64,000 nt of DNA from Octopus vulgaris (Eukaryota), in the NCBI GenBank assembly GCA_951406725.2, contig OX597814.1, forward strand, positions 65,348,001-65,412,000, given 5' to 3'. A program made the position numbers and the translations under genes. The notes under the pieces are model-generated. The model was not told the origin of the DNA and made no database searches. It saw only the letters and a program-made list of their open reading frames with translations. Position 1 is the stretch's first letter, and each line of letters opens with the position of its first letter. Of the stretch, positions 1-64,000 are shown one piece after another.

Positions 1-1030
1 TGCCCATATAACTCAAATATACTTCCCACGCACACGACACACAGACAACACGCACATACATGCACACATAACACAACACAAACACCTATACACTCGCACA
101 CACTCACATACATCCACGCATACACACACGCACATCCGCACACGCGCGCACACACGCACAGGAATGCACGCACACCCAACAGACAAAAGCCCACGCAAAC
201 AGCTACATACAAACAAAGGCACATATGCACGCACACATGTACACAGAACTACACGCACATACACACGTACGCGCACACACGAACAAGAACGCACAGAAAC
301 CTCCACACACACAACCCCTCGTTCATATACACATACACACGCACACACACACATATACACACACGCGCACACATACACACATGTACATACGCACATACAC
401 ACGCACACATACACACATATACACATGCACACACGCACACACACACACACGCACACATACAACACACTCATATATACACGCACACACATACTTCAAACTG
501 CCAGTCAAACACCTTTGTGCTGACCATTCCTCTACGCACGAGTGAAGAGACACACAACTACACAAAGAATCGCCACTCCTGTTACCACGCTGCTGAATTC
601 TTCCTACATCATTAAGAGACACAAAGTTCACTCACTCATACATATAAAATAGCCAAAACCACACAAACACCACGCACACAACACAAACACACACATACAC
701 ACACACGTGATATTACACACAGAGAGACTTGTGCGCATGCACATACCCACACATACAGAAGCATTCCCCCTTTTCTTACTCTTTCCTGTCTTAGAAAGAA
801 TTTTTTTTTACCCATTCCGTTCCGGTCATTTCAAAATGCAGCCACATGTGGATGGTTGGTGATTTTCTTCCTCCTTCTTCCTTTCTATTTGGACTTTCCT
901 CTGTTACTCGAAACGTTAAACCACCTTTCTTTCCTTTCCTGACCGTCTGCTAATACTTTATGTGTAGCACGTCCTCGCGTTGTTGTTTTATCATGTTTAT
1001 TCTTCTTTTTGGATTTGCTACATACATACA

Positions 1031-1062
<32 letters not shown>

Positions 1063-1675
1063 CATACATACATACATATATGTGTATGTGTTTGTTATAG
1101 TTTTGAAGGTGTAACGAAATTGCTTTCCCTCAGTCACTCAGCGACATATACTTCGAAGTTACTGGACTTCCGCTTACCATAACTATTAAATTTGTAGCTG
1201 ATTTTTTCTTATCTTATAACTCTAAGTACCAAACGTTTTGTTAAATTAAACCACGCGACATGATTTTGGTGCTCGAGTTGCTGGATATACTAAGAAAATT
1301 GCACTGAAAGCGCATTCCTACTGTCTTATAAAATGAAACCTATATTGGATGATGTAATCTTTTCGAGCATTAGTTCATTCTCAATTCCGTTACTCTATAT
1401 TTGTCCATGTGTAACTTGGTGGTAAACAACACCAAAAATAACCCAGTGTTCTGAAGGTGGAAAGTAGTTTCGATATTTGCACATTTATCCTATGAGAATG
1501 ATTCAGCGTAAGTCAAAATTATGGTACCGTATGTTAAAACTTCTTAATGGCAAATAGTTTCTCACTTTTGCTACTTCATATATTTTCGTTATTTAACATA
1601 TATTTGTTAGTGGCGAAGGTAAAGTATGCACAATACCCACTTCTAGTTTTTTTTTTTCCAAATTTTTTTCAGATT

Positions 1676-3125
1676 TCTATTTTCGATATAGGAGAATGCG
1701 ATTTTGCCCAAAAATTTTGCTTTCAAAATTTTTATTTCCTCCATCCCCTCCCGACCCCAATTTCTTAATTTTTAACTTTTTTTGATATTTTTTAAAATTT
1801 AATCCACGTAGAAATATACAGAGATTACAAATCTGGGGATTTTTTTGCTTTAAAGTTTCATTTTTCTTAAATGTCTCTCTTCCCACCTCAGCTGCCCATC
1901 ACTTACTTCCCCGCTTTCAAAAATTTTAAATCTCCGAATATTTCACTTTAGTCTGATGTTTCACGCATGCGTAGAATTGTACTGAAATAGCAGACGTCAA
2001 AAATATTAGACCACCACCAAAAAAACCGACATGCTAAAAACAACAGCTAAACGACATTATTTCTGGAAAAATTTCCCCGCTTTCAAAAAAGCTAGAAGTG
2101 AAGCATTCGGAGTTTTTATCTTTTTGAAGGCTGGGATGTGATGGGAGGAGGTTGGGGAGGGGGATTTGAGTATCTCTTTAAGAAAAATTTGTAATCTTTG
2201 TACTTTTCTACGTTAATTATACACACACACGCACAAAGAATTCGGAGAAAGTTAAGCATTGGGGTTGGGAGGGGGGAATTATATACTTTGAAAACGTGAT
2301 TTTTAGGTAAAATCCTAATCTTCTATATCGAAAACATAGAAACCAAAAGAAATTTTGGAAAAAAGGGTGGGGCGCAAATCTCACCTCCGACATGCTAGAA
2401 ACAACAGCTAAACGACACGTGGGAGTTAGTACGTGCTTCGATCAGAACTCCGCCGAACTTTTTTTATCATGTAATTCGTATATAAACTTAAGAGGTTTTT
2501 CAGAAACCGCGCCCCACTCCACTTATTTTCCGACAATTTCTTCGTATTCCAATATTTTCGATATAGGAAATTAAGATCTTGCTCCCAAAATACGTTTTCA
2601 AAATTTTCCCCCCTCTCACCCCAATTTTTAAATTTAAATTTTTTTTCAGATTTTTTTTTTGTAATCCACGTATAAAAATAGAGGTGACGAATCTCTCAGA
2701 ATTTGTTTTTTTATTTTTCTTAAAGAAACACTTAAATCCCCTTCGCCAACTTCCAGCCACTTCCCTATTCCCTACTTTCAAAAATATAGAAATTTCAAAT
2801 GTTTCACTTTTATCTTTTTTGATAGCGGGGAAGTTTTTTCATAAATAATGTCGTTTAACTGTTGTTTCTAGCATGTCGGTTTTTCTGGTGGTAGTCTGAT
2901 ATTTTTGACGTCTGCTATTTCCGTAGAATTCTACGTATGCGTGAAACATTAGACGAAAGTGAAACATTCGGAGTTTTTAGCTTTTTGAAAGCGGGGAAGT
3001 GATTGGAAGGGACATTAAGTGTTTCTTTAAGAGAAATTAAAAATTAAGAAATTGGAGTGGGAGGGAAATTAAAATTTTGTAAGCGTGAATTTTGGGCAAA
3101 ATTGCATTCTTCTATATAAAGGAAA
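1676..3125. repeat. About 1.45-kb imperfect foldback (MITE-like) made of four related modules
   Basis: 1676-2065 mirrors 2843-3125 and 2070-2345 mirrors 2553-2835. Centre near 2450. Confidence 0.75.
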
Positions 3126-4049
3126 TTCAAATTCGAGAATCTGTTTTTTTTAAAAAAAGAACGGAAGTGTGTGGTGTGTACGCGCTTTACCTTCGCATGG
3201 TTATTTGGCATTATGTCCCTGTTCATTTCAATCGAACATACGGCACACAAGCATACAAACATTTTAGTATATATGTGTCTATGTATGCGTGTGCTTGTAT
3301 GCATAATTGGATCAGGTGTGTGCCTTGGGTAAGACATTTCTTTCTCGATCACAACCTTCTAAGTCAATTGTACTACACTGTTTTCTGAATGTATGTGTTC
3401 AACTAAAAATGCTCCAAGCCTTTTGAATAAGATCCGGGAGGCAATAATGTGACAACCTTGGTATTGAGTGTGCTTATGATTCCAAGATTTTACAGTAGGG
3501 CAACACAGAATCTCGCTTGTGTTCATGAAAGACTTCATCCATATGTCTTTAGTATAAATCATGCTTTTGCACTCTTATTCAATAAATAATTTACCCTGCT
3601 GACTCGACAACTGCAATACAAGAATTATTGTTTGCACAAGTATGTACGTACACGAGACTGATGATATGATACTGAGTTGAGATGGAATGAACTGAGAGTA
3701 GAAACCATTGTTTCACACATCTGGTTTGTGTCCATAATCTATAGACTTGGCTTGCATGGGTGCTGTCACATGCAGGGTGATATACTTTTTCACTGTGAGT
3801 TAAATCTTTACAATCAGGGAATAACATTTTAGCTGTCTTCAGTCTCACTGAATCCAGAAGATTAAAAACTGATAGGTAACAGAATGGTATTCATGGGAAT
3901 CATAAAATCGTAAGTATCTTGCAAGAAATGCTGTATGTAACTGGGACACGACAGTAAATAGTCGTTTGGTTTGCTTTAGACGTGTTTTCCAGCTTTTGAC
4001 CAATGGAAGTACTTGCGCATTGTATTTAGATCATAAAGCATTAAGACGA

Positions 4050-4250
4050 CGAAATGGCAGAATCGCTAGCACGCCGAACAAAATGTTTAACATTTCATCC
4101 ATCTTTATGTTCTGAGATCAAATTTTGCTATGGTCGACTTTGCTTTACATCCTTTTGAATTAGATGAAATAAATACCAACCAAGCGTTGGCATCGATCTA
4201 ATCGCCTATCCCCCACCCCCAAAATTTCTGACCTTCTGCCCATAGTATAG
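4050..4250 (+). mobile_element. SINE family A
   Basis: tggcagaatcgctagcacgccg..gttctgagatcaaatt..ggtcgactttgc. Confidence 0.75.
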
Positions 4251-5339
4251 CAAAATCCTTTGTATTTTTAATATTATCATAAGGTAGAATAACTTACAAG
4301 TGTGTATGACTTAGTTACAACTATAGTGAATTAAACAACTTTTCAAAAACTTGTACACAGGCTTTTTTATACAGAACTTCATAAAAAATAAATATCAGCG
4401 AGAAATATATGTTAACACGTGTCAGAAATTTCTACATTCTTTCTGAAATACAAATAGATGAAAGTTTTATTAATTAAAGCAGTCAAAAGTTACATATCTT
4501 GGCAAAGAGAAAGTAAATTGTTTTAGAAATTAAATCATTCGAATACACCATTCATTTACATATTGGGTAAGAGAGCGTGTCATCAAAATCATACAATCTA
4601 TAAATTGCTGCCCACGTGGCTAATATTCTAGTTCTCATAGCTGAATTCATGGTGGAATTAGAGAGGAAATTCCTGGCATAGGAGCTAATTCTGGAATTGA
4701 AAGACCACAATGTAAAATTAGCAAAGACTTAGTAAGGAGAAAAGAAAACAGGACCCTTCTATCTTGAAGGAAATGGCCTTGCTCTGTGTGCAGAAAAAGA
4801 GTAGGTATAAATGTCATATATTATAACTCAATCTAAGCTATGGTCATAAAAGTGGTGTAATGGAATTACAGGCAGGCTAAGAAAGAAAGTAAGCTCCATA
4901 TATGACAGACTAGCGAGAATGGTGTGTACAGCAAGCAGAGCGTGAAATAGATTCCCTCAAATCAAAGGATAATTTAATAGATTTAATCGAATTAGGGGTA
5001 TAGTAGCTAAGGTAAAAATTAGTTGGGAAAAGTCCAGGATATTAATATTGCTGGTGACGATTAAGGTCTGCGCTCTCAGAATTAAAAAAAGAAACAGTTA
5101 TGTATTAGAATTCCGATACTGCATACAGAAGAATAGGTCACACCAAACCCTTATGCACCAGTCAATATATCCAACTTACCCGATTTTAGACCTACCAGAT
5201 CTCTCTACTCTTACTAACTTCAAATTATCATCCTTCAACTGTTGTTCTTTCATTCATTCATTCCGCATCTCTGACCATCTCTTACTCTCATTTATAATTT
5301 TGCGACCACTAGCCATTTCAATTCCTGTTCGCCAGTCTC

Positions 5340-5400
<61 letters not shown>

Positions 5401-5404
<4 letters not shown>

Positions 5405-5608
5405 ATCCAAACATGAACAAAGAGAAAATACAACAACGCGAGGACGTGGAACAAGTATAGTGTTATTGGACACCCAGGAAAGGAAAGAAAGAAGGAAGAT
5501 TTAACGTTTCGAGCGGAGCTCTTCGTTAGAAACATAGAAAAAGGAAAGGCCCATTGAAGGGAAGACGGAGGGAAAAAATCGCCAACTATAAACACGCTGT
5601 CACATATT

Positions 5609-5610
<2 letters not shown>
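5401..5610 (-). mobile_element. Short (TA)n-flanked element with a decayed minimal HHR
   Basis: Minus 5500-5532 reads ttt CTAACGA a gagc-tcc-gctc GAAAC GTT aaa. Confidence 0.55.
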
Positions 5611-5678
<68 letters not shown>

Positions 5679-6527
5679 TGCATGTGTGTATATGTATTTG
5701 TATGTATATATACATGTGTGTGTGTGTGTGTCTTTCTATGTATTTATAAATGTATGACTTTATAAGGGCTGTAAGTATTCCACATCATGTGTATGTTTGT
5801 ATATATATATATATATGTACATAACTATATACAAGCATATAATTATACATACATAGATATATGCATATATATACATGCGTGTATGTGTGTATATAAAAAC
5901 ATATATATATATATAGAGAGAGAAAGATAGATAGATAGATACATAGATACATAGATACATACATACATACATACATACATACATACATACATACATACAT
6001 ACATACATACATACATGCATACATAACATACATACATACGTATATACATACTTACATAAACTTTCCAGAAGTTTGTCATTTAAATGCATATGACTATGTC
6101 TAGATATGCAACTATATGCATGAGAATACATACATAAGACCAAACATACGAATCTACACGTATACATGCATACAAAAATACACTGTTGATGTTGTTGAAA
6201 TTCCAATGAAAGAGCCTGGGATCTAGGTTAGAAACCGGCTGTTTCTCTATTGGCAAGAAATCTTGATATAAAACTGAATACCTTCATTCATTCATTAATT
6301 CATACATACATACATACATACATACATACACACATACATACATACATACATACATACATACATACATACACACATACATATATACATATATACATACATA
6401 CATACATACATACATACATACATGCATACATGCATACATACATAGAAATATGGACACAGAGAGAGACAGACAGACATTAAGAAAGAAAGAAAGAAAGAAA
6501 GAAAGGAAGAAAGAAAGAAAGAAAGAT

Positions 6528-6558
<31 letters not shown>

Positions 6559-8046
6559 ATGAAAGAGATGTGTCGATTCACACAAAGAGGCATAATCATA
6601 TGAGAATACGTGTTTGTTTCTATATTCATACTTACGCGTATTTATGTATTTCTAAGAGTGAATCTCCGGGCGACGTGAAACCGAAGATTAAACCGTAAAA
6701 CAAGTACATAATGAACAAAGAGTTGGGGGATCAAATATGTACGAATTATATACACTGTTGCTTAGATAAACCACAACAAGGTTGACTGACAGATTGCCGC
6801 TGAATTTCTCTCATCTTCACAAGTCTATTCTATCATCTAAATTTATCTCCCTAGGTGGAGCCACCGTCCACGTACCTACGCCCGCAATTTACACTTATTC
6901 ACCCTATTTCTTTCTTTATTCTTATTTTTCTTGCATGGGTGCTGACTCTTGGCTTTACATTTTAGATTTCTAGATCTGTTTCTCTTTCAATATACGGAGA
7001 AAATTCTAGATTACATTTTCATTACCACTCACAGACGCTCCTGTACATGCCCAGTTGGCAACATCTCAAACAACAATGATTCTTATTAGATAAGTAAGAT
7101 ATTTTCGCTTTCAATATATACATTGCCATTTTGTGTTGTTTCTTTTTATTATTCAGCATTTGGCCTTTTTTCTTGTCATATTAAACATAATTTCTCTCGA
7201 CAAATCATGCCTGTTTGTTCTTTAATGTTCATAATTGTTTGTTATATGACGCAAAGAAATGCATATTTCGTCTTCTTTTTCTGTTTCCCACAACTTTTAC
7301 ACTTCCATTTTCTTCTAATTACACTCATTCCCTCACACACGTAAACGAACACACATACACACGCGTATTCATTCATGCATATAAGCACATACAGAAGTCT
7401 ATACACATCACGCACGTATTTGTGAGTGTGTGTATATTTATATATATGTGAGTGTGTGTATATATATGCATGTATATATATACACACTCACTCATACATA
7501 CACACACATACGTATATATTCATGCATGTATGTATTTATGTATGTACGTATGTTAGACGAAAAACGTTTGTAAATGTACGTCTGTAAACGTGTTTTTCGC
7601 ACTTGGGTAACATGATTAAATCTGGCTTCTTGGTTTTCCGTCTGAAGTACCACATTACATAAAAAAATATGATTAAAAAATAATAAAACATAATTACTTA
7701 AGATTCGCACGAGGCTTAAGACACGCGGCTCAAGATAAAATGTTGAATAATTTATTTTGTTCAACGGTTTAACACGGGTAATGTAGTTTAACTGGAGCCT
7801 AGCCGAATTTTTCAGTCTACAAATATATGATTTATCATTTTAGCAACATGATAATAAAGAGCAGCATTTATATTAGTTGATTTTTGGTAATTAATTGTTT
7901 TATTGTAGAATTTGAAAGAACAGTTCTGAGTGACTGAAATAAATATATAAACATTTACAAACATTGCTTGGGACACAATACAACATATTAAATATGTAAA
8001 CATAAATATGCAGGTGTGTGAATTCATACACACATACATACATGCA

Positions 8047-8080
<34 letters not shown>

Positions 8081-9390
8081 TGTATATTTTGTTGTGCCTA
8101 GTAAGAGTCATTATGCCAATATGATATATATGTATGCATATACATATATGTGTATATACATACATATGCATATACATACATACATACATACATGTATGTA
8201 TGTATATATGTATGCATACATGTATGCGTATTTGTGTATGTGTGTATAAATGAATATATTCTAAAACTGCATTACAAATGTAATGTTTCTTCAAGTCAAG
8301 AGAGACTAAAATTATTTAGCCTTACTTCCTCGGAGGCTGAAATCCATGTAAAAGTAAGAAATACCTCTACCATAACTATAACAATACCCTATTCAGAATA
8401 ATACATTCACTGATATTTCAAAAGGTTCCAGATTTCAAAGAAATGCGGCAAATGCAATTGATGCGGTGTTAAATTTGATAGCCAACTATGTATCATATTT
8501 AATGCATATACACTGTTGACAGAAATGATACTGCAATTTTCTTCTGAGATAAAATCTCTTATAGAAGTACTGTTTTGTAAAACACAATATATATATCAAA
8601 GGGAGACGATTGTCCCGATGCATTTCGGCTCCCTTTGACCTTGTCGATGACATTTACTCGCAGGCACATGCTTAATCCTTGTTTCCAGATGAATGAAAGC
8701 CAAATCGGCCGCCTGTAGGACATGAACAAAAACAAAAGCCAAAATGAGTGATATAAATAGAATTGGGTAGTTATATTTTGTGCATTACCGCTTTTACCGC
8801 TCCACTAATTTTGAATGGGATTTTTATTAAGGATTTCTAACTTTGATAGTTTACAAATATCCGTGTTGTGAAGTAGTTGATTGTATCGTTAGCAGTGTTA
8901 GCTACAACAGAAGAATCGAAGCCTCTGTCATGCCATGTCATTGTCCACCAAGGGAATTTTTATACAGCGTCTTTAGATTTTCAAAATAGCAGGTTATAGA
9001 AAAGTGCATTTTGTATAATGCATCCTAAGGTCCTCCGGACATCGGAAAATGTGGTGATTGCTACAGCTAGAATGTATTTAATCAGTTTTTTTGTTCAGCT
9101 ATAACTTACAACTAAAAAACAATCTTGTATGCCACTCAATATTCTGCTTATTGTAAAAAGTAAAAAAAAAAAAACAACTATAGTTAATTTATTCATCCTG
9201 ACAAGTAGTATTTTTACGCCATCTAAACACGACTGTTCCTAGGAACCAACGATACTGCAATTTTAAACTCAGGAGGTTATCTCCTCAAGCTGGTTACACT
9301 GTGCACTCTGCATTTGATATATATTGCAAGCAGGGAGAGAACTATACACACACACGTGTGCGTGTGTATATGTATTTATATATATATGTG

Positions 9391-9433
<43 letters not shown>

Positions 9434-9849
9434 GATATTCAGTTATGAATCACATATATGTAGTCATTATTGTTGCTTTGGATATATTTGTTATTGCTGA
9501 AAATTCAATGTAAATCAACCCTCCACAAACAGATCAAGGATCCAAATTTCTACTCTTCTTCAGGATATCTAAGACTTCCTATAATACTTAATGTACCCTT
9601 TTTATTTATTTATTTATTTTGTTAGAATGTAGGATAGGGTTTTAAGAGAATTTGCTTGCTTTTACAGGTTGAGTGGCAATCTTTGCTGGCTTGTAATGTT
9701 GAGTTTCCTGAGACTGCTTTCAGCAGGGAAAACGTTGATGTCGTGGGCAGAACACAGAAAAGGTAAGTATTGAAACTGAAATGAAATATACTTGATAGAA
9801 ATATTAGTTTCTAATTTTGGCACAATCCAGCAAGTTCGGCTAGAGAGTG

Positions 9850-11010
9850 GCTCGTCGATTAGTTTGACAGCAATGATAAAGTTCTTATTGACCCCGAAAG
9901 GTTGAAAGGCAAAATCAAATCCTCGGCGGAATTCGAACTCAGAAAGTAAAGACGGGCGAAATACCACTATGCATTTTTGCCAGACGTGCTAACGTTTCTG
10001 ACAGCTCACTGCCTTAAACTTGACTGAAATATTAAAATATAATAACGTTTCAAATATAAGAACATGCTTGAGTGTCGATCGACATCCTAAATCCATATAT
10101 GATTCCTACTTATTTTATCGAATATGGCACACAAAAAAAACAATAAATTCAGATTCTTTCGAACACACAACTTCAAGGGACGAAATAACTGAAGACTCCG
10201 CTTTTTGTCAGAAGACTTTAGATTATGCCAACCAACATTTTCAATATGGAAATAAAATATTGATCTAAAATTCTTATAGAAATATAACGTGGATTTATTA
10301 CATTTTATAGAATCTTCCATGCTTTGTCCATCAAACATTTCAGTTAATAATATTGCGTTCAAAGTTTGGAGTAAGGCCAACAATTTCGGAAGAGGGATAG
10401 GTCGATTAGATCACCTCCAATCCTCAATAGGTAATTATTTTATCAAGCCTGAAAAGCTGAAAGACAAATTCGACCCTGGCGAAATTTGAACTCAGAACGT
10501 TAAGATGGACGAAATGACGCCAAACATTATGCTTAGTATCCTGACGATGTTGCCAGTTCGCCACCTTCACTTTAGATGATAATACTTATACCAAATTTTG
10601 ACACAAGACCAGCAATTTCAGAGAAGGAGGTGAGTCGATTACATCGACCAGTACTCAAGTCGCACTTATTTATCAACTCCTAAAGGATGAGAAGCAAATT
10701 CGACCTCGGTGGAATTTGAACTCAGAACGTAAAGAGGGACGAAAAGCCGCTAATCATATTGTCCGACGCAGTAACGATTCTGCCGGTTCACCGCCTTATT
10801 CCAGTTGATAATAATCATTTCTATTTAAGGCACAAGGCCTGAACTTTTGGGGGAAGGGACTAGTAGATTACATCGACCTCAACTGATACTTCTTTTGTCG
10901 ATCCATAACAGATGAAAGGGAAAGTCGACTTCGGCGGAATTTGAACTCAGAGCGTAAAAGATGGAAGATATGCCACTAAGCATTTTGCCCACTATTCTAC
11001 CAGATACGAA
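9850..11010 (-). mobile_element. Cluster of four tRNA-derived SINE copies (family A)
   Basis: Repeated cgacctcggcggaatttgaactcagaacgtaaag motif at about 9920, 10470, 10700 and 10925. Confidence 0.85.
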
Positions 11011-11060
11011 CCTAATTTCAGTTGATAATATTGAAACGTTAATAAAAGAACTTATGTATA

Positions 11061-11441
11061 TCTCTCTATATATAAACGGCAGTTTGTCTGTGTGTGTTTC
11101 TGTGTGTCTGTTAGGTTGTACCCTCACCCTGACCACGGCTTTCAACCGATTCTGATGAAACTTGACACACACATAGCCCAATGTCATAATTCAAAACTAA
11201 CGCAGCAAAAATTTTGAAAAGTTCCCCCAGTTCTGAAAAATCGATAAATTCGATATGGGGTCGAGAATCAGAAACACAAACCACAGACTGTCTAGGGGAC
11301 GCAACTCCACCTTTTTAACTCTCAAAAAAATTTACCATCATTTTTTTCCCATTTTTTTGCTATATTTTGGCTATAACTATCTAAAAATGCTTTATAGTTA
11401 TTTCCCTTACAAACCCGAGCAACGCCGGGCGATACTGCTAG
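11061..11441 (+). mobile_element. Non-autonomous Helitron
   Basis: 5' TC(TCTCTATATATAAA), subterminal hairpin cccgagcaacgccggg, 3' CTAG, inserted between A and T. Confidence 0.8.
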
Positions 11442-11815
11442 TATAAAGCTGAAGTTGTCTGTGTATGGCAGGTTTGGTAGCCTTCAACTAACACTATCTC
11501 CTCCGAGACCCTGCGGCGCAAGTTGACCAAAATTGAGAGTATGATAGAAGAAGGCTTGCTCTTCCTTCCGTAGAAGAAAAAATTCAAATCGGACCATGTT
11601 AAGACCAAAAATTATTTACATCAAAAAAGTGCTTTTTTTTCTATGAAAATCCCTTTTTTTTTTACGATTTTTTGACTGCTGTGTCGCCATTTTTCGGTGT
11701 ATTTCAACCAGAAAAATGTTCACTTAAAGAGAATAACAAGCTACATAATGCAAAATTTTAATTCCAATTCTAAAGGGTCGAAACAAACCCGAGTAAGGCC
11801 GGGCGATACTGCTAG
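11442..11815 (+). mobile_element. Second non-autonomous Helitron (different body, same 3' end)
   Basis: Ends aaacccgagtaaggccgggcgatactgctag|t. Confidence 0.75.
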
Positions 11816-12371
11816 TTATTTATATAAATCATACGTCCTTACCACCAGCATTATGGTCTATGGCTTATCTTTATATTCCTCACCAAGGTTAATTAATAAT
11901 TTGAACAGGAAAATAGAGCATGCTTGTATATGAATATTAAATGGTTCCAGCTACTACTGTTGATATACTCACCGAGAGATATCCAGGAGCCACACCCCGA
12001 CAACATACCTATTCCTACTAGACTTGCCGACATATGTTAGAAATACTTGAACAAGCCAGACAGTTTTTTCAGTAATTCACAAACAAAAGAAAATCTCTTC
12101 TATTTTCTTTTCCTTTATAAGATTGCGTTATTTATTTATTTTCCATTTCAATTTTTTAATTACTACTATTTCAAACAAAAAGAAAATGTTTGGTATAGAA
12201 AAGGGGGAAACACTAATTTTTATTTCGGGCACATGTATACATACACACATGCATACACACACATCACACACACACACGTGCTGACACATATATGCTTACA
12301 TATAAGCACGTGTTTGGTCTCTCGCGCGCGCCCATATGTGTGGTATGTGTGTATAATATATATATATATGC

Positions 12372-12434
<63 letters not shown>

Positions 12435-12802
12435 TAAATCACTTAAACGTGTATAAATATATATAAATGAATACAGAAGTTTTTACATTTCTTCCTTCAG
12501 GAAATTTGGCATTATGTAGTGACATACGTTATTCTGTCTCATAGTTGCAACGTAGACATAGATCTATAAAAACATATCGTACACAATGAGAAGCGATGGC
12601 GCAGTTTCAGTATAGGTATTCTTCTTCACGTATGTCATTTGCATATAATACACAAGCGTGTCTGTGTCGTGAGAAGTTTGCTTTCCAACCACATGTTTCT
12701 GGGTTTAGTCCGTCTGTGTGACAACTTATATTCTGCCATAGCTTCGAGCCGATCCAAATTTTGTGAGTGGATTTCATACACGAAATGCAGAAGAAGTCCA
12801 TC

Positions 12803-12840
<38 letters not shown>

Positions 12841-12851
12841 CATACATACAT

Positions 12852-12904
<53 letters not shown>

Positions 12905-12911
12905 CATACAT

Positions 12912-12968
<57 letters not shown>

Positions 12969-13333
12969 TATATACATATATACATATATATATGAATATA
13001 CATATATATATATATACATTTATATATATATGTATATATTTATATATGTGTATGTATGTATATATACAGAGATAGAGAGAGAGATGTGCGTTTGCTTATG
13101 CATGTGCAAAGCGTGCACGGGTTTACCCAACACCACCACATGACAACGGTACTTAGCAGTTCGGTAAAAAAGAAATAAAGTAAACGATAGTTCTAGACTT
13201 TACAAAACAGCCAATGGGATCGATTTTTTCCACTACACACTTCAGGCGTGGCCACAATGTAGTAAGTAAAAGATAAAATACAACTAGCTAGCTAGCTACC
13301 TAATTTGCTATGTAAATACATAGATACTTACAT

Positions 13334-13380
<47 letters not shown>

Positions 13381-13546
13381 TATATATAGATAGATGATAG
13401 ATAGATATGTGGGTACAAATTGTACCAGGAAGTAGTGAATCAACTGTTCATCAACAGGTAAAATTTGGAATGAGGATTACCAATATTTAGGAAATGTATA
13501 ACTGCAAAAACAATAAAAATACAGGTGTAATTGTCATGCCAATAGC

Positions 13547-13582
<36 letters not shown>

Positions 13583-13616
13583 CAGCAGCAACACCAGCAC
13601 CAGCACCAGCAGCATC

Positions 13617-13660
<44 letters not shown>

Positions 13661-13878
13661 CAGCAGCAGCAACAGCCGTTCAAGAATTTGGACCTGGAGA
13701 TCTCCAATTCCAGCGACTTCGAGGGCCACCTCCCAGTAGTGTCGGGCGTTAACTAAGAGCCCTCTACTACAACAAGGCGACCAAAAATTTTTTTCCAAGG
13801 TCTGGGGTCTCCCGCCCCTAAGTCATGGACCATCACCTAATCACCCTTACCTGTCTTGTTGCTTAAAAACAACAACAA

Positions 13879-13941
<63 letters not shown>

Positions 13942-15539
13942 ATAATGATAACAAGTGTAATCATTCTGGAACACTTGGGAGACCGACTGATTTTTATAAT
14001 AACAGCAATAAACAGTAATATGAATTATGGTAATATATAGAGATGTAGTGGCTAACGCACAGAGCAATTTTACTGATTATGTTTGTGTATCGCTTAATGA
14101 TATGAGTTATGTAGCCCACAATATTTCCATTACCACCCTGAACGCCTGCAAAGTAGATGCCTCTCCAAAAACCTTGTATATAAATGTAATCTACACACTT
14201 TCAGTTACGCAGGTTCCATTTCCTCTATTTTTAAATCAAGATGTAAAATATCATCCATTTTCATCTCACATGGAACATCGCTAGATACGCCAAGTCACAG
14301 ATACGATTGCAGTCTTTAGCTTTTGGAGTTATTGAAAATCTTAAAATGTACGGGTGATGTTATAGCGGATGTATTACGGATGTATTGTCGCAATCTATCA
14401 CTTTGAACTTTCTTATACTTAAAACCGATTGAATAATTTAATGGTTAGTTATAAGATACATGAATTATAGTTAGATAACTTTATAATTTTTGTTTAATGT
14501 TCCCTAGATATGATCTTTATAATTCTATATAATTCGTTATAATACTATAAATTCTCTAATAATCTTCTAATAATTCTTTTTGTTTCTCCGTTATTTAACC
14601 CGTTCAAAACACTTTCATGTGATTAGTTGAAAGAGAGAGAGGGGGGAAGAGAAGGAGAAGTGATGCTGTGTGAAATGTGAAACTCGGTGTTAAAGAGGGT
14701 AAGGGAAAGAGTGAGAGAAAAACAGGGGGAGTGCTGTGTCTATAAAATTGTGTATAAAACATATAAAGTGTATATATATAACGTGCATAAAATAATCATC
14801 GTATTCCAATTTCCTTAACTTTTCACCAAGTAGCAGATGAGCGACTTATCTTTTGATACAGGCACAACACAGGCTAAACTTTCATTTTTTGGATAAAGTT
14901 TTCAGAAACAATCCAGTAAGTTTACCATTAAGTTTATATTCTTTATGTTGACACTGGTGATTGCCTAAACTATTTTCATTAGTATTGTATACACATCTAT
15001 TGGTTTGTCTATGCCAAAAGCATCTTCCCATCAAAAGTGTTGCCCAATTTCTCCATTAAGATTTACTCTACTCTCTTTAAGTAGGTATGACTGCTGACAC
15101 TCTAATCGTGGCAATCACCATGTATTAATTATTTTGTTTTCCTTTTCCTGTTCGCAGGGTTTTCAGTCCCCCCCTCCCCACTATTTATCTCCTCTGAAAT
15201 TTTGCAGAAGTGTTCGCTACTTGCGTTTATTCTTTTCCCTTATAATATTCTCCTTGAATAGCCACAAGTAATGGCTAGACTGAAGGACACAAGCATTGAT
15301 GAGGGGAAGTTCACTGTTTTTAACATTTCCTTATCATTATGAAAGAATATATAACTGTATTTTAATACTCTTTTGATAACCAGTACTTAAAACAGAAAAG
15401 CTTATACAAAGCTTTACATTTTATTCTGACAATCTTTTTCTAAAAAGAGATACCGGTCAAATCAATAAACAGCTTTAAAATTTCAGTTTCAAACCTTTTT
15501 TCACAGATATATTACTTTGTTTTATATATATATACATAC

Positions 15540-16437
<898 letters not shown>

Positions 16438-16537
16438 ATATTTTACTATAAAATTGGATTCAATCCTAAATCTGATTTTTCCCTGTAAGTTTGGATTTAT
16501 TCCCTAATATTTTATTATATATATATATATATACATA

Positions 16538-16742
16538 TATAACGGGAAGGTTTACGAAAATAAACAAAAGACGAAGGCAGATGGAGTACAAACAAACAAA
16601 TGTATTAGTATGGCGCTCAGGAATAGAAATAGAACAAATCTTTTACGTTTCGAGCCTACGCTCTTCGACAGAAAGATAACACAGAGAAAAAACAAGGAGA
16701 GAAAAGAAAATGCGTGGAGGAGCTAACGATCTAACATGGCGA
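16538..16742 (-). mobile_element. Short (TA)n-flanked element with a decayed minimal HHR; same family as 59547-59738
   Basis: Minus 16640-16675 reads cttt CTGTCGA a gagc-gtag-gctc GAAAC GTA aaag. Aligns over about 200 bp with the 59.6-kb copy. Confidence 0.6.
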
Positions 16743-16759
16743 TATATATATATATATAT

Positions 16760-17101
16760 CACATTCACTATAACCGACCAGTCCGCCGGGCGTCCATTTG
16801 ACACCGCTGGTCACAGCACGCTCCACTCCTCTCTGGAATCTGGTTGGAATCTCGTTGAGAGAGCACATCAGCAGCGAAGTCATCAGCGAAGTCATCCGGC
16901 GTGAGGGATGTCATCTCAGAATATACATGCAGCAAGTTTAGATGGGCTGGACACGTCGCACGGCTCACCGATAATCGGTGAACGCACGCAGTTGTCGAGT
17001 GGTACCCACGCGAGCGGAAACGACCACGCGGAAGGCCTCCACGACGGTGGAGTTACGATTTCAGGAGGACGAATGGGAACACGTGGATGAGAAAGGCGCG
17101 A

Positions 17102-17105
<4 letters not shown>
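16760..17105. mobile_element. RTE-like LINE 3' fragment with an internal inversion
   Basis: Plus 16841-17105 encodes GISLREHI..SGVRDVI..KFRWAGHVAR..WYPRERKRPRGRPPRRW. Its apparent continuation lies on the minus strand at 16840-16760. Confidence 0.8.
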
Positions 17106-17134
<29 letters not shown>

Positions 17135-17138
<4 letters not shown>

Positions 17139-17341
17139 TCTTTACTCTTTTACTCGATTCAGTCACTTGACTGCGGCCATACTGGAGCACCACCTTTAGT
17201 CGAGTAAATCGAGCCCAGGACTTATTCTTTGTAAGCCTGGTACTTATCCTATCGGTCTCTTTTGCCGAATCGGTAAATTACGGGGACATAAACACACCAG
17301 CATCGGTTGTCAAGCGATGTTGGGGTGACAAACACAGACAC

Positions 17342-17407
<66 letters not shown>

Positions 17408-17567
17408 ACGACGGGCTTCTTTCAGTTTCCGTCTACTAAATCCACTCACAAGGCTTTGGTCGGCCCGAGGCTATAGTAGAAGACACCTGCCCAAAGTGCC
17501 ACGGAGTGGGACTGAACCCGGAACCATGTGGTTGGTAAGCAAGCTACTTACCACACAGCCGCTCCTG
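17135..17567 (-). mobile_element. tRNA-derived SINE family B with internal (TA)n (also about 12655-12805 +, 32255-32377 -, 41255-41640 -, 50410-50570 +, 54950-55330 -)
   Basis: Head ggctgtgtggtaagtagcttgcttaccaaccacatggttccgggttcagtccc with A/B-box-like motifs, and a shared tail. Confidence 0.85.
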
Positions 17568-17641
17568 TATATATATTGTTTATTTTTTAAATATTTTATC
17601 TAGTATCAGCTCACGAGCTGTGGCCATGCTGGGGCACCGCC

Positions 17642-17708
<67 letters not shown>

Positions 17709-17724
17709 GATATATATGTATGTA

Positions 17725-17770
<46 letters not shown>

Positions 17771-18279
17771 GCATCTGACTTTCAACCTATATGTATGTGT
17801 ATGTGTACATGTGTATGTATAAGTGCAAATAACTTTAAATGTAGGAAATAAACGTACAAAGTTGATGTTTTTTCAAAGTGCAATTTTAATTATTTCCATT
17901 TGTCTGTATTACACATTCGTTTACAACCCGCATATTATGTTTGCTATTACTGTAAACTGTTTTTTCTAAGTGTTTACATACTACCATATTTCCCCAACAC
18001 CATTACGCCCACCACCACCATACCAGCAGCAGCAACAACAGCTACATCAACTACTATTATTACTACTACTATCAACGTAATCATTATCATCATCATCTTC
18101 TTCATCATAACTAGTACCATCACCATCACCACCACCAACATCATCATCATCATCATCGTTGTCGTCGTCGTCATTACCATCATCATCATCGTCGTCGTCA
18201 TCATCATCACCATCATCATCATCATCTTCAACCTTGTTATTATTGACATTAATATTGTTGTCGATGTTGTTGCTCAGGT

Positions 18280-18830
18280 AGACAGCTGGCACGATCGTTA
18301 GGACAACGGACAAAATGCTTAGGGCATTTCTTCTTCCAGATCTTTGCTTTCTGACTTCCAATCCAACAGAGGTCGACATCGCCTTTCATCCTCTCAGTGT
18401 CGATGAAATAAGTACCAATTGAGCAATGGGGACAATGTAATCGGCTTACTCTCTTATCCGAAACTATTGCCTTGCTCAAAAATTGAAACTCATATTATAT
18501 AAAGGCGGCGAATCGTTAACACAACAGAGAAAATGCTAGCGGTATTTCGTCTGCCGCTACGTTCTGACTTCAAATTCCGGCTAGGTCGACTTTGCCTTTC
18601 ATCCTTTCGGGGTCGATAAATTAAGTACCAGTTACACACTGGGATCGATATAATCGACTTAATCCGTGTGTCTGTCCTTGTTTGTCCCCTCTGTGTTTAG
18701 CCGCTTGTGGATAGTAAAGAAATAGGTATTTCGTCTGATTTAACGTTTTGAGTTCAAATTCCGCCGAGGTCGACTTTGCCTTTTATCCCATCGAGGTCGA
18801 TAAAATAACTAATCCAAAGTTTCAGGCCAT
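18280..18830 (+). mobile_element. Tandem SINE family A copies
   Basis: aaggcggcg..gttctgagttcaaattccgccgaggtcgactttgcctttcatcc present three times. Confidence 0.85.
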
Positions 18831-18848
18831 GTGTCTATAGTAGAAAAG

Positions 18849-18942
<94 letters not shown>

Positions 18943-18945
<3 letters not shown>

Positions 18946-19870
18946 GTTTGACTTTTGCTTCATATTTGTACAAGATGACTCCAAGTCTCACCCAGAGATC
19001 TCAAGAGACAACAAGTTAGAAGTTCAAGTTGGTGTTATACCTAGGGTGTCAATCACTACACGTTTCCATTTCAGAATCGTTGCACTATAGCAACAGTCAA
19101 TATGTTGATGGCAGTCACAAGGTTCAGTGCATTGAGTTTTGACATCAAGAGAAGCTTGAGGCGTTTCAAATATACAGTAGTGACCTTGTCTTTCATTTCT
19201 CTGTAAAAGATATTGTTGAGGCTATTTGTACCCGTCAACATGTGGATCTCTCTTTCGCTTTCCATTTGGCAATTCTATGGCACTGCATTTTGTTTTCCCC
19301 CTGTTTGAAGTGACACCGAACACTTTGACTTCCCGAATTCCATTCCTAAATCCTTATCTTTACAGTTTCAACCAGCCTTTCCGTTTCCGTGAATGTTCTT
19401 GCAAATAAATTCAAATCTTCCACAAAGAGAGGGTGGCTGGGACGAGGTCTATTCTTCCTCAGCCCACAGTGCGCATTGACTTTACTTAGAACAACAGAAA
19501 GTGGGATCAAAGTCATAACAAATAACAAAGATGAGCAAGAATCTCTTTGGAAGATTGTTACCTCGGCTGAGTGCTGGTTGTTACAGAAAAGACGTGTTTT
19601 CCAACTAAGCATGCTGTTCTTGATTGGAGCATGCACATTCCCAGCTACTTCACTCCTGTGGAGTATTTCGATAATTCACGAATGTAGTAACACGTGATAA
19701 GCCTTTTTAAAATCTATGAAGGCTGTGCACAAGGATTTTGGCACCATTTGCAGTTCTTCATTTGCAGTACTTCATTGCCTATCACAAGGTGGTCCTTAAT
19801 GCCCTTGAATGTTTTCCGACCTCCCTTCTGTTGTGCTGGAAATAGATTATGATTGGTGTAAGAGATGTAG
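18943..19870 (-). mobile_element. Dong/R4-like 3' UTR (18943-19050) plus an adjacent decayed RT fragment
   Basis: 18943-19050 is the reverse complement of the 3' UTR at 46630-46726 and 50280-50382, next to (TTA)n. ORFs include IFQRDSCSSLLF, LFVEDLNLF and SKLNALNLVTAIN. Confidence 0.75.
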
Positions 19871-21252
19871 AAATATAAGAATAAGACGATGATACGAAGT
19901 GAGACGGAGGTGTTGCATCACTCAACTAGTCATACGCTTACACAGGCCATTGCGGGAAGCGGGATAGCAAACAGATAAGACCAATGTTATATGGTCTCCG
20001 TAAACGCTGAAGACATAAGCGATATCATTAAGTCTGTTCCCTATTGTGAGCGCTGAATGAAAACCAATATGACTGAGGATATCTAGAGAAAGGCCAGCCT
20101 CGATTAACGTGGTAGTAAGGACCACTTGAGGGAGTTTTTTTCTTAAGAGACCAGCGGCGTAGAAGTATCAACAGCAATCTCCAAAAACTGCCGTTTCCAG
20201 AGATACATCGCTCGTAGTCCGGCCGTTACCCGAAAAATTTGCCTCTGCCTATCGATGGAGATGAAATCTCCGTTTCCCCTCTATGGCCATAACGCTGTTG
20301 GACCATCTATCGTCTTCCGACATTGGACAGGGAGGAGAGTGTAGACGAGTGTGGATATATGTAGGGAGAGCAAAACAAAAACTAAAAATATTTGTATTTA
20401 TCAAATTTTATGGGTTTACGAACTTTTGATATATTGTGTAAAGTTATGGCTCTACTCTTAGATTTTATTTAACAGTATCTGTACATCAACTCTCGTATGT
20501 AAAACATTACAATAACTGAAAGCATTGTTATTATTGCGGTTGCTGTTGCTGTTGTTGTTGTTGTTGCTATTGTTGATTTTGCCGCGGCTGTTGCTGCTGC
20601 TGTTGTGGTTGGTTTCAATTTAGTTGAAGTGAAGGGAATTGTTTTCAGACCTCACCGACTAGCTTGGATTCTTACCAAGTATTACTAGATAAAGATTTCC
20701 ATTAGGTTTATATTTATATATTTCTTTAATTTTATTACTTTGTGAACAGGGACTGGAAGTTTGCTGATGTCTGCCCCTCATAAAGAATTTCTCTCATAGA
20801 ATCAGAATTTTTCTTACTTTTTACTATTTAAAAATCTGCTTCACTTTCCGATAATTTGTTTTTATGTATATGAAAATTATATCTATTTTACTGATGGGCG
20901 TATCTATTGTTACTTCTATTTAGTACAATTTCTCATTCTTTTCGGGAGAAAAGTCTATACTATGATTAAATTTAGTATAGCTTTTTCTCACTAGAGAAAT
21001 GAGAAATTATGCTATTAAAATGGAAGTAATAGTAGATATGTCCCGCCCGTCCCACACTAGTAAAATGGATCTAATTGTCATATGCATAAGAACAAATTAT
21101 CGGAAAGTGAAACACAATGTTAAATAGCAAAAAGTAAAAATAAAAATGAAAGAGACAGACAACACCAAGCTCACATGATCACACTTTGACACCTCAAAAG
21201 GCAAAGGAGACAACTATAGTAGTAACAAAACATTTTGTGAGATGCAATAATA

Positions 21253-21286
<34 letters not shown>

Positions 21287-21339
21287 GGATGATGGTGGTG
21301 GTGGTGGTGGTGGTGGTGGTGATGATAATGATGATGATG

Positions 21340-23620
21340 CTGGAAAAATACACTTCAAGCAAAACGGATTGTTTGAAGCTAATCAGAACTTGTTTCAGGA
21401 ACTAGATGGCCAAATACACGTAACAATTATACCAGAAGCAGAGGAAATCAAGGCATTCTGGAGAGGGATCTGGGACCAACGTGTAGGGCTTAATGATGTA
21501 ATGGAAATCCAAGAGTTCCATGAAAGGATAGCACAACAGCTAGATGAGTGCTTGAAGGAAGGTGCAGTACTTAGTTGGATGACAAAGGGGAAATTGTTAT
21601 GTGCCAAGGATCCTAAAAAGAGAAATGTTGCATCCAACTTTCGACCGATAATGCGTCTTCCGCTAATGTGGAAACTAATGTCAGGTGCTTTGTCTGTTAA
21701 ACTGTACATATACTTGGAAAAAAATGGGCTGCCACCCACCGAACAGAAATAGTGTTTAAAATGAAGTGGGGTACGGAGGATCAATTCTAAATTAATAATC
21801 TAATTATGAGGGACTGTAAGAGAAAACAAACAAACCTGAGCATGGCATGGGTTCACTGTCGCAAAGCATACGATATTATACCACACTCTTGGATAATAAG
21901 AACAATGGAAATGTATAGATTAGCAGAGAATATGAGAAGCCTTATATGAAATAGCATGAAATACTGGAGAACGGAATAGATAGCAGGGAAACAAGTACTA
22001 GGAAAGGCGAAAATCATGAGAGGAATCTTCCAGGGAGACAGTGTATCCCTACTGATATTCGTGCTGGGAATGATCCTTTTGAGTGAAATACTACATAAAA
22101 CAAAGTTGGTGTATGATTTGGGAAGAGGTAAGGGGAAAACACTATTTGCTATTCACGGATGACTGGAAGCTATTCACAAAAACTGAGGCAGAACTGGACA
22201 GCCTAGCCCAGTCTGTGCGGATTTCCTCCAATGATATTAAGATGGCGTTTGGACTGTTAAAATATTCTACGATGGTGATGAGACGAGGAAAGATTGCTAG
22301 GACAGAAGGCATATAGTTGCCAACAGGTGAAATGATGAAGGCAATTCAACCTCATTCCAGCTATAAATACCTAGGAATACTTGAGGCAGAGAGAATCAAA
22401 CACCACGACATGGTGTATGCATTTGAAACTAGAGAGTATCTGCGACGAATGAGAAAAAATATTGGCTTCAAAGCCGAATGCCAAAAGCATAATTTTGGCA
22501 ATAAACTCGCGCGCAGTCGCAGCAGATAGGTATGAGTTAGCTATGGTGTTGGAATCATGAAGTGGACAGAGGAGGAGTTAAAGGAGAGGGACAAGAAGTC
22601 AAGAAAGCTCCTTCATAGGGCCCATCATCCACATGCAAATACTGATCGCCTATACATGAGGAGAGCAAATAGAGGAAGAGGACTGATAAATGTGGTAGAC
22701 AGCGCGCATATTGAACTCGAGAGCTTAATGAGATACCTAACCAAATGAAAAGAAATCTTGCTGGTGACAATTCGAAACGAGGCAGTAAATAGAGCAGAGA
22801 AAAAGGGAAAACAAAAGAAGAACAAAATGACATGATGAAGAAGGGACTACACAATCAATTCCAAGTAGTCACAACAGGATTTGCTGGAAAAAATACATGG
22901 GATTAGCTGATGGGGGAAACCCTAGAAAAAAAGACCGAGAGCACTATACTGGCGGATTACCCTGAGGAATAAGTAAATGTCTCCTCTGTGCTGCATCTGC
23001 AATAGAGAGGATGAAACCATTACACATGTCACGAACGAATACCCTAGACTTGCCGAAAACGTTGTGGCAACACGACCAGGTAGCGAAAGTTCTACATTGG
23101 AAACTGTTAAAAGACAGAAGCAAGACGTGGTTTGAGCACAAACCGCAGAGAGAGGCAGAGTCGGAGACTAGCAAAATCCTCTGGGATTTCCCAAGCCAAA
23201 CAGATTAGGTGGTAGAGCATAACAGACCAGACCTAGTGGTGGACAAGGTACATCACATATGCTATATAGTTGACGTTGCATGACAATTTGACCATCGAAT
23301 AATCAAGAAGGAAGGCGAAAAGATAGATAGATACAACCCACTTCAGTACGAAATAGCCCGGCTATAGAAAATGAAGAAGGTGAAGATATTGCTAATTGTT
23401 GTTGGATCCTTGGAACAGTATCAGAAGGCATCAAGAGGAATATAAAGGAAATTGGAACAGAGTGCTCAGTAGAACGGTCACAGAAAGTCTGCCTCCTTGG
23501 CACGGCCAGAATAATCAGACACGTATTAGATACCTGAAAAGAACGGATAGCATGGTAGCGTAGGATGCAGGTAGTAAGCCCTGCACGCATGTAAAACTCT
23601 AGGAGCTTCAACAAAACCTG
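21340..23620 (+). pseudogene. Decayed Dong/R4-like RT + REL endonuclease
   Basis: Broken frames: NFRPIMRLPLMWK, RGIFQGDS, LLFTDDWKL, YKYLGI, RLYM..RGRGL, LWDF..QTD, NRPDLVV, LLGTARII. Confidence 0.88.
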
Positions 23621-23644
23621 TGATGATGATGATGATAATAAAAT

Positions 23645-25290
23645 AATACCTCTTGTTCTGGTGCTAAGTTCATTGTTTTGATAACCCTTTTCTCAGGTTG
23701 TTCCTTCGCGGACCATATTTCTTTCCAATATTCTTCCACTTCTGCTATTGGTGCGGCACTGATGTCTATTTTATTTTTGCCAAGTTCTTGGTAGAATCTT
23801 TAGGGGTTGGAGTTGAACTATTTGTTTTGTGCAAAGAAACGTTGGCGTTTCTCATACCGGCGGATCCTTTGTGCGTTGGCAAGGATATCTCTCTTTAGTG
23901 GTTCTTTTACCTGAGGTAAACCTTTTTCTGTAATGTATTTGCACAGTATTTTTATTCTCTTCTTGTTGCTTAGTAGTGTTAAGTGTGTACTAGTTTCGTT
24001 AAGGATTTTTTCTCTTGTTTTCAATTTTTTTTCTAGATATTATTTATCGACAAGGTTTGTTTGCGTGTTGGTTGTCCTGTTTGGATGGGTTTGAGGAAGT
24101 ATCCAGCTTCCTTTGTAGCTAAAGTGGCTGCTGCATATATTATGTCACTTAGCTCGGTAATATTGACATTCGTTTCTGCGGCTACTAGTTCTGTGTTGGC
24201 CAGCTTCATGCTATTCATTATTGATGTTGTTTTATTATCTATTTTGATCTTTGGTAGGTTTAATCGGTGGTCCATACTGAGATCTGTGGCTTTCAGTTCT
24301 TTGACTGTGCTCATTTCCTGAGTATCATAATCATTCGGTTCCCCTTCAATGTTTCCAGGTTTTAGATTTGTTTCTCTTTCCTTCCCGTTCATATGTTTGT
24401 CTGTGTTGTTCTTGTTTGGTGCATTTTGCTCGTCATTATACATTCCTACGGTCTGGGTTTGTTGTCTTTTGTTGTTTACTTCCCTTTTGTTGGATATGTT
24501 ACTTCTGTCTTCGTAGTTTAGAGTTCCAATGCTTATGGTATTATTTGGCATTGCTCTGTGGTTACAATCTACATTTTCCTGATATATTTTTCTTTTAAGT
24601 GTTCTATTTCTATTTCTGATGTTATTTTTCTTGAGAATATATCTTCGTATGTTAGCTAGTTTATTAGGGTTCATTGCTGCACCAAAGTCTTCATTTAGGT
24701 TACGTTTCTTCGAGGTTTTATATGCAAGTGTTGTGGTGTTTTCGTTCTTTGAGTAGAGCACTACTGTAAAATAAGCGTGTAGGACTGAAATATATTCCTC
24801 ACGTGTCCATTTATGCTGTTTTGATTTTATTTACGGGGCACGAGGAAAAACGCCCGGCCCTTTATTTTGATGGTCGTTTTCGTAGGGTACCGGTCCGTTC
24901 ATTTCTGGTATTATATTGTTTTGCATGTGTAGTTTTTCGTACTTTTTCTGTAGCAAGTTCAAAGTATGTACTTCCCGAATGTTATTCTTGGGTTGAATAA
25001 TACCGGTATTATTTAAATTAGTTGTAATTTTTTTGTACATGATGTTTGGGGACGGAGATGGTCTTGTGTTGATGGGGTCGTAATGTGACGAGCGTGTGTA
25101 TATGTGTTGAGCGAGTAGCTCATTTGAATGAGTATTACTTACTCGGATATAGTCCAACACTTCGTCAGCTATTTTTTGGGCTCCGTGCGATGTCTTTATT
25201 CCCAATGGTTTGGATAGACATCGGAGCAGTGTTTTATAGCTCTCACACGTAAAACGTCCCCGTGTCTTCTCATATTTCAAATGTCCCCGG
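23645..25290 (-). pseudogene. 5' part of a Dong/R4-like ORF
   Basis: NKLANIRRYILK, IIYAAATL and AQRIRRYEKRQRFFAQNK..PKRFY resemble the pre-RT region of this clade. Bounded by TAA-type repeats. Confidence 0.7.
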
Positions 25291-25878
25291 TGTCTTATTA
25301 TTATTATTATTAGTATTATTTTTGTTGTTGTTGTTGTTGTTATTATTATTATTATCATTATTATTATTTACTTTTAATCTATATGTTTGTTACAATCACT
25401 CAGCAAGACACACCAGGCGTTCTAGAGCGAATGAAGGATAAGAGATGTAACAATATGACTGAAACAACGAGATCATTTTTATTGACGAAGATCGCCGCCC
25501 TTTGTATCCTTCACATATCCAACGGCCTTCGCATATTGAACATCGTTTGACACTCAATGAGGGGCTAATGGATGGTCTGAACAAACTGTGCGAATCAGTT
25601 TAATTTATTATGCACTTTCTACGAATATGAGTCTTTGTGCCAATATGACCGTCACTTACTACAACAAAAAGTAGTAGAATATTGGCAGAAAATGTAGTAT
25701 ATCACAAAATTGAATGACAGCGACTTCTAAGTTCAGTTACATCAGGAATCAATATAACTATTATTTCTTCTCTGATCGATAAAATAGGTTCCAATCAATT
25801 ATTATCCTCTAGTCGATTGACTACGCCCGACATATGCAATTATTAGACTTTATTGCTTTTTCTTAGTTTCTTCTGTTT

Positions 25879-25909
<31 letters not shown>

Positions 25910-25910
25910 A

Positions 25911-25980
<70 letters not shown>

Positions 25981-26339
25981 GACTACATTAGTTGCTAATG
26001 GTGCTGCTCTTGTTCTAGGCGTTGTTGTTTCAATTGGTGTTGTTGTTCTAAAGCGTTATTTTATGAGGTACTAAACAGAGAAGAATTGGTATTATTTTAT
26101 CTACTCAACCGAAAATGTTTCTTTTCGTGCGTTCTGTGTTGCTTATTAGTCAGACATTTTCTTGTTAGTTAGCTCTTCAACACGACCATGGAGAATAACT
26201 TAATTGAATCTTGTTAGTCTTATTTATTTCTGTGTATTTTAACGTCTTGTATCGTTTGTACCAATTATGGCTTCCTTTCATAGACCAACCACATTCACGC
26301 GCATACATAGCTAAGTATACATACACCTATGGATATATA

Positions 26340-26387
<48 letters not shown>

Positions 26388-26400
26388 AATACATATATAC

Positions 26401-26463
<63 letters not shown>

Positions 26464-26489
26464 GATACATACACATATACACACATACA

Positions 26490-26527
<38 letters not shown>

Positions 26528-27010
26528 GGTACGCAAACACAACCGTTCTTCTTGTGAACATCTAGCCAATTATTACTTATTCAAGTGTTTGTTTTATTTC
26601 AATACCTATGATTACATTGGAAGCAATAATATTATGATCAAAAATGGCCTCTAAACTAACTACATAGTTACAAGATTTAGAACAAATCCAACGACAATAG
26701 GCGGGAAAGTGAGAAACAAGAAATCAAAACATAACAGGACTGTAGGAGTATATCAAAACATAATTATCACTAAAAACACCTATTACGCGAGGGCCTCGGA
26801 GATTTTGCCAGGCCTTGAATTTTAAAGTAATCATCAATAAGACAGACTACTTTTGTTTTATTTTATATTACGATGGTATATTTTCAAACATATTAGTTAG
26901 AACGTTGTTATTGGTGTTGTCTAACACAGGTCAGTGCCTGAACACACACATATGATGAAAGTGGTTCAAGTGGATACCAGGTTGTGTGTGTATTCACACA
27001 CACACATACA

Positions 27011-27060
<50 letters not shown>

Positions 27061-27350
27061 AACACACACATTCGAAGTTCACAGATGAGCTCCAGAGAAT
27101 CTCATAGAAGACAGTAATGTTCAAAAGATTCAAACTTAGACGCAAATATCTTTACAAGAGATCGATTCCACAAGGTAAAGTGTAACTATAGGAGGGATCA
27201 AGTTGAACGGATTTAGAGGTAATTATGCGGCTAAACAAATTAGATATAGTAAATATAATAGTTTGGGTATGAAATACAAATCATGTACACGCAGACTACT
27301 ATATTCAAAATTGCCCCTCTCTCGCTCCCTTTCTCTCTCTCTCTCTCTGT

Positions 27351-27382
<32 letters not shown>

Positions 27383-27386
27383 ACAT

Positions 27387-27418
<32 letters not shown>

Positions 27419-27486
27419 TGATAGAAATGGCAAGACAACAAAAGAATGAAAGAGACCTCGATATTATGTAAACAGAGGAGTTTATC

Positions 27487-27690
27487 TGTAAATATAATGT
27501 GACAATTATTCGGTAGCCATGATAAAAACTCCGGTTATAACTTCAGTTATCGGGCCATCGAAAAAAATGTTATAGCACTTTTTTCGATGGTCCGATAACT
27601 GAAGAGATGCCGGCGTGGGTTTCCGCCCCGACATCCTAAACTCGGAGTTTTATCATGGCTACCGAATAATTGTCACATATTATATTTACA
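27487..27690. repeat. Nested foldback containing a mutated HHR (27594-27654, +)
   Basis: Outer inverted repeat 27487-27532/27644-27690 and inner 27541-27566/27579-27604. HHR reads gataa CTGAAGA gatgccgg..ccgacatc c TAAAC tcgga GTT ttatc (G12>T). Confidence 0.75.
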
Positions 27691-27719
27691 CACACACACA
27701 CACGCGCACACACACACAC

Positions 27720-27759
<40 letters not shown>

Positions 27760-28273
27760 ACACACACATATATATATATATATATCATGTATGTATACAT
27801 ATTCAGGTTTGTAAACGAATGTTTACTTTTTCTTTTTGGGATGGTTTAAATCAGTCGATTTGTAAGAGATTTTGCTGCTACTCATGAATTTATAGAGCTA
27901 TGCACAATTCTATTGTTGACTCGAGATGTTGATCAGCTCAATTCAGCCCTCTTAGACAAAAATATGTTACCACTTATGGTCATCCAAACGTTTTTATATC
28001 ACCTGATTCCGTGTGCTGTCGCTCCTTATTATTAGATAGCAGGCGTGACTTGACTTCATTCATCTGCTATTTTTAGCAAGTGTGACACCGTTGCTTCATT
28101 GTCAAGAGTCTTATGATAAAATATTCACAATTAATAAATGTAGCCATCAGAAATTTACTTAAATATCTTTTACCCTTAGTGGTAAGATTGCGATCATGCT
28201 GAGGCACGGCCTTCAACAATTTTAGTCGAACGGGGATGTAAATACACCAACACCAGTTTTCAATTACACACAC

Positions 28274-28317
<44 letters not shown>

Positions 28318-28328
28318 ATATATATATA

Positions 28329-28397
<69 letters not shown>

Positions 28398-28582
28398 GGA
28401 CAGGGATCAAAACAGTTTGATTCAAATTCATTGCTACGCCGAGTTTCAAGTGGGATGCCAATCCTCAGCTACTGGAACTCGAAGTACCAAAGAATTTGAA
28501 TCACACTGTTTTGATCGATGCATGTAACTCCCAATAAATGTGTTGAGTGCCCTTCTCTTGTTTTCCCACTCACTCATGTATG

Positions 28583-28614
<32 letters not shown>

Positions 28615-30337
28615 AACTATGGTATATTCCTATAAATACATAGATGTAGCTCTAGTGTTGAAGTGATTCGAAACGACAACACCAGTATCGAGAGTCCAAC
28701 ATATCTTTCAGTGATTGCTGTGGAAATGAAAATATAGAAATAAAACCTGAATATTGATATAACCTTATATGCTGTTGCGATCAATTAAATTATTTATGGT
28801 AATTAGCAAAAATATGATAACATTATAAATAAGATTAAAATCAAAATCCAACGATGTTGGAGGAAATTATGTTTTTGTAACCTTACTAATCATCAAGCAA
28901 AACAAAACGAAAAACGATAAAATGCTAGGAAAGATGAAACTACAAATCTATTTAAATAACATTCCGCGAATAAATATTTTTAATTTGATATTTTTCAACC
29001 TTAGGCTAATAGCTAATGGCATCAAAACAGGGCTTTTTGTGGCTGAAGAAAAAAGAAACAAAGAAATCCGAAAAGAAGTAGCCTCAGAGAACATTATTGA
29101 TTTTCTCACTCAAGAATTTTAAAATATTTTTGTTTATTTCGCATGGCATTTACATAAAACGATTTAACTTGGTTGCTTGCAAAACAGATTAAAGACATAT
29201 AAGACTGTGTATATGCACATGTTTATTTACATATATCATCAAATCTCCGTCACCGCCAGCGACACATACTTGTTAACTTGAAAACTATTTGGAAACATAG
29301 TATTGAGTTTTAATGAGTCTGTCATTCAGATTATGTGCGTTTGTTAAATAATTCTATATTGTTGTTGATGTTGATGAATATTTAAGGTTAGGGATACTTT
29401 TTTTATGCAATCTTTCAATGAAAACTTGCATTACTCTAGCTTTAATATGTGTCCTTTATCATTAACATATAAAAATAATTTATCTAAATGCTTCGATCAT
29501 GTATTTACACTTTCCTTCTTCGGTTGATGTTTAGAAAATATTCTATAATCTAAGCCATAGAACTTATCTAAAAATAATAGTTTTGAGCCAAAGTTACCAT
29601 TGATTTCGCACCTACAAAGCACAGTATAAGCGACTCGTCAGTTTCAAATGGCTGAAGGCACGTAACTTCTCTACAACAGGAGGAAGAAATTATGTAACAG
29701 TGAGTTGGTTTTGTAAGCAAAAAATAATTGCCCCTGTTGCAAGCTGAACGAGGTTAGCGGGACGGGGTTATTACCCTTACATTGGCCCCGGTTATGGTGA
29801 TATTCGAAAGAGCAGTAGCGAGACTATTCAACGAATGGAGAATAGCAAGTCTGAAGTAGGAAACGTTTTAGATGACGGCATTGATTGAATTCATCGTTCG
29901 TGGAGTTTAGAAAGGGCCTTGAGTTGAAGGATTTTTTTTAGGATTCTTGCCCTCACACCGAAACAAAGATTGAGCAAACGATGTAAGAAGGTAGAGAAAA
30001 GTGTAGAAATTTATTCAGTTCATGCAACTCAAAAATGTACTCCACCCTTCATGATACAAGTTCTATTTTTCATAAACCGAGTTAAACCCAGTGGAGGATT
30101 ATCCACACTAACCTTATCGTGTTTCTAAAAGAAAAAAAGTAGAAAAAAATGTTAAATATACACTGCATGTATTTAACACTAAGGAAAGGTGTAGAGAATC
30201 TGTTTTAATAACAAATCTCTCAGTGATATCACCATTGTTTGTGCATGTAGTGTAGTGAATGTGTTTATGTTAAAGAGAACTAATAAGAGTAGATGCCGTA
30301 GCTGTTGACAATATCGCGTCATATTGTTGACAAAGTG

Positions 30338-30605
30338 AAGGCGCGTGGCTAACTGGTTAGGGGCATAAGTTCATGATCGTAAAGCCGTAAGCACGATTCC
30401 CGGTGGTGGGTTGCTTGAGTCCCTTCAGCTGGAAAAATGAGTTGTGCCTGTATTTCGAAAAGCTAGCTTACACACTGTGACACACTGAATCTCCTTGAGA
30501 ACTATGTTAAGAGTACGCGTATTTGTAGGGTGTTCAGCGACTTGCACGTTAATTTTACGAGCAGGCTGTTACGTTGATCGGATCAACTGGAACCGTCATC
30601 GTCGT
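30338..30605 (+). mobile_element. Probable third SINE family
   Basis: tRNA-like head ggcgcgtggctaactggttagg..cgattcccgg. Confidence 0.5.
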
Positions 30606-31305
30606 AATTGATGGAGTGTCAGTTTGTTGACAAAAAATATAAGCGTAACCTTCACATTGCCATAGACTACATAACAGCAAGATGAATTCAAATTTACAAC
30701 ATTCCAGTGAAGACTACCACGGTGAGACTCCCTAGTAAGTATTACCATTTTTCTTGTAGAAGTATTGTACATACATGGATGTAGACATATATACATGCAT
30801 AGACACAAACTCATACATAAATACATGTGTGTGTGAGTGTGTGTGTGTGTGTATAGAAGACAAAGAGATGACAGCGGAAATAGCAAATACTATGTAGAGG
30901 ACATCATTAGCGATCAGTTGCGTCTGCTAAAAGCAGTGGTGGACTTTTAGTTGAGTACCAAGAAAACATCCTATAGCTTCAACAAAGACTTGAATATGAG
31001 GTGCACATTACTTGTGAAATTTATATTTTTAGAACATGATGGGTCCACCACATCTTATAGTAGAAACATCTGTAAGCTAATGAAGTTCATTACATAACAT
31101 TTGATTTTACTGTGTTTTCTCTTTCCTTTCTATTTTCACCCTATGCTCATACAGAATCGTGTTCTGGGCCACACATATATTGAGTTCTACACCAGGTTAT
31201 CAGTTTCGTTGTACCTAACCAAAATATTAACACACACATACATATACATGTATATGTATATATATATACACACATACATATATATATATATGTATATACA
31301 CTTAT

Positions 31306-31344
<39 letters not shown>

Positions 31345-31355
31345 CACACACACTT

Positions 31356-31428
<73 letters not shown>

Positions 31429-32199
31429 AGTTCACCAAAATTTTAGATTCAAATGAATATGATACTTAATTTAGATGCACCAGAATTTTGTATGGTGTTA
31501 TCCATAAAAATCCGTGGGGTGATTATAATCAAAATAAGCAACAAGAATGACTCTGGTATTTGGTACAATCGTTTCGTACTACATCATTTTATTAAATGTT
31601 GTAAGTATTACAACAGATTTAAGATGCTGAGTACTCATCAGCCAATTATAGAGGTTTTCCATTGATACAAAAGTTTTCGACAGAAAGGATTGAGAGGAAA
31701 AAGACATTTTCAAGATACAAAAGTTTTCGTTTCGTGTATGATACAAAAGTTTTCGTGAGTAATCGGATGGACCTGTATGTGCGTTTGGGAGTGTGTGCAT
31801 GTGTATAAATAACCTAGTGCGTGCGTTTTGCGGAGCGATGCGCGTTTCGTGTATTTGTGTGTGAGTGGTGTTTGTGTATGAACCTGTGCATATGTGTGAG
31901 GGGCTATGCACAGCGTGTGTGTGAGGTTATCGTGTGTGTATGTGTGTGTCTGTCTATCTGTGTGGGTGTGTCTGTATGGGCGTGTCTGTGTGGGTGCGTA
32001 TGCAAACGCTTGTGTGTAGTAGTTCATGCCTGATGATTCGAGTGGTGCGTGAACATCATGCTTTTTAAAAATTTATCTGAAATCCACTTTGCATCATCCT
32101 ATTGATATGCACTAATTGATTAGCAGTCTCCCATAATTTCTTTCTGTACCTCATTTGGTCTTCTGAGGAATCTTTCCCCTTCTTCGGAAAAATAAAACA

Positions 32200-32250
<51 letters not shown>

Positions 32251-32379
32251 CTTTTGGTCGATCTCTTTTGGTCGGCCAGATGTTATAGTAGAGGACCTTT
32301 GCCCAAGGTGCCACGCAATGGGACTGAACCTGGAACTATCTTGTTAGTAAGAAACTTACTTACCACACAATCGTTCCTA

Positions 32380-32391
32380 TATATACATATT

Positions 32392-32451
<60 letters not shown>

Positions 32452-32621
32452 CTGTGTGCGTGTGTGTGTATATGTGTGTGTGCGCGCGTTGTATGTGTGT
32501 GTGTGTGTGCACGTGTGTATATATGTGTGTGTGTGTGTGCACTGTGTGCGGGTGTGTGTGTATGTGTGTGTGTGTGTGTGTGTGAGCATTGTGTACGTGT
32601 GTATGTATTTACATATGTATC

Positions 32622-32671
<50 letters not shown>

Positions 32672-33507
32672 TGTGTGTGTATATGCATGGTATGTGTGTA
32701 TATGTTAGTACTTTGTTTGTGTGTGTGGGGGTGGTGAATTTTTTATATATATATATGTGTGTGTATATATGTGTGTGAAAAAATATATGTATGTGCATGT
32801 ATGTATGTATGTATGTGTGTATATATATATAGATATATATGTGTATATATATGTGTGTGTGTGTGTGTGTATGTGTGTGTGTGTGTGTATTTATTTGCAT
32901 GTTTATGTGTGTATAAACATGTACATTATTTGCATGCGCATTGTGTATATGTATATTGTATGTATGTGTATTGTATATGTACGTGTACAATTAAGTGTAT
33001 ATATTTGTGTGTATGTGTGCACTGTATATATGTATATTGTAGGTGTGCTATATGTGCATGAATACATGTATATGCATTGCGTGTATATATATATGTATGC
33101 ATTGTGTGTGTATGTATGTTATGTGTGTGTGTGTGTATATATATATTATATGTATGCGTACGTGTATGTGTATGCATTGTATGTATGTGTGTTGTGTGTA
33201 TATGTGGTACATCTATGTATGTGTATATATATGTAGGTGATGTATGTGTGTGAGTGTTGTGTGTGTGTGTGTGTGTGTGTGTGCACGTTGTGTGTGTGTG
33301 CGCGGGTATATATATATATGTGTGTGTGTGTGTGTGCACTGTGTGCGTGTGTGTGTATATGTGTGTGTGCGCGCGCGTTGTGTGTGTGTGTGTGCACGTG
33401 TGTATATATGTGGGTGCGTTGTGTGTGGGTGTGTGTGTTCTGTGTGTGTGTGTGTTGTTTGTATGTGGTGTGTGTTTGTATACTATGTGTGTGTGTGTGT
33501 GTGTTGT

Positions 33508-33539
<32 letters not shown>

Positions 33540-33545
33540 TGTGTG
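32380..33545. repeat. Degenerate (GT)/(AT) low-complexity tract
   Basis: Alternating purine-pyrimidine sequence with internal duplications. A similar (CA) tract lies at 1-760. Confidence 0.9.
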
Positions 33546-33940
33546 ACAAACAGACGCTATCTGACCAGCAGGCACGGACACATCTATTCACACCCGCATA
33601 CTAACCTCCTGATAACCCCAAAATCATTCATGCATAAAGGGGAAGTATACACCACATTGGCTACTTCTTCTTTTCTCTCAGTTCAGCCTTTCTGCTAATA
33701 CCAACAGGTCAGTAAAAATATATTCTCGCCTTGAACTTAAAATATTCTGAGATGTATAAAAAATCCATTTTAATTTTTGCTGTCAAAAGGCTGTATATAT
33801 ATACCAAAGACTGTATATATATACATGTAATGCAACCAATTCCCAATAATATATTTGTTTTATCCTTTTCTGCAAATTTTCCCAAATATTCTCATCACAC
33901 TATTGAACTTCTCTGTTACCAAACACTATATTTATACATG

Positions 33941-34084
33941 TAATGTGACAATTATGTATAAAAAAACATTTTTGAATTCATAATATCCAATGTGACAATT
34001 ATGTAAAAAACTTTTTTGAATGCATAATATTCAATGTGACAATTATGTAAAAAAATTTTTTTGAACCCATATTATTCAATGTTT
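33941..34084 (+). repeat. Three copies of an about 45-bp minisatellite
   Basis: aatgtgacaattatgta...ttttgaa.cata.tattc repeated three times immediately upstream of the 34095 HHR. Confidence 0.85.
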
Positions 34085-34094
34085 CCTTAAATGT

Positions 34095-34137
34095 TACTTT
34101 TGACAATCTTTTACCAAAGAGTGAAACCGGTTAAGTA
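34095..34137 (+). ncRNA. Minimal HHR, U3-A8 variant, at a PLE-like 3' end
   Basis: tactt TTGACAA tcttt-tacc-aaaga gt GAAAC cg GTT aagta, then AATAAA. A related decayed copy lies at about 15420-15490. Confidence 0.6.
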
Positions 34138-34175
34138 AATAAACATCGTTTAAATTGCATTTTCAAACCTTTTTT

Positions 34176-34228
<53 letters not shown>

Positions 34229-34317
34229 GTAGGTCCCGGGTTGATTCGGGGTTAACCACAGTAAATAAGGTACTCAATACATAGCAGAGTAAAATTAATT
34301 TATTATATAGAAGGAGA

Positions 34318-34362
34318 TTCTACAGGACTAGAACTGTTTCATTCAAGAGAAATCTTCAGGAA
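34318..34362 (-). ncRNA. Type I hammerhead ribozyme-like motif in the inverted PLE terminus
   Basis: Minus strand reads ttc CTGAAGA t ttc-tctt-gaa t GAAACAG-ttctagtc-CTGTA gaa, followed by AATAAA. Confidence 0.65.
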
Positions 34363-34382
34363 GCTAGTTAACAAGAATTGTA

Positions 34383-36365
34383 TTGGCATTTATCATAAAT
34401 GCCAATACAATTCTCAACAAAAGAGAATGGAACGACCTCATCAAACTAAGAGAAGACAAAACAATAACAATTAAGGAGGCAGATAAGGGCAACGCGATAG
34501 TAATAATGAATACAAACAATTATAAAAATTTAGTGCTATCCCTATTAAGAGATGAAACGTATTATGAAAGGGCCCAACAGTATAACCAGCAAAAAATAAT
34601 GCAAAACCTTAGGACATTAATCAACACATACCAAGAAGGACTCACGAACAAGGAGTATGAATACATCACTAACTTCAAATGCAAATCGAGTTTGTTCTAT
34701 GGTATCCCTAAGGTACACAAAAGCCAAACCATTAGAGAAACGTGCAAAACATCCACCGACACACTCATCAAAATCCCTTCACCAAATGATCTTAAACTAA
34801 GACCGATAATAGCAGGGCCAGCATGTGAAACTCACCGCCTCAGCAATTTCTTAGACACACTTCTTAAACCTTTCCTAAAACACATCAAAAGCTACGTAAG
34901 AGACGATATAGATATGCTCAACCACCTCCCTAAAACAGTCAATGAGAAAACCCTTCTAGTATCATTCGACGTAGTTAATCTTTATTCTAACATCCCTCAC
35001 AACCTAGGAATAGAAGCAATCACCTTCTGGCTGAATAACTACCCCTTTGAACTCCCAACTCGCATAAACAAAGACCTTATAATAGAAGGACTTAGATTCA
35101 TTTTAGAGAACAATTATTTTATTTTTGACAATGATTTCTACAGGCAAAGATCGGGAACAGCGATGGGCACGCGTACTGCACCATCTTTCGCCAACCTAGT
35201 GATGGGATACCTCGAGAAAATACTATACCGGATGACACTCGAGAAATATGGCAACACCTTCGCCACCTATATCCATAACAACTGGAAAAGATACCTCGAT
35301 GACTGTTTCATCATCTGGGACAAAGGCATAGAGAAACTTGAGGAATTTAAAATTCTATTAAATGGAATAAAGGACAATATACAATTCACGATGGACCACA
35401 ACGAAAAAGAATTACCATTTTTAGACATCCTCATTAAGATAACCGGCAACAAAATAGAGACAGATATCTACTATAAACCGACAGACTCTAAACAGTACCT
35501 ACCCTTTGATTCATGCCACCCACGACACACTAGAATGAATGTCCCTTTTTGTTTAGCTAGAAGGATTTGCACCATAATATCAGACACAAACACCCGACAC
35601 ACACGTCTCCAGGAACTTAGAACCACACTCACAAATAGAAACTATCCACAGCCCCTAATAGACAGTGCAATCCAACGGGTACTTAAATTAAGTATAGAAG
35701 ACCTGAGACAAACAAAACCAAAAAAGAAAGAACAATTAAAAACCCTTCCCTACATCTCTACACACAACCCACTCAACAATGAGGCCTTCAACACCATACT
35801 ACAAAGCACAGCCCTACTAAAGGGAGACCCAAAGATGAACCGGATCCTCGAAACACACACGATCATTAAAAGTAAACGGCAACCAAAATCCTTGAAAAGG
35901 ATTTTAACCCAAGCTACACTGCACTCAACATCAACCACAAAACCAGCAGTTAGAAAATGTGGAAGGCCCAACTGCGGAATCTGTGTCATCTTGAAAGAAG
36001 GATCAGAATTTATACTGGAACAAGGCCACCAGTTCACCATTAGAACAAACTTCACCTGCGCATCAGAAAACTTAATTTACGTCATAACATGCGCAGGCTG
36101 CAATAGGCAGTATATAGGCCATACAAAAAATAGCTTACGTAACAGGATGGCGGTGCATAAATCACAAATTAGAAACCCTGATTACCGCAAAATACCGGTC
36201 AGCGGACACATAGATAGATGTGCTGGAAATGTAAATCCGAAATTTACAACTAACCCGCTCTATAAATTCAGTGACAACGCAACCTTCACACAACGCCAAA
36301 ATAAAGAACTATATTTCATAAAAAAATTTAGACCAAGTTTAAACACCCTGGGCCAGGAATACTAA
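34383..36365 (+). CDS. Penelope-like element ORF: reverse transcriptase + GIY-YIG endonuclease (5'-truncated, no internal stops)
   Basis: 660-aa frame with PLE motifs IKEADKG, FYGIPKVHK, LRPII, LVSFDVVNLYSNIP, GTAMG, RYLDD, LPFLD, YYKPT and HP. The C-terminus has CGRPNCGIC and IYVITCAGCNRQYIGHT (GIY-YIG). The listed start is a TTG inside a palindromic junction, so the true N-terminus is missing. Confidence 0.95.
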   Translation: MAFIINANTILNKREWNDLIKLREDKTITIKEADKGNAIVIMNTNNYKNLVLSLLRDETYYERAQQYNQQKIMQNLRTLINTYQEGLTNKEYEYITNFKCKSSLFYGIPKVHKSQTIRETCKTSTDTLIKIPSPNDLKLRPIIAGPACETHRLSNFLDTLLKPFLKHIKSYVRDDIDMLNHLPKTVNEKTLLVSFDVVNLYSNIPHNLGIEAITFWLNNYPFELPTRINKDLIIEGLRFILENNYFIFDNDFYRQRSGTAMGTRTAPSFANLVMGYLEKILYRMTLEKYGNTFATYIHNNWKRYLDDCFIIWDKGIEKLEEFKILLNGIKDNIQFTMDHNEKELPFLDILIKITGNKIETDIYYKPTDSKQYLPFDSCHPRHTRMNVPFCLARRICTIISDTNTRHTRLQELRTTLTNRNYPQPLIDSAIQRVLKLSIEDLRQTKPKKKEQLKTLPYISTHNPLNNEAFNTILQSTALLKGDPKMNRILETHTIIKSKRQPKSLKRILTQATLHSTSTTKPAVRKCGRPNCGICVILKEGSEFILEQGHQFTIRTNFTCASENLIYVITCAGCNRQYIGHTKNSLRNRMAVHKSQIRNPDYRKIPVSGHIDRCAGNVNPKFTTNPLYKFSDNATFTQRQNKELYFIKKFRPSLNTLGQEY

Positions 36366-36529
36366 AACAAAAGATAAGTCCTCCGAAAAGGAGAACCAAA
36401 TTTCACCACGGCCGCTACTTCAAACAGACACTCACTCTGACGGAAATATGCCTTAGTAAAAAAAGGGAAAAAATTCTTTCGTGCAAATCTGACCCTGATA
36501 CATACGATACAGCTATGGGTCAGACCCGA

Positions 36530-36980
36530 TTCTGATTGGTCAACAAGTTGATGACGTCTAGCTCTGCTAGAATGGACAGGATACAAACAGGGGACAGTCA
36601 TTAGTCAGAATATTGATGACGTCCTTTTCTGCTTGAATAGTCACCTAACAAGTACAGACAGGGGACAGATCTAATGTAGCTATAAGTCGTGATTGGGCAG
36701 AATCTGAATGACATCCCGCTATGCTTGACTAACGAAGCGACTGGTCAAGACAGGAAACAAACAAGAGGGAGTTATAATGCACCGATTGGTCAAAATAATG
36801 ATGACGTCCCGTTCCACTTGATTAAAGCCAACTAACGAAACGATTGGTCAAAACATTGATGACGTCACGCTACGCTAGATTGACCACCTAACAGGCATTA
36901 TAAAACCAAGCATTTCACAAAAAATCACTAGAACCACCCAGCGAACTTCCACCATGGGTCATCACAATTGCTTAAGGTAA
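36530..36980 (+). promoter_or_regulatory. Putative PLE pLTR promoter: five ATTGG/TGACGTC modules, TATA box, ATG and splice donor
   Basis: ATTGG (one ATTAG) at 36535, 36600, 36692, 36785 and 36843, each with TGAC(G/A)TC starting 17 nt downstream. TATAAAA at 36899, accATGg at 36954, AAG|GTAAAA at 36976/36977. Confidence 0.6.
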
Positions 36981-37413
36981 AAATGAATTCCTCGCTCTTT
37001 CGGAAACATCAATCTTCTGTATTGACCGCTTTCCACCACTTTGATCTGTTTTTTGTATTGAATACGTATCGCCACCGTGGGCCACTGCATCGAACACTTT
37101 GAAATATACTTCAAACTATATATCAACTATACATGAACTATATATCAACTATACATGAACTCTAAGATGTCTGACTCCGTTGTGTATTATAAATGAATTT
37201 CTTGTGTTTGACGGCATGAGCTGTCTCTTTTTATATATAACTTTTTTTGATAAGGTTCATTTCAGGAACTGAAACATGTTATAATGTATATATAAAAATT
37301 AAAAATTGTATAATACAGCAGCATTTTCGAACTTCATTTTTTACAAATATATATATATATGAAAAAACAAGTAAAAAATAGAAAATGCTAAAATAATTTT
37401 ATAGTGAACATTT

Positions 37414-37451
37414 CAGTACCGGTTTCGGTCATTTTGAGACCTTTTCAACTG
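37414..37451 (-). ncRNA. Minimal HHR, U3-A8 variant
   Basis: Minus strand reads cag TTGAAAA ggtc-tcaaaat-gacc GAAAC cg GTA ctg. Confidence 0.68.
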
Positions 37452-38030
37452 TAACGATTAAATAATTAAATTTAGAAAAATTAGAAGAAAAGTTTTTTTA
37501 AAAGAATATTTCTATAGTAGTGTTCAGATTTAAGTGGCATTCTGCCTTTCTCTGACTCCCTTGTTTGCACTTGTGTGTTCGAGGTAGTTGTGAGTTCTTG
37601 GTAGGGTAGTAGAGGGAAGGCTGGTGAGGAAAGGGGGTGGGAGAATTTGGGAGTGCCCTGATGGTCGTATTTTGAATGGTCAGTGGCGGCTGGCAGTCTC
37701 AGTTCAATTCAGGAGAATAGTTATATTGACAGGCTTGTTTATAGAATTAGCGTAGGTGTTATACTAAAAAACATTAGTGACAAACTTAAGGGGTAGGGGG
37801 TGGAGAAGAAGAAGAAGAAGAAGAAGAAGAAGAAGAAGAAGAAGAAGAAGAAGGAGAAGATGACGATGATGGTGATGGTGGTGATGATTATGACGACGAT
37901 GATGATGATAATGATGATGATGAAGAAGAAGAAGAAGAAGAAGAAGAAGAAGAAGAAGGAGGAGAAGGAGAAGATGGTGGTGATGATGATGACGTCGATG
38001 ATGATGATATATATATATATATGATGATGA

Positions 38031-38067
<37 letters not shown>

Positions 38068-38109
38068 TGTATGTCTGTATCTGAGTGTCTGTATGTGTTT
38101 TTATTGGAT

Positions 38110-38640
38110 GAGGTCATACTGGGTCACCGCCTTTTTGTCTGTTTCAGTTTCTTTCCTGTATTGTTTCTATTTTGTATTTCCTGGACCGATTTCGTGTAAT
38201 CCGGTATATCAAACAGAAATGTGTCCAAATCTTCTTTGAAAACCTTTACACATACACCTCGAAGATCTCAAAGGTTGTTTGCGGAATGTTTAATACTTGT
38301 GGCCCTTAAATACCAAGATATTAGAATACTACGTTCTTACTCTAAATGGAGAAGACAGGGTCTACGGTTCTATGCAGTGTCGTCTATTTCGTTACTTCGT
38401 GTAGTTTGGATTTTCGATGCGTACATCACTGCATATCTTACGCATCTTCTCTCTGAGCGGGCATTCTGAGTTACTTTAGCGTCTCCCAGTACTTCATCTA
38501 TTGTACCCATTGAAGTGAACACGGAATTACGAATCGGAGGAATTACACCGTGAATGATACGCAAGAGAAGTCTTTGGCGTTAAATACTGATCGATGTGGT
38601 TAGCCGTAACCTAGAACATAACTGAGAGCCATCACGGTAT
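38110..38640 (-). pseudogene. CR1/L2-like LINE ORF2 C-terminal remnant
   Basis: A minus frame reads DLRGVCVKVFKEDLDTFLFDIPD, resembling FKxxLDxFLxxxPD C-termini. Confidence 0.55.
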
Positions 38641-39626
38641 CCACCCAGATGATATATCTCTCCAAACTCCAATATACATATTTGTGTGTGAGTGTGTGTG
38701 CGCGTGTGTGTGTGTGTGAGTGTGTGTAGATAGATATAGATATAGAAAGATAGATGGATAAATAAATACACACATACATACTTACATGCATACGTACGTA
38801 CGTACATACATACATACATACATACATACATAAGAATGATGCAAATATAACTATATGGAACAACACATTTTGAGTACATTTGCTCCTTTATAAAAATACA
38901 AAGAAGCACATACACATAACACACACACAAATAAATAATATACATTTACACACTTGTGTGTGTGTGTGAGTATGTGTGTGTTGTGCGTATATGTGTATAT
39001 ATGTCTATAGGTTAATATATATAAAACATACATCGTTTGCATACTTTCACAATCCTTATCTCCACTTTAGTTTTGTAATGTGATATATATTAGCTCCTGA
39101 TGAGTTCCATGTATTTCATTTTGTAGTGGCATCCGGTCACATCTCTAAGTGTCAACAACTCCGAACCTTTCTCAGCCTATTAATTTCGTTTTTGCTTTTG
39201 TTCTGGAAACCATTAAACGATCCATTTCCTGCATTCTTATGAAAGAAATATTTATATAATTCTTCATTGATCAATATCACATCTGTAATGGTATCTCCTA
39301 CCGAAAACAACTGGTGAAATTTAGCATTAGCTTTTCACAGACACACGCAGGCAGACCTCGTATACAGCATACACACACATTGTTTTTTTTTTATATTAAA
39401 ATTCAAAGTTATTAGCGTACACAATGCATTGTTGCGTTTGAATCGTTTCAGCATTTCTTCGCCATGAATAACTTAAAAGGATCAGTTTCGTACATTTTAT
39501 ATTATTGACAAGATATCGTGAATACTATATGATAGAATAAAAGCGTGTGAGTAATATGAGTGGAATTTGATAGACAGAGACTTTGAAGTATCTTATGAGA
39601 TTGGTGTTTATGTATATATATATATA

Positions 39627-40846
39627 TACAGACATGACAGAAGCAAATAGACTCCCTTATAATCATTAAAATTTATATAAATCTGAAATTATATATTCAA
39701 ATTATTTATTAATTGTTATAATGTGAATATTTAATATTTAGTAGACATGCCCTGTGTATTTTTCAATGCATGGACCCTATTAGGCATGTTACTGATCAGA
39801 TGACAAGTATTCTCTTGCGGAATTTCTTGCTAAGCTTCATGCAATAATCTCAAAAGGTCTGGACTTGAAGAAGCTTTCTTTTTCTTTTTATGAAGTGTCC
39901 TGTCCATTATGTCCCAGAGGTGTTCAATAAGGTTCATATCTGATGAGTGACTTGGGCATGGAAGATTTTTAATACCATTCTCATCCAACAAATCTTGGGT
40001 CATTTTAGTCGTCCTCCATAAATAAAGAGTCATCTCTAATAATTTCACTACTGGAGATTAGAAAGAGTCCTTTCTGCAATATGAACACATTTGTCTGAGT
40101 TTATATTTCCCTCACACTTCACCAGCTCTGCTCACCCACCACTCCAAATTGCTCCTCAGACAATGACAGAATAGCTGTTGTGCTTCATTGTTGGCTGCAA
40201 ACTTTCCATATCAAATTATTGATCACAGTCTCCAGACCCACACTCGAATTCTATCATGGAATACAGCAAATCTGGACACATCAGAAAATATGACAATGTC
40301 TCAAAATGGTATTTGGCCTCTCCACCATTTCACTGGCCCATTCATTTCTCCGCTTGATATTGGTTGGTCGAAGAAGCGGCTTCCTTCTTTCTGCTCTAAT
40401 TATGTTTGTGAAGATACTTGACAGATGTTTAGGGACTTACATCAACTTGTTCTTCTATGTAAGAGGCCCTACAACGAGGATTATCCTCCACACTTCTCTT
40501 AGCAAAGAGAAGGGTCCTGTCCTAGTTGATCTGGGCGAGGTGATTTGGTCTACTTCCCCTTTCTGGAGAATTGAACAATCACTCTATTAACGGTAGAAGG
40601 CTGGATCACAAGGTTTTCTGAGGTTTTACGCTGACTATATCCACCTTCAGAATGACCCACAATACGGCTTCTTAGAAATTCAGACAGTTCTGGGGCTTCC
40701 TTTGGACATGGCATGATTAAACAGTCACATATAGAACCTAAAATATAAACATGTCAGTTAATAAAAAGTATAGACCTTTACAAGTTAGAATAAACATAAA
40801 ACGATGTTTTATGAGGGGTGTCTTCTGTTTTACTTTTGTCATGTGC

Positions 40847-40849
<3 letters not shown>
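39627..40849 (-). mobile_element. Decayed Tc1/mariner DNA transposon
   Basis: Imperfect TIRs (cagacatgacagaagcaaatag / ..ttttacttttgtcatgtgcg) with TA flanks. Transposase remnants MPCPKEAPELSEFLRSRIVGHSEGG and PSHSSDMNLIEHLWD. Confidence 0.85.
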
Positions 40850-40890
<41 letters not shown>

Positions 40891-40917
40891 GAGCATGTAT
40901 TTATGTATATGAGTATG

Positions 40918-40953
<36 letters not shown>

Positions 40954-40996
40954 CATGTATATATATATAAATGTATGTATATATATGTATGTATGC

Positions 40997-41027
<31 letters not shown>

Positions 41028-41439
41028 ATATATATATATATAAATCCATCAAAGCCACAGAAGAATCACTAAATTAATACAGGCAGGATAGGAAAAAATT
41101 ACTTGAATAAGAATTGTATGTCAGCTCCGCAAAGGTTGCGGGAGGAATGCCAAGTAATCTAATATCTCGATTTTGAATTTAGGGCTGAAGGCACTCGAAT
41201 CTCCTCTGTCAGATCTACTAGTAATAATCATCCTCTTATTCTTTTATTATTTTACTTGTTTCAGCCATTTAACTGCGGCCATGCTGGAGCACCGCCTTTA
41301 GTCGAACAATACGATCCCCGGACTTATTCTTTGTAAGCCTAGTACTTATTCTGTCAGGCACTTTTGCCAAACCGCTATGTAACGCGGACGTAAACACACG
41401 AACATCGGTTGCCAAGCGCTGGTGACGGGGCAAACACAA

Positions 41440-41523
<84 letters not shown>

Positions 41524-41937
41524 ATATATATATATTTAATATTTAGTAGACATGCTATATATATAGCAGTGGGACTGTACCCGGAATCATGTGGTTGGGG
41601 AGCAAGCTTCTTACCAAACAACTACTCTTGCGCCTATAGATATAAATATATTTTATATGTTATATATGTATTTATTAATTTTACCTATACGATTTTACGT
41701 TTGCGGTCACTAATTTTATTTTTATGAATATTCTTATATATATATATATATATATATATAACTACGCAGGTGGTGTTGCCGCTTTCTTTTCCTCTTTGAA
41801 CTCTTCCCTTTCTTCTTTCCGATAAAGAGCAATGCTCGAAATATCAAACTCTCTCGTCTCAGCGTGCATCAAACTAATATATTCCTCGTGCACGTCAACT
41901 TTTCTGTTAATTTTATTCGTTTATTTTGCTCATTTGA

Positions 41938-41975
<38 letters not shown>

Positions 41976-43467
41976 TGGTGAAAAAAAACTTGTAGTGACG
42001 GTTGTAAAGCTAGTCTAGTGTTATTGGTTACCTGCTGTCATTATTTAGTAGAAATGCACCTGCTCCCGGTTTTACATCAGAAATTCCAGAGTTTATATGA
42101 AGTAAATTGAAATGGCGAAAAGACAGAGCGAGGAACAACTTATTTAGAACGTTACCTGAGTTAATGTATTATACATCTGTGATGCAAGACAATTAATTGT
42201 ACATTATCTCACCTATGAGCTACAGGTCGACACAATTTCTGTCCCTGATCTACACACACACACATACGCACACATAGTTATTTCATGTGTGCGTGTGCGT
42301 GTGTTTTTTCAATGTGTGTTTACAGATTTAGACATAAGCTTATAAGTGTGTATGTGCATACGTGTGTGTACGCATCAATGCATGTTTATACATAGTAACT
42401 GATTTGTGCATGCTATACAATGCAGGTTTGTTTTGCACTTCATTTTCACTTTCTATGAAAGTATTTGTCCATGTAGCAGATATGTTGGTATAATATATTA
42501 TATTCTTAGCTTGAACAGTAATTACAGGGCTTCTGATGTTCCTCACATTTCCCTTTTTCGTAAACATCAACGCCTAGGCATTCATCATTTACTGCAATTT
42601 TGTGAAAACGTGAAGTAAGATGGTAATAGAAATTCTATTCGAATATATTTGATTCGCTACTAAAGAATAAAAAATGTCTACACCTTCCACTATCAACTAC
42701 AAGAAAGTAGTTTGTTAATTTGCTAATCTGACCGACAAGACAATTCGTTGGTAAAAATCAATATCTATGATCATTGTTGGATACCAACACATTCCATTAA
42801 TGAAAAAATACTAATATAAGAACGGTTCATAAGGGATTATCCAACCGCTAAAGAATATGCGCCTGTGAAAATGATCATGGTTACATGATTATTTAGCACT
42901 AGGGAAACACAATTAAAACCTGTCGATGTGATCAGTAATACCTGGGGCAATCGAGAGGTGACAGAAATGAAAATCAGTCAAGAAAAATCAACGAGATTGC
43001 AGCTCCGCACGTGGAGAATCAGGTCAACGCTGGATTAAACATATAATTTGGGGAAATAATTTTTACAGATATATTTGTGGAATGTAAGAGAGAGACAAAA
43101 ACAAAGATAGAAAACTATCTCACAATGTTATATAATGCACTCAGTAAATGAAAATTATATATATACAACAGGCTTCTCTCAGTTTCCGGCTACCAAATAA
43201 ACAGCCTTGGTGGGCCCGATACGCGCGCTCGCGCGTGTGTGTTATAGTATAGACTGTTATTTACATTGACACACAACAGATGTTCTGAGTGGCCACATTC
43301 TATGGACTCCATTCCAGTTGACCGGACTTTATTTTATCGTGTCTGAAATAAGAAATATTAAGACTACTTCAGCTGGATATAACTGCAGAAAGTAAAAGGG
43401 TTTACCCTGGCAAACTGCTGCTCTACCGATCAGTCATCCGCCGTCATTCTATAATAATAATAATAAC

Positions 43468-43540
<73 letters not shown>

Positions 43541-43541
43541 G

Positions 43542-43595
<54 letters not shown>

Positions 43596-43619
43596 CGATA
43601 ACAACAACAGCAACAACAA

Positions 43620-43945
43620 CGAGGTTTGCTATTCTGTTAATGAAGTCTGCATTTTGGATTCGCTCTCGCCATATTTTTAGTAATAACATCTGTTAGGTTT
43701 TTCCGGAGTTTCTTTTTCTTTATGGCTTCTTTCATGTCTTATAGTTATTTTAGATAAACTCTGTTTATGGTGAGATTATTATCAGGAGCCAATGAATTAC
43801 CTGCCATAATAAAAACAATGTTATTTTCTTGGAGCTTTATCTAAAACAAAAATATTGTCGATGGGAGGGAAGTGACACAGGATATAAGTATTTTCTAGAA
43901 AACGATTATGATTTTTAACCATTATCACTTGAAACAAAAATAGTA
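43620..43945 (-). pseudogene. Dong/R4-like N-terminal ORF fragment between TAA tracts
   Basis: KIWRERIQNADFINRIANL resembles the N-terminal motif at 24.7 kb. Confidence 0.45.
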
Positions 43946-43971
43946 TAATAATAACAATGAAGATGATGGTG

Positions 43972-44077
<106 letters not shown>

Positions 44078-44605
44078 CAACAGCAACAACAACAACAACA
44101 ACAATAATAATAATAATATTAATAATCCTTTCTACTATAAGCACAAGGCCGGTAATTTCGGGGCGGAGGACATTTGATTACATCGACCCCAGTGCGCAGC
44201 TGGTGCTAATAATTTTACGACGCTTAAAGAATAAAAATAGAAGTCGAACACAAGAAGAAGAAAAATAGGGAAAACAATAATAACTATAACAATAACAACA
44301 ACCATGACAACAGAAATAATGCTTTCAAGTTCGGGAGAGGAGCTAAGTCGATTAAATCGACCACAGGGCTCAACTGGCACTTATTTTATCGGCTTCAAGA
44401 GAATTGTTTGTACTGCAGACTAGCTCACTCTATCGACGTTCATTGAACAGGAGCACGGTGTATCAGGTGTCAGGTGTCGAAGTGGTCTCAGAGCAACATG
44501 AGCTGAAGTGTTTTTGCTCAAAAACACAACCTAAAACTCGGCCCAGGGATTGAAATAATGATCTAACGATCATGAGTGCAACACCTTGATCCTCACTAAT
44601 AATAA

Positions 44606-44646
<41 letters not shown>

Positions 44647-44669
44647 ATAATAACAATAATAATAATAAA

Positions 44670-48320
<3,651 letters not shown>

Positions 48321-48338
48321 AATAGTAATAATAATAAT

Positions 48339-48410
<72 letters not shown>

Positions 48411-48456
48411 TATAATAATAATAATAATAATAATGATGATGATGATGATGAAGATG

Positions 48457-48559
<103 letters not shown>

Positions 48560-48564
48560 TGATA

Positions 48565-49113
48565 ATGCAGTACCAGGCAGTGGCTCTCATGGCTTCTGAT
48601 CTTAACTGATTGGAAGTGTAATCATGTACATTGTTTTGTCTTGGTATAAAAGATGGGCTACAGCAAATATTCTGCTCAATACCACAGATTTGCTTGTCAG
48701 TTGTTTGACCTTAACCAGTTGAGCATGTCCCTTAGTGGCTGACGATATGTGCATCTCTGATCACGAGCAGAAGTAGTGGGGGAGCATCATAGCCATATGT
48801 TGAGAGAGATTCTTTGGGGTTTGAATAATTCACCTCTGGAAACATGGGTGGTTCTTTCAACATCCTTAAACAACCCTTATTCATGGACCGTTTGAGCGGG
48901 ATGGGCTACTCAACCTGAAAAAAATTCTAACTGGGCCCCACCTGCAAGGTCATGTGCTGTTTATCTTGATATGAGATCACCATGTCGCGCACATATGGTT
49001 GTGATGCATGTGCCTGGTGTACCTTTATCAGACGGGTAGTCATGATGGGTATATTGGGCTTCGTATATTTTACCCCAGTGTCACTTTGATGGCATGAACT
49101 GCTCTCTCACTCA
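48565..49113 (-). mobile_element. About 550-bp non-autonomous element inserted in (TAA)n, copy 1
   Basis: Colinear with 49203-49750 and bounded by TAA tracts. One minus-strand frame ends in a PGTA stretch weakly resembling the Dong C-terminus. Confidence 0.7.
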
Positions 49114-49116
49114 ATG

Positions 49117-49153
<37 letters not shown>

Positions 49154-49202
49154 CAACAACAACAACAGCAACAGCAACAATAATAATAATGATAAACGCC
49201 CT

Positions 49203-49748
49203 GATGCAGTACCAGGCACTGATCTCATGGCTTCTGATCTTAACTTATTGGATGTGTTATCATGCATATTGTTTTTTCTTGGTATAAAAGATGGGCTACA
49301 GCAAATATTCTGCTCAGTACCACAGATTTGCTTGTCAGTTGTTTGATCTTAACCAGTTGAGCATGTCCCTTAGTGGCTGTGGATATGTGCGTCTCTGATC
49401 ATGAGCAGAAGTAGTGGGGTAGCATCATAGCCGTGTGTTGAGAGGAATTCTTGGAGATTTGGATGATTCACCTTCGGAAACATGGGTGGTTCGTTCAACA
49501 TCCTTAAAAATCCTTATTAAGGGACCTTTTGAGCGGTATGGGCTACTCGACCTGAAGAAAATTCTAACTAGACCGCACCTGCAAAGTCATGCGTTGTTTA
49601 TCTTGATATGAAATCACAATGTCGCGCACATATGGTTGTGATGCATGTGCCTGGTGTACCCTTATAAGATGAGTAGTCATGACGGATACACTGGGCTTCG
49701 TACATTTTTCCCTAGTGTCACTTTGATGCATGCACTGCTCTCTCATTC

Positions 49749-49750
<2 letters not shown>
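49203..49750 (-). mobile_element. About 550-bp non-autonomous element inserted in (TAA)n, copy 2
   Basis: Diverged direct repeat of 48565-49113. Confidence 0.7.
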
Positions 49751-49807
<57 letters not shown>

Positions 49808-49809
<2 letters not shown>

Positions 49810-50382
49810 GAAAATGACCACATCTCACTCCTCTGGAACTTCACCATTCAAACTGACAGACAGATAGATGCAAATAGGCCAGTCATCATATTGAAAGACT
49901 TCAGACAAAGAACATGCCTCCTCATTGATATGATTGTCCCAATCGATATAAACGTATCTGTCAAGACCTACCAAAAACCGAGCAAATATAAAGATCTGGA
50001 AATAGAAATCAGCAAAATGTAGAACCTGAAGACTAAAACAATACCTGTTGTCATAGGTGCCCTGGGAATGATAACAAATGGAGCTGATTGCAACCTAGCT
50101 CAGATACCAGGAAGCCCCAAAATGGCAGAAATTCAAAAGATAGTGCGCATGGGAACTGCTCATATCCTACGCAAAATACTTTCTATGTAATCTCAAGTTT
50201 TAAAACAAACATAATTTTCGTATGGTTTTTTTAGACATTCACTAGTACAACACTAAGTACAAAACCAAATATATGGCACACCAGGCATAACACCAACATG
50301 AACTTCCAACTTCTAGTCCCTTGAGGTCTCCGGGTGAGACTTGGAGCCAATTTGTGCAAATGTAAAGCAAAAGTCAAACATA
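49808..50382 (+). mobile_element. Dong/R4-like 3' end (REL domain + 3' UTR)
   Basis: LLWNFTIQTDRQIDANRP..LLIDM..KYKDLEIEI. Same family as 46190-46726. Confidence 0.88.
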
Positions 50383-50570
50383 GAATAATAATAATAGTAA
50401 TAATAATTGGAATGGCAGTGTGGTAACAAGCTTGCGCCCCAACCACATGGTTCCGAGTTCAGTCCCGCTTCATAGCACCTTGGGCAAGTATCTTCCACTA
50501 TATCTTTGAGCCGACAAAACGCTTGTGAGTGAATTTGGTGTACGGAAACTGGAAAAAAAGCCCATCGTAT

Positions 50571-50628
<58 letters not shown>

Positions 50629-50822
50629 CCATTGTTTAACAACCGAAGTTCGAGTTTTTACGTCCCCGTAACCTTTTATTTTTTACTTTTTCCCTCTGTA
50701 CCCCACCTTTTCTCTGTGAATTATCAGGTGTGTTTATATTAATGGCTTAACAATTTATACAGTACGTTTCTCTGCCCTAGGTGTCAGGAAGACATCCGGC
50801 AAGAAATGGAAACAGAGTTGAA

Positions 50823-50896
<74 letters not shown>

Positions 50897-50915
50897 TAAC
50901 AGCAACAACAACAAC

Positions 50916-50978
<63 letters not shown>

Positions 50979-51165
50979 TTAATAATAATAATAATAAATT
51001 TTATCTGGCACAATGGCAGTACATAGGAGATATAAAGATTATTTAAAAAACTGTAGGGGTTTTATATCATGTAAAAATGCAATAACAAATAAGACCAAAA
51101 ACATATACACTGTGTATATGTTCCCCAAAATGACAAATAATAATAATGATGATGATAATGATGGT

Positions 51166-51196
<31 letters not shown>

Positions 51197-52189
51197 AGAA
51201 GAAGAAGAAGAAGAAGAAGAAGAAGAAGAAGAAGAAGAAGAAGAAGAAGAAGAAGAAGAAGAAGAAGAAATAAAAATGGTAATATAGCCATTTTGTTGAC
51301 TCATAGAATTCCTTGAAAAGAAATTTAATAACAAGAAAGCATGAGTTAAGCATCAAAGAGATAAGACATGCATGTGCTGAGTGTTTCCTTCTCTTCCGTA
51401 TGAAAATCGTTTTCCACTTATGGTTCATTTTATTTCTTTTGTCTACAACGAACCTACGTTTCATTTAAGCAATAAACGACAATGTTTGCACATTCAGCTT
51501 TCTACCACCTAGCCTCTCCTTCATTTAACGATCAAAAACATATCCGAGAAGAGTAATTGTGTTTGTACAATAAACAATACAGCCAGAGACATAGTAATTA
51601 TACACAAATATATATATTGTTGTAAATAGAATATAAATGTTTGTTTTAGCGCGGGCGAGCACACAAACATACGCGACACATAGTCACATAAAAACACGCA
51701 CACACACGTGTAGAGTCATTTACATGCACATATAAGACTTTATGTTCGTATATTTATGTATGCCATTGTGTGTGTGTGTATATATATATATGTATCAATT
51801 TAAATGGACATGTATATACACACACACACACGCACACACACATGTGTACTTGTGTGTTTGTGCCTCAGACAAGTAGAAACAACTTCAGACTTGCAAACAT
51901 ATTTATAAATACATAGGTACCCTCGCAAGTTTGGGTTGTTCCTTTTCGAAACATTGGTAACAAAGCAAAGTTTGAAATGTTTAAGGAAGGAAGGTTACAT
52001 CAGGTTTATCTACATGAAAGCGAAAATAGGAAGTTAATGGAAAAGGCATTTAAAAATATATATGCTATGGCATAAAAATACCATTTACAAAGAAAATATT
52101 ATCACAAATAGCTAATTCCATGTGTTGTACGTCTAGAGTACTTTACACACACACATACAAACGTCTTTCAGTTTCCATATATATATATT

Positions 52190-52536
<347 letters not shown>

Positions 52537-52571
52537 GTATGTATATATATGTATATGTATATATATGTATA

Positions 52572-54920
<2,349 letters not shown>

Positions 54921-55156
54921 ATTAATTATATATATATATATATATTAATTTATTTGTTTCAGTCATTTGACTGGGCCATGCTGGAGCACCTCCTTTAGTC
55001 GTACAGATCGACCCCAGGACGTATTCTTTGTAAGCCTAGAACTAATTCCATCGTTCTCTTGTGCTGAACGGCTAAGATGCAGAGACGTAAACACACCAAC
55101 ATCGGTTGTCAAGCGATCGTGGGGGAAAACATAGACACACAAACTATTATAAACAA

Positions 55157-55211
<55 letters not shown>

Positions 55212-55566
55212 CGACGGGCTTCTTTCAGTTTCCGTCAACCAAATCCACTGAGAAGGTTTTGGTCGGCCCGACGCTGTAGTAAAAGATAATTAAACACTTG
55301 CTCAAGGTGCCACGCAGTGGGACTGAACATATATACATATATACAATTTCAAAGGTCGGTATTCATATTTACTCAGTCCATTTCAAATTGTCGAAATTCT
55401 CCACAATATACATAGATGCGTTCACATATATGAGTCATGATAAATATTCATAAGAATTTATAAATATATAAAAAAAATTTAACCATATAAACATATGAAT
55501 ATAAATACATAGATGTACTTGCGATGTTGAATGTTCGTATTAGAATCAATGAGGAGGGTAGATGAG

Positions 55567-56660
55567 AAAGTTATTATAAAATATCCCTGTGTGCAGGCTA
55601 AAGGTGATCCCTTATGGTGCTTTTCCACCACCTTTTTTACCCCTCCGCCTCTATAGAAGACTAATAATTCATCTTCCTCCGGGGGCGAGATATCCATTTC
55701 TACTGTTGGCGGCACAGTTCCTAGCAACGCTGTCTCTTCCCCTGCTGGTGGCACAACCCCAACCGACAAGGTTCCGGGACATTCCGGTACGATGTCACCG
55801 ACTGCCGGCAATGTCCTGTTTCTCTTTCTCTTCCTATTTTTTCTCTTTTCAACTGAGATAGGGTGCGTCTCCTCCGTGACCGGGAGATTCGCCTCCCCTT
55901 CCTCATCCCTAGGATCCTTTGGTGAGCACTCCTTGTTGCTCACCTTCTTCCTCTTGCGTCCCTTCTTTGAGGAGTCCTCCATCTCCTCGACCGCCTTCAT
56001 TCCCTCTTCTACAGAAGTCTCAACCAACTGCTCTAGGACCTTACTTTGTTATTGGGGACAGTTTTTCTTTATATGGCCAGACTCCAGACACCAATGATAC
56101 CTGGGGGGGGGGGGGCAAGAATCACCGGGTACCTGCACCCGGCCATTTAAAAAAAATCTGGAAAAACCAGATTGGCAGATTGGGTCCAAAGGGTCAAAAC
56201 TGCTTTGACCAAACCCAATCAGCCGCATGAAAAACTTTCACGTTAAGGAGCTTGGTTCCGCTGCCATCCAGAGCCCGGTGGATAATCTCCTCTATCCACT
56301 CGGGCTTTATCCCGATTGGCAACCTGCAGACCCAAGCTCTTGTCAACCTCTTCCCACAATACGTGGGAAGAAACAAAATTTCTTTGCCCTGTAAGTGTTG
56401 GCTCGCAAATCTGCGAGCCTCTTCAGGGGTGTCAAATAGCAACCACACCGTTGCGTACTTGACTCACTGGAAATGAATTTAATTGTTGGCCAACTCCTTT
56501 TCAATTACAGTCTTTTCAAAAAGGGCGATGATGTCGAGCGACTTGGAGTAAATCCTCACCACCATCGTTCTACCTTCACGGTCTTTCAACCACTGTTTGG
56601 TTAGTATAATTTCCCACTCCAAAACATTGTCTTTTTTCATTGTCTTTTTTCATTGCCATG
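55567..56660 (-). pseudogene. Probable non-LTR retrotransposon ORF1 (gag-like) remnant
   Basis: GC-richer block with frameshifted ORFs 56194-56448 and 55479-56027 (basic/acidic KKGRKRKK tracts). The family assignment is inference. Confidence 0.4.
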
Positions 56661-58887
56661 GTTTTTTTTAAGCAATAAAACAGCAATTTTCACAATTATT
56701 TTTAAAATTCGCAAAATATAAACAAATGTTTAGGAGGCACGATATGCCTCCAAGCAACAATTTTTACAATTAAGTGAGAAAAAATATTCACTTAACGTGA
56801 ACCACCAACTTGGAAGCAGGATACGCCCCCAAACTAAAATTCTCACAATTAAGTGAGAAAAAATATTCACTCCACTGCAGGCAGACTAGAGTTTAGAATC
56901 CAGTGAGGACTTCTTGCGTGTACAAAAAAAATATATTAAATATATTACCGCAAACAACAGACCCCCACTGGACCCAAATAACAAGAGCCTTAACTTACAG
57001 CGGAGCTTCAAAATTCTTCAATTTAAGACGGCTTCAAAAGCACGTCTTGACAGCTTCAGTGCCAAACGCCACACTGACTCGCCCATGCGCAGTGGGCGGG
57101 AAGCAAACTTCTTACCACACTGCCACGCTTGCACCTATATATACAAATATTAAAGGAAATAGAGAAATACAATTGACATATTAAACATATTTTATAATAT
57201 AATTATACTATAAAAAAGATATAACGAAATATAATTTAATATAATGTAATTTAATATAACAAATAATTGAAAGAAATATAAATCCAATAATTTGCTTCGA
57301 CTTCTAGCCAGTAGTGAATTTATAAAAATTCACATTTATGTATATGAGTCTCCTCAGAGTAATGTTTGTTCTAAAAACAGACAAAAATTCCATGCAAGGA
57401 CTGCAAAATCCCATAAGAGACTGATGTAAAATATACTTATGTTTACAAGCGTGAGCGTTAAGAATTCAAAAATATAACAAATATAATAAAAGCAAAAGCA
57501 AAATTCAAATGATAAAATAATTAAGTAAAGAAAAACTACAACTGTCATAAAATGTTCTTATGCATCTCCACTGATATTAATCTAAAGATATTTTAATCGA
57601 AAATAATCAATGTTATATGATAAGATCTATATGATATGTTAAGAATTTATGGTGGAGTAGGAAATATATTTTATTTAAAATTGCTATATACTATGAAGAA
57701 AAAATAATAAATAAGGATATATTTTTCTGAGACACTAAATTCTTTAAAAAAAATTCTCTAATCAACGATTAATTCACTCAAAATTTTCTACTGAATACGC
57801 CGATGTTAAACAAATGTATAAAGTTACGATTATTATAAACTATATTATTTCCTACATAAAAATGATAATAATATATAAATAAATAAAGTTTCACTATTTT
57901 ATTTAGTTTTACTAACGAAAATAAGTTAGAGTAAGCCAATAGTTTTAGTATTGTATAATTTTTATGTGTATACAAGTTCGAAAGAACACATGATGATATA
58001 TACTAAATATTATAGGTTTAACAAAAATATTCATACATGCATAATTATTCAAATAGATATATAATTATATGTAATAATTATTCTAATCTCTTTATGCGTA
58101 CTAATATAAACATTATTCTTAGTAAATAACAAGCAAAAAGCACAAAGTTACTTAGTTTATTAGAGGAAAATACGACCGTAATTCAATTATTATCTACTTA
58201 TACATTCATTGCCTACGGAAAAATAACCGGAAATACGTACATTCAATGGAAATGTTTTTAATCACCATAGGCTTTTAATAAAATTATTCATATAATATTA
58301 TTATTAAATTCAATTTATATACTTATAATCATTTTATATATAGGTGATAGCATAATCAAAACTTATAACTTGAATTTAACTACGAATGTAGTGATATAGT
58401 TTACACTTAAGACATATATTTTATGGTACTTTATAAATTAATCCATTGAAATATTATAGATATTATCATTAATATACTAGTTTAAAGCTACAAACCTTTC
58501 GGTTAAAAAAAACTTGCAAATCCTTCAGTATAACAAAATTTGGCCTCAAGTACAAACAATTACGTTAAGTAATGTTGCTCCGTTCTAAGGTTTGGGAAAA
58601 TATCGTAAAGCAAAAACACTCTGCTCACGTCGCCTTGCATAAGTTCAAAATTTCACCACAGCCTAATACACCTATCAATTGTTTTTAAATTTAATAAAAA
58701 TTTAGTAAAAATTAGTATCATTTTATTTATTCATACAATCATTATTTTAGTTATCCATTTATTTCTTTAACACGTATACAAATTCAAATACACACACACA
58801 CACTCACACACACACACACACACATATATATGTATACACACAGAGACACATGAGCAGACATGCATATACATATACATACATACACAG

Positions 58888-58956
<69 letters not shown>

Positions 58957-59400
58957 ATACATCTGCATACATATATACTATTTCATCTTTTCAATTTACT
59001 AAGTAATAATACACACATATACAGACATACACACACACACATATATATATATACATATACATTCATATATATATGTATAAGCATATACATGTCCATAAAA
59101 ATACCCTCACATACATACACACATATATAACTATATATACATAGATAGATATACTCGTAAATAGATACACATTTATACATATATATATATATACACCTAC
59201 ATGCATACACACAAAGACACACTCACACACTCACACACAAAATCATTTTATTTATGTCCAACACGTCAAAGACCTTTCTTTGCGAGCACCTAACACTTCT
59301 GTTGTGCGTGTGTGATGATACGCTTAATAAAATTTTCTGAAGTACCAGTGGAATTTGGATGTTTTCCGTCCCTTTGAAGGAAATGGAATCTTCCTTGGTT

Positions 59401-59464
<64 letters not shown>

Positions 59465-59490
59465 ATATATATATATATATATATACATAC

Positions 59491-59546
<56 letters not shown>

Positions 59547-59550
<4 letters not shown>

Positions 59551-59736
59551 GGGAAAGTTTACGAAAGAAACAAAAGACGAAGACAGGTGGTGTACAAAAC
59601 AAACAGATGTACTAGTATAACGCTCAGAATTAGAAAATGTCTTTTACGTTACGAGCCTACGCTCTTCTACAGAAAGGTACACAGAAAAAACAAGGGGAGA
59701 AACAAGGAGAGAAAAAAATGTGTGTAGTGGCTAACG

Positions 59737-59738
<2 letters not shown>
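59547..59738 (-). mobile_element. Second copy of the about 200-bp HHR-remnant element
   Basis: tttacgaaagaaacaaaagacgaagacaggtgg...cttttacgttacgagcctacgctcttctacagaaag matches 16538-16742. Confidence 0.6.
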
Positions 59739-59784
<46 letters not shown>

Positions 59785-60049
59785 GAAATATGTTATAAAA
59801 AGAAAATATAAAATACACGTGGAAATGTAAGGGTAAAATATGAAAAATCAACGAAAATGCTAATTGCAAATAAAAAAAGGCTATTCATGACAGGTAACGA
59901 CAAATATATACATTTAGATTAACTGAGGTAGTAATACGAGTCATAAAAGTCATTATTATAAAATGATTATAAGATGATAATAAAGTAAGAGAACAAAACG
60001 GACCATGGTTTACGCAAAGCTATTCATCGTTTATATATATATCAGAAGG

Positions 60050-60345
60050 TAACGGCAGACGGCATCATTGTGCACTTCCCCCACCTCACAGAAATGAGGT
60101 CCCGCTTCCTAGAACAAGTGGATGTGAGATTTAGCTCAAAATTGATGTAGACATTGCTCATCGTCTCTTTTTAACCAACTCCAGTATCTTGCTTTTCCGA
60201 CTGTAGTTTGGATATCACTCATGGTGATATCTGTTAGTCCTAATGATAACAACAGTCACTTTATACTGTGTCCAACAAATCCTCTAGCCTGCGTCTTCAC
60301 ATTCTTCGTGGAGGTTTACATAGTGTTTAAACTTTCGAGCTTAAG
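60050..60345 (-). pseudogene. Possible Hero-like RLE endonuclease remnant
   Basis: A minus frame reads ARKFKHYVNLHEECEDAG*, resembling RKxxKYxxLxxECxxxGW. Confidence 0.35.
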
Positions 60346-60616
60346 TTGAAAACAAGGTTGAAAATAATTGTACTCGAATATCAAAAAATAGTGTAATATT
60401 CTTTTCATCACAGCTGCAAAAGTATAACAGAACTGTTATTCAGACTTGTGATATTTTTACAGCTTTAATAAAAATATGAATATATACTTTGGGGAATTAC
60501 ACCACCGCTGTTTAGCCCTAGGAAGCATCGACGCTTCCTGTCGGCTTTGACACATTTCCTGTGTCCTTATATTTGTGAAGGGGAAGCAAGCACCCCCACC
60601 AGCCAAGATTCACACC

Positions 60617-60659
60617 TTAGGACATGCATGTTTCTGGGTCTTAACCCGTCATCAGCCCA
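60617..60659 (-). ncRNA. Type I hammerhead ribozyme at the apex of a rod-like hairpin
   Basis: Minus strand reads tggg CTGATGA c gggt-taag-accc a GAAAC atgcat GTC ctaa. Canonical core, one mismatch in stem I, closed by atatttgtgaagg (60569-60581)/ccttcacaaatat (60696-60708). Confidence 0.8.
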
Positions 60660-61342
60660 TGATAGTGAGATCTGCTGACTGAGGTGCCTGTCTAGCCTTC
60701 ACAAATATATATATTTACAGTGAAATCTATTCACGAGTCTCCGTAATTAGAAGGCATTAGGCAGGAGAAATACCAGCACCAACAACTGCGACCGCAGCGA
60801 CTCATCCAACAATATCCAAGACAACAATCGCAACGGCGGAGGCTGTAGCAGTAGCGGTAACAACGCATCAAACAGCAGAAACACCAGCACCGACAACGAC
60901 CGCAGCACCGGCGTCTGCGTTACGGCCGGAGCTGATGACCACTCCAGCACCCGCAGCACCGAGCTGTCTCTTAAACCCAAGACACGAGATATATAAACTA
61001 CGTCCACATTTCAAATGCTACCTGCTGTGGGCATGGCATCCATCGTTCATCTATTAGGAGCCAACCTAAGGGCGGATATTCCCCATTCGCTCTTCAGGTC
61101 CATAAGATTTCCTCACCGATAATCCGTCCCGTTTAAGGCTCAGCCAGTGCATCTTACTCTTTTGTTAACAAATTAACTGACTGTAACGGTTTTTTACTTC
61201 AAGTTGGAAGGGAGATTATATGCCCACGGCCTTTGGAGTCTGAGATGTCGTCTATAAGGCTAATGTGAAACCATTAGTAAGTCTATGACACATATTTAAG
61301 TTCATGTAAATAAGTATACACACACACATATCACACATATAG

Positions 61343-61406
<64 letters not shown>

Positions 61407-61424
61407 GTATATATATGTTATATG

Positions 61425-61464
<40 letters not shown>

Positions 61465-61859
61465 TATATACATATATATACTTATACATATACATATATA
61501 TATATATATACATATATGTGTGATATGTGTGTATATATACATATATATATATATACATATATATATACATACATATATATATATATAAGGACACCGTGAC
61601 GGTGTCGAGCCTTTCTGGTGACGTCGATGTTCGCCTGGGGCTAAATGCAACAGTAACACCCCCACCACCCTGCCCTGTCCCTAGCCATATTCAGATGGCT
61701 TTAGTCCCTTATGATATCGAGCAGTTACTGTCTATATCTCTTTTAGATAATTATTATTGCTTTCGAACAGATTTTCGAAATCAGCAAATGTATTTTGCTT
61801 GAAAATCTATATATGAATATCCTGCAGAGTGAGAGTTCGTCGAGGAAGCGGAAGCCTAC

Positions 61860-61905
61860 CACACGCCGACGATAGGCAATACACCTTGAAACCATGGTCC
61901 GTGTG
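61860..61905 (+). ncRNA. Type I hammerhead ribozyme (U4C variant), first copy
   Basis: cacacg CCGACGA t agg-caataca-cct t GAAAC catg GTC cgtgtg. Six-bp stem I extended by gaagcggaa/ttccgcttc; palindromic stem III. Confidence 0.8.
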
Positions 61906-62219
61906 TGGTTTCCGCTTCATCGGGGAATTACCTCCCTTTGCAGGATAAGGACACCGTGACGGTGTCGAGCCTTTCTGGTAACGTCGATGTTCGCCTGGGG
62001 CTAAATGCAACAGTAACACCCCCACCACCCTGCCCTGTCCCTAGCCATATTCAGATGGCTTTAGTCCCTTATGATATCGAGCAGTTACTGTCTATATCTC
62101 TTTTAGAGAATTATTATTGCTTTCGAACAGATTTTCGAAATCAGCAAATGTATTTTGCTTGAAAATCTATATATGAATATCCTGCAGAGTGAGAGTTCGT
62201 CGAGGAAGCGGAAGCCTAC

Positions 62220-62265
62220 CACACGCCGACGATAGGCAATACACCTTGAAACCATGGTCCGTGTG
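62220..62265 (+). ncRNA. Type I hammerhead ribozyme (U4C variant), second copy
   Basis: Identical to 61860-61905, 360 nt downstream. Confidence 0.8.
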
Positions 62266-62431
62266 TGGTTTCCGCTTCATCGGGGAATTACCTCCCTTTG
62301 CAGGATAAGGACACCGTGACGGTGTCGAGCCTTTCTGGTGACGTCGATGTTCGCCTGGGGCTAAATGCAACAGTAACACCCCCACCACCCTGCCCTGTCC
62401 CTAGCCATATTCAGATGGCTTTAGTCCCTTA

Positions 62432-62468
<37 letters not shown>

Positions 62469-63498
62469 AAAGCATATATATACATACATACATGTATGTG
62501 TATATCAGGCTATTTATACATGTGTGTGTATTTATATACATATATAAACGTATTTATACAAACAGAGACATATACACCCGCGCGGACGCAGAAGCGTACA
62601 CATATATATATATATGAGTATGAACGCATGTGCGTGTTTGTTTGCCTGAGTATGCGTGTTGTGTGTGTGTATTTGCTGTGTGTGTGTGTCTGCGTGCGTA
62701 CAAACATATTCGGCACACTTAGTACTATCAGTGTTAGGAAGGAACAAAAGGCGAAGACAAATTAATTATATTCAGCTAAACGACTACACGTGTTTTACAT
62801 AATATGAATCAATGTAAGCGTGTTTCGTAGCAATAGTACAATGTGCAAGAAACATGTCCCTATTTCTTCCACATGTGCAGCGTGTAAATATATAAATAAC
62901 AATGTATTTTCGTAGGTGAATACACATACCTACAAATATGATAAAAACATATATAACACAATCGGCATTGAAATATTCTCATAACACACGAGCGCACACC
63001 CACACTCACACACGCACACGTATATATGCGTGTGTGTGTTTGTGTGTGTGAGTATGTATCTGTGTGTGTGTACGACATCTATATATGTAACTATTTTGAA
63101 ATACAAATATATATATATATATATATAATTACATCCACATAAACACATACATATATATAAATTTTGTTTTTGTAAGACACACACCAATAAATTTAAGCAT
63201 ATACCCACACAATCTCCCTCTCCCTCTCTCTCTCACTCGCCCTCTCCCTCTCTCTCTCACTCCCCTTGCCCTCTCTCTCTCTCACTCCCCCTGTCCCTCT
63301 CTCTCTCTCTTACTCCCCCTATCCCTCCCTCTCTCTCTCCCTCTCTCTCTTACATAGACACACACATACAAACACTGACGAACTTATTAGTTCTACCATA
63401 ACTATCTATATATCTATCTTCTGTCTGTCTGTCTATCTAGCTCTGTCCGTCTATATCTCTATCCCTTCGTCTATCTGTCTGCTGTCTGTCTGTGCGTG

Positions 63499-63654
<156 letters not shown>

Positions 63655-63761
63655 GCAGCCAGTTGCCTGCCTTCACTGAGGCACACATATTTATATTACT
63701 TCACATCCATAAATCGTGCTTGTACATGTAAATATATGTGTTCATGAATGTACGTGATGTT

Positions 63762-63900
63762 AATTAGAACCTCGTATTACGAGAGCACCATTGTACGAGC
63801 AATTTGCTGCACGAGCTTCGGCTCGTGCAAATTTTTGTCTCGCAATACGAGAGGAAATCCGCAGTATGAGCGAGTTTCATACAAGCGACTGCTAGTCGGC
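63762..63900 (+). mobile_element. Possible Tigger/pogo-like MITE left end
   Basis: tagaacctcgtattacgag start with repeated tacgag subterminal motifs. The other end would lie outside the window. Confidence 0.35.
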
Positions 63901-64000
63901 ACTGAACTCGCACATGCTCTCCCAACAAGCGCAGTCTCCGCTCACTCAGTTCATGTATTTATCTCGTTGTGGGAGCGTCCCTGTTGTATTTTTCCCAGAG

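Follow-up and report, generated by a model that had tools for sequence, protein, structure and literature searches.

Two divergent hammerhead elements in a 64-kb window (64,000 nucleotides) of the Octopus vulgaris genome share a short RNA module that forms the 5′ third of a ~175-nt covarying domain, and copies of these elements end at two fixed 3′ sites within and just past that domain. Both elements are non-LTR retrozymes, with tandem monomers of ~350-360 nt in which a type I hammerhead caps a long rod, and their copy ends record reverse transcription of the kind used by Penelope-like elements (PLEs). The module, P1-P3 of a domain that we call P1-P6, may well be a sequence-specific handle for a Penelope-like RT-endonuclease acting in trans, a reading for which we consider the balance of probability even.

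The features are collected in Table 1. A sequence-only reading of the window had placed both modules and the helices that close the rods, and all of its coordinates and letters were confirmed. The minus-strand element is a piece of the 354-nt family-A monomer, cut at both its 5′ and 3′ ends; its 3′ end, at +80 from the module start, is atypical, and P5-P6 and both RT start sites are missing. The family-B array starts at the module start, stops at 3′ site 1 (+133), and is flanked by (TA)n tracts (61337-61587 and 62434-62505). Monomers of these elements are 348-360 nt long and occur in arrays of up to ~10 units; they have no conserved ORF and no LTR, loop lengths shift by 1-3 nt between families, and each unit has a type I hammerhead in which the core, stem II, and palindromic stem III are readable in the sequence. 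Coding constraint on the module was rejected given the lack of a conserved ORF and the loop variation of 1-3 nt. We call the elements animal non-LTR retrozymes and presume that transcription, self-cleavage, and circle formation proceed as in known retrozymes.

Table 1. Positions of retrozyme and PLE features in the window
Feature	Position	Strand	Basis or remark
Family-A retrozyme, partial monomer (full length 354 nt)	60491..60752	minus	sequence, genome copies
Rod with type I hammerhead at apex, family A	60571..60710	minus	sequence, fold
Family-A hammerhead: core CUGAUGA, GAAA	60655-60649, 60634-60631	minus	palindromic stem III; predicted cut after 60621
Module P1-P3, family A	60511..60570	minus	sequence, fold, alignment
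Family-B retrozyme array, 2.4 x 360 nt	61585..62437	plus	sequence, genome copies
Module P1-P3, family B copy 1	61585..61645	plus	sequence
Rod with type I hammerhead, family B	61818..61947; second copy 62178-62307	plus	sequence, fold
Family-B hammerhead: U4C core	61866-61872	plus	stem III CCAUGG; predicted cuts after 61899 and 62259
Module P1-P3, family B copy 2	61945..62005	plus	sequence, fold, covariation
Copy 2 helices P1; P2	61949-61955/61961-61966; 61968-61971/61999-62002	plus	P3 within P2
Downstream part of domain, family B	62011..62109	plus	folds, covariation
P4 long-range helix	62011-62017/62084-62090	plus	encloses P5 hairpin 62043-62060 and 3′-end site 1 (~62077)
P6 hairpin	62097-62109	plus	
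PLE-type tail between fixed 3′ ends of family B (+133, +177)	62077..62121	plus	copy ends
Module P1-P3, family B copy 3	62305..62365	plus	sequence
5′-truncated Neptune-type PLE ORF (RT and GIY-YIG), young family	34368..36365	plus	candidate RT source; 3′ UTR without module

The proposal that two divergent elements share a module holds for the module itself, but homology is not limited to it: the two elements are colinear homologues along the whole ~355-nt monomer (~47% identity). Their common layout was borne out by folding of the rods and of the A module as described and by the alignment of the A and B modules, which scores 65 against a maximum of 28 in 2000 shuffles; the rods align weakly (score 46; shuffle mean 21.8, maximum 62 of 500). 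End-to-end alignment of five full monomers from four groups gives 42-51% identity between groups (B versus F, 66%); conservation is concentrated in islands, namely P1, P2, P6, a spacer hairpin, and the hammerhead core. Judged from these sequences, the module is common to the families by descent, and the elements are not unrelated hosts of one cassette. The pattern TAAGGACAC-N5-10-GTGTC-N1-3-AGCC has 1779 exact matches genome-wide, and two further module patterns have 1201 and 374; the reversed controls have none. A covariance model (R1) built from 14 natural copies, an approach already suggested from the sequence, found further homologues including the young family G. In all, the module is present in ~10 families or subfamilies (A1-A5, B, C, D, E, F, and G) with thousands of copies. 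Family B is also young, with copies 98-99% identical and arrays of up to ~10 units. A search for a third family that excluded the letters of A and B returned 22 matches, all mutated A or B copies, and a pattern scan of metagenomes returned 11, all GC-rich sequence without P1 and judged to be chance. Family B or close variants of it are covered by assembled contigs from sequencing runs that carry the labels of four organisms; one contig of 390 nt returns on itself after 360, which fits a circle and a tandem array alike.

The minus-strand element folds into a rod followed by two hairpins (z of -5.2). The family-B 360-nt unit folds with z of -6.0; P1 forms, and P2 and P3 lose to an alternative pairing in the minimum-energy fold. 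Family A has a canonical core (CUGAUGA...GAAA...UC) and family B a U4C core (CCGACGA); a search of the whole window against Rfam gave no matches at the gathering threshold, and neither hammerhead was called. Stem III is palindromic in 133 of 151 copies. It is this stem that provides the palindromic site; the earlier suggestion that the module is a dimerization palindrome is not supported, as the loop of P3 is not a conserved palindrome. A short palindromic stem III is the dimer feature of PLE-associated hammerheads (PMC4209133), and the likeness to that system concerns the ribozyme only; here, unlike in that report, the hammerhead sits at the tip of a 60-70-bp rod, and several families have U4C or U3-A8 cores. 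The U4C core was found in B and A2. A UUGAUAA core, in which U3-A8 replaces the C3-G8 pair, occurs in families C and G (L267, L177, and L201) and also at the 3′ ends of the Neptune-type PLE (L241-L266).

The rods are also insertion sites for another element. In families A, E, and F, the 5′ arm of the rod that carries the hammerhead is interrupted ~120-130 nt upstream of the module by LINEs of Tx1/L1 type, with target duplications of 14-20 bp (L091, also L084/L085; L092; L093; L296/L135; L141; L293; and L294). The copy at L294 is near full length, with endonuclease and RT; those at L091, L092, L093, and L296 are ORF1-only pieces of ~1.7 kb. This LINE looks like a retrozyme-targeting retrotransposon, and we found no literature on a LINE inserting in retrozyme rods. 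Elsewhere in the window, a 521-aa frame with RT and zf-RVT (46658-48223, plus strand) is a LINE fragment.

Single-sequence folds together with an alignment of 14 rows define the layout of the domain: P1, a GGACAC hairpin; P2 with the inner hairpin P3; P4, a long-range helix around P5; and then P6. In this alignment (A1), where P2 of families B and F is misplaced by one column, both partners change in 16 of 36 pairs (P1, 1/6; P2, 0/4; P3, 4/6; P4, 7/9; P5, 2/5; P6, 2/6). Covariation is 0.346 against 0.191 in shuffled alignments, none of 500 shuffles reaching the observed value, with the proviso that the 14 rows form three groups and the control ignores relatedness. Pairing is 92% in the true register and 35-49% in slid controls. 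The description of stems that change sequence yet keep their pairing applies to the rod, P3, and the closing pair of P1; GACAC/GUGUC and AGCC/GGCU are otherwise unchanged between A and B.

Parsing of 177 copies at the family level extends the comparison to these stems. Five changes at the level of family or subfamily fall in P1 pairs 1-5 and P2, and every one of them keeps pairing: A-U to G-U in F (9/13), part of B (5/11), and G (34/35), C-G to U-G in F (13/13), and C-G to U-A in G (34/35). The closing pair of P1 is A-U, C-G, or U-A according to family and is open in D. P1 loops of 3 to 8 nt occur, the inverted half-sites are separated by 5 to 10 nt, and the G.U wobbles of the module are compatible with pairing on the hammerhead strand only. 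P1 stem and lead are 94% identical between family groups, and the linker is 30% identical; the module is not uniquely conserved, its scores of 0.55-0.66 comparing with 0.64-0.72 for P6 and the hammerhead core. The words CGUCGAUG, AUAAG, and GGCUAAA, thought to be invariant, are so in A and B only and break in C, D, F, or G: CGUCGAUG is replaced by ACGAUGU in C and D, by CGUUGAU in F, and by GCG(A/G)UGGC in G, and family G has the lead UAAUG and the tail AGCUAAU. Pair-preserving changes across ~10 families, with wobbles confined to one strand, bear out the proposal of a selected cis-element; at the level of sequence comparison they show selection on the domain as RNA. A conserved stem with a loop of 3 to 8 nt would suit a protein handle.

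The ends of genomic copies place the domain in relation to reverse transcription. Of 249 distinct terminal 3′ junctions, site 1 (+116 to +133 from the module start) accounts for 99 and site 2 (+172 to +181) for 100, which leaves 50 at other positions; the two windows were set after the end positions had been seen and cover ~15% of the scored span. A further 36 copies run on. The two sites are ~45-60 nt apart. Relative to the helices, site 1 of A, B, C, D, F, and G occupies an unpaired linker and precedes the 3′ strand of P4 by 8-10 nt; site 2 follows P6. Of the 199 site ends, 100 have a (TA)n tract no more than 40 nt away; of the 50 other ends, 8 do. Inverted 5′ pieces are common, and partial tandems and 5′-truncated copies occur. 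The 5′ ends are scattered, with no single-nucleotide cluster among those mapped; 1 of 117 lies 5 nt or less from the hammerhead cut, where a uniform spread would give 3.6. This rarity agrees with circular or multimeric templates, though by itself it is weak evidence. In PLEs, the segment that separates two internal RT start sites forms the “tail” (PMC11167929; PMC8557442), so two internal 3′ ends with an optional tail are a PLE-type insertion signature of internal starts of reverse transcription. The superfamily is direct genomic evidence of PLE-type reverse transcription from two internal start sites.

At site 1 of family A, (CT)5-19 stands between the 3′ end of the element and (AT)n in 12 contexts (L006, L009, L015, L024, L061, L073, L081, L130, L131, L135, L141, and L143) of 113, a total that includes internal copies; in five of the 12 the opposite flank is visible and is pure (AT)n. 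Such tracts fit an RT that copies a CUCU template repeatedly as it initiates; alternatively, the microsatellites grew later.

The window also holds a PLE of a young family with many intact 781-aa ORFs in the genome. Its CxxC linker, a clade feature described in PMC8557442, marks it as Neptune-type. This PLE inserts at (TA)n, carries a hammerhead-like motif of its own in which the core is of U3-A8 type, and lacks a P1-P6-like domain. Its 3′ ends repeat the two-site pattern of the retrozymes, as 34 short and 7 tailed ends lie ~41 nt apart and enter (TA)n; because it has two ends without the module, its RT does not need the module in cis. In its 3′ UTR (to ~37350, plus strand) the words ATTGG and TGACGTC recur. 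Other PLE copies meet the element with their AT-rich 3′ ends at (TA)n tracts (34100-34180, plus; ~37350-37450, minus), so these tracts collect nested insertions.

Autonomous PLEs were scanned for the module with R1. There was none in the PLE of the window and five further loci, no PLE-borne match in 30 GIY-YIG loci of several families (one of which looks like a host gene), and none in a second PLE clade, of which the PLE ends at 29 loci were scanned. The single match among the GIY-YIG loci, at L255, is a separate retrozyme in opposite orientation. Loci where retrozymes abut PLE pieces were considered as linked units and rejected; they are separate insertions, mostly across (TA)n. The second clade is older and abundant (150 matches scored of 4691 candidates), and L131:419-973 is a C-terminal piece of it. 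Homology to the PLE pLTR is reported for Xenopus retrozymes; for the octopus families, no module sequence shared with an autonomous PLE pLTR was found in ~65 PLE-related loci, a partial sample of PLE families. Absence of the module from the PLE ends scanned is the main result against an RT-binding role.

Among the roles suggested from the sequence, recognition or priming by a PLE RT appears the best supported, by position and by the two-site tail, with the amendment that the start sites lie outside the module, 55-70 nt and 110-120 nt downstream. In an Anolis PLE, the minimal active RNA spans +20 to +172, with the hammerhead cut at +26 and starts at +111-118 (PMC11167929); this segment, which begins near the hammerhead cut and extends ~55 nt beyond the RT start, is hypothesized there to hold a protein-binding motif. 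P1-P6 sits where this minimal RNA does, and its position thus supports a handle. Retrozyme tandems would be transcribed by read-through, cleaved by their hammerheads, probably as dimers via the palindromic stem III, and the cleaved units ligated to circles. PLE protein would bind P1-P3 and P4-P6 of this non-coding RNA in trans, its endonuclease would nick AT-rich DNA, and cDNA would start either in the unpaired linker at site 1, ahead of the 3′ strand of P4, or beyond P6 at site 2; the RT would run round the circle or along a tandem transcript to give arrays of up to ~10 units. The alternative pairing of P2 and P3 predicted for family B would count against a handle, as would the conservation scores of P6 and the hammerhead core, which equal those of the module. 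We advance a bolder version only tentatively, and doubt it more than we credit it: P1-P6 would be the first defined cis-acting domain for animal retrozyme mobilization, the P1-P3 handle would be an innovation of the parasite, absent from autonomous PLEs, that lets circles win PLE protein in trans, and a telomerase-like start in the linker enclosed by P4 would reiterate a CUCU template to yield (CT)n.

P1-P3 could instead be a retrozyme-specific site for a host factor acting in ligation, stability, export, or docking near a translating PLE mRNA, the counterpart of a SINE head, with the RT start set by P4-P6 only. Every autonomous PLE 3′ end examined is without the module, as this would predict, and by eye two short features close to the starts, a YYAC word ahead of site 1 and a CUC/GAG tail hairpin, resemble the Neptune PLE end and P1-P3 does not. 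However, the partner PLE may be unsampled, comparison of four families with Rfam matched neither SRP, tRNA, or snoRNA nor any other model, and ARAGORN finds no tRNA gene in any of seven loci, which leaves no sign of a tRNA- or 7SL-derived SINE head; resemblances to the SRP Alu domain and to hatchet likewise found no Rfam support. We regard a host-factor site as unlikely but a serious contender. An internal promoter, acting as DNA in retrozyme transcription, would explain why letters beyond pairing are kept in P1 and P2, and some family-A copies contain GTTCGATGC, which resembles a B box. The word is absent from B, C, D, F, and G, and Pol III boxes were rejected on that account; moreover, the distance between half-sites ranges over 5 to 10 nt, fixed changes allow G.U pairing on just one of the strands, and metazoan retrozymes seem promoterless according to a review (PMC7761336). 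There is little probability in this explanation.

The module might have no special role, being one of several structural hairpins inherited under general selection for a compact circle. Homology of the monomers from end to end, with several conserved islands, agrees with this, but stem sequence should then drift as it does in the rod, P3, and P4, and P1 keeps 94% identity while its loop and neighbors diverge; we rate this as improbable as a promoter. Least credible is a second, undescribed self-cleaving or ligating ribozyme, a role that had also been suggested. Its stems are conserved in sequence and joined by short conserved letters, and in family B 15 of 61 5′ ends fall at the rod foot (-25 to +15; 6.8 expected). 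Yet these ends spread over many positions, as RT stalling or strand switching at the rod would have it, the excess is weak in F (3/16) and G (8/40), and unpaired positions of the module differ between families; the want of an Rfam match and of a single-nucleotide 5′ cluster tells against catalysis. Models of HDV-like, twister, twister-sister, pistol, and hatchet ribozymes gave no match at E up to 10 in A, B, C, and G, in accord with the earlier impression that HDV, twister, and pistol do not fit; other Rfam matches at that threshold in these families were microsatellite-driven or chance. We consider a second ribozyme very improbable.

The host elements add to a known kind, and neither the ribozyme nor the element class is new. 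Animal non-LTR retrozymes (PMC7229834; 10.64898/2026.07.22.740005) likewise have ~350-nt tandem non-coding monomers, a type I hammerhead, dispersed arrays, and a compact fold, and have been proposed as non-autonomous partners of PLEs; the available text of these sources describes no covarying domain outside the hammerhead and no mapped RT starts, whereas here ~10 families share P1-P6 and two 3′ ends. The 2026 preprint ties retrozymes to PLEs by distribution and pLTR homology and leaves the mechanism open (10.64898/2026.07.22.740005). The Anolis Poseidon PAc PLE (PMC11167929) is similar in its two internal 3′ ends, AT-rich targets, structured RNA between hammerhead and starts, and 5′ inversions; by contrast, the RNA here is non-coding and depends on a partner, its tail measures ~45-60 nt where that of PAc has 30-40 nt, and its hammerhead cut is ~180 nt upstream of site 1, against ~85-90 nt. 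What appears to be new is the conserved P1-P6 domain with mapped PLE-type ends: it was found neither in the literature searched nor in Rfam, that literature likewise describes no cephalopod retrozymes, and repeat libraries (e.g., PMC13282606) may hold the families under another label.

For the recruitment of RT by animal retrozymes, this superfamily offers a covariation series of ~10 families and a bounded domain of ~175 nt, which together make the question testable in the existing in vitro PLE assay. A 2020 review states that metazoan retrozyme repeats show no conserved motif pointing to their partner (PMC7761336); if P1-P3 is indeed a handle for a Penelope-like RT, it would supply that missing signal.
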